A stretch of DNA of 63,333 bases, the filler included, from Perkinsus chesapeaki ATCC PRA-425 (Eukaryota > Protista > Perkinsozoa): the NCBI GenBank assembly GCA_013115145.1. It is 9 parts of 9 records of this genome, joined end to end, with 100 filler letters (N's around TTAATTAATTAA, not from the genome) between each part and the next. Parts side by side here need not be neighbours in the genome. Positions count along the whole stretch, not along the records: positions 39,267 to 47,563 come from JAAPAO010000983.1; 8 more parts are not named here. One strand, 5' to 3'. The translations under genes were made by a program, and so were the position numbers. Shown in pieces: positions 1 through 63,333 of the stretch; position 1 is the stretch's first letter; each line of letters starts with the position of its first letter. The notes beneath the pieces were generated by a model, which made no database searches, had not been told where the DNA came from, and saw only the letters and a program-made list of their open reading frames with translations.

Positions 1-152
1 CACGCACTGAAATAGAGCGTTATTAATATGATTATATGTGGATTCTTATATAGGTTTATAAGGGACATTACTACACGCACTGAAATAGAGCGTTATTAAT
101 ATGATTATCTGTGGATTCTTATATAGGTTTATAAGGGACATTACTACACGCA
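1..152. repeat. 73-bp tandem repeat, about 2.1 copies, cut by the window start
   Basis: Unit CACGCACTGAAATAGAGCG...GGGACATTACTA at 1-73 and 74-146 (1 mismatch); a third copy starts at 147 and diverges. Confidence 0.9.
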
Positions 153-699
153 ATGATAATATCGTTACCTGTGGTTTTGAGTATTCACTCACTCATATTT
201 CCGTCCAGTGATCATTACAAGTCTTTCAGGTTGTTTCAGCACTTGGTGAAATATATGAGAAAATTAGCGAGAATCTCGGTGCCAAGCTTACCGCTACTAA
301 AGTAAGGTAGAGGAGGCAGCTTCATCTTACTGCCTGCTATCCGAAAATAGTGTCGCCGATCAATGCGCTGAGCTTTATTGCTTGGTGTGGATTGTATAGG
401 CCCTCCTGTGTAACCGCTACACGTGGTCTTGTGAGAATTCGCGTAAGAAAATGCCGTAAGCAGCAGTGAGGCCTCAACTCGAAGGCTACTGGAAAAGTCT
501 CTTCGTAGGAATTATTTTTCGATCAGCTTTGTCCTCAGGTGCTGCCCTGCGTGACACCTCTGATGGCCAACGAGGACCTCTCGATTGAGCAATGGAATCG
601 CATTAGCATCATTGTCTCGGGCATGGTTGATAGAGTCGTGAACTGGCGACAGAAAGAGTAGGGTTAAATTCTTGCGCACCGGGAAATTATTATATCCTT

Positions 700-1873
700 C
701 TAGTTATCGGCATCGAACCGATGCAGGCAGGGAAGCCTCAGCAGCGCTGGGTGCAGCAGCGCCTCCCCCGCCACCCTCAATGGGGAGCCGGAAATCGGCG
801 ACCTCGAATACGTCCGCTCCAGTCGACTTCGACACGCTCCTTATGGGAGGGCCTACGGAGCAGCCTACGCGGTGAGTTGTTATTTCAGCATATTGTTTCT
901 ATCGAAAACGCTCATTTATACACGTATGTAGACAATATATGTATGTTGTCTAGCAGTTGGTGTTAGATTCTTCGCGCGCCGATAATTTCGCAAAATCCTG
1001 GATGAAAGCGCGATGAGATCATCCTCAACCGCGTATCATTTGCAGAGAAACCTCGTTTGCAAAGCACCAAGAGTTCGATTGGGCGCTATTTTATATAACA
1101 ACATCGCCTTGCTTATTTGAAGTGACAAAAGTGTTGTCATTTTCTTGCCCACTCTGTGGGTATGCTAAATGCAGTCTATTCCGTTGCGAATCGGGTTTTT
1201 GTTCAGCTGTTCATGTAGACCGTGAAATAGGAATTTGAGACTTTCCTAGAGTCCTCCCGCGACCTCGAGATTGAGCAGCACCGCTGAATCTTCCTCTCCG
1301 TGCACTCGTAGGGCATCCCGCTGAACTATTCGCTTTGTTTATTTGATGTTGCTACGTATCTGCGTGGTTCCGGGTATATAATGTACGTTGATCTTTAGGC
1401 CTTCCCGAGCATCGGCGCCACCACCACCGCAAGCGCCCCGCCGACCCGTTGACGATTTTCCTTTTCCGTCCGACCAGAAGCGCACCTCGCAGAAAAAGAC
1501 ACGAGCGGTCGCCCCACCGAGCTCCACTGACAGTTTTACGTCATCATCCTCGAGAGTGGCTTCGAGTGACTTACTAGGAGCGGGGCCCGAGGCCAGCCAA
1601 AGTGTCGACCTGCTTGGGGAGGGCTCTGTAGACTTCTTCGCTCAGCCTAGCCGAACTCCTGCTGCAACACAGGGAAATCAGCTTGCAACTTTCGATCTTG
1701 CCAGCCTGTACAGCCAGAGCACTCCAACGCCCAGTTTCACACCGATGAACTCATCGTTTTCTCCACCGACAATTAACGGCGCTGCAGGGCCGGTTCAGAA
1801 GACTGGGGCAGATCCGAAACGGTTTGGTGTCCGCAATCTTGGAAATGACGATCCTTTTGCTGGTCTGATGTGA
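700..1873 (+). CDS. Pro/Ser-rich low-complexity protein ending in a DPF motif (possible endocytic accessory protein); multi-exon, 5' end unresolved
   Basis: ORFs 672-875 and 1388-1873 share the same composition (PPPP, VDF/DLL/FDL motifs) and the second ends ...GNDDPFAGLM*. No folded domain was recognised. Confidence 0.4.
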
Positions 1874-2786
1874 TTGGTCACCACTGCTTGTAGCATTTTG
1901 ACTTGTGTGCTATTAGTAACTGTTCACTGTTATATTACAAGTTGCTCAATTAGTCTGGAGTTTTTCAATCTTGGGCAAGTGGGAAGGATTCCGGCCAGTG
2001 TACTTCAGAGTAGTGGAAAGTTTTAGCTTTGGCCAGAGTATTATAACCGGTGTCAGAATATCTGCGAGGCTTCGTCATTGACAAGATCTCTTTGTCAGCT
2101 CGTCACAATGCAGTACGCTACTAAGTTCTGGTGCGCGCAAGAATATAGCGCGGCTTGCTATTACTACGAGCGCTTCGCCTCACACGTACTTGCATCACGT
2201 ATCTCTGCTCCATCCTAGCACGCACCCCAGAAACTGAGCGTTTTACCACAAAATGGCGGCTTGTTTGAATATTTAGTGATCACTGCTGGGTTTGGGTCCT
2301 TGGGGTGCTCAGAGAACCATTTGCTACAGCAGCCTTCAGGCTGCTGTTATCAATGCGAGTCGAAACTAGTCGGCGGGAAAACACCAGTGTGGCGGTTCGA
2401 AGAGAGATCGGCGGAATATCCTGCACGAGAGAACGGCCAGAGCAATGTTCTAAAGCTCACAGACCGACTACATTTAATACAGAGCTTTTATGGAATAGGA
2501 AACGACACATGTGGAGAAGGGTTTTGCTCCTTGTCCTGAACGAGAATGGATTCGCGAAGAATACAAGTTCTGAACGGACTTTCAATCTTCAGCATGACAG
2601 TCAGATGAGTATCTCTCGCTCCTTTCATCGTCGAGTCTATCATAGACTGAGACGGTATAGTGATTTCTGCCCAGACTTGAATTCCATCTCATTATAGAAG
2701 GCAAGATGGATCGCGCTACGTAGGGTAGTCGTCATTTCTCATCTAAGCTGGAGCCACTCTTGCCGCAGCACAGTTGTTATTATGCA

Positions 2787-3227
2787 ATGGTGACACGACG
2801 TCTCTGTGTTATCACCTGTCTCCTCCCGGTTGTCGTCGGCCAGGTCACTGCTGACAGCTACGATGAGTTTGTGGCACCGATTATTTACGAGAAGGTCTCC
2901 GATACTCTCGTTGGCAATATAACTCTAGCTGTGAGGGCTGTCCTTCAAGTCACGGAGATAGTTGCTCTTCAGGTGCCCGAGTCCGCAGTACATCCTTTAA
3001 AATGCCCAGAAGCATGTGTGTATTTGGCAAAGGCCCAATCAACCAGCGAGGTTCCTGATGATGTTTGCACTCGTGGGCTCCAGTCGGAGTCCTGCGGTTC
3101 TTGCGTCCATGAAGCACTCAGGCCAGACAATTCTACCTCACGATACGTAAGGATCCGAAGCGCTTCGCCTGAAAGACATTCTAAAGGATATGCTGAAATA
3201 GTGCAAGTGGCGCTCGGGACAGGATGA
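2787..3227 (+). CDS. Small putative secreted Cys-containing protein (~146 aa)
   Basis: ATG at 2787 gives MVTRRLCVITCLLPVVVGQVTA, a signal-peptide-like hydrophobic stretch, followed by an open single-exon frame with 5 Cys in the mature part. Confidence 0.5.
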   Translation: MVTRRLCVITCLLPVVVGQVTADSYDEFVAPIIYEKVSDTLVGNITLAVRAVLQVTEIVALQVPESAVHPLKCPEACVYLAKAQSTSEVPDDVCTRGLQSESCGSCVHEALRPDNSTSRYVRIRSASPERHSKGYAEIVQVALGTG

Positions 3228-6200
3228 TCCGTTTCTAGCAAGTTACTAGTAGCAACGGCTTCATCGTTTCGGTCCACATTTTTGCGCAAACTGCATGTGA
3301 CGTTCTACGGCTCTTGTTCCCCACAGTTTTCCCTATTCTAGCGTACGGGGTGAAACTGCGAGGAAATATTAGTGCCGCAATAATGAATATGAAGTATAAA
3401 CGTCTTGAAGTGCTGCTTTTCAGTTCTTCGCGGTTGATCGATCGGCTGAGCTCACTGGTGGTTTCCGTGGCACTTCTCCCGTCTACGTTTGTCTTCGAGC
3501 AGCGGAGCGGACGTTGGCCGGGAGTGCGAGGTCCCTAGGCCCTGTGCGTTTCTATGATCTACCAGTAAGAGTCCCTCATTGGTCGTATGATGTCACCGTA
3601 ATCAGTTGCTCAAACTCGAGGCGCCCTTGCCGAAGAGGAAAATTCTGGTTCGTGTTGTTCTGAACCCAGGTAAACTTGCGCTCGTTCGCTCGAATCGGAG
3701 GGTTCCCTGTGTGGTAGGATGGCTCGAGCGCTTCGACCTGCCCTGCGAAAATTGTTCCACTGTGAACGAATTAGTGGTGAAGGTACCGCAATACAAGGAG
3801 GCAGTCGGGGCGTGTGACGGGTGAGCTGTGATATGTCTCGACGAGCATTTGATACTTCATCGAGGCAGGTTCGTTGACCAGTACGCGCTCCCTGCAGATT
3901 TGGCTGGTGACAAGAACGAGCTGACGGAGATCACCGCGGACACCGCATCTTTTTGGTTGCTAAGTGGGTCGTGTCCGTGATGAGTGGCCAGCGAGGGTGT
4001 CTCGATGCAGGTTCGGATCATGTCTCTAGCCAGGAGCGAAGACAGTTCTATAGAAACACCTTCTATCTTTGCTTCTACGACAGCGCCATGGCTTACGGAG
4101 GAAAATATATTGGTGCGGAATGCTGATTTATGTTTTTTGAAATGTCTCGTTGGTAGGCACAGTGGAGTTCCTAGTGTCGTCTGCCGATGCACAAGCATTT
4201 GTAGGTTGCTGCAGGCTGTTCTCTATTTTAGATCTATTTTAGGTTGTTTTTGTTATATTAATGGGAATCGGTATGCCTTTGGGATGCATGGTTACAGCTT
4301 TGTTGCACGCCGCGAAACTGAAAAGATGCAAACGAAGAATTCGAGCCATACGGTGCGTGACGTGTTGTCCCACTTTGTGTAAGTGATGTCGATCAGATAT
4401 CATATTCAACGACGGCAGCTAGATCAGGAGCTCCTTGATCGGCAAGCTCAACTCGAGAACACAGTAGGAGGGGGATTGATGACATATATACGGCGATATA
4501 CCGTAACTTGCCGTAGCGATTGATGACGATATTGCCGTTATAAGGGCCTTATCATTCATAGCTTATTAACCTCTGAGTGACACTTAGTAAGTGTCTTCTA
4601 CTGTGAAAGCTCTATAGTTGATATGAGAGATATGCGTCTTTGATTCCTCCACCAAGTGTGACCCTCCCCATGTTTAGGTAGCGTCGGGCGCCCCTCCACC
4701 TGGGGTAGTGATCACAGATGCTATAATAGTCGGTCAGGAGTGAGGTGCTGTATCTACCGTATTTACTTATTCGAATAGTTTAATGTAACGTTTCATTTCA
4801 TCTCCTTTATGGTTTAGTTTCTTCAATACTTCGGCGCTGATCATGAGGTACGTATATATGGTCTCTAGGTTCTTGGGTATTGCCAACAACCATACTTCGC
4901 TTTTTAAATGTTGTGTTGGCATCGCTATGAGAGTGTCTCGGTTTAAATAATTGCCTTGGCCTATCCTGTGCTTCACAAGTGAGTCACTCAGCATGAGCAC
5001 GCCACGAGTGCGTCGATGTAGTCACAATTCCTCCCTTTCTCGATAGTGCTCTGCACCTTGGTGCTGCTCGAAATCGAATACTCCTGAACCTCCAATTCCT
5101 CTCACCACGGCATTATCGCACTGGATGCCTTACAATAGCCTTTGTTACTCGATGTCGTCGAGCTCGTCCAGTGCTGTAATCGACAGTGCTCGAGTTCCCT
5201 TGACAGTTGCTAACAGTGATAGGCATGATAGGTCGCCACAAATACTCTATTCCTTAATATCCAGAGGTAAGAATGATACGAGTCCGGCTCCTAACAACTT
5301 GCCTGCTTATACTCAGATAAAACAGTTCTGTGTGAGTATGCTTCTGTGGGAGGAAACTTCACAAGCGTGGCTAGAGTAAGTACCACCGCTTTGGTTTGAG
5401 TTCAAATCCGATACTTAGCGGTACTTAAAACTCTGCCGGAAATTTCGGCCCGAAAATAGGATATTATTACATTAGTCCGACTATTGTACGACCATTGGAA
5501 GTGCAAAGCATTTATTCGAAATTAGATTTCGAATAAATTTCACTTAAATTTTCAAGTATATTCGAAATCGTCCCTCGGATGGCTCGAACTCGTAAACTGA
5601 ATTTGTAGTACGTTTCAAGTTGAACGGCTCAACGCACTAATAGTGTGACACTATGTTGTTGGGCCGGGTCACTCACTTCGAGCCTGAGTGAACTTTAATA
5701 AGGGCAGGATATTCTCACTAACGCCTAGGCACATCAAGGCAAACACTCTTACGATCTCCAGACAACCAAGAGTCCCTGTGCTCTTGGCCATGAGCGCACC
5801 CTCGTGGAACAGGAAGCGCTCGCCGCAATGTCCGAGTGGCGGAGAGGAGAGAAGGAGAAGAGCTCGGCTTCTGGGGTTGTCAATGTCAGTGGAGCAGTGT
5901 TTGCAAGCAAGCTGCTTGCAGTAACTCAACCGTCCTTCCCTCGCCTTTCTGGAACACGTCTCGGATTATCGGATTACCAAGTGTTTATCCATGAACTTCA
6001 CAGTGTGAAGTTCACACACACGGCGGTGCATTGCTTGTACTACCAGCCTAGTAAGCGTGTGCACCGGTAGAGATAATCCCTCGTCCCGCAGGGCTTCTCC
6101 CACCAGTGCAGGACCTGTGGTTAAGTTGCCAGGACCTTTGTTCAACTATATCTCGTTAGCCGGCTTCTTGAAGACGAGGCTTCAAAATATCTGTTAAGAA

Positions 6201-6949
6201 TTTGGGGAGTTTTTGAAGCCCAATAGGCATTGAATTCATTACCCAAGATTCCTCAACTAAATACACAAATATGGTTAATTCTAAGAATGAAAGTAAAGAG
6301 TAGTTAATTCAAAGAGTGAAGGTTGATTAGGACTTAATCAACTTCTACTATTTCTGCAACTACTCTTTTGAACATGTTAAATTCGGTTAGCAGCAGAATG
6401 ATCGACACTGAATATCGTGGCATCTTTCGTGCGTCGTATTCAGTCGCAGAACGACGATGAGCTGGCAGACGGGATCCGTCTCAGCTTGCGTATCCTACTC
6501 TCGTACTGCATGCCCGACTGGAAGGACAGAAACTCGGCGTGGTGTACTGGTCTTGGCTGTACGACACTGTTTAGATGCTTGGATATATCCTACACATGAA
6601 CAAGGAATATTAAGCTTCGAATCATCAAACCTGCTAGCTTGCTGGGAGGCTTTATGATTCGTAAAGCAACCGGATTATGAATCAGATTTTGTGATGCACA
6701 CAAATTGATCTCCCATAGGAAATATGCGGCAGATGGGCGAATACTGATCAACTTTTATTCCCATTTATTTTTTATTTCCAGTCTCGAAGTGAGACTGTCG
6801 GTCTCCAACGGCCGTCTCCCATGCTTTGTGTTTACCAGACGTACTTCCGACCTAGTAGAAGTTATTACACGCTTTTGGCGAGTTGTACGTTGGTGCACGT
6901 TCATGAAACCGCTTAGCGGCCTTCGTATGGTCTCAAAAAATTATGGCTG

Positions 6950-8126
6950 CTTCATGTCGGTGCTTAAACCACCTGGTGAATCGGTTAGTTGTAGCTCAAT
7001 TTTAACGGAAAATGTGGATATTGCGGCAACACTGATCCCAAATCTGTAGACATCAAGATCGGGCACCACTGCGGCTGCCTTCCGTCACCTTGCAATATGG
7101 TATTGGTCATCCTAGGTCCTTCTGTCAAAGATATCAGCAATGACGGCGAGTTCAGCAGAGGAAGTTCGCAAAAGCTACGTCTACGATGGGTACGATAAGT
7201 GGAACTTCGGCGAAGGGATCGTGAACCGAACTATTAGGTATATTTTTCATTATCATTCTCTGCTAACATCTAGCAGGCAGTTTAACCAGCCACCTTGCCG
7301 TATTATTTTCTTGTGTATGGCAGATGAGGCAATGGGAAGGTGAGGAGTCGCTGTAGAAACTGCCTTGCAATCTCGCAGTAGCCCTAGAGTCAAGCAAGGT
7401 TTCTTTCAGACAACGTCCGTTCAAGTTTTTGGCCGACTTAAAAGGAAATTTTGAGGAGAAGTATGTCCGGCCTCCTGCTTATTGAGTGATTTAGTACAGA
7501 TACAACTATGCCCTAGTTCGATCAGCTACGCCTTTGCAATTCAACGGGGACATGCAGGAGCCAGTTCTTGGAGCTTTGATGAAGTTCCACAACTCTCCGG
7601 AAGTAAGCGCTTGACTTAATTTACTTCGAGCGTCAGATACTAACTGGTCGCGGTTTTCAGGCGGATACGATGACGCGTGTCAGGGCTCAAATAGGTAACA
7701 TACATGAGAATATGGTGGAGAACATCGACAGCATCATTAAGCGGCAGGTTGGGCACGAGATATCTCCAGGAAGATTACAGTAGCCATTTTTATTAGGAAA
7801 AGATCGAGCTATTAGTGGAGAAAACAGATGACCTGAACCGCACGACTACGGTATTTCGCCGCGAGGTGAGCGATCAGTGGCTGGTGGCCAATCCAGCGAA
7901 ACCCGTCTCGATTTGGAAGATTGCATTCTCTTTCCGATGCAGGCGGCCGACCTCCGACGTCAGCTATGGTGGAGAAATAAGAAGATGCAGATTATGTTTT
8001 GTTTTTGCATACTGGTAGGAAGTAGCGAGGAGGAGGCTTGTCCATAATTATTATCAGTTATTGATACTCCTCGGTGCAATGGTGATATGTGGTCCAACGT
8101 TCAAGTCATGCCGTCGTTCATCGTAA
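6950..8126 (+). CDS. VAMP7: Longin R-SNARE, VAMP7/VAMP72-like; start codon uncertain
   Basis: Spliced exons give the longin domain (RKSYVYDG-YIFHY...IIFLCMADEAMGRQRPFKFLADLKGNFEEK), the SNARE motif (MVENIDSIIKRQEKIELLVEKTDDLNRTTTVFRREAADLRRQLWWRNKKM) and a C-terminal TM (IMFCFCILLLILLGAMVICGPTFKSC), with a TAA stop at 8124-8126. Confidence 0.85.
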
Positions 8127-8341
8127 TCCTAGCCGCTGTGTTAGCTGAGGGGTTTTAATTGATCATTTATTTGCTAGTTTCGTGATAGTACCGTTTTTGG
8201 TTAAACATTAGTTTGTAATATGACCTGAGATCGTACGCTTCCAACGTAGCGGGTCATGTAAGAAAGCGTTGGTAATTGTGTCGATAATCGCCGTGCTTGT
8301 TTGCCTGATTGGCCTGCTTAGTTCAAAGTAAGCTTCGCTTT

Positions 8342-11300
8342 ATGGATACCCACCCTCTGTCATTCATACGTGGCCTAACCGATAGATGCCGAAGCTTCCT
8401 AAATCTTCGTGCAGGTCTGGCCCTGTCTGCTGGTGTCATCACACTTCTCATCGTAAGGACCCTCAGACGTATTAAGGAAACTAATGACAAGCTTCACGCT
8501 CAGTTTGGCGGGCCGACGTGGGTGAGTTGAGTCATTCAACTTGGGTGCATAGTATTTATGATCTGTAGCATCCTTACGAGTGTTCCGCAACTTTGCATAT
8601 CGTAACCGATTTGCCCGATACACAGCTGGCTTGTTTAGGTGAACCCTATTTGGGGATATTTGCCGAGTGAATCAATCCCGTTCAGTCGTATGTGTGAAAC
8701 CTTTGCAGATGCCTATGGAGATGTCTACCATCTCAAGTAACCGTTGGAGTATTTCACGTCTGCCAACAGCTGGTTTATTTCTTTCAGAATTTTCGGCATC
8801 GACGTTGTGGTAGTATCCAGTCCAGAGCTGATTCGTCAAGTACTTAAAGATCGCCCAAGGACCTACACGAGGTCCTTCAACGACGATAAGATACTACCAT
8901 TCTCGGGTATGTTTACAACTGAAGGAGATGAGTGGAAGCGGAATAGGAGATTGGGTGCTCCAGCTTTTAATGATAGCAACTCGGCGGCTATGGTCCCTGC
9001 CATGTCTAAAGTTACAGCTAAACTAGTAATGGCATTTTTATATGGTTGACTACACCTTATATCCTCCTTACGAGATGTTGATAAACCTTTGTATTAGATA
9101 CGTCATCTGAAGTATCTTGCTGAAGGCTCCGCCTATGGTCAGGTGGAATGGTCACCAACGCAACTGCTTACTCTATGCACTCTCGATTTTATGTGTGTCA
9201 CCACTTTCGGAGTGGACTTTAACTTCTTGGGCCCCGAAGGTGAATTATAATTAGACCTAGCTGTTTTCTAGTGTTACCATGATGGTAGATGGTAGATGTA
9301 GATGGTAATACCATCTACAGGGTGCTGCTAAAAAATACTGGACTTTAGGGCGCAGATTTCTTAGAAGTGACTAAGAAAAGGGACTAAGAATTTGGGATCC
9401 CTGGACTAAGATAGGGCCTAACCTTGCCTAAACAAATGAAGGAATCATATTACGTATGGCGGCTTCATTCCTCTACTAAATACGAAGCATGCAAACCACA
9501 ATGCTCGTACGACAATACAAACCCAGCAACGAATTTCTCTATGTAGAAGGGTACTTTGAAGACGAAGTAGAAGTTCTGATGTAAAAGGTTCTCTATGTCG
9601 ATTACTTCTCTCAGCTCGGAGCCCAATTCGAGTATCACATTGATTTATACGGCAATAGGGGAAGTAGGGCTTACAGTTTACAAATGGTGACTATCTCGTT
9701 CAAAAATTTTCACACAAAATTTCAGGGGTGGGTCCCTTTTTTGCAGCGTCGTGTATATTACCTTATGAAGTCCATCTAGCTCAGCTCAGAGGTTCACTAT
9801 CGTCTCAGGTAAGCCGCCAGAGCACAGTTCCGAAGAAGTGCAACAGGGCATAAAGGATGCATTGGTGGGTGCCAATGCAGCCTTGGACATGGCTATCTTC
9901 CCTTGGGCAACTCGGGACCGGTTCCCATGGAATCTAAATCCAATGATTAAGAAGGTAAACTATCGCCGTATCATGGATTCGGTGTCATGTTGTTCAGTTA
10001 CATACAGGTATGCGACGAATGAAGACCATTTGTCAAGAAATTATCGGGATGAGACGAGCTGAGAAGATACGAGGAGAATCTAAAGAAAGGGATGATCTTT
10101 TAGATAAGTTAATGCATCTTGAGAAGGATGATTTACAAGGCAACCTTATCACGTGAGACAGTCTATCATGATTCGATGTATCATTTCTCTCTATGAGTAG
10201 ATTTCTCTTTGCTGGTAGTGAGACCACATCAACTACTGTGGCGTGGTGTCTTTACTATTTATGCCTTTACCCAAATATCCAAACCAAAGCCAGAGATGAA
10301 GTTGATAAGCTGGGCCGTGATCCAGCAGTAGATGCTGATCTCGACCTCCTCCCATACACCCAATGCTGTATTCTGGAGACTCTCAGAGTGAGCATTCGCT
10401 GCAGCTTCTTTTTAAAAATAATCTCAGCTAACCCCACCCGGGCCGTTTCTTCCACATAAGTGTATGCACAGGACGAGACTCGGTGAGGAAGAGATATTAC
10501 CTGGTACAGTGGTATTAACAGTGATGAGCAAGGCAATGAAAACTATCAAGGAGGGTGGCACTAGTTACGTGTGAGTTGGCGCGCGTTTGAATGTAGCTTG
10601 CAGTTTGAAGCGCCCCGCCACGTAGACAGGTTATAGGTAGGCGGCCTACCGTAGGCCTAGCTGGCTGGGCGGTGAACCTCCGCACCAATTGTTTAGTGAA
10701 CATTTTACTTGTACGATTCAAGTAACGAACTTAATAATAGTAGGTTGGCTGCTTTCATATTGAGTAAGTATCAATTACAGATCGTTACACACCGTGCCAG
10801 TCGTAGTTTGCCTAGTGCGACCAGGCAATATGTTGCCATGGGTGTTTTTATTCGAGCTAAGGGGATAGCTCTTGCCAAAAGCCTTTTGAATGACTGATAA
10901 CTATTGCAGGCATTCACGTCATACTCCCACGTGCAGGGACTCGGCCGGGATCGGTACAAACCTAGGAATGATTCGATGAGCATGGAGCGAATTTGTTTAA
11001 TCGTCTTCATCGTAATTCCAGGTACTCTGCGATTTCGTATACTCGTGTTCGTATAATTTGGCTTCGCTGGCAGGACGTAGACGCCAGCATTAACTGATCG
11101 GTCGAATTCGTACAGCATTCCATTTAGGCCGGAACGTTGGCTATCGTCCGATGGTTGCGGTATTGACAAGGATCGTGCCCGAGATCATCTTGCATTCGGT
11201 GGAGGCCCTCGACAGTGTCCTGGTCAAGCTATGGCTTTGAAAGAAGCGACTGTACTCTTGGCCATGATACTTAGACATTTTGATAATATTGAACATAGTC

Positions 11301-11401
11301 ATGATATATCAGCTGTTAAAGGTGTAGACTGGTTCACGTATCAGCCGACGGGACTTGAACTTGATATGTCAGTTCGCAGCGTCGATCAAACCCAAACTTA
11401 A
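8342..11401 (+). CDS. Cytochrome P450, membrane-anchored, multi-exon
   Basis: N-terminal TM segment; C-helix EWKRNRR; I-helix FLFAGSETT; K-helix ETLR; PERW; heme-binding FGGGPRQCPG; stop TAA at 11399-11401. Two unusually long introns, 9240-9808 and 10571-11127. Confidence 0.95.
9318..9753. mobile_element. Putative decayed Tc1/mariner-type MITE inside a P450 intron
   Basis: TA|CAGGGTGCTGCTAAAAAA ... TTTTTTGCAGCGTCGTG|TA: imperfect ~17-18-nt inverted ends flanked by TA on both sides, no coding capacity. Removing it shrinks the 569-nt intron to ~130 nt. Confidence 0.4.
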
Positions 11402-13459
11402 GGGATTCTCACACACATCCTATTTTACCTAGTTATCATCGTTCTATTTCAAGCACGCTTATTTGAGTTTCGCGTATCGTGGTCATTGCGTTTCATTTCA
11501 TAGTGCAAGTCTTGGGGTCAAGTGACTCTATAAGGACAGAGCTCAGAACAGTAGATTAACATACATGGCTGGCGTACAGCACTACCATGATGACTCTTAA
11601 CAGCTCGAGTGTACTGTAACAGTGTTCCGCCTTCCAGGTGGTCACAAATGCTCGAGCGCTGCGAGGGCCACCGATTCGGTGCGGCTCGAGTATACATGTT
11701 CGTTCTCGCGTAATGATAATTCTTCACGTAACTCAATTTTATCGTTTCGAGCTCGAATGATCAAATGAACTTGAATCGCCTAGCTAATAATGTCAGTCAG
11801 TGTATGTGATATACCTGCAAACGCTTCACAACCGGATTGGAAGAGAAAATAAGCTCGCAACGTATGCGCCAACGATCCGTGAAGGTGGATATCCGACGAC
11901 TAGGGCTCGAATAAAACAGAACACTGCACGATTCATTAACTTGTAAATGCTCACTCAATGAACCAGTGAACGAAGTACGACTGGAAGTACCGGCTCGGTA
12001 CTACCGGGCTAAGATGAGACTGAGCTAAAAGCATGTCAACATGGACCAACAATGAGAGTATCATGGGCACCGCCACCGTCCTCGGCAAATCTCAGCACCA
12101 TACGCTAGGTCCAGTCTATCGCATATGTCAAATCTCTCTTGCACACACCCATTGACCGTTCCTAGCACGTTCGGCCCATCATCATCTGGATGGTTGAGCG
12201 TCATCTACCACTCTCGAGGCTCGCGCCCACCAGAATGGTGACTGAGCCGATGACCGCAGGAGTTGAGTTAGATGTACCGGGTATGTTAGTTTTACAGTAT
12301 AATCCACATTGATATTTCCTCATTATTGGCTGCGCGACATTAGCATAGTCCAGCGTCCTTTCGACACAGCGAACCATTGATATGACCAACGGGCTAACCA
12401 CTAGCATTCATTTGTTTGGCACAAGTCTGTTGTCTGCGGGAGGTGGCCACTTTGGCCTAGTACTATTGTCCACAAAGTACGCAGTTTGAAACCGAGGCGC
12501 TTCAGCTGCGCCTGATGAGCACCTCTAGTGCATTGCACTAAGTGCGCTAATATCCGTTAGACGTCATTCGTGTCCACTGCATCGAGATGAGTGACCAAAA
12601 TAAAAACTGCTTTCTAGACCAACCAACGGCTGTGTTTGGGTTCTCTCTTTCACCCCTGTCTTTAAGATCTCATGCATGCGATAGGCTATCACTGTAAGCT
12701 CAACAATTCCACCGAGCTTCTAATGTACCTTTACCGTGCTATTTAACGAGCTGCTGGTTTACCAAGGCATCCTTCAAACATTCTTAAACTCCAGTAGGTT
12801 CCAACATTAATGGCTGTGCGATGCAGTGGTACGGTGTGTGTGAGGCTATACTCCAACGCCAGGAATGGCTTAGTTAAACTATCCATTCTATGTGTAACTG
12901 CGGGGAGAGTTTAATACCTATACTGCGTTAGAAGGCCGGACATATAACGGCTAAAATAAGGCAAAAGGTTTGGAGAGTTTTCGTCCATTTTCTAGAATTT
13001 GAATGTTAGTTGAGAGTGCAATACTCCTTCGCTGCACGACAGCATCCTGTCGAAGAGTCGGGTATTAAGTAGGAGGCAGATCCTGCGGATCTCCGAAGGG
13101 ATTGGGCTAAGGTTGACACTTCTGCTCGTTGGATTCGCGTGCAATGGTTACTGCGTGATTCAAGTTCCAAACAAAGTCTCCGTTTTCTCTGAGTTCAGCT
13201 GACCTGGTGGATCCAGTTATGCACTGGAAATCCGTAGGAGCCCACATCCGCGCTTGCTTCTATATATACCATAGTGCAATCGTGGCCCATTGGACTTGCT
13301 CGAATACCGTTGGTCAGTCACAAGACAACAATATTGAGTCACCAAGTAGCCCGGCCCGAGCAGCTTTTGCGTGCATTTCATCTCTCTTGTGTAGCACAAG
13401 ATATTGTGTGTAGCGTAAAATAGCGTGCTTGTAGGGAGCGCACGTTGTGTGTTGGTTGC

Positions 13460-13559
13460 NNNNNNNNNNNNNNNNNNNNNNNNNNNNNNNNNNNNNNNNN
13501 NNNTTAATTAATTAANNNNNNNNNNNNNNNNNNNNNNNNNNNNNNNNNNNNNNNNNNNN
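13460..13559. other. Artificial contig linker (N44-TTAATTAATTAA-N44); the same linker occurs at 39167-39266, 47564-47663, 50195-50294, 53055-53154, 57454-57553, 59670-59769 and 61654-61753
   Basis: Identical 100-nt blocks with stop codons in all six frames between N runs. Confidence 0.97.
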
Positions 13560-13632
13560 GCTCAGTTGGTAGAGCGTCCGACTGTAGTGATTAGTAATCG
13601 GATGGTCCCTGGTTCGATTCCGGGTTGCCGGA
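13560..13632 (+). tRNA. tRNA-Tyr(GTA) with 9-nt intron, 5'-truncated by the contig start
   Basis: Identical to the full copy at 20262-20343 from the D-arm onward: GCTCAGTTGGTAGAGC, TCCGA-CTGTAG-[TGATTAGTA]-A-TCGGA, T-loop TTCGATT. Confidence 0.93.
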
Positions 13633-14404
13633 TACTTTTGGATATGCTATGAATGTAACCTTGTCACACAACCTTCACAAATGTGCCCAGTTCAGGTAGT
13701 GTGATATCCACTGTAGCCTCGAAAGAGTTTGTTCGGAGGCACGGGCCGCCTATGGAATTCCTAGTAAAAACATAACTCAAAGCGCTGGCAAAGTAGTTGG
13801 GTAAACCAACTACTAGTTTGAATGAATTTCATCTTACGGAAGCGGATATCCCAACATTGTTTGTTCGTGGAACAACGCAACTGGCGATATGATGTCACTA
13901 TGGCAAAAGTGTGGGAGACCTCATGCGCGCGCGTCACGTCACGTCACCATGCCAGTCGGATGCTATCTCATTATGGGTTACCTGTGGGCCTGTAACGTTC
14001 AATTATCAAACTCACGCATTCCAGTATTACCACTTACTTATGGATACTTAGTATTACTTATCCTGAGCGGCTCAGGCTGGGACGATGAATCATCGTCGAT
14101 GATATCAGTGCTGTTCCCGGGTTTCAGCTACACTACACTGTACCACGGTACTAGCAGCGCGTGTTGAGCGCAGGATCGGGAATGGAATGTTACGCTATAC
14201 GGATGATGCGTTGAGGATTATCTAGAGAGTCTGCTAATGTCCAGTGTGTACTGGTAAGGCGCAGAGCATGAACATACCATACCATTAGATATCGAATTCC
14301 TAATTCGTCAACGACTCGCCCTCCAGCGTTCGGACATCTCGCAGGAGTCCGATAAAATTCTCTACAGTTTGATACTCGCGGGACCATAACAGAATATAAC
14401 ATGG

Positions 14405-14477
14405 GCTCCGCTAGCTCAGTAGGCAGAGCGTGTGGCTGTTAACCACAAGGTCGGTGGTTCGAACCCATCGTGGAGCG
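14405..14477 (+). tRNA. tRNA-Asn(GTT)
   Basis: 73-nt cloverleaf: acceptor GCTCCGC/GTGGAGC, D-arm GCTC/GAGC, anticodon arm TGTGG-CTGTTAA-CCACA, T-arm GGTGG-TTCGAAC-CCATC. Confidence 0.96.
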
Positions 14478-15249
14478 CCTTATCGTCATTGGTCTGCTGT
14501 TGCCCAATTTCCTATTGCGTACAGTAGAGATGGCGATCACGATTCCTAATTAACCAACAATAGCTCAGTTGCAGATACCGCCAAATCGCCTACAGCGTGT
14601 TTCCCTAGTGGACAACGACACAAATCGAGAGGGCAGACGGCCTTCATTGCACCGGCTGCTGAAAGGTTATGAAAACAAAGTGGTTTAGAACCGCAAGGGG
14701 CTCGCCGAGGGCAAGCTGTCGCACGATCACTCAGAGCCGTCGGTGACCGCGGTCTCCTAGTGAGCTTGAATGCGGTTCCTGAAAGTTCCAAAATTGTGCA
14801 CAAGGGTTCGCGGACTTGCAAGAAAGGCAGTTTGCCTAAATCCATTCTTCTACCTGATTTCCCCCAAATTCGGTTAGCCAGCTCGCCTAGGGCGATATGG
14901 AGTCGTCCAAACCAATATACTTGTGAAGGAGCTTGTTCTCATGAAGACACTCAGGCAACTACCTTCACATCACTACGCCCAGCATCATCCCGTCGTCTCC
15001 CGGACAATAAGACATGTCCTTAGGCCAGGAGAAGTGAGATGCTCCTCTGAGAGCCTCTCTTAGACCCCGGATAGAGTACATACAGTATCAGAAATATGAG
15101 TCGAACGCATCAGAAGTGTATGAGTTGCCGGCATGCAATAAGTAGTGCTATTCAGAGATAACGGCTGCAGTTCAACTGTACGTTTGGGAATTGGAAAAAC
15201 GCTACACGTGGCCGAGGCACTCGAAAGCAACGACAAGGACATGAGATTA

Positions 15250-18200
15250 TCAGGTAGCATCAGCTGTCTCTTGTTCATCAACTTCCACAACAGGTTCGAG
15301 ATCCTCCAGACCCCAATGCTCTAAGGACTTTTCCCATTCTGCGGACCGCCTGTCCTCGGCTTCCTATAAATACACGAATATGGCTATCGCGCAGGGATTA
15401 TCACTTCCAGCTTATCCAGATGGTCGAGTGCATTCCTTCCCAGATCCGAGAACATCGAGCAGGTCGCGCTGTACTTATCGTTGCGAGTCCGGAGAACCGT
15501 CTTGTGAGCCTCCGATCGGTAACTGCTACGTACTGATCGATTTGCCGACATGTGGCGAAATGCTACGAGTGAACGCTCCTTTCTTCAGCGGCTTTCACTT
15601 CCGGAACCCGGAAATCATCTGTCTCCTGCTCCTCAGAATTCTGCGCATCTGTGAGGGAAGAAGCCGTTCAACTAAAATCAACGTTCAATAGACTCACCGT
15701 CCTTTTGCACGGGCCTCGGGCGGGACCAGGCTTCTGCATCGGGAATAATCATGCTTCCGTTGACGCCTTCCCATAATCTCGAAGGTAGCGATCTGGGAAC
15801 TTCACCGTCCAACCCGGTGAGAAGATCCTATATCTCACTCTCCACTTTGATCGATGGGCTCTGTCTCTCCGGCATCGCGCATTCTCATGAGCCTCTTCAG
15901 GGACATCCTCCTAGGGACAGTGTCTTCAACACCTGCTCTCATTGTATTCTTTGTGCAATGGGGACAGTTCCGCGCAATACGGGCGGCCGGATCCACACGA
16001 TCCTCTTGCCAATGCGAAGCTTACCTGGTATGCTGTCAAAGAGTTCTCCCCACGGTACCGAGTCCAGGTGCTTCAATATGCACTCGAACGCCGCGTCGAA
16101 CGTTTCACAAGCTGCAAGTCCCCCGTCAACCAAGATCTTGAATGCTTCGGCTCGTGCAGCGTAAAGTGCCTATACGAACAATGTAGCCTGACAACTGCAC
16201 TCCGGAATTGCCACCAATAAGCTTTGGCCTTATAAACATGCTAAATCACAGGATAAGCAGCCTTACTGTCGATGCGGAAAGGTGCCGCACTGTCTCTCGT
16301 CTTTTCAGCTTCACCAGTGCCAACTCCGACTCTAAATCTGGAGTTTCCAGCCGACCGATTCTCTCGAGCGTCTTGAGATGCTCACTGTGCCTGAGGTTGA
16401 GCCAGTGGTATAAATTTATCGGAAAATTTCCTCTCGTGCTTTTGGGCTACAGGCAGCGATCGAGTCGATCGGATCGACTAAAATTGTGACAACTCAAGCC
16501 ATGTCTCCATACAGGTCTGCTCAGAACAGACGTAACCTACTTCTTATCAGATCTCTCACATAGCCCGGAACACCTGTCCATCGCAGCTGTCAAGGCCGAT
16601 TCTAACTGCGCCACAGCATCACTCTCACTAAGGGAGACCAAGTACAGCATGTCATTCTAGCCGCTTTGCATCCCAACGCTTACATTGCAGTGAAAACTGC
16701 CAAGCTGGCTTGTGGAATAACATCATTTCTGAGCTGCAAGCACGTAGCCTTGAGTTGGGCTAAAGCCTCGGCTCGCAGACTTCCAGTGTTCGACCGCACC
16801 TTCACAGCGCTCAAACCTGGCGCTTGTTCGGTTGCAAAGCTTACATGATTTACGTACTCCTTGAGATAGTATGGCAGATCAGCAGCGAATCTTTGTGTCA
16901 AGCTCGCAATTGAAGCCTCAACCTCTCCCGGAAACCTTCCAGAAGGCAGTAAAGAGAAGTCTAGCCAATTCGGTCTTTTCTGTTACGTTTTCTGTTCCCC
17001 GACGCTCAACACGCCGACTACGGCCTTCAGAGAATCGGATCTGATGGAGGCTTCATCAGGGTCGGACGTAGGATCAAACTGCCACGGGAGGCGCTGCAGC
17101 ACTCTGCACTGCGGAGCTTTCTTCAATGTAAACCTGACCGGCTGAATCTGGGAAGTGGATCACCGATTCCCGACTTCTCCCGTTGTTGCGGCTTGAGACC
17201 TTCCAACCTCTCAAGCATGGCAATCACAGATGCGATGAAGATTGACTAAGAAATGTGCGCTAGGGTGTAAAGGCGACTCAGTCTACGTTACCAGGGATCC
17301 TCTTATCTCTATATCCAGATAAGGCGTCCTCGTCACCAGTAGGTGATCGCGGGGGCAGCCTGGTACAGAACTGATCTGAAATACTTTGATGAATATAAAC
17401 CGAGACGGACGAAATATCTATTATGGGAAAGGTAATGACTGACGTTTGAGGAATGCATGTGATTGAGTATATTTTCCAACAGCTACGAGTACAACAGTTC
17501 CAACAGTAGGCGACCCTATCAGAGTGTAATGAACCAATTAGAAATCGATTAAGTCTCATTTCAATTCTCTCCTTCTAGTCTCCGCTTTTCCAATATAAGC
17601 GGAGCACGCAGTAATGATGTTGTCGTCTCCAGCGTTGTTAAACGCGCTGCGTCTCTTTGATTAGATGACACTGAATTCTATCACCACCACACAGCGATTG
17701 AATCGCCCAGCATACCTCTGATACACTCGATGAACCGATCAGCTTTGTTAAATAATTACCAAGACTCAGAATCTTCGACAGGGCCTCCGTAATAGGGCTG
17801 CTGATATCACGAATCTGACACCCCGGCGGACTTGCACTAACAACACATGCACTGTCGCCCCCACCCACCTTCCCCTCAAGTAGCCTCCTCGCTGCAGTAT
17901 GCTCCTGTCCGAGACCATAACGGTTCTTCATTTCCTCGAGCACCTGCAGTACTCCTGCAGCATCAGCAGCAGCGGCAGCAGTTCACTAGCACCTCCGTTC
18001 TTTCAGCTTCGAATACACCCAGAGCCCCCCCCACCATTTTATCCATGGCTGCTTGAATCTCGTCTATTCGCATTCGTCTGAATCTCACCAATGTGCGGAG
18101 CTATCAGCGCACCCCAAGCGACCTTATAGCAGCCTTTGCCAATAGAGATTCATTCAGCTTGCGTGTCTCTTCCGCATAGAATCTAACAAACCAGAACCAT

Positions 18201-21200
18201 ATTCTCCGTCGTCCGCTGGGTCTTGACGATCGCTCAACCGGCAAGCTGCCCAGCTCAGTGTAGCGGCCTCTGTCAGAATCAGGCGCGGCGGGTTTAGTGT
18301 GGGGAAAGTCTGATTGGCTTGCCATGAGCACCTGTGCCCTACTCGATCTCTGGAATGCTATATCCCTCCAACGTCTGCTCCTTCTGAAGCCGGATCACAT
18401 CGTTATTCGCGCTCACCAAGTTGTCAACCTGTCTCGTTGTGCTTGTAAGATAGACGGTTTTGGACTCACTAAGGGACCGGAGAAGTTCTTCATTTCTCCG
18501 AGGGCTTCGCGGCATGATCGTCGGAAAGCATCTCCTGCAGAGCGCAATTGCCAGCTCCAGCAGAAGCTCAGGCGTTGAACGTTGTAAACAGTTGCGCAAT
18601 GGTATTCAAGCTTCAACGTCAAAGAGAATTGAAGGTGGCAAATTTGCAACATTTCCTATCTGACTAATAAGAGGTAGCTATCGACAGTTCGACCGGCTTC
18701 CCATGTGTGACGCGGCTACCGCATCTCTCACTCACCAGCATCCTTAGATTGTCTCTCCAAAGCTTTAAGCCCTTCTAGGGTTGCATCAGCATTAGAAGCC
18801 TTTGTTTCAGAGCTTGCGGCCTTCAACTCAGACAGAGTTTGCGAATGTTCGCTGATAGAAGCGTGGAAGCTGAAATGCGACTTTCAAAGGCCAAATTGGA
18901 TGTTCGTGGTAAAGGAATGCCTTCTACAGCACACCTCTGTGGAAAGTACAGGGTGAGCCTCTTACCGTTGATCGGCCTCTATCACGACGTCTATCAAAGC
19001 GTTGAACTGTTCATCCTGTGCAGCGGACTTTCTTGCTATACCGATAATGTGGCGCTCGAACTTTCTTTTGTGGGAGATAATTTGCTTCAGCCGCGGCTCG
19101 TACCACTAAGAAGCACACTCCAGGCAGCTTGGTAGAGAGCCAGCTGGGCATGAAATGCATGAAGGCAACTGACCTCTGATCGAACAAAGCCCTTCCTCGT
19201 CGCATGCCTCCTTAAACGCTCATCAAGCTCGCAGCTGAGCTCCTCAGCGCCCTAAAAGCTTGTCTATCTCCGGTGACTTATAGCCTCTATACGCATATCA
19301 GTCATGTGATAAGTGGTACCACTGGAACTTAGCCAACCCCGAGGCTACCTTCCTTGCTGCATTGTTACTTGCTTGCAATAACACCTCGGCCTCAGTTTGC
19401 ACTGACTCCATCAATTTCAACCGAATAGTATGTATATATTCACACAGCCATTCAGCTTCAACGTGCACCTTCCAACAGGAGTTACTCGCGAGACATATAC
19501 TGTAGGGATCGTTCTCACGTCGAGGATGCAATCTTCACCGTTGACGCGCCTTGGCCAGGTCGGAGCTTTATCCTCCGGCTCCTGTCAGAGAAGTCGGCTC
19601 AAACGCTCCAAGGGGCTCTATATTAACTGCTATCTCGCTCCCCTCAGCAGCAGCATCCTCTCCCTCTTGCTCGTTTCCGGGATACTCGGTAGAAGCTTCA
19701 TCAACGTTCTCAGCTTCATCTCGGCAAGGCTCCTCTGAGTGTTACAGCATAGCAAGTACACCATGAGTCTCATTGGCAAGCCGAGGCACACTTTCTTATG
19801 ACATCCGCTTACCCTCCACGTGCTCCTTGCAAACCCTTTCCTCCACGAATTGCCGCAGCGTGAACACCTCAAACATGCCAGCAGGCACTACTCCCGGCCA
19901 AAGCTGTCGCGAGCCTGGCGAGTATATCAGTGAAGAGAGGGCTCGCGCCGTTGCCGGGATGGACGAACCTGTAGTATTTTCAGATGCCTCCTGCTCTGCT
20001 GGGTCTCCAGGCGAATGGTCTGCGGAGACATCTTCGGCCGTAGGAGATTCTCCTTGCTGCGGCGGTTTTGACAGTGGCTGAGGAACACAAGAGGAGACAA
20101 ATTGTGCCAAACCATGTCACTTCGATGTGGCCTATCACGTCGAAAGCATTCGTCAAGGCGAAGTATCAAACGCTTTATACAGACAGTGTTTCCGTGTCTC
20201 GTGAAAAACCGACATGTCCAGCTAGAGATGACGAACAATGAATATTCGATATTTATATTAACCGGCAATAGCTCAGTTGGTAGAGCGTCCGACTGTAGTG
20301 ATTAGTAATCGGATGGTCCCTGGTTCGATTCCGGGTTGCCGGACCTATTGACCTATCTCTTATGGAAAGTTTATAGACCACTCTTTTATAAGGAAGCTTT
20401 TATTCTCTTAGGTTGAACTTGCACCGCACGGGTGACATATACTGCCGCCGCGCGGCGTCACGCGGCGCACTGAAACTGCGCTTCCCTGGGCGAAATTCTC
20501 TGGTCTTTGGGGGAGTATTTGACCAATACAGGCGCAGAAAGGCTACCATGGACAAAGCAGAAGACACACTCAGATACAGCCAGAATAACGGGCACCTTCT
20601 TCTGACACCTACCCCCAAACCCACGAGACCCCCCAGTCTGTCTTTGTAGCCGTCGTAGAACGTCTGATGCTATAAAGTAAGCTTAATCTTTTGGCACCAG
20701 ACCACCTCAATTTCGTTGGGGTAATCGTTATGCAGCTGTAGCATGTCCTTGGCGAATCCTTCAATACTGGCGGCCATATTTTCCAGCTGCGTGTAGGCCT
20801 AACACGTAAGCACTGCGAGCTACGTAACGACGGCACAAAGAATGCAATGGAAAGTAGCACCCACAAGTCTTGAAGTCAACAGATACCTGCCCTATGGCGT
20901 CCTCCAGTTCGGGGTGAACGTGTGGCGAGTCTGAAATCTGCTTGTGGCAGCCCTCCAGCTTGCCCTCATCCTTCTCGCATTCTACTGTGTGCTCCACCTA
21001 ACCCGACCGTGACCGTTGACGCGTAAAGCTAATGGATACGCGGAGCCTTTCGAGATCATCATTGTGTCTTATCATCATAGCCTCTTTTCCGGCTCTCATC
21101 TGTTCCAGCATCCTCGACATATCCACCATCAGTGATGCAATTTTGCAGCACCTGAAGATTCACCAGCAAGCAAAAATCGCCGGGATTCCGCCCACCTGAA

Positions 21201-24200
21201 GTGTTGTTCTGTTTCTAGCTCCAGCAGTTTCGTTTTGGTCTCTGATATCATCGAGTCCAGTTGATCGTACGCAGCTTGTAGCTTATCCGAAACTCTAGCC
21301 TCGACAACTTCCCTCGCTGTGGTGTACTAACACAACCTCACTAATACAGCGAACTAAGCTGCTGCTAAGGGTAAGTGAGAAGGATGAGTAACCGTGAATA
21401 CGACTATGCAGGGTGACCATCAAATATTATTTGTTTATTATAGTTTATTAAACTACCATTAATCAACTCTCACTAGCTGAGTCCTACTAACAAACTCCCC
21501 ACGGGTAGCATCTGGGGAAGATCAGGTGTCCAAAATCCATGCAGTGAGTTACACATACCATTCGATTCTGTATACGTCGGGGAGTACGAAAATGTGTCTA
21601 TTTTATGTTTTTCGATTCTGAAAATTTCATATCAGAACTAATGGTATCCCATTAGTTCCGATATAGAAGCCTTCACGGCAGTCGTTGGGAGATACACCTT
21701 GCAAGATAGAGAAGCTCTCCGCCCTCATATTTCACATATGCACCAGGTCTTCAATATACGATCTGCTCACTTTCTATCTTCTAAAAGACATCTCCATACA
21801 GCGACTGTCGATAATGGAGATGTATGTAGATTATCGACAGTCGATGAACGTTACTTATACAGTGTAATTTGTGGTGATTTAATTGTGTGACCTGTCCCTT
21901 TGTGCGTATCTTCCTTAGATTCCGCACAAGTTAGGCTAGTTGTTCATTTATATTCATATTTATAATATTAGATTCCTCTTTATCTCTGAGTTTGGTTGAT
22001 ATCTATCTAATATCCACGATATGGCACCTCGGGCGATTACCAGTTCAAATAACGATGACTTGCCCTTGAGTGAGATTGAAGATTTGGTCCTGAAAAATGT
22101 TGAAGACCTTTGTGCTGGAAAACCATTGATGCTTGGAAATGTTATGGAGCAACTCTGTGCGATTGTTAAGGGTGTTTTGTTGAAGAAGGAGTCTACAGTT
22201 GAGCAGGATAGCGATTATCTTTGGCGCTGTCTAAATTATTATTTGGAGTCATAGTTATCTTCGAAGCCCAATCAACTTGCTGACAGCCTTTTCAACTATG
22301 TTTGGCCCCATTTGATCGACGAGCTTTCCATTGAGGATTCTATTAATGAGACAGATAAACGGGTTATCAGGGCTCGAAAAATTACTTCTGTCAAGTTCTT
22401 GAACTATGATAAGTGTAGTATTTTTGAGCCCTCTTTCCCAGGAAGGTTTTCTTTGTATTATCAACAGTCTCAACCGACCGTTAACGAAGTTCCGACCGAG
22501 TCTAAAGTTCAGCCTTCTTCTCAGCCAGTTAAGGTTGAGCCGGATATTACTTCTCCTAAAGATCAATACTCTCTTGTAGAGCCTTGTGATTTAGATAACT
22601 TACTGCCGGCTTTCTCTGACGACGAAGGTGATATAACTTCCCAAGATCGACGGGATGCTAAGAAAAGTGTTAATGGTGTTGATCTTCTCAAAGGAGGTAA
22701 ATTCTCCGGGAAGGATGATTCTCGCTCTATTCGTAGAGTGCTGATCTCTCTCCGTGATACTGCTATTGATGAAGGCTGGTCTGCCTTGGAATACAGGGAA
22801 ATGATGAAACGTCAAATTACCCCTGAGGCTAGAAAGGTTGTTCATCCCGTTGCAGTAACTACTTATGCTGAATTGAAGCTTGAGCTGAAACGTGAAGTTA
22901 GTGGTTTATTAATTGCTTATGGTCGTGGTGATTCTGGTAAACTTGATTCATGGCTATCTTTGCTTCAGCTCCGTCAAGGCAAGAACGAGAAGCTCTCCGC
23001 TTTTGCCCAAAGGTTTCAAGATGCTCAAGAAGAAGCCAGATGTTTTGGTAATGACATTGATGATTACCAATCTACTTTACAATTTGCTTCGGCCGTGAAT
23101 ACAAATTGGGCTTTCAGCGCAGCAAATCTAATTGGTACTGGCGTTACTAATTTAGATGATTTGGTTGCTCGTTTGATTTCTGAAGAACGAGTTTTTAAGC
23201 GTGCACTTAATGGTTCACCTGATTCAGTTACTGTGGTCCCTTCGCCCACTAGAGCTGTTCCAGCAACAGCTTCAGGTGATGCCAAAGTTCCCATTGGCAC
23301 GAGTCCGTCCCCTTTGAAGGTCTGTTATTATTGTCGGGAGCCTGGCCATCTGAAGTCTGAGTGTCCTAAACTAGCTCAAAAGGAGGCTAGGTCGAAAGCT
23401 CATGATAAACCAGATCCAAAGAAACCTGGTTTGGGTGATGATTCTACCGTTAGGCCTACTTCTAGTACGACATCACAAGCTGCTGCGATGGTTGTCCATA
23501 AGGAGCCTGAATGTTTGAAAGAGGCCGAGGAGAATTGCCCTGCTGTGAGACAAGTTGCTATTTGTTTTCATTCGAGCCTCCGAAAAAAAGGTGGCAATGA
23601 GAAGTTGTGGAAGCGAGCTTTATTTGATTCTGGTGCAAGTCTCAACTATATAGGTTTATCTTTGGTGAAATCATTGCAGCTAGCAGGTTGCCCATGTAAA
23701 GTTGACAACGACAAGAAGCATTCGGTGTTACTAGCTGATGGTTCCCATGTTGATTCAGAAGGCCGGATTGAGCTAGTGATAAGCTACGATGGTTCCTCGA
23801 AGCGTTTGTTCTTCCATATAGTTCCTTCACTCTCTCCCAAACTATTTATTGGTTGGGAAGGAATGACTCAACTTGGTATTGTTATCGACCCCTCTCATCA
23901 TGGTATCTTTTGTTCTTCAAATGGGCTCAATGAGGATGATGACGTTGGTAATGACTTGTCGAGAGCACCTTTGTTAGCACGGGTTGGTAGGATACCAGAC
24001 GACTACATTTCCGTGAAGAAGACTCTTGAGAAGTATGATCCTGATCTTGAGAAGTATGACCGCTGGTTCCATTTGAGTAGTGCGCCTGCTTACAAAATGC
24101 GGGTCCGCAGGCTACTTCCTTCGGAACAACGGGATACACCAGAACAAGTCTATTGTTTTGAACTGGATCTTCAGGGCGCAATGCACCCTATTGATGATAT

Positions 24201-27200
24201 CAGCTATTCGAGAGATTACTCTGGTAAACTCATTCAACGTCTTTCCAGTGAAGAGAAAGACTTATTTTACAAAGAAGTGGAATCTTATGTAGACAAGAAT
24301 TGGTGGAGGAAGGAAACTGATAGTAGTTTTTCAGTCTCTAAACAGGCTTCTGATCAACCTCCTCTTGCTCCACTTGGTCTACTTGGAATTCCTCCTATAG
24401 TGGTTTTTCCGGTGAAACAACCGGGGAAATCAACAGCTATTCGCCCTTGCTGTGACTGCCGCCTTTGCAATTCAGTATCTGAACGGGCTAGCTATCTTGG
24501 TGCTGATGTGAGTACTCTCACTTCAAGATTACTCGGGTCGTATCGTCAGAATGACTCCTTTTGTACTCTTGATTGTTCAAGAGCCTTTTATAGGCTCCGG
24601 ACGAATGTTCGGTTGCCTTTGGTTATTAACGGCCAAAAATACTCTAGTGATAGAGTTATTTTTGGACTGGTGGCTGGTCCCTCCAGCCTTGAGTTTGCTA
24701 TGAATTATGTTCTACAGTATACAGCAAGCCAGAAGCAGGATTATTTTGGTATTCGGTATGATGTTATTACGGGTGCGCAAAAGGTCAATAAGTCTTGGAT
24801 ATATCTTGATGATATATGTATAGCTGGGCCTTTTGATGCACTAATGAGGTTTAAAGCCGCCTTTGTCGAGACCAGCAAGAAGTTTGGGCTACTCTTCCCA
24901 GAAGCTAAACAAGGAGTGCTAACTCCGGATTCTGGCTCCAAGCGAATCCCTCATCTTGGTTCCTTTTGGGGAATCGAAGATGGTTGCTTGAAATGTTTTT
25001 GTAAACGAAACATTGCCCGTTATAACGAGCTTTGTCGAGTTTCAGTGAGATCAAAGCGATTTTTCTTTGCTTTAGCTGGTTTACTTACTGATTACCCAGT
25101 TGGTCATGCGCGTTCTCGACTTGCAGTTGATACTATTAGGAGCATTGTTGGTTCTTATAAAAGTGATTGGGATGCTAATTTAGACTTATCTCCTGAACAT
25201 GTTGATCAGGTAGAGAAGTTGATTAAGATACTCAAGGAGGATTTTGAACGCCCTTGTGAACATTGTAGTGCTTCTTGTGATATTGCTATTTTGGAATGTG
25301 ACGCCAGTTCGGCAGGTTTTGGTTATATATTCCGTCTTGGTCGTTTTGAGTCCTCACGAGCGAAACCTTTTACTAAGTCACAATCAGCTTGGCATATTAA
25401 TCGCCGAGAAGCGTGGTGTATTCTTCAAGGCTTATTGTCAAATTTACCCTTGTTGGAAGAGTATACTGCTGATCGTGAACGCCCACTCCGCGTGGTGGTT
25501 ATTAGTGATAGCAAGTCAGCGATATCTTGGTTGCGAGATAATCATGTTTATGCTAAGAGTGTTGAGCGTTTGGCTTTAAGACGAATGCTGAATACCTTTG
25601 AAGATATCAGAGATATTTTCGATAGGATGAATGTCCAACTCGAGTTCAAGAAGGTTCCTGGTATCGACAATGTGGCTGCGGATGAGTTAAGTCGTCTTTT
25701 GATTACTTGGGGCATATCGTCCCCAGATAATTCGGTGACGGAAACGATTACTGAGAAGTCCGATTTGAAGTCAATGGTAAGATCCTCTTCTTCCGAGAAA
25801 CTGGGGGAGGAGAAGTTGGAGATTAATGGTCCTATTGAAGTTTGCTCGCAAGTTTTGGACTTACAATCTGAAGATCCTAAGAAGATTGTTCTATGGTTAC
25901 TGCAAGTCCAATCTAATGACTCATTCATCTCTGAGATGCGAAGCTTTCTCAGTAATGAATCGAAGAACGATTATTTGAGAAGGTTATTGAAGAATGAAGG
26001 TCGTTGGTATCAACTAGATCATCATGGTTTAGTAGTTGAGTGCCGCTTCCGTAATGGTGAAGTGACTGCACCGAGATTTTGCATTCTATTACCAAATTAC
26101 CCCCAATTATTATCTGGATTTGCTCGTCATTATCATGAGACTAATGGCCATTGTTCTGTGAGATATGTTCAGTATCTATTTACAAGAGATTTTGTGGCCC
26201 CGAAATTTAGACAGGTTGCTGAGACTGTTATTCGAGAATGTTCCCAATGTGTAGAGAAGCGAGTGAAGTTGGCGTCCTCTGGTGGCCGCTGTTCATATGG
26301 TGACTCTACTGTTGATTTGGACGGTGTTTGGAGCACTGTTTATGCTGATGTTGGAGATATGCTTATCAAAGATCGCTTTGGTTATCGATATTTTGTTGCC
26401 ATGGTTGATGCTTTATCAAGTTTTTGCTGGTTGGTACCGCTGAAATCTCTGGAAGCTCGTGAGTTATGTCGGGCTGTCAGTGGAGTCTGCGAGAGAGTAG
26501 GCTGGTGTCACAATTTTAAAAGCGATAATGGTGGAGCTTTCATTTCACGCTTGTTCCGTTCTCTGCTTAAGAGTCAATGAGTATCTTGGGTTGGGGTACC
26601 TAGACATTCGCCATTCTCTAATGGTAAAGCAGAGCGCTGCATTGGTTCAGTTAAAGCTAAATTTGCTACTATGAATCGTTCAGAACGACGAGAATGGTCA
26701 ACTCACTTGGGTTATGTGAATCGTTGTGTAAATTTGGTACCTTTGGATAATGGTTTGACTCCTTTTGAGACCTTTTTCCAAAGGCCTTATAATAGTATTC
26801 TGAACCGTAAATATGCTTCGGTGAAAGATTTGATTGTGACAAAGGCCATGAATTTGGAAGAGGAACGACGACAATCTCCGATGAAGTCTTTCGCTCTTGG
26901 TAGTTGGGTTCGCCGTTGCAATCCAGCGATTAATGATAAAGGATCTTATAAGGTTGTAAAAGTTCATCATAGAAGCGTGGATCTACAACTTAATGGTGAT
27001 CCAGATTCCCCTATTGTTAGAGAGCATGTACGCAATATTGTCTCTTCTAATTCCCCTGAATAGTTGATAGTATTTATATCAACTGGGGGAGGTGTGGTGA
27101 TTTAATTGTGTGACCTGTCCCTTTGTGCGTATCTTCCTTAGATTCCGCACAAGCTAGGCTAGTTGTTCATTTATATTCATATTTATAATATTAGATTCCT

Positions 27201-30088
27201 CTTTATCTCTGAGTTTGGTTGATATCTATCTAATATCCACGATACTTACCGTTCCCCAGCTTGGGTGGCAGTCGATCGCGTCCACCTCCGCTATGAGCTC
27301 CTCCAATAGCTTGTCTCCCAGGCATGCCGTGTTCCGGCGTGCGGCGTCCAAATCCCCAGAATGTACGATACGGAACTGATTAAAATTAATGAAGATTACT
27401 TTGAGGTATCGCATTGCAGTTGCCTCCGTAGTGAGGTTAATCAGCCTGCTAATTCTAACCGACTTTGTCAAACTGGGCAACGCTGCAGCAGTGGCTTAGC
27501 AAAGCTCGCTGATCAGTTCTCAAGGCTAAATTCTTCTTTACTAACATGCTCCATTCCCTCGTCTCATACCTTCCGGTATAGAGACCCTACCGGAGACCCT
27601 CCTCTACACCACATACGTTATCGAAAGTAGCGTAGGTTTCACATGTTTCTCAATACACTCACTTTTTCAGCTTCTTCGTGTAAAGCTTCCAGCTCAGTTA
27701 GAGCAGCCTCTGCGACGGCGCTGGTCATGTTGTACACAGGTAAGTCGCGGACCTGAATGATCTTTTTGTCGTTCGAATTACTCCGCTACTGATTGCTGTC
27801 CATCGAGTATGTCCTACTTGCCAGTATTGTTTTTTTAATGCGAATGCGAGGCCCACAACATCAAGAGAGCACAAGTTAACGTTCGCCCACGAAGCGTGGT
27901 CGGAGTAAGCTGGGGTTCAGCTGGTGCTCACCTGTGAGACGATGGCGAGTCTTTGCTCGAGCTTCTCAGTCTGACTTATCTTAATAACATTGAGTATCTA
28001 TGCTAAGATGATCCCTTCTTACGAACACTTTACGTTCTTTACCTTGACTATCTCTGGTGGATCTTGGAACTCGGAACTTGCAATCCGGCTCAGTGCGTTA
28101 TTCAGAGCCCTCTCGTGGCGGCAGATGCGCCATTTGTGCCGGCCACGTTCCCTGAGTGACGACAATAATTCCGTAACCGCCGTATGAGAAGGTCTATAAC
28201 AGCGTGGCATCCGATTGATGGAAAGGTGACCCGGAAATACCACGAACTTTGCTATTGTAATTGAACTTATAAGGCGACCGATGGTGTAGAGCGACACATA
28301 AGAAACCGACGAGGAGAATCTTGTAGATCAACTAGATGACTTACCATCGTTCGGTCAAAGCCACCTTCTGTCCGTTACACTTCGATGTAGCAAGCCTCAA
28401 GACGAGCTCACTATGTTGTCTTCTGTTATCAGCGAGGATGCTGTTAGCATCATCGCTCAGGTCAGTGATTATCCTGCTTGCACAATGAGCTGTTCCCAAA
28501 TGCTTTCCAGTTCCGGCACCTCTCAATAGTTCCTTGGTCCTCATGAGCTGCCAGCAGGAGCTCCTCTGCCAGCGCTCTCAGTCGCTCGTCGATGCACTTC
28601 TTCCGTTTGCTGGATTCTATAGCCTGAAGCATGAGGCTGAGTTCCCGACGATCGATCAGCCAGGAGGTTCAACGAGAATAGACTTCTGACGACCAAGGAG
28701 TCATCTCGCCTTGCAGGAATGTGTTCCTCAGGGACGAAGAAGGGTTCCCAATACGGAGGAGATGCAGTGGAAATTTCGCCAAGAAACTGTTCCAACACTG
28801 CCAATGGAAAACTCCAGATGGATTCCTCCTGGGCCTAGCATCCTATGTTCCTCTAGGCCTCCCTGCCAAGGACGCTCGCCACTGGCTAGCTACCGGAGAG
28901 CTTGGAGACGAGGATCTACCTAGCCAAATACGACTGCCCCGCTGGCTCGCTCACAGCATGCTTCCGTAGTTTCGGACACATTTGGAATTCAGCTGACAGT
29001 GTTGTTGCTGAATCGTCTTTTCAGAGAATATCGTATTTGAAGCACCATATCTTCCTTCTCCAAGTGATCATCCAGCTACCTCTAAGGCCTCGCCGAACTG
29101 CTCTATGGACTTCTTCCTATCTACTATCATGCTCTCAATGAAGCTCAATACTTCATCAATCCATTCGCTGCTCTTAGCGCCTACTCCGGCAAGATCATCA
29201 CCGTAGGACTTGCATCCTACTCAGGACCGCTTCCTCTTGCTCGCTCTCGCTTTCCATAATATCCAACTTCACGGCAACCTCCGAATCTTGCTCCCCCATA
29301 GAGCGTAGCAGCTTCTCAGACTCGCTCTCCACCTGGACGGTACATGCCATTAAGTCAATCGGGCTGTTTCAGTGCGCCCATGACGATAGGAATAATATAT
29401 TCCTATCGTCATGGGCGCAAATTTAAAATTTGGCGAACAAGTTACCAAGCTCCCTGCTGCGACACATCGGTCGATATCCCCTTACTTCGGCTTCACACTC
29501 CTTTGCGAGGTTTACAATGAACGTTTTGTATTCCTCCAAAGCCTCATCGTGCCTCTTTTTTCTCCTGTCCAGATATAGGCGCAAAACAATGTTGCAAGAT
29601 GTGTGTCGCGTACTTAGCTGCAAAAACCTCTCTTTTCTTCATTCGGTCACGAAAATCAGCTTGCTTTTCCTGAGAGCACCTCACTTCCCGGACTCAATTC
29701 CCGCGAACTCCTCGCTGTGTGCCGGGATGTGGAGCTCTCCTTACTTCAGTCGGGACCACATCATCTACAAGACTCTTGACCATCTGCCGCTCCTCCTGAA
29801 TTTCCATCAGATTCACCGAAGGGGCCTTGGTTGCCTGAGGAAATATCGCCCTCGAACGTTCGCACTGCTAGACAAGGTGAGGTGCTAGGTGGATTGGTGG
29901 AGGCCGCAGTAAGGGTTCATACCTCCCGCGCCTCTCGAACCCGCTGTTGCTGCAACTGGGAGAAAGCCTGATGGAGAGATTACAGGTTGAACGAGCACCG
30001 TTTGCACTTTAATTTCTTGTCCGGTTTTGAACCCTTGGCGAGGATTTGGCATCTCGCGGGTATCTGGACTACTGGGGAACCCGGTCAT
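15250..30088 (-). CDS. CCDC180: CCDC180/CFAP76-like large coiled-coil flagellar protein (DUF4455 + DUF4456 type), many exons; start approximate
   Basis: Exon-derived peptides in the expected order: EIQEERQMVKSLVDDVVPTE, RKKRHDEALEEYKTFIVNLAKECE, IEGFAKDMLQLHNDYPNEIEVVW, an acidic middle region, ELDERLRRHATRKGFVRSE-YEPRLKQIISHKRKFERH, LAQLKATCLQLRNDVIPQ, CILKHLDSVPWGELFD, and terminal SHKTVLRTRNDKY...EWEKSLEHW, with a TGA at 15250-15252. The family call is by remembered motif similarity. Confidence 0.68.
20262..20343 (+). tRNA. tRNA-Tyr(GTA) with 9-nt intron
   Basis: 82 nt = 73 + 9. Acceptor CCGGCAA/TTGCCGG; anticodon arm TCCGA-CTGTAG[TGATTAGTA]A-TCGGA; the intron follows position 37. Confidence 0.96.
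21870..22021 (+). repeat. 5' LTR (150-152 bp)
   Basis: TGTGGTGATTTAATTG...TAATATCCACGA(TA); matches 27093-27244 except CAAGTTAGG versus CAAGCTAGG. Confidence 0.97.
22021..27063 (+). pseudogene. Single-frame gag-pol polyprotein (~1680 codons) interrupted by two in-frame stops (TAG 22252-22254, TGA 26578-26580)
   Basis: ORFs 22021, 22312 and 26671 are all in one frame. Motifs: CCHC knuckle CYYCREPGHLKSEC, protease LFDSGAS, RT LDCSRAF/FGL/YLDD, RNase H CDAS...EA...SDS...NVAADELSR, integrase HHCC, and DDE core (ADVG, SDNGGAF, NGKAER). Confidence 0.93.
27093..27244 (+). repeat. 3' LTR (150-152 bp)
   Basis: Preceded by the polypurine tract GGGGGAGG; near-identical to the 5' LTR. Confidence 0.97.
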
Positions 30089-30199
30089 CGAGAATGAGAA
30101 ACAGTTGCTGGCAAATGCTTCATCGAGATTGGAGCTCAGCTCGCTTTATTCAAAACCGTGATGTCTAATCCCCATGCTGCTGCAGCAACCTCAACTCGT

Positions 30200-32450
30200 T
30201 AACTAGATACTCCCAAGGTACAGCGAGAATCCTCGGAAGGTCGCGGCGCAAACTCAAAAACTATCAGCACTTGCGAGCAGCTTGTGACAGTGTGGACGAG
30301 GCGTTCGCGGAAATATGTCATTATTAGATTGCTTAGAAGCATCAGCGCTTGATCAGACCAGCACTTGGCTTCAGGAGCCCTTCTCATCATCCAACCATCT
30401 CGACAGTGGAGAGTTCCGCTCTACTTTGGACCGCTTTTCGATATCTCGACGAACAGAATCCGCGCCGTAGTCTTTCCATTTGTGCCGGCCCTGAGCAGGC
30501 GCAGTAACGACAGGTGCGCTTCCAGCGGTTAAACATGAAGCGTCACTTTAGCCAGTAAGAATGTGAAAATCGAAGAGGAAAATGTGAGGTGATTTATGGT
30601 CATCGTACTCGTCGAGTCGTCCACTTGGAAAAACCGTTGAATCGTGAAATGGTTGAATTGGCTGCCATAATGTTAGGGCCACCCAAGACCACCACGCCAG
30701 GGTTACTCCTGTAGAACTTGTTATCAACAGCGACCTCTGCCCTCATCCTTCCTGAAAAAGAGACCGTTTCGAAGCGCCACATTCGGGGAGTAAACTCGAC
30801 CGTTCATCGTCTCGTTGTTTCGCATCCTGCGTTGCTCTCGTATAAGCTGTTCACTTTGCCGCGCACGTTTAGAGACATCCTCAAGTCTCGAGGTTGCATT
30901 TGTCGGCGAGTATCTTACAGTTTCATACACCATGGGAAGTATCGCGATAATCTTTCATCACTCACTCAAATACACCGAACTCTTCATTCGCCATCTCGCT
31001 ACTCCAGCGCCCTTCCTGCTGCTCGCGGTTACCCGGCAAAGAACCTTTTCGATCAACTGAAATGTTTTCATGAAAGCGAACATGTGATGTATCCTCGACA
31101 GAGAGCTTCGTTACATTTCTTGCCAGGGAAGCCGCGAGAGTGGCTTCTGAAGAGCAGCCCTTCCGCACCGAACCTGAATAATATCCGTCAGCTCATACGT
31201 GTCAGTGGCAGTGTGACTGGATACCTGAGACGGTGTCAGGTAACCAGTATCGCTTCACAAGCATGCATACTAGAGATTAGTTCTATCTGGTGCGTAATAA
31301 GAGTACTTACTTCGTCTGCGGTCTGCTTGTATGGGCTGTTGAGATCGTTATTGGTCGACTAGGCGGTGGCATTGGGGTAGTCTACAGGATGCTTGGTATC
31401 TCAGTTGCGGTGACACAACCTACCTTGCGGCTCGCATTATTATAGCCATCAAGAGGTACAATTCTCGCCGGGTTCATCGTTGCTCTTTCCAAAGCTGCCG
31501 TATGCGGGTTTTTCGGCCTGAGGAGTCATAAAGATGGAAGCGCTCCGACTGTGCACATGTGAGCTGCAAGCGGCCACTTGGCTTACATCCGTCCATCTTG
31601 GTTATCGCCGTCCAACGGTTGCCATCTACCTTGCTTGCTGTATGATTTTGCAGTCACTTCGCGGATTCGATTCATCATCGATGGACTCGGTGGTTCGATC
31701 AACGGAGATAAGTCTCGGGCAGCACTCGGTGCGGCAGTGGGGGACTCGCCGTCCTCTACACCGTCCTGGGCAAAACTCTCCTCTAAAATTCAGAGGGCTT
31801 CCCTGCCCAATGCAGAGAGAGCAAAACTGACGCCTTCAGTTCTCCTGCTGCAGTTTGAAACGACCACAAAAGGCATCTTTCATGTTGACAACGGTGCTAC
31901 TGTACGAAGGAGTGCGAATCGGAGGCTGGAAAAACGAGCAGATCCATCTCACCGCAAAATTAAGCTCTTTACGGCTTCCGGATCTGCGCTCCTTCGACTG
32001 GCGGCCTGGAGCAACTCTCAGTTATCAGACTGTTGCCGAATAACTGAGGCTTACCAGGGCCTTCCCCCTGTGTGGCTTGTTCGAGACTTTGGCCAATATC
32101 GGCCTGGTCACTGTCCTCGTCATCATAGCCACCACACTCCCAGATAAGTATAGCCGATCGTTTCAGTGTTCTTAGAAGTGCCCCAAGCCGCGACCGGCTG
32201 AGACGAACGTAGAGGGCTTCAAGTCTCCTTCGAGCTCCATAAATACACTTGCCGAATATCTTGAGAAAGACGCGCCTGCAGGTGAGGAATCTTAACCAAT
32301 GATCAGGAATGCGCGACCTCGGACATGAAGGGTGAGTCGGAGAGCGAATTGAGCTAATTGAGCGACCTCATAGTTGGCTGCAAATAGATAGAGCGAACAG
32401 GCAAATGTATCGCTGTAATGGTTAGGAAGTAAGCTTTCGGAGATTCCTGG
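30200..32450 (-). CDS. Hypothetical multi-exon protein; boundaries approximate
   Basis: A series of short open exon-like segments bounded by GT/AG on the minus strand (for example EESFAQDGVEDGESPTAAPSAARDLSPLIEPPSPSMMNRIREV). No family was recognised. Confidence 0.3.
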
Positions 32451-32639
32451 CTCAGGAATCCCGAGAAAGTGCCAACCTACGGCTGTTTTCTCACTAAACC
32501 TGGCTCGCTTTTGAGTATCTTTGGTAACTAGTACAACTTAATAAGGACATCTGACTTGGAGTATGAGGTGCGAGCAATCGTTGGTTGTAATTCGCAGTCT
32601 CTGCTTACTGAAGTATTCTATTGAATCTCCAAAGAAGTG

Positions 32640-33345
32640 TCAAGAGTATAATGGCGCCTCCAAAACTCGCAACGGCCAAGTCGCGCGTGACTTCGTCTTT
32701 ATGCCCTGCACAGTGAACTATCATGTAGCCTACTGGGTCGCAGAAGAAGTACCAATTTGTATCCAAGTCATGTCATCGCTACTAGAGCCATTTCCCGGGA
32801 ACGTGCACAACCATGGGCCTCGCCCAGTCGATTGGGGGCACGACCAGGCATCGCAGAACCTGGTGAATCGTGGCATCCAAGGGCCGGGCGATTTTACGTG
32901 TCGTTGGTATCACTGTAAAATTGGCAACAGTCGAATGTCTCCTTGGTTGGGCAGCAATTGAAGGGCTCTTCTTTGGGGTGCCAGTATTCCTTAACCTCCG
33001 AGTACACAAACTTCATCTCGTAACCACTGAATCTGTAGGTGAAGTTGATATGCTCCAGGCGGAGCAGATAAGTTAGGCCTGGACAGCGTTCACTCACTCA
33101 AGGTTCGTTTCCGCTAGTTCGATTGCTATATCGAATCGGCAGTCACTGCATGAGCCAGTGAAACTCTCAAGACGACAGTGTCCTCGAGAAGTAGAGTTAC
33201 GATGGGGTATTGACACGTTCACTGGAAAGGAAACACACGTGCATTTTCGCGAGCGCTCAGAACGGTCAAGGTGTATCGAATCCTAACAGCGGGCGGTTGT
33301 ACTGGCTCTGAGGATGAAGATTAATAACAGCAGTATGCCCAGCAT
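32640..33345 (-). CDS. Putative secreted Cys-rich protein, multi-exon
   Basis: Signal-like MLGILLLLIFILRASTTAR; spliced exons give ...EEPFNCCPTKETFDCCQFYSDTNDTFCDAWSCPQSTGRGPWLCTFPG...GIKTKSRATWPLRVLEAPLYS*. Confidence 0.5.
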
Positions 33346-36299
33346 TGTGGATCCAAGACTGTATCGGTTACGGCGAACTCTGTAAACATACCTGGCATGG
33401 ACACGGTGAGTTGCCATATCGTTCCAAGGCAATCGTCCCTCCAGACGAAGTGATTCTACTAGCGTCATCACCGGCGAGCTGGAGTAATGCAAGTCCTACC
33501 CGGGTTCGGATAGACGTTCTGATTCGATGATGAGGTCTGGTGCCTTTGCCGCCACCCAGGAGCCGATTCTAATGCAAAGCCGCTTCATTTATATCTTCAG
33601 TAGAAAGAACAACACTCTCGTCCCTTCTGGATTATGCATCAATTGGTCAAGCCTTTTATGCGGTGGAAATGTCAGCAGCTGACATTACCAGGTTCTTGCT
33701 ACCTCAATTCGGAAGACGAAGGTTTAGCCAACCCACTAACACGATTACTTCACCACACAAGGCAATCTCTTTGAAGAATCGACATAATGCAACGCACACT
33801 CCGGGGGGAGACAGAAACGTATAGAAATTGAAGGTTCTTTCTCGGGATTGTCTTTGCCGTTTCGAAGATCGGAGGCCTCCTACACGCAGGGCTGCCGGTG
33901 CTTTCATCAGGGGGCATTTACCCTCTCGAGCAGGAATGGCTAGTCGCATCCTTCTGAGATTACGGCACAGCGGGAAGCTGGGCAGCGGAGCTCCGTGCTC
34001 GGGAACTCATCACGTCTCTAGCGGAGAGAGCAGGTAGGTAGCCTTAGCGGGGGAATCTATGACACAGGCTCAACTGGTATGTGATGTCGCGGACTCCAGA
34101 ATGTTCGGGACTGCGTGACGTCGTGCCGTGTCTCAATCAACGGCACCCAACAGTACCCAATTGTTACTTCTCACAACCTTGCGAGGCTTTGCGTTCGTTA
34201 CAGTTTATCAGGTTTCCTCTTCGAGCTTCAACGTTAGCGTTTTTTGGGCGGCAAACCGACTTCACCGGTGACTTGAGCTAGGCCCCCGTCGCCACTACTC
34301 AGGACGCACACCTCGCGTTACGGCGTCACATACTGTCTGCGGGCAGCATTGTGATGACATATCTAAGCTTGGTTACGATTGACCGTAAGACTTCAACAAA
34401 GGCCCTTTCGGATTGAAAATTTTCATCACAGAAGCATAACGTAAACTTCAGCAGAGCTCTTAGCAAAGTACTCATACGTTGCTGAGGGCAGCGAAGCCAA
34501 AAGAAAGGGCCGCGACTTTCCTGTACCTGGCGAGGGTGGTCCTGAGGTGTGATGGAGTTCAGGCTTACCTCGCGGAGGCTTCGCTAAAGCGGGACTCCTG
34601 TGGGCAATCACTTGACCAAAGCAACCTGAAACCCAATGGTCGCGGTCCAAGATGGAATTCAGGGAGAATGAGAAACTAAACATGTTTTCGATTCTCGTTC
34701 TAGTACTCATGTTTTAAATTGCAATCGTTAGCACTCAATATTGAGAGAGAAATCGACAAAATACGAAATATTCTATTTCATTGCGTCGGGCTGTATGTAG
34801 ACTGCGTAACCTATAAGAAGAATTAATTGCTGGCCGAAAGCTACAGTAGGCGCAATCTAAAGATCCACCTCGTGCGTATAGCTCGACTCTTCAACTGTTG
34901 CTCATATCAAGCTTAAATTTGGCACGGGATCACCTCTATGATTGCGCGCCCTGAGGGAGTGTAGTTAGACTGGATATCAACCCGAGCGATTGAATAAGCA
35001 CCTCCGAGCACACCAGAGAGTCTAACGGCGAGATTGCAATTGTCATTGGTGCCAAGCTGAGCTGTGACTTCACAGCAATCACCGAATCTGAATCGAACCT
35101 AGGCCACCTACAGTCGTCCTTTGTCATCGATGGCACCACAGAACATACCACCGCATGATATGTCAGATATCTCCACGTCGTCACCGCCGTCGTCGGGTAC
35201 AGGAACTCGCCGAGGCGGAACGCACTGCAAAGCTGCCGTAGTCGTCGACGGCGGGACACCTGAATCCTACATGGTGGAGCGGGACAGGGTGGCCTACCGA
35301 GGATGGTGAGGAGAGGAAGAGCGTCCATATCGTCCTCTGCATTCGACTGTTCTGAAATGCTCAAAGTCTCCGTACCCTCCCTGAGATAGAAAATATGAGA
35401 TGAGATGAAGTATGACCGCGCGCCCCAACTAAGGCGAATTATGACACATAGTTTATATAGGAAAGAAAATGAAGTAATCCATTCTCTGAACCACTCCAGC
35501 GGGGCACTGCACGGGTAAGCAGGACGACCGCTGTTCGACAAAACCGTGGAAATGAAAAAGGATGATTCACCCTCGGGAATTTAAGCTTGACAAGTTGGCT
35601 ACTAGTGATCGGTAAGAATGCCTCAAATTGAGCGGAGGACTTCCCGCGGAGAAGGCTGAGAGAAACGAGAACACTCTTGGACGTGAAATGGGTCGAAGAC
35701 TGAATCTGGTGGAGACACTTAACGTTTATCACAGACGACTCACCTTTCATTCGTCGGCTCTCGCAAAGGTGTCGGCCCGATCCCAGCTTGAAAGATATCA
35801 CCGGGTAGGGTAAGAAGAAGCGTTACCCAGTTCCCACATGACACGCTTTCAATGGGGACCTGCCATGGCCCAACTTAAGGTAGAGCTACCAACCAGTCAC
35901 CTTACCGTGCTCTGCAAGATATTCCATCCGCCATCAATAGAGACTCGATCGCCGGTACCTACGCAAAAGAGTCAGCAGTTTCGGGCGGGAAATGAGATCC
36001 TCAGATATGGCCGAGATAGGAGGCTCACAACCTATCAACTGTGCGTCATCCGTGATACTAATTGGTTATAATCGATCCGAGGCGCACGTTGTAGTTGGAG
36101 TATATTCCAACTTCATCGTGCCCGTAGATTCTGAATCTCCGTGAAATTCTCTATCGAATGGGGTCGATGGTTCACTCTGTCCTTTTTGGACACTTAATCT
36201 CAAAAATTTGACATCCGTGAAAATTCACTGTATATGATGTGACATTTCTTGTCCGGATTTGCACAACTCACATACGAAAGTGCGAACCATCCCAATGGC

Positions 36300-38100
36300 T
36301 CAGAAGTTTAATCTAGATCAAAAGTAAGACACATTGTTGCTCTGGGAGAATAAATGTGATCACCAAATTCTCCCGGTGTACATAGCATTCCCTTCGCTGA
36401 GGCGATTCACCTACAGCAGTAGGTGAGTAGGACAATTATCATCTGCCCTCCGATAGGACATTTCATAAATATTCATCTCCCGACAGCTGAGTTGTGGATG
36501 TAACAAATCAGTCATGAAATGGAACCACCCGAGCTGATTCAGCTAAGTTGAACGCCAGTCATACTTGCCACTGGACGACTGCTCCGACGTTTCCCAACCA
36601 ACACGTACGAGTAGACCTTCACCCTACCTAGTTGGCCATGCTGATTGATTCCAGTGCTTGCCAGCTGATCCCGGTGTTGGCTCAGAACCCAGGTGTGAGC
36701 AAATCCTGATGAGACCTGTCTGACTTTGAAGGACGGAGAGACAGATACCATAACAGGCTCGGATATTGATTCGGAGTGAGATGATGATGCTAGGCCAAGT
36801 TGACCGTACCTATCAGAAAACAATGCAACTTACTCAAGGAGGATTCTCACGCGTCGCGTGCGCATCGGGCTTCGACCCACTTTAGCTAGCATTACGATAT
36901 TTGCCATGAACGTGAAATTCCGTCACATCCCACCCCAAGGTGTTCCAGCGACTGCATTTCTTCGGCCGAGCACCATTCGGCAGAATTGCTAAGATAAGTC
37001 TAAACTAGCGGATAGAGCAAGCATAAGGAACTACTAAGCAGTTACTGCTACTCTATCTTCTGAGCTCCAAAGGAATATACTGGCACTCTGTACGGCAGCG
37101 CTGTTATTGTATGCAAAGTCACGTATACTTCTATTTATGGTAAACGTAGTAGACCGTGGTGTGCCTTATTCTTTCGAAGGCTTGGTCAGCCTTACCCTTC
37201 TTATTTTTATCATATCGACTACCTTTTGAACTCCAAAAGTGGAGCCGTCAGTAAGCTATGGAGTTTCCCGACCGTATGGCCGCCTAGAGCGAGAGAGAGG
37301 ACGCAATCCAAAAAGGGAGTCTCCTCATTGCCCACAAGTATTACGATGGTACATATTCGTAGTAGGAATACATTCCCCAGAGAAGTACGCATTGTTTGTT
37401 TCGCTATTCCCATGAGGCCTGTTATCACCTGTTATCTCCCCACGCCCACAGGTCTCCACCAACGGTAACGAAGAAGGAACAAAAATAGCCGCAAGCGATG
37501 GACGCCACTCCTTCTGTTGGTAAAGCTGCTACGGGCGCCAGGTTCAGATCGAACGTGCCTTCTTGTGGAACCGATCGACCGAGCTGACCCTAAATTAATC
37601 ACCATCTCGTTAGTAAGCTTAGAGATGACGCTTACGTGTTCGTTGCTGCCACAAGAGAGGACCCGCCCATCTTGAGCGAGCACTAGTAAATGTTCGGCTC
37701 CACAGGCGACCGATTCAACTCCAAAATTCAATTCGTGCATTTTCTTCACTTCTACGCCCAGCGGGCTCACATTGTACCTGCCATCCGTTATTCGATCGGG
37801 GATTCGGATTTTCATGGCCTGAAGATCGCGCGGCGGCGCTGTCAAGCATATTTCCAAGACTTCCCCCTACTCTTTATCGAACAAGAGGTACATCAGATCA
37901 GGGAGTCGAAGAGAAGTGTAAAGTTGATGGTGGGAATGCACATTTTTTTGGTAATGAAGCGTGCTAGTAATACTGTATTACTTCTCAAGAAGTATTTTAC
38001 ATTTTCTAAAACTTTCTAATAGAAGCGTTGAGGTGAAGTTTGATCTAAAGTTCCTATCGAACAGTATCCTCATTGACACCTTTCACATCGAGGAGCATAA
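36300..38100 (-). CDS. RCC1-repeat (beta-propeller) protein; ends approximate
   Basis: At least three RCC1 repeats: VACGAEHLLVLAQDGRVLSCGSNEH-GQLG, IACGYFCSFFVTVGGDLWAWGDNR-YGQLG and VSSGFAHTWVL...STGINQHGQLGR. Confidence 0.85.
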
Positions 38101-39627
38101 TTCCCTCAAGCTAAATGAGCCAGTATCGTGCCGACTTTGTCTCTTACTCGGTTATCCCAGTTCTGCCATTCCTCTCTGAAGTAACTACAGCCAAGTGGTG
38201 CCGACATGCAGCGACCAACTGCCCACCAGTAATCTCCTTGCTTTCGTGGGACCCTGGCCGGATGATGTGTACTGATGAGCTAGACATTTTAATCAACTAC
38301 TGAAATTATCTTTCTCTGGTCCTCGCGGGTAGCTGCAAGACCTTACGCATTTGGGTTGGTTTTGTCATCCCTTACGTTTTTCAAACGATATGCGATCGCA
38401 AGTTCGAGTCCAGGCTCGAGTTAAATCGATAAATTTCAATCAAAACCGATGCCCGTGGGAAGACAGTGCCAGTTTAGGTCCCGCAGTGGTTTCCTCTTAA
38501 ACGCAATACGACCAGATAATGATGGAAGCGACCCAGTAGCAACAGAGCAGGAATGAGCGATCAGTGATACACAGTGTGTCATGCAACGTATGCCGTAAAT
38601 GCGTGGGTGTTGTCGAAGAAGTTCGTATCGGCGAGGGTCACGATCTCCATTCCGCTGTGTTTATGGAGTACAGTCTCTACTAGTAACTTTTGGAACGACG
38701 CGAGTTCAGGCAATCTATAGCACCCACAAAGTGGTAAAATGTACCGAAGGCGTGCCTCCAAAGATCGAATTGGGGCTGTTCGGATTGACCGGATAGGTTA
38801 GTCCAGAGTTTTAGACGGTCATCGATCAAAAGAGCAACAGTGAAGAGTAGTATGCCCGAGGGCTCTTTCGTGAACCAACGAGTAAACCGGTGACCCGAGT
38901 AAATACTGAGAGTCGGCAATGGTTCCAGTTTGAAACGAAAGGTCAAATTCGGGTCAAATTATCTTTGTGGGAAAGCATTTGTTGATCGTTCCAACGAAAG
39001 CGGGTCGAACAGCTTATTAATATTTAATAACTAAACTAGGAAGAAGTGAAATACCGGCTGGTCCAGGGCAAAGTCTAACTTACCGGTGCCGTGCGGCATC
39101 GTCGCGCGCCGCCCGCAAAATCTCTGCGCGCGCCCTCAAAAACTCTTAATCCACCCTCAAATTTCTNNNNNNNNNNNNNNNNNNNNNNNNNNNNNNNNNN
39201 NNNNNNNNNNTTAATTAATTAANNNNNNNNNNNNNNNNNNNNNNNNNNNNNNNNNNNNNNNNNNNNCCGGTCCTTTCTCCCGGCAACCCCGTTATCAACG
39301 GGGGGGGTATCTTTTTTGCAAATCGTTGTTTCTTTTTACCCACTACTCTTTTAATCTTTTTAACCCCCCTCCCCCCCCCCCCCCCCAACCTGTCACCACT
39401 GCCGTCGTTCCTTCTATCGTATTGTGAAGTGTCGCAGCTCCCCCTTTGAGGCCGCTCTGTGCTCGGTTACTAACGACACTGTTGTTATTGCTCCATTGGG
39501 ATGTCATCATCATCATCACTACTGTACCACCATCAAGTATCTCGCTCACGTTTCAACAGTCATTTGGGGACAGTATATTGTGTTAGTCTTACTAAGGGAG
39601 TGGGTGGGTGATACAGGTGTTAAGATA

Positions 39628-40896
39628 ATGTCAGCAACACCTGAAGCACGAGAGGGTGGCCAAGCGGGCGAGGACCAGCAGCAGCAGCCATCCGGCGATA
39701 AAGACAGTTCAATGCTGCTGCCGGTAATAACACAAGGGTAAAGGAAAGCTGAGAGATATCACCAGCTCATCATCATTATCATAGTGCTTGCTGAGGTTTG
39801 GAATACGGGCTTGGCAGGTTCAGCGGGAGCCGCTTACTGGATATGAGGAGTTGGTCACTGAGGAGGACATTGTGGCCATGGAACGGGCACGAAGGGGGCT
39901 CAGACGCCCATCTTGGAAGCTACTCAACCCACCAAAGAAGAAGAAGCCTGTGGATGAGGGGAACGCAACAGTAGTATGTCTGGGAAGGGTCTCATTGTAG
40001 AGAAATATACAGCTCACGAGCAAGGACCGGTCAGCCTGGCCGATAGACAGTAGTCGTTCTATCCGCATGGGATGCCATGTTTGGGCTTATAGAAGCATCA
40101 GGTTCAACCGCGGCTGTCGCCGAGGAAATCCCGACGGTCCTCTCCCGACTATGCGGATCTGTTGCCGAGTGACGATGAAGATAACGATAGCGACGATGAC
40201 CGGGGACACCGTCGTCGCCGCCGGGGTCGGTCACGAGAGTTCACCACTGCCGACATCGGCAAGAAGGTCGGTCTTACTGAAAGTGTAACTGAAAATTGCA
40301 CTCCTCAGGACGTCAGCAGCCCTCGGTTGCGACCAAGGCTTGGGAGCCGAGATGAGATTACGCGGCGAAGAGGAGTCTCCCCGCGGGGAGATCTCAGGTA
40401 GTGCGGGGTGTTTCCGGACATGGTCCAGAAGCGTTGATTTTAGAGATGCGGACCGTCGTGGGGACTACTACCGCAGGCGGATGCCTCTTGAGCGTACCAG
40501 ATATGCCAGGGACCGATTTGAAGACCATTATAAGAAGTACACAACTGTAGAGGATCAGAGGAGAATTCAAGACAACAGGGTTGCCGGTATTAGTGATTTT
40601 TTGGCTTGGGCTAAAGATGCGAAAAAAGAGCCTCCTGAAGCCGGTAAGTAACATCAGCACTCATTCTTAGGATACATTCCTGTGGCACTCTCGTGTGGGT
40701 CACGTAGGCGTTTCCTGTTCCCTTGTTTTGGATTGCTATCGCTTGTGTAGGTCGTCCTCGAGCTCGGAAGGTGTTCCAGTCATTGTCGCCTTCACCAAAG
40801 AACCCTCGACATCGCTCCCGAAGTCGATCTCCTACCCGTGTCGAGTACGAGAAACGCAGCGGGCATCGCGGTGTGGCATTTGGTAGACGACGATAG
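39628..40896 (+). CDS. Arg/Ser-rich, acidic low-complexity nuclear-type protein (SR-related), multi-exon
   Basis: Exons encode LLNPPKKKKP (NLS-like), DDEDNDSDDD, RRRRRGRSR and a terminal SPSPKNPRHRSRSRSPTR...GRRR*. Confidence 0.55.
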
Positions 40897-41298
40897 CAGC
40901 TTCTGTTCTATGGCATTGTGTCGGCTAGGAGTGGGTAAATTGAACAATACAAATTACTCCTACGCTACTGTAAACATTAATGACATATGGTAGCTTTAAC
41001 CACTCAGAAGCACTCATACGCGAGACAATTGCGGAATACGTCCTGCGTGAGGAATATAATTTTACCTTTGTATGACAAGAAGCTAATTGATATTATTATC
41101 AACACAAAACCGTTGGTATATGATACCTTTCCTGGTTCCCAATCGAAAGCCAGTCATAGAAAACGAATCGTCCCGTGCGACTAGTACAGCACTTGATAGT
41201 GATGTGTAAAGAACTAACGGGCCAGAGTCGTCATTACCATGACCATACAGTAGGACCACATAGAAGGACCACAGAGAGCAAGCACAAGCAGCAGTAGC

Positions 41299-41846
41299 TT
41301 ACAACCTGCGACCACGGCGACCGCACTTCTTCCTGGTGGAATCGGTGGGGATGGGAGTAACATCCTCGATACGGCCGATCTTCATGCCAGCACGAGCGAG
41401 GGCACGGAGGGCAGCCTGGGCACCGGGGCCGGGGGTCTTAGTCTTGGTACCACCGGTGGCACGAAGCTTGATGTGAAGGGCGTTGACACCCAACTCCTGA
41501 AAAGGTACAAGGTTCGAATATCCAAGCTCGAAGCTTGAAAGATACGTGGGAGGTTTCAATCAAAGAACGTTTTACATCCCTCGAATACTACCTTGCACCT
41601 GACGGCGACATCCTGAGCGGCAAGCATAGCAGCGTAGGGGGAAGACTCATCACGATCAGCCTTCACCTTCATACCGCCGGTAACACGGACCAGAGTTTCG
41701 CGACCGGACACATCAGTGACGTGGATGAAGGTATCGTTGAAGGAGGCGTAGATATGAGCAACACCGAACACGAGCTCACCCTCGCGGACCTGAGGGCCGA
41801 GCTGGATAGGCTCTTCAACCTTAGCAGGGGCTTTCTTAGGGGCCAT
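41299..41846 (-). CDS. RPS14: 40S ribosomal protein S14 (uS11), 150 aa, two exons (41592-41846, 41299-41496)
   Basis: [20 protein letters not shown]...[16 protein letters not shown]...[24 protein letters not shown]...[23 protein letters not shown]; 95-nt GT-AG intron. Confidence 0.99.
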
Positions 41847-42117
41847 TAGGAAAAGTGGCTGGTACTAGTTCAAAGGTTTGGCCAGGCGCACACCAGGACG
41901 GGTTTAGCGTGATCGATTTCCGAAATCACTGAGGAGTCTCAAGATTCAGCAAGAGCGCAAGTCGACTTTTTATCACCTCGCTGATTTGGGCTCCAAACGC
42001 GCCCGTGCGTCACAGGGTATCTTGGAGTTTAATTGGCGACTTATTTGCTAAATACCAGTGCGAAAGGAGAGGGGAACGTGTATTGACTTGGGCAGTGAAG
42101 CCTTTACAGACTACGAT

Positions 42118-44079
42118 ATGTCCACAACAACTCAGACTACTAGTCCAGACTTTGCCTCAACACTACAGTTCTACTCCTCTTCGGCACCGCCTGCTCCATC
42201 CAATCAGGATAAGATGGTTAACTTGGGGAAACGGGCAGGTACCTGGGAAACCCGTTTTGTTAGCGATTACAGAAAAATGCATTTCCGCGCTCGAGGCAAC
42301 CGTATAAGGTAGCCGGAGGTCTTCCATGTTTGTTGACTTTTCCTGGAATCAACGTCCAAAAGGAATCTCTTCCACGCGGTATTAATAAGACTTGCTTCAC
42401 TGTGCAGGTCAGAGCATTCAGACTAACGCACCAGTTGTTCTCGGTGCCATATCGAGTGCTATTGCCGGAGCAATGAACACTGTGAAGGATGCAGCCTCAG
42501 GGGTTACTGGAGCATCAGGAGGCAGTTCCAAGACAGGAGCAGAAAGTCTAGATAGTACTAATTGGAATGGGGGACCTTTCAGTCGATGCGTCCTAACTCT
42601 TACTCCCCGTCAGCGGCTCAATAGTTGGTATTTACTATCGCCTCGGTATCTTTTTAGTAGTACTAGTTTATTCGCAGTAGCAGTTTCGCCTAATGCACAT
42701 TTGCTCCTTTATTACCCGTATATTTTCATCTGAAATTATGTCGCTTCGGGGGTTGTGCTGAACCCTGCGCGGGAGTTTGATCGTCACATTTATGTGATTG
42801 GAAATCATTGGCCGCCGGCGTCACTGAATTACATATATCGTAACGTTGTTATGTTTTAGCATTCGACTTGGAGCTAGGAAAGGTAGACACCACTCAGACG
42901 TCATCTGGCAGCAGTTCTGGATCCAACGCTCAAGGTAGTATCAACGCGACTGCTCAACAGGCGGAGCACCATTTAACATACTGTATTAATGCCCTCTATC
43001 CATCCCGGCACGAATGGAGATAATCTTTAGAGCATACGGCTGGCTTAATACTTGATACGCTTCAGGTGGGAATGGCGAGAATACTAGTTTGATCGCCCAG
43101 TGGACGAGCTCAGCGGTCCAATCCGGCACCCAGGCTTTCCAGGGCATGAAGCAGCAGGCGTCGGTACGTAAATAAAAGTTTAGGGACGGCGGTTTGTAAA
43201 TGTTGTTATCAGGATATCGCATCGACTAGAGACACTATAGGAAAGTTTATCATGTTCTTCGCTGGTGGATGCATCTGTATGATGTTGGCATTGACCTTCC
43301 TTCCAATGGTAGTACTAACAGAACGGCTAGTGCCTGTGAACGGTCATCTGAGATCTCGCTTAGTTATTTTCCCTGTGTTGTTTTCACCGTTGTTTCTCTC
43401 CTCTCAATTACAGTGTGAACCGAAACCTTAAACGAACTTCTTTTTAATCAATAAACATCCAGCTCTGAATATCAGCGGACTTACACTGAAGTTTTAATAA
43501 AGAATTTCGATCAGAAAGAGTTTGAGGTAGATGAGAATTATGTCGCTTAGAATAATCAGCAGTAGTGTGTTTACTTTACGGACGCACCGGCCATATATAC
43601 TACTGTCAGGTTGTAATAGCACCACAGAAGTTTGCTCTCATGTTCACCATTGGCAGCTGCTTAATTCTAATGAGCTTCTCTGTATTGAAGGTAAACTCTC
43701 CTTATCTCCAAATCGCCATTAATATCTCCCTTTAAGGGCCATGCTGCATTCATAGCGCACATAATGTCACCAGAGAAGCGTCTCTTCACGGCTGGGTATG
43801 CAGCGTCCTTGGTGGCAACGCTGTATGCCGCCCTAGTGAGCAAGTCTTACCTACTCACATTGGTTTTCTCACTTATCCAAGTAGTGGCTTTGGCGTACTT
43901 CCTAGTCAGCTACATTCCAGGAGGTAGCACCGGTGGGTATTCAATTAACTCGGAGCTTGTCATCAGGTACGAGGGCTTTGACGATGATTGGTAGCGTAGC
44001 GGTATCGACTGTGAAGAACCTCTTCTCTGGCGGCGGGTCCTCGTCGAGCTCGCAGCAGTCCAGCGGCCTGCCGCTATAG
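42118..44079 (+). CDS. SFT2: SFT2/Got1-family tetraspan vesicle transport protein
   Basis: FIMFFAGGCICMMLALTFLPM-VIAPQKFALMFTIGSCLILMSF-GHAAFIAHIMSPEKRLFTAGYAASLVATLYAALVSKSYLLTLVFSLIQVVALAYFLVSYIPGG; stop TAG at 44077-44079. Confidence 0.88.
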
Positions 44080-44345
44080 AAGGGAGTTTTAGTAGGTTTT
44101 TGATAATGATAAAATAATGTACATTCTTCGCCGAGGAGGCCTCTGCTGTCACCACTTTTCCTGTCGTTTCCTGCCGTCTGTTGGTGCGAAGTAGCAGGGG
44201 CGTTGGTGCTGGCAGAGACCATCGAGTAGCTCTGATGCCACCGAACAAAAGCTGTATAAATAAACGCGCTTACTCTACGGGGAGAAATGTGACATGTGTT
44301 GTCAATTAATGGGCGCAGCGGTCAAGGGTGGTATCAGTTGCTTAT

Positions 44346-47300
44346 ATGGCGGACATAGCTTCGTTGCTCGAGGCCATTGAACGGTCTCAGTCCGAAATCC
44401 AAAGCGTTAAAGGGAGAATCGCGAATGTCGCAGGTAGTACGGTTGAATGGGAGGGTATATCAATGCCAACGGATCTTGCGGCTTCTCTTGACGAATCCTG
44501 TGCGGAGAGGTACTGCTGGGCTGTATGTGGAAGTGGCAAGAACTATAGCACCTTCTCACCATGTTTCTGAATAACCCACTATTCTCTTGAGCCCCCGTTA
44601 GGAAATAGCCGGTATGTCGATCGTAACCATACCTGATGCGGCGGAGACTGGTGGTGTTGTCTAGGTAAGCTGAATCAAGTACGTATGGCTGTGGCCACAT
44701 CATCGGGGCCGGCATCGGCTATGAGAGATGTCGGGACTAGTAAACTTAAAGAGGAAATAACGAAGGCAAGAGACGGCATTAAACAGTAGCTGATCTCAGT
44801 GGGAGTGGGATTAAAGCAAAGTGGGCCTCTTAGATTTAAGAACATGATCAAGGATGCGGCCGAAGCGGCGGCTGCTGAGGAGCAGACCACTATGGGCTTC
44901 GGGGCGCTCAAGAAACGTATGGCTCATGATGACAAGACGAAATCACTGTACTGCTGGGGTAGGCAGGAGTTGTCTGTGTATGGTGTGGCAGGTATGAGAG
45001 GATCGGCGGAGATCTTTCCCTAGAAACTGCTGTTGAGATGGCATATAACAAAGCCTTGCAGGACGCGAGAACCCGGTAGGATATTTCCTATCATTGTGCA
45101 CCATTCAATGGTAGAGCTTACTTTGAGAAAAACCAGCGGAAAATGGCCAGTATTCGACAGAAGATGCATCAGGTGGATCTTATACAGCCTCTATGCGATA
45201 GAAAAGGTTTTGCCAGTTTCTCTCTGGTCTGCTGGGCGGCCCTGTTTTGTATGACGAGGACAATTTGAAGCCGGCGCATTATCACATGAACATCACAGAC
45301 TATCATTTCGATGCGGTAAGTATTGGTCGAGGATCTCTCCAAAATGGGATCGTACGGAAACGTGTTAGGTTGTGGAGCATTTTCAAGGAGCCTTCGAGGA
45401 GCTGGGTGTCCACCCGAATGCCGTCTTAGACGCCGCAGCGGCGTTGGGCACTGTAATAGCGGCGTAGTAACTTGGGGGAAGAAGGTGGGGAGCGGTCAGG
45501 CCCGTAGAGAGATCACTACAGGATGTACTGTACGTATGGAAGTTGCTAGAAGGAACACAGAAAAGGGGAAGGATATATTATATAGGAAAGTTGGCGGTAA
45601 CGAGGGGCATGCTGCGGTGTTTTTATGGCAATAGGTTGTTAATGCAAATGCTACATACTCGATATTCATTTGCCTTTCAGAGACAGAAGGAGTGGTGAAA
45701 TTTATGGAACGATTGTACGATCTCATTTCCATCGACACTAGAATCAAGAAATTCTTCCAAGGGAGAGATGTGAATAAGTAACATAATACTGTCGCCGCTT
45801 CAGCTTATCGATAAATAGGATTAGAAAGAGCCAGACGGTCTTCATCAGCGAGCTTCTAGGGGGTGAGAAGCAGTACCAAGGTAAGCCGTTATGGCGAAGT
45901 GGTGTGGATGAGAGTTCGTTGAGCAGGTCGGTCCATGCCTGATATTCACAAAGGCATGAACATCGATGACTATTATTTCGACTGTTTCCTGATGAACGCG
46001 GAGAAAGCTCTGTCGGGATTGGGCGTCGACGATGAGACTATAGACGAGGTGAGTGCAGCTTTTCTATTAGAGTCAATGGGCTCTACACAGGTGCTCGTGA
46101 CCTTGGAGCCACTTAGAGCAGATGTGCTTAACCGAAAGCGAGGAATACAAGCTTCTCACAAACTGGTTGATGGTAAATCGGTGCTTGAACGTGTGGGAGG
46201 AGAAATGAATATGGAGTCTTTGGTGGAGACAATGTAGTGTTGTTGCCGATGAACTGCCTAGACGTTTATCGGCTGTGTGATAGGTATTCCGGGTGTCTCG
46301 CTGATCCTCGGGTGAAATATTACTTCGCATTGGAGCCAGCTAGAATGACTAATCTCAAGTCTAAGATGGTAGGGCTGCTATTGAGAGGTGCTGGGCTGAT
46401 AGAGGGTTTGCTGACAGGCACAGGTTATAGTTGGTATCAGCGGGGGGCCATCAGTATATGATTTGAAACGATTGAGGCCGATTCATTACCATATGAATAT
46501 AACAGATTATCACTTCGACTCTATGTTGGAGAATCTGAGGGTGAGTTGGAAAGCGTTGTTGAACTCAAATGGGCAAAGATGTGTGGCCGGTATAAGTTCC
46601 GATTACCACCGTACGGCGGTATGCAGAATATCAGAGCAATAGTAGTCGATAATGTACTATACAAGTGTGCGTTAGGTTGCCTGCGAGATGACCGAGTTGG
46701 CTCCAGAGCTCATCCGTGATGTTGTGGAAGTGGCAGCCTCTGTGAGATCGGACATCACGGCTGGATGCACAGTGCGTCTGGAGATTGCACGGAAGAAGAC
46801 TGAAAGCGCGGGTACTAGACTTGGAGAGCGCTAGTTTCAGTCAGACTGGGATACCCTTCGAAGTCTCTCTACTGGTATGCAATGGGATCTTGTTATTTAG
46901 GAACGGATGGCCTGTTTGCTGTCCTTGGCGGTGACGAGGGTGTTATGAAGTTCATGGATAAGCTGTACGAGTCAGTGCTCCAGGATGATAGAATTCAGCA
47001 TTTTTTTTCGGGTGCCAAGCTTGACTCTGTGAAGAAAAGCCAAGGTAGGCTCTCACCAGATAGTCAGTGTGGCGTTGATACGTTATATCGTATTTCCCGA
47101 GTAGTTGAGCGATTGTATCCTCTTCAGCCGAATATGTAGCACAACTGTTTGGGTCCAGTCGAGAGTACATGGGCAGAGAACTACCTCGCATTCATGCAAT
47201 GATCAGAATTGCGGATTATCATTTCGACTGTTTTATCGAGCAATGCAGGAAGAACCTGACTAACTTGGGATTGGACTCAGACTCGGTTGACGAATGTAAG

Positions 47301-47447
47301 TGTTGTGGTATTCAATTCTGCGCTCGCCTACTGTATGCAACAAGTCCATTCACTGTTGTAAATGAGGTAGCGCAGCTCGTTAACCCGCCAGGGGATCGTG
47401 CAATGGCTAAAGCTCAAGGAGGTTTAGCTAGTGTGATTTCAATTTGA
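44346..47447 (+). CDS. Multidomain group-1 truncated (2/2) globin: N-terminal coiled coil plus four tandem trHb domains; 3' end uncertain
   Basis: Manual splicing gives four domains, each with L(Y)xRxGG, Tyr B10, Phe CD1, a GG(P)xxY EF motif, proximal His F8 and DY(H/Y)FD: D1 ~44940-45455, D2 ~45570-46110, D3 ~46175-46770, D4 ~46905-47300. Confidence 0.9.
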
Positions 47448-47522
47448 TGGTATCAACTCTCCTGCCCTGGGAAACTCCAGTCCAATTTTCCCGGATTTTT
47501 ATGTTTTTCGGAATATTCTCAA

Positions 47523-47563
47523 GCCGGTTTAGCTTAGTGGTAGAGCGTCAGTCTTGTAAACTG
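47523..47563 (+). tRNA. tRNA-Thr(TGT), 3'-truncated by the contig end
   Basis: GCCGGTT-TA-GCTT-AGTGGTA-GAGC-G-TCAGT-CTTGTAA-ACTG, then the N gap. Confidence 0.85.
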
Positions 47564-47899
47564 NNNNNNNNNNNNNNNNNNNNNNNNNNNNNNNNNNNNN
47601 NNNNNNNTTAATTAATTAANNNNNNNNNNNNNNNNNNNNNNNNNNNNNNNNNNNNNNNNNNNNATACCTATGCAATGCCTCTGACCAATCCATATCGGCT
47701 ACAGAAGCAAGCCATCCCTGGCGTATATCATTGGTCCAACTACGGGAGATCTTTATGGTCGTATGGCAAAGCGTACAGCAAAATGATGATATATTACTGT
47801 ACAAAACGCAACTGTATGGCTTAAAACTGTATGTGTTGCAACTGCACGGATGAGGGCTACACAAATAGGCACTCTGCGAGCTTGCACTGTACGATATGA

Positions 47900-49240
47900 T
47901 CCTCACTCAACAGGAGCTCTCGTCGTATCGAATGGCACTCAGGAAATGCTCGCCAGAATCGTTGAGTAAAAACGAGTTGCCACCAAACAACATTTCAGCC
48001 GTTCCTTTGAGAATCGTCATTCTTGACACAGACACTTGGTGTAGTGTTGCATCAGCTGACTCGAGAGCCGAGATCTTGTTCAGCATACTCCACGATTCCT
48101 CGTTAGAGTCCAGTATTTCCCTGGTTCGCAGCTCTCAGAAGCTGTAAGCTGCTTCTATGTTATTCGCCGTCACCCAGTCAGCGATGTCGCTTATTCATCG
48201 ACATTCTGCGAGGTTTTAACAACCAAGTATTACCCCCGACCGGGTGGGGCCAGGCAATCAAGTAAAAACAATTGGTGATCATGCACGCCCCGACACGCCC
48301 TATTCCCTCGCAGCCGCACGGCCAACCCGGCAAGAACCAGTAGTCGGCAACGATGTGGTATCTTTCGTCGGCTATTGGGGCCTTCCATTGTACATGTCAT
48401 CAGCTGGCGACCTACGCCTTTCATGTTACAATGTGCCGTTGTACTTATCACTGGCCGGTCGAGTAAATTGTGGAGGTGTAGCTGTGACTGGCGACTTGCA
48501 CTCTCTCGCTGCAGTGCCAATCAGTGGAGATGAGTTACTCGGCGTCTCGAGGATAGGACGATCAGTGGTATGAAGTTCTTCAAACGTGATCGCTTCTTGA
48601 GGACTTCCCGGTGAGCTTAGTAAGATACGCATTAACGATACATGAAGAGTCTACCGGTTCACAAAGCGGAAGCAAGACAATCGGGTAGACGGAATCGGGT
48701 ATAACACAGGTTACAGTAAGCACCGCAGACCGATGGAGATTGAACTCAGCCTCAAGCTCTCGACCCAACATAAATATATCAGATCCCACAGCAAACCATG
48801 GCAAAGAAACTTGTAGACATTGTCCTGAGATTGACACGGATATGTCAGAAGCATCCTTCGTTGAGCGTTGGCATATAGCACATTGTCGAACGAGAAGTTT
48901 ACAGTCCTTACGTACAGAAGGCCACCAATAAGCTTGCTGTATGGTTAACGAAATGAGTATGCGAGTGTAGTGTTTGTGAAATACCGAGAGAACAAGCGGG
49001 GAGACAATTGACCTGAACGTAATCAACACAACAAACGAGGGACACGCTGAGGTTGTGTCAGCTGAAGAATGAGGTTATGGCACACTCTACGATAACCTAC
49101 AGGAATTGCTTTCCAAAGCGGCCTGCTCGCACGGCTCATACCGAGCTGAACGAACAACGCCGGGAATATGTCGTAGGTTTTCGACATAGAGACGGTAAAA
49201 ACGGCTTCGGCTGATTTACCGATCTCTCTCACCAGCATTC
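47900..49240 (-). pseudogene. Degenerate LTR-retrotransposon integrase remnant
   Basis: YWWPSVRKDCKLLVRQCAICQR (HHCC zinc-finger helix and CxxC) followed by PWFAVGSDIF (start of the core); the surrounding frames are broken by stops. Confidence 0.72.
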
Positions 49241-49451
49241 TATAAGCGGTGACTTAACGGTGAATCTGATACGGATCTAGGATCTGAGTCAGTGCCGGCA
49301 TGCTAGTAAAAAAAGAGAAAAAATAGGGAAGGTATCCCCTCTAATACTTAACAAAAAGCAAAAAGATCAGTGAAAAGTGGTCGTAACCACAAAAAAAAGA
49401 ACTCAAACAAAGAACTACTCTATGCCATATATACATTGGGATGGACAGAAA

Positions 49452-50125
49452 TGTGATGATCTTCGTTTTTTTTACTGTAATGATCATTGTTTACATATGG
49501 TGACAGTAATTGTATTCATACCGTTCCTTTGTCATCTACATTAGTTATTGAGGATATAGCATTGAAGAATTTGTGCAGTAGAGACAGCCTTGCGCACGCG
49601 TGCTAAATTGTTGTGCAAGCTAAGCTTCACTGTCTCCATTGAACTGTGCTGTACTTGAAAGAATTGAATCACATTAAAAGGTGAAGCTTGCGTTTTATCA
49701 CAATCATCCGAGAAGAATGCCTGCTAAGTCGCCTCAAGTTGAGAATGTCCCGAAGACTCCGCAAGAGATTACCCCTCCGGCCTGGGCTTTTGATTTGAAG
49801 CAACAACTTAATGAGATTCAACAACAACAAGCTGGTTTGGTTGACGTTGACACCTTGGAGAAGGGAATGGATAAGTTATCCCTTACTGTCGAGAACTTGG
49901 TGGAGAAGCTAGAACATGATACAGAGGTTGGTCAGAAAGAAGATTCTGGTAATGGTTATGACTCTGGTACTGGTGCTTCTAAAGGCTCTACATCTGGGAA
50001 GGATAGTAACTCTCCAAGGAACTGTGGTCATGATGTTGATGACAAGATCGATATTATCAAGATATCGAAAAGAGCTGCCTACTGGTTGTTCTGCTCAAGT
50101 TAATTCGTTTGTTGGGAGGGCGTGA
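49452..50125 (+). mobile_element. Possible 5' LTR (49452-49702) plus disrupted gag-like N-terminus (ATG 49717)
   Basis: TGTGATGA...TTATCACA inverted ends; the downstream ORF MPAKSPQVENVPKTPQEITPPAWAFDLKQQLNEIQ is coiled-coil-like and stops or shifts frame near 50100. No PBS and no second LTR were seen. Confidence 0.35.
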
Positions 50126-50294
50126 GCTCACGATAGCTAGCCAAGATAGCTCACCTACCGTAGCTAGCCATAGCTCGCCATAGACTAGTGGGCGNNNNNN
50201 NNNNNNNNNNNNNNNNNNNNNNNNNNNNNNNNNNNNNNTTAATTAATTAANNNNNNNNNNNNNNNNNNNNNNNNNNNNNNNNNNNNNNNNNNNN

Positions 50295-53054
50295 AGAGAG
50301 TGTAGTATACTCAGTCGGCGAAGGCTCCGTCACAATAGTCGAAGAAATAGCACTGGTACTTGTAGAGATCTCCCATTCAGGAATGGCACTGGCGACAGTA
50401 GGTGATGTACCAGGCCATATATGATCGACGACTTCGGTGGTTGTGGATAGTGTTGTATGCTCTGGCGTCCACAGTTCCGTAGATGTAGTCGAGGTCTCCA
50501 AATCAGAATCAGTACTAGTGATTGTAGTTGATGTGGTAGAGTCGGTACGATCAACAGCTTCGGTGCCTGTTGATAGTGTAGTATACTCGGTCGTCCACAT
50601 TTCAGTGGTTGTAGTCGAGGTCTCCAAATCGGCATCAGGACTGGTGATTGTAGTTGATGTGGTAGAGTCAGTACGATCCACAGCTTCGGTGACTGCTGAC
50701 AGTGTAGTATACTCTGTCGTCCACATTTCAGTAGTTGTAGTCGAGGTCTCCAAATCGGCTTCAGGACTGGTGGCAGTAGTCGATGTACTAGGCTCACTAT
50801 GATGCACATTTTCGTCGGTTGTAGGAAGTGTAGTATACTCAATCGACGAAGGCTCCGTCACAGTAGTCGAAGAAATAGCACTGGTACTAGTAGAGCTCTC
50901 CGAGTCAGAAATGGCACTGGCGACAGTAGGTGATGTACCCGACCAACTATGATCGATGACTTCGGTGGTTGTGGATAGCGTAGTATACTCTGGCGTCCAC
51001 AGTTCCGTAGATGTAGTCGAGGTCTCCAAATCAAAATGAGTACTAGTGATTGTAGTTGATGTGGTAGAGTCAGTACGATCCACAGCTTCGGTGGCTGTTG
51101 ATAGTGTAGTATACTCTGTCGTCCACATTTCAGTGGTTGTAGTCGAGGTCTCCAAATCGGCATCAGGACTGGAGGCAGTAGTCGAAGAAATAGTACTGGT
51201 ACTAGTAGAGCTGTCCCAGTCAGAAATGGCACTGGCGACAGTTGGTGATGTACCAGGCCAAATATGATCGACGACTTCGGTGGTTGTGGATAGCGTAGTA
51301 TACCCGGTCGTCCATATTTCAGTGGCCGTAGTCGAGGTCTCCAAATCGGCATCAGGACTGGTGATTGTAGTTGATGTGGTAGAGTCAGTACTATCCACAG
51401 CTTCGGTGACTGCTGATAGTGTAGTATACTCTGTCGTCCACATTTGAGTAGTTGTAGTCGAGGTCTCCAAATCGGCTTCAGGAGTGGTGGCAGTAGTCGA
51501 TGTACTAGGCTCACTATGATCCACATTTTCGTCGGGTGTAGCAAGTGTAGTATACTCAATCGACGATGGCTCCGTCACAGTAGTCGAAGAAAAAGTACTG
51601 GTACTAGTAGAGATCTCCCAGTCAGGAATGGCACTGGCGACAGTAGGTGATGTACCAGGCCATATATGATCGACGACTTCGGTGGTTGTGGATAGTGTTG
51701 TATACTCTGGCGTCCACAGTTCCGTAGATGTAGTCGAGGTCTCCAAATCAGAATCAGTACTAGTGATTGTAGTTGATGTGGTAGAGTCGGTACGATCAAC
51801 AGCTTCGGTGCCTGTTGATAGTGTAGTATACTCGGTCGTCCACATTTCAGTGGTTGTAGTCGAGGTCTCCAAATCGGCATCAGGACTGGTGATTGTAGTT
51901 GATGTGGTAGAGTCAGTACGATCCACAGCTTCGGTGACTGCTGATAGTGTAGTATACTCTGTCGTCCACATTTCAGTAGTTGTAGTCGAGGTCTCCAAAA
52001 CGGCTTCAGGACTGGTGGCAGTAGTCGATGTACTAGGCTCACTATGATGCACATTTTCGTCGGTTGTAGGAAGTGTAGTATACTCAATCGACGAAGGCTC
52101 CGCCACAATAGTCGAAGAAATAGCACTGGTGCTAGTAGAGCTCTCCGAGTCAGAAATGGCACTGGCGACAGTAGGTGATGTACCCGACCAACTATGATCG
52201 ATGACTTCGGTGGTTGTGGATAGCGTAGTATACTCCGTCGTCCACAGTTCAGTTGTTGTAGTCGAGGTCTCCGAATCAGAATGAGTACTAGTGATTGTAG
52301 TTGATGTGGTAGAGTCGGTACGATCCACAGCTTCGGCGCCTCTTGACAGTGTAGTATACTCAGTCGTCCACAGTTCAGTGGTTGTAGTCGAATTTTCTAA
52401 ATCGGCATCAGGGCTGGTGACTGTCGGAGAAGTATAAACCTCAGAATCAGAGGTCCTAGCGCTGAATGTCGAAGTTTCTTCAGGCCAAGCATGCCCGATG
52501 GACTCGGTAGACGGCGTGGTATATTCGTCCGTCCGTGGATCGGTCGGAGAAGTATAAACCTCAGAATCAGAGGTCGCAGCGCTGAATGTAGACGTTTCTT
52601 CAGGCCAAGTTTGCTCGATTGACTCGGTAGACGGTGTGGTATATTCGCTCGTCCATGGTTCTGTCGGAGAAGTATAAACTTCAGATTCAGAGGTCGTAGT
52701 GCTCAATGTAGACGTTTCTTCGGGCCACGTTTGTTCGATAGACTCGGTAGACGGCGTGGTATACTCGGCCATCCAAGGCTCGGTGGGAGAAGATGACATT
52801 ACCCAATCTGAGCGTGTGCTGCTGAAAGTAGACAAAGCTTCGGACCAAGTATGTTCTAGGGTCTCGGTAGTTGTTATCGGCGAAGTATATTCAGTTGTCC
52901 AGGCCTTTGTCGGAGAAGTATGGACATCAGAGTCAGAAGTCGTCGCGCTGAGTGTAGACGTTTCTTCAGGCCAAGCATGCCCGATGGACTCGGTAGACGG
53001 CGTGCTATACAACGCCGTCCAAGGCTCGGTGGGAGAAGATGACATCATCGAATC
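50295..53054 (-). CDS. Mucin-like Thr/Ser-rich tandem-repeat protein; internal fragment, open at both contig ends
   Basis: A stop-free frame of ~920 codons: five 40-41-aa units (SPTEPWxxEYTTPSTESIxxxWPEETST...), then 42-aa (126-bp) units (TTTTEMWTTEYTTLS...DADLETS) nested in a 1245-bp higher-order duplication. Confidence 0.85.
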
Positions 53055-53387
53055 NNNNNNNNNNNNNNNNNNNNNNNNNNNNNNNNNNNNNNNNNNNNTT
53101 AATTAATTAANNNNNNNNNNNNNNNNNNNNNNNNNNNNNNNNNNNNNNNNNNNNGGTCCGAGTGTGGGAAAGTGAGTTTCCTACACTACAAAGGGCCGAA
53201 ACCGAAAATCGGTAAGGTCCTTGCGCCCCCTCGGACCCGCGCCGGGCTAGTCCGGCTATAGCATACTAGGATGCCGTTTCGAGACAAAGGGCCACCAGCT
53301 CAAAACGCAACACTAACTGTGGTGGCGAGACCTAGTCATACTTATCATGCTTCCACCTCAGTGACTCAGTTATGGCAACTACCGGAA

Positions 53388-54467
53388 TCAGCAACCATCA
53401 TACACTCCATTCAACATGGCAGCAGCGTACTTATATTCTTGTGAACGTGCCACCCCACTCAGGTAATGACTTTCTAGCGAAGAGTCCCTAATAGACCAAC
53501 GGCCATAGGCTAAGCGATTAAAACGCGGGATTTTGGCTGCCCACATCCATCTGGCACCTGTCCTCCTCATACTGTGGGTACCAACTGCTGACCAGTTTGA
53601 TAAGCCCGTGTACTTCTGCACCAACAATCTGGTCCCACTTAGAAAGCCTTTATATTGTAAGCGAGCGCCTGTAGAATCTCCAAAGACTGGGGTGCTTGCC
53701 GGATCTACCACCCCGCCTTCTCTGAACTTATCACACATATAATCATACAACCTATGCGTGGCGCACGAAGGCTCCGCGCAAGGCCTGGCCGTACAAAGAA
53801 GGGCACAGCCTACCCTGCGTGTTGCTCCCAACCCCATCTGGTCTGTCTTCCCCCGCCTTATTCTCACTTTGGCCACGTCGACTTTGTGTTTTGTCACGAA
53901 CTTTATATCTGACATGTTCAGGTCCAGACACTCGTCCGCCCTTAACAAAACGAACGTCGCCAACAAAATCGCTATGGAGAGGGTGCGCTCTTCCGATAAT
54001 AAATCGGCTCGCATGATGTCCCCCAAATTTGTCTTTGATAAAGGCTTAGCCCTTTTGGGGCGGAAACGTCTCAACCGAGATCTCGACTGACGTCTCAGCG
54101 CCCCCTTTAGAGCTCTAGAGACGACTGCAAGATCTGCTTTCTTCAAGACATACCCCGCCTCAGTATTCAGTGTTTTGACAGCGGACACGTAAGAGCGTAT
54201 AGTCGAATATGGATAGCCCACTGAGGCCATAACCCAGATAAAACGGGCCAGGGCGAACCCGGTGCACGGATACATCGGTGTACATCGGGTCGACTCGGTC
54301 GAATCACTAAGCAGGATCATTCGGTATAGTTTCTCGGCCGAGGAGTAGGATGATCTAGTCTTCACCGCCAGAGCATCCTTCACCAGATTTTGCACCTCCT
54401 CTTCGATATCAACTCCGGCCCGACGAGCGTCAGCTAGGAAGTGTCTAGCGTGGCATCTGCGAATCAT
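53388..54467 (-). CDS. Tyrosine recombinase of the YR retrotransposon (359 aa)
   Basis: N-terminal SAM-like helices (AVKTRSSY, GYPYSTIRSYVSAVK); catalytic LLRADE (R), GKTDQ (K), HSMRRTGA (H-x-x-R), GRW and HYL (Y). Confidence 0.95.
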   Translation of the reverse strand: MIRRCHARHFLADARRAGVDIEEEVQNLVKDALAVKTRSSYSSAEKLYRMILLSDSTESTRCTPMYPCTGFALARFIWVMASVGYPYSTIRSYVSAVKTLNTEAGYVLKKADLAVVSRALKGALRRQSRSRLRRFRPKRAKPLSKTNLGDIMRADLLSEERTLSIAILLATFVLLRADECLDLNMSDIKFVTKHKVDVAKVRIRRGKTDQMGLGATRRVGCALLCTARPCAEPSCATHRLYDYMCDKFREGGVVDPASTPVFGDSTGARLQYKGFLSGTRLLVQKYTGLSNWSAVGTHSMRRTGARWMWAAKIPRFNRLAYGRWSIRDSSLESHYLSGVARSQEYKYAAAMLNGVYDGC

Positions 54468-54570
54468 TTACGGAACTTAAGCACACCCTGAGTCGACGAT
54501 TAATACTTAGAAACGCAGCATATTACACGCCGGAAACCTTATAAGACGCACACCCCTGACCGTCGTGCAC

Positions 54571-55538
54571 TCACGCCATGAGCCAAGTTTCATCAACGTC
54601 ATTCCGCTCCCAGTGGCTGGGAATGCCTGCCACTTTGAACCTCGATATGTCGTCAGCAATGACATTGTCCTCCGAGGCCACACGCTCCACCATGTAGTCG
54701 GTCAGCGTTAGATCCGAGAGAGACCGGGCCGCGCGGCGGAGTAGTTTAGCAAGGACAGGCGCCTTTGAATAGAGCTTAGTAAGAATGCATCTCACTGCTT
54801 CGTTGTCTACGAAAATGGCGACCCTGCCGTGGCGCAAACCTTGGAAACGCCTCGCAGCGAGTCTTAAACCGAGACATGCGGCAAGTAGCTCTAGCGTGAC
54901 CATGTCGCGGGATTCCGGAGCAATCTTTATGTCACCATTCCCCAACTGCCACCTCTTGAGCACATCAGAATCAACTGCTCGTTGGAACCACACGACCGGT
55001 CCCGGTGCACAGTAACTGTCGTCAATTGATGGCCTTTGCTTCAGTGCGATGACGCCCCCAACGGCCCCAAGCGAGGCATCAGTCATGATGATTATAGTGC
55101 TATCCGAAGATGTACCGAGTGTTCCTAGAGGGCCGACTGGAGGAAAGGACAGGGACCCCGCCACCACGCTCCGCAGAAAATGAGTAACGACGAAAACCTC
55201 ACTCCTCTCCGGGCACCGAGCGAAATGAAAACCACGCTTCCGTACGACACTTAGCAGCCCATAGTAGGGTTGCAAATAGCCTCTCAGGTATGGTCGCAGG
55301 AGGGTATACCGGTTTAGCTTGCCCGCCAACGACGATAAGGCCTTTTCCGAGATCTCCTTTCTTATCAGCAGCTCGTCCAACCTCTGTACGATGTCCTGCG
55401 TCTTCTCAGGGTCCAGCTCGAAGGTAGCGGACTTTCCAAATGTCGTTCTGATGCCAATAACGGTACCCGATGAGGAGTTGAGATTGAGCTTCTCGAAGCT
55501 TATGTCTGAGCCCAGAATTCGCCAGAAGATAAGCACGT
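54571..55538 (-). CDS. RT C-terminus and RNase H of the YR retrotransposon
   Basis: IMTDASLGAVGG, LELLAA, FVDNEAV and NVIADDISR; upstream end runs into the N gap 55539-55627. Confidence 0.93.
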
Positions 55539-55627
55539 NNNNNNNNNNNNNNNNNNNNNNNNNNNNNNNNNNNNNNNNNNNNNNNNNNNNNNNNNNNNNN
55601 NNNNNNNNNNNNNNNNNNNNNNNNNNN

Positions 55628-56864
55628 AAAGCACGATGATGACAGCCGTAAGATAGATGCCAAGTAAAAAACAGAAAAACCCATCATCCACGTACATAAA
55701 CGACCCAACGACCGGGTGCTCGCCGTCGGTGTCAAAGTAGGCCCTGAGTACTAATTCCAGGCACCGTTGGGCACAAGTGGCATAACGGACGAACCAAAAT
55801 GCTGCCGAGCATAGGCCAAATGATAGCACCTGGTTCTGGTAACCCACTATAGTTCCGTCGGCCAATTTGTGAGTGAAACAGACATGCTTGCGCTCTGACG
55901 GGTGAACGCCCAGAGTCCTATAAGCCGACCGCAGGTCTAACTGCATCATACGAAACTGATCAGCTCCGCGCCCTGTCACGACAGCTCCGACCATCCGTCT
56001 CAAGTCTGAGACAGTAGGGAGCCTGGCGGTATTAGGTACAGAGGCCTTCAGGTTGGTATTACTCCTCTTGAAGTCTTCAACCACCCTGACCCCATTAGAA
56101 AAGCTGCCTCGTTTCGGGAGGCAAGCCCTTCTCACAAACTGTCTGCCTGGATCAGCCATCTCATCCTTTGAAAGGCGCCTTATGAAGCCTTTTCTCTCCT
56201 CGTCGAGGAGCAGGCCCTCTATCTTGCTGCGGACTTCCTCAGCGTTCATGGAAGCATAGTTCTCGTGAACCTCAGGGATCTCGAACTCCTCGTGAGTCTT
56301 CTTCGTGAACCTGGGGTACAGATTCGTAAAAGGTATCCTGCGGGATAATCCCAGCGGCAGCCCATCCCGACATATCTTTGGGAACTCCGCGTCGGATTCC
56401 TTCAAACCCCAGACAACCTTTTCCAAGATTCCGCAGAAGATCGAGTTGTTGGCCTTGCGCAGCAGGATTTCCTTGCCCCAGACTCTGGCCAGCTCGGTTC
56501 TGCATTCACCGGCAATGGTTGCTGTTACACTGTCTAAGGCCTTGACCTGCTCAGGGGATGGCGCCCCGTCAACTTGTTCTAACAATGACCGAAGGTTGTG
56601 CTTCTCGGCAGTCCGAACTATTAGTGATGCCAGTTTGTGTCCGAAAGTTCGCTGATCCCGGTCAAGGGGACACTCTCTCCCAGGAAGTATGCAGGAGCCG
56701 CCGTTGCGGAAGTGGTTTAGCTTCTCGGCAGCATCCTCCTCGAAAGCCTTGCCGGCCTTATCGAAGTATGTGGCGACATATCCGTCGTAGTCGAAAACCT
56801 TACGACAGCCGGTGTTCGTTGAGGATGAGGGGCACTGTCTTTCGGAGCCGGGAGGACCTGCCAT
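55628..56864 (-). CDS. Reverse transcriptase of the YR retrotransposon
   Basis: DGLPLG, ENYAS, LPK...VRVVED, QLDLRSAYR, LSFGLCSA, MYVDD. Confidence 0.95.
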
Positions 56865-56998
56865 AGAGGCAGCATGTGAGTGTCACTATAGATCAACCCA
56901 ACGAGGCGTCACATGAAAAAGGCTACTCGCTCAAGGCTATTGGCTTACTGGTACAGAGCCAGTCAAAAACGCGGCAACGCCAGAAGGTCAGCTCCCAC

Positions 56999-57453
56999 TC
57001 AATGAGAAGTACCCGTGCTCTGCTTCGGCGCGGCTTGCTTCTTTGGGCCTTTATAATCGCGAGAGTCATCAGGGCTACCTCGACGGGGATGGTAGAATCT
57101 GCAGTTGGCTCCCCAGTTGCACTTACCCTGCATAAATAAACGGCAGACCGGGCGGTCGGCACGTTGGGCAGACTTGTACGTGTTAGCCACGGCGGCTGAC
57201 GCTCTCCCAACCTCGCGATACGAAGCCACGGTGTCCGACAGTTTGGTAGCAACCTGAGCTCCGAAGGGCTCTTCGTTGCCCCCGCCGCGCACGGCCTCGA
57301 TTCGCATGGCATATTCGAGAGCCTTCATGTTCGCTAGAGAAGACATCTCACCGACCTCATACACGCGAGCCATGAAAATGAGGGCCTCAGCGGGAGACAT
57401 GCGACCAAGTAGGGACGCCGACAAGCAGAACCTTATTAAGGATAAACCGAACT
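56999..57453 (-). CDS. Gag-like ORF1 C-terminal part with a CCCH zinc finger; open into the gap
   Basis: CRLFMQGKCNWGANCRFYH = C-x7-C-x5-C-x3-H; the frame stays open to the contig end. Confidence 0.8.
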
Positions 57454-57553
57454 NNNNNNNNNNNNNNNNNNNNNNNNNNNNNNNNNNNNNNNNNNNNTTA
57501 ATTAATTAANNNNNNNNNNNNNNNNNNNNNNNNNNNNNNNNNNNNNNNNNNNN

Positions 57554-58315
57554 TGTGGGTGCTAAAACCCCCACATGACCGTCGAGCCGGTGAACGCTTT
57601 ATGCGGTTCAAGTATCGTGTTATCACGTCCTCCACTCATGCTTCTACCTTGGAGAAAGCCTCCGATCCCTCCGTGCGGTTGTTGAACGTCGCGAATGATC
57701 GGATCGTCTTAGCCCAGAACGATGAGTCTCCTGAAGTTATCGATGAAGATAACGATTCTGCCTATTCTGTTGGTTTCACTATATCGTCTCACTCCGTCAG
57801 TTCCGCGTCGGTGCGCAACGGCCCGGACCCTGAGGAAGGTGAGCTACAAGAGCATCTGCAAGCAGAGCTAGAACCGGCTGGTGCACCGGAGAACCCTGAT
57901 CCAGCAAGACCGGTACGTCGTCGACATGCTCCGATACGGTTTATTCCGGGAGGTAACCCGAGAGAAACTAGTTTCGATAGTGAAGGATATCCTAAAGAGT
58001 AAGTGTTTATGTCATCTACGTAGATGTTCGTATAGTCTGTCCTTGTATTGACAAGTCATGATAAGTCTGTTTGTTGTTAGCACTCCCTCCGCTTTGCCTG
58101 TGATGAACAGGGGGGCGAGGTTGTAGTGCCCTAGCGAGATACCTATAGTAGACAGCGCAATTGTGCGCCTTTCGTGCTTAGCGTTGTGCATAGCTAAGCC
58201 TGTATCTCCCGCTGCGCTCCATAGAGTTAAGAGCAGGTTTCGTCTTTGCTTTGGAGACCTGTGTTCATCAGCAGTTACAGAGTCAAGCTCAGTAAAACAC
58301 AAGATCATAACAACA
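57554..58315 (+). mobile_element. 3' end of an LTR retrotransposon: integrase C-terminal tail (57554-58002) and probable 3' LTR (~58004-58315)
   Basis: VLKPPHDRR...FKYRVI...NVANDRIV (GPY/F-like region) and RPVRRRHAPIRFIP tail; the stop is immediately followed by TGTTTATG...CATAACA(ACA) inverted ends. Confidence 0.6.
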
Positions 58316-58567
58316 TACAAAAAGGTTAATGGATGGCGATAGGATATGAACTACAAAGCTCCCTCGTTACATAGAAAAAGGTTAATGGATGGCGATGGGA
58401 CATGAACTACAAAGCTCCCTCGTCACATAGAAAAAGGTTAATGGATGGCGATGGGACATGAACTACAAAGCTCCCTCGTTACATAGAAAAAGGTTAATGG
58501 ATGGCGATAGGATATGAACTACAAAGCTCCCTCGTCACATAGAAAAAGGTTAATGGATGGCGATGGA
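58313..58567. repeat. 56-bp tandem repeat, about 4.5 copies
   Basis: GGTTAATGG recurs at 58324, 58380, 58436, 58492 and 58548. Confidence 0.97.
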
Positions 58568-58589
58568 AGAGCAACAACAATGCGTATGG

Positions 58590-59547
58590 TTACGGATGAT
58601 CAAGAAAGACGAACGAAGGATCAGACAAGCACTCCTCGATAGTGGTGCACTTGAAATCAGATGGCATTATAGTGTTACCGAGGATAGTACCACGGAAATC
58701 AGCGCAGTTAGTTCTCCCCATGCAGAAGACAGCATACAGTACACCCCATATGTCATTGTCACTGTCCTCATGCATAAGACGAATAAGCTCGAACTCGTCC
58801 AAATGCTTCTCCGGGAACTCGTGGTTCGGCCAAAGCCGCTTAACCAAAGCAAGATTCTTAGATTGAGTGCTCGGATTGTATTGGAACTGCACATACTTGT
58901 TTACAGTGCGGTCATCAGTAGCAGCCAAAGCAATCATAAGGCCAGCATCCTCGACCGAGTTACTGTGGAAGACAGTATCGATGTGGTCGAAAGACCCGAC
59001 GGAGCCATGTCCATTTCTCAAAGAAGGTAGGAAGTACGAGAACAGGCCACCAACAAGGATATTTGTCCATTTCATGCCAGAATCGCGGACTTTCTCCTGC
59101 ATTTCCTTCTTGGCATCAACCATCTTTGATATCCCCCATGGAATTGCGCCAATGTGAATGCCGAAGCTATTGGGGCAAAAACGTTCAACGGTGCCGCTCT
59201 TGACTGCTGCATCGATCAGGTGACCCCCGACGTGCTTGAGGTTAGGAGCTGTCCCCAGAATTGCCGAGATAATAGTGTCAACCTTGTTGTGACGGAAGAT
59301 GTCGGTCAACGCAGTTTCATCCGTATAATCTGGAAACTCCATCACCTATGAAGAGGGTGTAACAGATACAGGTTGCGGAGATACTCACCATGGCGCCAGC
59401 TCTCTCTAGCTCTTGTATAATACCCTTCTTGTGGGTGGTACTTCGGGTGAAGGCAACTACTCTATGACCAAGCTTCAACAATGAAAGTGAAATCTCTTTC
59501 CCGAACACTCCAGTGGCCCCAATGACAGCAACGGTCTTGGATGACAT
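58590..59547 (-). CDS. NmrA / isoflavone-reductase-like NAD(P)-binding oxidoreductase, 304 aa, two exons (59389-59547, 58590-59345)
   Basis: VAVIGATGVFG (GxxGxxG), VDTIISA, VERFCPNSFG, KKEMQEKVRDSGMKWTNI, SVEDAG; 43-nt GT-AG intron. Confidence 0.92.
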
Positions 59548-59799
59548 AAAAGAGTCGCAGAACTTCGTGTTTTGAACCCAACTATTCATCAACTCCTATC
59601 ACGGACCGATGCCTAGACTCTCTGCGTGAACTTGTACATTCAGCCCCCTCATAATAGGTGGGACGTCACNNNNNNNNNNNNNNNNNNNNNNNNNNNNNNN
59701 NNNNNNNNNNNNNTTAATTAATTAANNNNNNNNNNNNNNNNNNNNNNNNNNNNNNNNNNNNNNNNNNNNATGATGATGATATACATTTGTATTATTATG

Positions 59800-61440
59800 T
59801 ATAATATTTTTAGAGGTCGATGTAAGTGTATTATCAGTAGATGGTAGTGAGGTAAGTGATATATCATCATCATCAACATCATCAAATGATGTTATGAAGC
59901 TTGGTATAAAATACAGATTAAGTATTGAAGTTATACCACAAATAGGAGATAATAATTGGAGATTAGAAATACAATGGCCCTTATCTACCTCCTCCTCATC
60001 ATCATCAATTGTATTTATTATAATGTATATAATGATTTATTATCATTGTAGCAGGTCTATCCGATAAATACTAATGATGGTTTAACTGAATCTTTTAAAG
60101 GTGATTCATCTCCAGTATTACCATTAAAGTTAAATGTGACAACTGAAGAGGTTGTACATCTTCATCATCATGATGATGATGATCATAACATTATAGATAT
60201 TATAAATAATAGGTTCCACCACCCCCTTATAGTTGGATAGAAGTTAAAATAATGATATCTGGTTTATATATATCGATAGATAGATTAGCTAACACTATTA
60301 TACGGGTACAGATTATATTACCACTAAACTATGAATTAAATAGTAATGGTATTTGTGGTAGTGGTAGTGGTTATGATAATTGTGAAATAGAAGGGTAGTA
60401 TTATAATAATAATCACTACTGCTACTACTAACGATACTTGTATTTCAGTTACACTTGGGGGTCATTAGAACGGCAAGTTGCCACTTTAACATTTACAACT
60501 AGGCAACAACAATTAATAGGAATTGATGGTAAATATATTATAAATATTATTGTAAGAACACCAACACATACACCATTAGATAACACCTGGTAGTAATGAT
60601 AATACTGATGTTATTGCGTCTGTGGTGGATATTACTATGCATGCTCTTTTGTGGTGTTTATTATTATTAGGTATTTAATAGCACGTGATGTTAATAAAGG
60701 GGATGCTATATTAGGATGGGGCGATGGATATGGATTTGATATTATACCAATTAAAGACTTTAATTTAATATATCCACCTATTGGAGGCACTAATAACCAA
60801 CCAATTGCAATAACAATGATGATAAAAACAAGCAGATCAAATAAAGTTTATACTATTGATATACGTCCACCACAAGGGTAAGGACAGAGAAGAGGAGGAG
60901 GAGGAGCATTGGTGATATCATAAATATATATTTAATAATATCAGATACAGTCTACAATGTTCGACATCATCATCATTTCATCGTATTACTTTACCATCAT
61001 CAATATTATGTTTAAGTGATAGCAGTAAAGATCGTCAAAGATGGTTAAGTATAGGTGGATTAACTAAACCTTTACCGTAATAATAATACATATATTATTA
61101 TTACGAATATGTAGGTCCGACTCGACTGAATTGGTCGTATTCATATTATCAATTGATATACCTGTATTATCAGCAGTTAATAGTAATACTAATGATGATA
61201 CCAATACATTTGATATATTATTACGTGATAAAGATGGTGCTGTTGTTGATGGTGCATTTACTGTACCTGTACCATATCCACCACTATCTGATGGACCATA
61301 TGTATTATTAACAATAATAATAATAAATATACTACTATTTATCATTATTATTTATTTCATTTTCAGATAATAGATCCTTTTATAGGTTGGACAAACTCTG
61401 ACCCTAATGCACCTTCCACCATATCATTCGGTTTTACACT
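59800..61440 (+). CDS. Fragment of a large multi-exon protein in AT-rich DNA (beta-rich, extracellular-looking)
   Basis: Open exon-like blocks (KLGIKYRLSIEVIPQIGDNNWRLEIQWP; GDAILGWGDGYGFDIIPIKDFNLIYPPIGG; FDILLRDKDGAVVDGAFTVP) separated by ATC/GAT/TAA-rich GT-AG introns. Confidence 0.5.
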
Positions 61441-61753
61441 ACAACAATCAACTAGAGCAATCTCAGCTGTATTATATTAATCATCATTATGCATTACTCC
61501 CCCTCCTCCTACTCTTCCTACTCATTGTTGTTACTGCGACCACACTGTATTTCTTGTGTTCTTAACTTTCCTCTAATAGTCGTAGCCGTTGGCTAGGTAC
61601 TTGAATCACTGTTGAGTATTTCAATGATGAGTGCTTCAAGTAGAGTGATTTGANNNNNNNNNNNNNNNNNNNNNNNNNNNNNNNNNNNNNNNNNNNNTTA
61701 ATTAATTAANNNNNNNNNNNNNNNNNNNNNNNNNNNNNNNNNNNNNNNNNNNN

Positions 61754-63333
61754 ATATCTATCTATATATGATTACCCAATAATAGTTGATAAAATAATAA
61801 TATGAAAATATAAATAATACATTAACCTCTACCAATAGATAATATTATATATTATAATACATATAATTAATATATAGAAATGATAGATGAATATTGATAA
61901 AGTAGATAGAGATATTTCCTAATAAGAATATACCTCTATAAATATATTAATAACGACCATAGATGATCCTCATAATCTATAATTTATAGATTTAATATAT
62001 CGATATATCATTATTCCCAATTATTTATATTTAATAGTATACAATAAATAATATGATAATTTTATATAATGTAATATATTTATATTAATAATGGCCAGCA
62101 GTGTATATTAAATATTATATAAACTAATCCATATATTATATATTATACCAATAAATAGATATATTATTCTAAGGATATAGCACTAATAATATATAATCAT
62201 ATCATATGGATTATAATCTAATGAGATATATTGATATTAATAGTTAATATATAAATAAATTACCATATGTTATATAATTATTATATATAATTAAATATAG
62301 GGTATTTCTATATCAATAATCTATATATATATAATAAATCTATCAATATTATACATTATATACTATTTATTAATGTTATATTTATTATTATATATTCTAT
62401 TAGATATTTATAATTATAACTTATATGTATATATATTAATTACTAGATAATAATTTATAACAATAGATCTAATATACATATATAATATATAATTAATACC
62501 TTAGAACATTAGATTACCTTTATTATATATCTAGCTAATATAAATATAATGTAGTCATTAATATATAATTAATAGTATACATAACCTAATATAAAGTATA
62601 GATTAATATATAAACTAATAGTACTATATTATAATAATAAGGACATAAATTATATATTAATAGTATATATTATCTAATGATTAGATTTATAATAGATCTT
62701 CATCTCAATGGATTTATATTAGCTTTTTATTAATCTTTATATACTTATAATTATAGATTAAATTAATAATAAATAGTATACCCAGCAACATAGATAATAT
62801 AATATACAAGCTGGGTATAATAGATATATAGATTAAATATATAGATAAAATATATAGTAAATAATAGATAATGTAATAATATATTATATTTAATCTTTAA
62901 TAATGATATTATATTATAATAAGATAATAAATTTATAAATAATTAAATACTATATCTGATATAGGGATCTATGATATAATAAGATATAATCAACTAGTTA
63001 ATATAATCATTTATATAATAATAATGCATTAGTTATATATTATTAATTATATACAGTACCACATATCTATTAATAATATGGGATAATATTATAACTATAG
63101 CTTTATATGATAAATACCTAATATTATAATTATTATAATTATAGATGGATAAAATATAATAATAACGACTATAATAAGATATATATATTATATAAACTAT
63201 TAATTATAAGTATATAATATTACTAGATTTATTAATATAAGATAATATACTGTATAATACATATAATATTATAAGTAAAGGAATGATATAATATATATTA
63301 TAAATATTAGATATCAATAGAATATAACCAGTG
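61754..63333. other. Extremely AT-rich contig (roughly 10-15% GC by eye), candidate mitochondrial DNA
   Basis: Composition is far below the rest of the window; no long ORF; isolated GC-rich islands and one perfect hairpin. No cox/cob motif could be read. Confidence 0.4.

Follow-up and report, generated by a model that had tools for sequence, protein, structure and literature searches.

The truncated haemoglobin locus at a contig end of Perkinsus chesapeaki is probably the 5' half of a predicted eight-domain gene

Does the globin gene at the end of a Perkinsus chesapeaki contig encode a four-domain protein, or does it continue beyond the contig? The window, meaning the whole stretch of DNA analysed (63,333 nt from strain ATCC PRA-425, assembly GCA_013115145.1), consists of nine parts joined end to end, and the gene lies in the part taken from JAAPAO010000983.1 (39,267 to 47,563). 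A preliminary description had read 44346-47447 as a four-domain truncated haemoglobin of (AB)2 architecture. The best overall explanation is, in all probability, a predicted eight-domain, ~1,140-residue group-I truncated haemoglobin gene of which the window contains the 5' half.

Seventeen GT-AG exons on the + strand (44346-47295) gave a continuous reading frame without in-frame stops, comprising an N-terminal extension and domains A1, B1, A2 and B2 (D1 to D4), the last only up to the end of the G helix. The deposited P. chesapeaki protein KAF4651942.1 (P0002) contains each exon peptide letter for letter. Exons were placed by exact substring mapping, as tblastn of P0002 recovered 3 of the 17 because the exons are short. 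At exon 14, an acceptor at 46424 was dropped for 46418; this lengthens the peptide by 'AQ' and brings it to the length seen in the P. olseni ortholog and in the Oxyrrhis transcripts. The exons and the features beyond them were placed as follows.

44346..44433, + strand: exon 1, start codon and N-terminal extension; GT donor, peptide equal to P0002 1-29
44665..44785, + strand: exon 2, N-terminal extension; splice model, matches deposited protein
44834..44947, + strand: exon 3, end of N-extension and start of domain A1; splice model, matches deposited protein
44992..45075, + strand: exon 4, A1 A-B helices with Tyr B10; splice model, deposited protein and pocket alignment
45115..45172, + strand: exon 5, A1 CD-E region with Lys E10/Met E11; splice model, deposited protein
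45217..45315, + strand: exon 6, A1 EF-F-G, His F8 codon at 45277-45279; Bac_globin E 0.01 for the exon alone
45369..45452, + strand: exon 7, A1 G-H helices; deposited protein and H-helix profile score
45500..45596, + strand: exon 8, helical A1-to-B1 linker and start of B1; helix 218-237 in the model
45681..45777, + strand: exon 9, B1 A-B-C with Tyr B10; splice model, matches deposited protein
45819..45880, + strand: exon 10, B1 E helix with Gln E11; splice model, matches deposited protein
45927..46048, + strand: exon 11, B1 F-G, His F8 codon at 45947-45949, Phe G8; splice model, deposited protein
46091..46233, + strand: exon 12, B1 H helix, flexible B1-to-A2 linker and start of A2; model and H-helix score
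46284..46368, + strand: exon 13, A2 B-E with Lys E10/Met E11; splice model, matches deposited protein
46418..46540, + strand: exon 14, A2 E-F-G, His F8 codon at 46484-46486; acceptor agrees with the deposited model
46676..46811, + strand: exon 15, A2 G-H helices and helical A2-to-B2 linker; deposited protein and H-helix score
46901..47044, + strand: exon 16, B2 A-E helices with Tyr B10 and Gln E11; Bac_globin E 7.7e-4 for the exon alone
47128..47295, + strand: exon 17, B2 E-F-G, His F8 codon at 47193-47195; no coding exon follows in the window
47296..47563, + strand: predicted start of the intron splitting B2, donor GTAAGT, to the contig end; profile and comparison
47447..47493, + strand: copy of a 47-nt repeat upstream of the tRNA; second copy 43/47 identical
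47523..47563, + strand: first 41 nt of tRNA-Thr(UGU), cut by the contig end; equal to bases 1-41 of JAAPAO010000404.1

The 3' end of this model is where the four-domain reading fails. Domain B2 lacked an H helix in all readings of 47296-47447: a search of this interval with the family profile gave -1.6 to -2.3 bits in every reading, versus +6 to +19 bits for the H-helix exons of D1-D3. Acceptor 47371, donor 47300 combined with acceptor 47345, and full read-through to 47447 were each rejected as negative against the profile, and the deposited last exon (47367-47386, ending in 'SAAR') was judged false, being unsupported by profile or conservation. Exon 17 differs from its P. olseni counterpart at 5, 4 and 31 sites by codon position, and its last nucleotide (T) opens a Cys codon that the intron splits; past its donor no conservation with P. 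marinus or P. olseni was observed. Since nothing in this interval scored as an H helix and nothing past the donor was conserved, the window leaves D4 incomplete, and the sequence 47296-47563 is read as the opening of an intron and not as a last exon. The gene end placed at 47447 by the preliminary description would thus fall inside an intron, and the four-domain appearance is read as an artefact of the contig end.

The continuation was found on JAAPAO010000404.1 of the same assembly. This contig opens with tRNA-Thr from base 1, its first 41 nt being the last 41 nt of the window part, and carries the second copy of the 47-nt repeat beyond the tRNA at 89-135; ARAGORN run on the window missed the cut tRNA, and comparison with the neighbouring contig was needed to see it. 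After the tRNA come the missing B2 H helix, in matching phase, and then A3-B3-A4-B4, and the split codon read across the contigs (T+GC) is Cys, as orthologs have at that point. The protein predicted on this contig, P0174 (FOL47_007051, flagged partial), accordingly opens with an H helix of B2 type and goes on to A3-B3-A4-B4. Between P. chesapeaki and P. olseni the H-helix exon (at 180 of JAAPAO010000404.1) shows 3, 1 and 22 differences by codon position, corresponding to 18 synonymous and 4 non-synonymous codons, and no ATG was found upstream of it, so that splicing has to join it to coding exons further upstream. The contig overlap alone is no proof of adjacency, because it lies inside a multi-copy tRNA gene.

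With respect to the orthologs, P. olseni P0194 (FOL46_006286; 86% identical to P0002 and 81% to P0174) contains all eight domains and crosses the junction on a single 109-kb contig, the junction intron there being 2.15 kb long with nine tRNA genes in a 172-nt tandem array. A caveat on this junction-spanning model is that the P. olseni gene predictor demonstrably over-joins, since P0194 also takes in the Sft2 gene upstream. The P. marinus ortholog P0172 (Pmar_PMAR008889, 84% identity) comes from a locus with four domains, tRNA-Thr, an assembly gap and then A4-B4, so that its gene model is cut by the gap at the same intron. Synteny at the locus is S11(-) / Got1-Sft2(+) / globin / PIH1(+). The predicted protein would thus run from the N-terminal extension through A1-B1-A2-B2-A3-B3-A4-B4, and JAAPAO010000404.1 would encode the B2 H helix as well as A3-B4; the P. 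chesapeaki assembly broke at the junction because of the tRNA repeat in the intron.

The tRNA-Thr(UGU) genes of the P. chesapeaki junction intron lie in sense orientation within the globin gene, which would thus tolerate a sense-strand Pol III array in an intron that splits one globin domain.

Two other readings of the junction were weighed. A true four-domain (AB)2 gene could end in the window with a short species-specific tail in place of the H helix, A3-B4 then being a separate gene. The deposited models, 613 aa long in P. chesapeaki and 632 aa in P. marinus, do stop shortly past 'VDEC', a tRNA gene follows within 230-365 nt, and a 625-aa transcript-derived protein of Oxyrrhis consists of an N-extension and four domains. 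However, the last domain of that Oxyrrhis protein is complete with a canonical C-terminus, whereas the tails past VDEC bear no relation to each other across species and in no case score as globin. Loss of the H helix would deprive a 2/2 globin of half of one helical layer. The missing helix stands in the right phase directly past the tRNA on the neighbouring contig, in an exon which has no start codon of its own and is under codon-patterned purifying selection. We regard such a four-domain gene as very improbable.

Also quite improbable is that the tRNA array separates two units, with the 3' half expressed on its own, for instance through spliced-leader (SL) trans-splicing at the acceptor, and translated from the Met before A3. 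Perkinsus does use SL trans-splicing (PMC3101222), a Met lies directly upstream of A3 in the H-helix exon, and Pol III genes in a 2-kb intron could hinder Pol II read-through. Against this, synonymous change is in excess over the 27 codons preceding that Met, just as in true coding exons, the 5' half would be left with an unfinished last domain that is nonetheless 90% conserved with P. marinus, and the paralogs and Oxyrrhis transcripts are all contiguous eight-domain ORFs. The preferred reading is a single eight-domain gene cut by the contig end.

Within the window the domain assignments first made were upheld. Bac_globin (PF01152) matched P0002 in 4 stretches, scoring 187 bits where the cut-off is 21 (E 1.4e-55), and all four of the His F8 motifs originally listed are present. 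The domain count was taken from the deposited protein, exon-by-exon Pfam matches being too weak for counting (E 0.006 for exon 14 and 0.09 for exon 17, besides the values given above for exons 6 and 16) and the D2 exons giving no Bac_globin match when scanned singly. Identity was 42% between A1 and A2 (D1-D3) and 40% between B1 and B2 (D2-D4), versus 22-27% between A and B domains, in agreement with the pairing originally proposed.

Structure prediction with AF2 gave a pLDDT of 83.4 and pTM of 0.74 for P0002, and a pLDDT of 82.1 and pTM of 0.66 for the eight-domain ortholog, in which the B2 H helix reached a pLDDT of ~90. A 2-on-2 globin fold was modelled for each domain, B2 being complete only with the exon of the next contig. 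In the models the A-to-B junction is a continuous helix and the B-to-next-A junction a flexible linker, which suggests that the AB pair is probably the working module. Foldseek matched the domains to 3AQ5, 1IDR and 1DLW with target TM of 0.85-0.94, the rmsd to 3AQ5 and 1IDR being 0.8-1.0 A. The top sequence and fold matches all belonged to group I, group II being far weaker, and G8 is not Trp; the group 1 assignment made earlier therefore agrees with the closest structures and with the retained proximal His.

For the haem pockets, residue numbering was anchored on T. pyriformis Y25 = B10, Q46 = E7 and Q50 = E11. His F8, Tyr B10 and Phe CD1 are kept in all eight domains, four in the window and four downstream, and His F8 in 132/136 domains family-wide. 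The A domains carry Lys E10, Met E11 and Tyr F9, Lys E10 being present in 46 of the 61 A domains of the family and in 4/4 of this gene, while the B domains carry Tyr B10, Gln E11 and Phe G8. The Tyr B10/Gln E11 distal hydrogen-bond pair occurs in B domains only (60/75 family-wide). In every domain E7 is hydrophobic (Ile/Val/Leu), and the Phe E15 tunnel gate is absent, E15 being Ile or Val in B1 and B2 and mostly Ile/Leu in the B domains of the family. Gly-Gly hinges are found at both the AB and EF corners of A1 and A2; the AB corner of B1 reads G-E and the EF corner of B2 reads G-S. The N-terminal extension of ~100 aa is helical, with two helices forming a conserved hairpin, and is 37% identical to its Oxyrrhis counterpart (E 6e-18); a protein atlas search with it gave no match. 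No signal peptide was found in the predicted protein.

The closest structures in both sequence and fold were the Tetrahymena pyriformis truncated haemoglobin (3AQ5) and M. tuberculosis HbN (1IDR), with sequence E-values of 6e-20 to 8e-19 and ~1e-12 to 1e-15 across both domain types. The Perkinsus domains have His F8, Tyr B10 and Phe CD1 in common with both, and the B domains Gln E11 as well, but unlike them the A domains have Met E11 and Lys E10. E7, hydrophobic in Perkinsus, is Gln46 in Tetrahymena, and HbN has the Phe E15 gate which Perkinsus lacks. Both are single-domain proteins of ~120-136 aa, in contrast to eight domains plus an N-terminal helical extension. The nine-domain haemoglobin of Artemia is a polymeric invertebrate 3/3 globin serving as an extracellular O2 carrier; it resembles the Perkinsus protein in its many linked domains but is 3-on-3 and lacks two alternating pocket types. 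Chlamydomonas THB1 (4XDI, 6CII) is a eukaryotic group-I protein in which Lys E10, as found in the Perkinsus A domains, ligates the haem iron (PMC11904497), although it is single-domain and of modest similarity (E 5e-11). According to the summary in PMC7475203, Hade et al. (2017, IUBMB Life 69:479) found multi-unit truncated haemoglobins in silico, with tandem T1 2/2 units, in protists, and tandem group-I units in one polypeptide are common to these and to the Perkinsus gene. The P. chesapeaki protein belongs with such multi-unit truncated haemoglobins, a kind already known from sequence surveys. In the literature searched, with Hade et al. (2017) represented by that summary, no discussion of Perkinsus or Oxyrrhis globins was found.

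How old is the repeated layout? Complete ORFs of ~1155 aa with the N-extension and (AB)4 were present among Oxyrrhis marina MMETSP0469 transcripts (P0196, P0213; co-family members at 53-55% identity), and the P. chesapeaki paralogs have the same layout, with at least 7 family loci in that genome. The architecture is therefore shared by P. olseni, P. marinus and Oxyrrhis, as the preliminary description had thought worth searching for, but as (AB)4 and not (AB)2; these relatives are all unannotated 'hypothetical' or uncharacterised proteins. The A and B clades separated with an SH-aLRT of 100. Each window domain has positional orthologs in other proteins, P0002 comprising classes A1, B1, A2 and B2 and P0174 classes A3, B3, A4 and B4, and the AU test rejected D1+D3 as sisters (p 0.0004) as well as D2+D4 (p 0.003). 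The AB unit thus stands as the repeating module, whereas its duplication to ABAB is not specific to this gene. Intron positions of D1/D3 and D2/D4 are mostly offset by 2-6 codons on direct reading; shared introns as a sign of recent internal duplication were rejected, such offsets fitting an old duplication. A 13-domain protein of Lacrimia and metagenomic proteins of near-identical repeats (P0013, P0018, P0022, P0025) were excluded from the family, falling outside the A/B clades, and appear to be independent multiplications.

Given the conserved His F8, Tyr B10 and Phe CD1 and the 2/2 models, the predicted domains very likely bind haem, and one haem b per domain, or eight per chain, would be expected. 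An NO-dioxygenase or redox role can be inferred from the pocket residues. The B domains may be O2-avid ligand-binding sites of the NO-dioxygenase type, which would fit their Tyr B10/Gln E11 pair better than the Lys E10/Met E11 of the A domains, though with the hydrophobic E7 and the missing Phe E15 gate their kinetics may differ from those of characterised NO dioxygenases. The A domains, by likeness to Lys E10 of THB1, could become endogenously six-coordinate, a state that would favour electron transfer. The N-terminal helical hairpin may mediate self-association.

Taken to its full extent, this proposal makes the A domains electron relays that re-reduce the B haems after NO dioxygenation. The A haems would be six-coordinate via His F8/Lys E10, the rigid helix-linked AB pairs would form self-contained catalytic modules, four per chain, the hairpins would join these into larger particles, and the design would go back to an ancestor shared by perkinsids and dinoflagellates. 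As a whole, this remains an unlikely, speculative scheme. With the same gene structure, the main role could instead be to store, buffer or scavenge O2 in a cell that is facultatively micro-aerobic, much as polymeric invertebrate globins do. Many haems per chain, several paralogs per genome, the presence of the family both in parasites and in the free-living Oxyrrhis and the uniformly hydrophobic E7 speak for storage, which we rate as possible although on balance doubtful. Pockets with Tyr B10/Gln E11 usually release O2 very slowly, which suits chemistry over delivery (PMC11904497, PMC4720485), and storage alone does not explain why two conserved pocket types alternate so strictly.

For annotation, the predicted product at this locus is an eight-haem protein, and the three public Perkinsus models appear to be wrong through contig-end truncation, an assembly-gap cut and fusion to Sft2. 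Truncated haemoglobins have nearly always been studied as single domains needing an external reductase, and alternating pocket types in one chain offer a concrete model for dividing ligand chemistry from electron transfer. The family is expanded in P. chesapeaki and is shared, with the N-extension and (AB)4, by free-living Oxyrrhis marina, so that it is an ancestral myzozoan trait and not a defence against NO specific to parasites.

The window piece at 39267-47563 is one entire P. chesapeaki contig of 8,297 nt. The globin gene that it carries, its upstream neighbours and the tRNA sequence that recurs in related loci are listed below.

Window 41559-41846, minus strand: exon of ribosomal protein S11 (uS11/RPS14), upstream neighbour of the globin gene
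Window 43764-43991, plus strand: Got1/Sft2-like gene, upstream neighbour of the globin gene
Window 44346-47295, plus strand: 17 globin exons (GT-AG), manually spliced, no in-frame stop
Window 47523-47563, JAAPAO010000404.1 (L003) 1-72, P. marinus scaffold L002 7745-7818 and P. olseni contig L004 6953-8733, sense strand: intronic tRNA-Thr(UGU) or array

Introns in the 17-exon model were 39-231 nt in length, most being very short (39-55 nt). All 17 exon peptides were found as exact matches in the deposited protein KAF4651942.1 (P0002, 'hypothetical protein FOL47_011343'), whose acceptor for exon 14, at 46418, adds two residues to our first model and gives exon 14 the length seen in the ortholog of P. 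olseni and in Oxyrrhis transcripts. The window was searched one exon at a time, which gave weak Bac_globin matches in Pfam scans, and whole-protein analyses used the deposited proteins P0002, P0174 (P. chesapeaki FOL47_007051) and P0194 (P. olseni FOL46_006286). Pfam analysis of the whole of P0002 returned four Bac_globin stretches (E 1.4e-55), the number expected from the preliminary description, and the four proximal-His motifs named there were all found. Identities were 42% for A1-A2 and 40% for B1-B2 compared with 22-27% between A and B domains; on this evidence the window does encode four group-I 2/2 globin domains in tandem, ordered ABAB. Intron positions mostly differed between paired domains (offsets of 2-6 codons), with only the G/H-boundary intron nearly common; being mostly unshared, they suggest intron turnover since the domain duplications.

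The proposal that the gene ends at 47447 and encodes a four-domain protein was not supported. The fourth domain (class B2) ends at the end of the G helix, and when an H helix was sought in 47296-47447 every reading scored -1.6 to -2.3 bits, whereas the H-helix exons belonging to the first three domains scored +6 to +19. The P. marinus protein P0172 (Pmar_PMAR008889) is 84% identical, yet similarity vanishes at the same residue, after 'VDEC'; on its scaffold, 3' of the last globin exon, lie tRNA-Thr(UGU), an assembly gap, the second half of A4 and a full B4 carrying the family's usual C-terminus. P0174, a model marked as partial, opens with an H helix of B2 type and then runs A3-B3-A4-B4. Its contig, JAAPAO010000404.1, has tRNA-Thr(UGU) from base 1, and over 41 nt its start is identical to the end of the window piece (47523-47563). 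The leftover T of exon 17 and the two bases past the acceptor on JAAPAO010000404.1 make a Cys codon, and orthologs have Cys exactly there. P. olseni P0194, with 86% identity to P0002 and 81% to P0174, crosses the junction within one contig of 109 kb. As judged from these sequence comparisons the contig end truncates the window gene, and the flanking genes agree: S11 (minus) and the Got1/Sft2-like gene (plus) lie upstream in the same order in P. olseni, S11 (minus) lies upstream in P. marinus, and PIH1 lies downstream both in P. olseni and on JAAPAO010000404.1.

Since the P. olseni predictor over-joins (the deposited model FOL46_006286 wrongly fuses the upstream Sft2 gene to the globin gene), independent evidence for a single gene was sought. 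Between P. chesapeaki and P. olseni the 33-codon H-helix exon showed 26 nucleotide differences, of which 3, 1 and 22 fall at first, second and third codon positions (18 codons changed synonymously and 4 non-synonymously), beside a flanking intron that could not be aligned, a pattern which argues that the exon is translated in this frame. As it begins at an acceptor without an upstream ATG, it must be spliced to upstream coding sequence. A single eight-domain gene very probably spans both P. chesapeaki contigs, and the small remaining probability is shared by a genuine truncated four-domain product and by separate expression of the two halves, for example via spliced-leader trans-splicing, which Perkinsus is known to use (PMC3101222). 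The codon pattern and the acceptor start count against both; moreover, in a split locus the 5' part would end in an incomplete B2, despite the 90% conservation of this domain with P. marinus.

The intron splitting B2 contained a sense-strand tRNA-Thr(UGU) in all three Perkinsus species. A 172-nt tandem array in the ~2.15-kb P. olseni intron comprises nine tRNA genes on the sense strand, of which eight are Thr-UGU and one is scored as Ser-UGA. The 47-nt segment at 47447-47493 is repeated beyond the tRNA on JAAPAO010000404.1 with 43/47 identity, which fits the same kind of repeat unit. The P. chesapeaki and P. marinus assemblies, which are independent of each other, both break at the position of the array, and the tRNA repeat accounts for this. 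A tRNA-like sequence at 7590-7660 of the P. marinus scaffold, ~155 nt upstream of the intronic tRNA-Thr and not called by ARAGORN, is perhaps a degenerate copy of the repeat unit.

A profile built on the F-G region of the window's domains, all four being used, and searched against 1.84 billion representative proteins, gave 442 matches at E <= 1e-3, nearly all with 2-12 stretches, and a locally built family HMM found up to 16 domains in P. olseni proteins. Multi-domain relatives with the same ABAB order were found in Perkinsus and Oxyrrhis marina, and the architecture is not unusual within its globin family. In domain trees the Perkinsus-type domains formed two clades (23 rows each, SH-aLRT 100), odd-numbered domains being A and even-numbered B in strict alternation along the proteins. 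Each P0002 domain clustered with same-position domains of other proteins, not with its within-protein partner. The likeness of the first to the third and of the second to the fourth domain stood, but their sister grouping, as expected from a duplicated two-domain unit, was rejected by the AU test (p 0.0004 and 0.003, respectively; the grouping was that of the preliminary description, and a quick tree had been inspected beforehand). Eight positional classes (A1, B1, A2, B2, A3, B3, A4 and B4) were recognized. The canonical protein, an N-extension plus eight domains (1,154-1,190 aa), was found in P. chesapeaki paralogs and in complete Oxyrrhis marina MMETSP0469 transcript ORFs.

A transcript-derived Oxyrrhis marina protein of 625 aa (P0173, A0A7S4GMC9) has the N-extension and only four domains, the last complete with a canonical C-terminus. 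Its identity to the first half of the eight-domain P0196 is 81%, and either a true short form or a collapse during transcript assembly could account for it. An environmental contig (L001, JGI sample 3300012716, 1736 nt) carries an uninterrupted A3-B3-A4-B4 ORF of 535 aa; the contig is cDNA-like, or else it derives from a relative with few introns. Multi-domain group-I proteins also occur outside the Perkinsus A/B clades (P0013 from a Lacrimia lanifica transcriptome; P0018, P0022 and P0025 from metagenomes). One is a diplonemid protein of 13 domains; others carry 4-7 repeats that are nearly identical, and in one of these the N-terminus resembles a signal peptide. It seems that group-I truncated haemoglobins were multiplied in tandem on several occasions.

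The best solved relatives of both domain types were the Tetrahymena pyriformis group-I protein (3AQ5) and M. tuberculosis HbN. Domains of the AlphaFold2 model of P0002 (mean pLDDT 83.4, pTM 0.74) superposed on 3AQ5, 1IDR and 1DLW with target TM 0.85-0.94 and rmsd 0.8-1.0 A. The first ~100 residues were modelled, at lower confidence, as two long helices; this extension is kept among relatives (37% identity to the Oxyrrhis marina counterpart, E 6e-18), and on direct reading no signal peptide was seen in it, as it is not hydrophobic. In both AlphaFold2 models, of P0002 and of the eight-domain ortholog, the A-to-B connection was a long helix, and the B-to-A connections were the lowest-confidence segments (pLDDT <50 at 358-363 and 894-898, ~72-76 at 621-640).

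Helix positions were anchored on the T. pyriformis PDB mutant titles (Y25F = B10, Q46E = E7, Q50E = E11) and alignments. Tyr B10, Phe CD1 and His F8 were present in all eight domains of the gene, and haem binding is highly likely. Lys E10 and Met E11 were found in every A domain of the gene, all four of them; Gln E11 and Phe G8, with a small E10 residue, were found in all four of the B type. Among 136 family domains, Lys E10 was found in 46/61 and Met E11 in 48/61 A domains, and Gln E11 in 60/75 and Phe G8 in 57/75 B domains. According to published work, the haem iron can take a ligand from position E10 (His in GlbN, Lys in THB1), and the resulting six-coordinate state favours electron transfer; Tyr B10 with polar E7/E11 confers a high affinity for O2 that suits enzymatic chemistry (PMC11904497; PMC4720485). 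Each AB pair probably works as one module, in which B would handle ligands, by O2 binding and perhaps by NO dioxygenation, with A as its possible redox partner. We consider such a division of labour unlikely, and O2 buffering by the multi-domain globin is a serious alternative.

Sequence surveys have already brought to light multi-unit T1 globins in protists (Hade et al. 2017, summarised in PMC7475203), and we assign the window globin to this known kind. No paper on Perkinsus or Oxyrrhis globins was found in the open literature; the A/B alternation, the eight Perkinsus/Oxyrrhis positional classes and the tRNA-bearing intron may or may not already be published. As the same proteins occur in free-living Oxyrrhis, the proposed role of a parasite globin against haemocyte NO is not needed to explain them.
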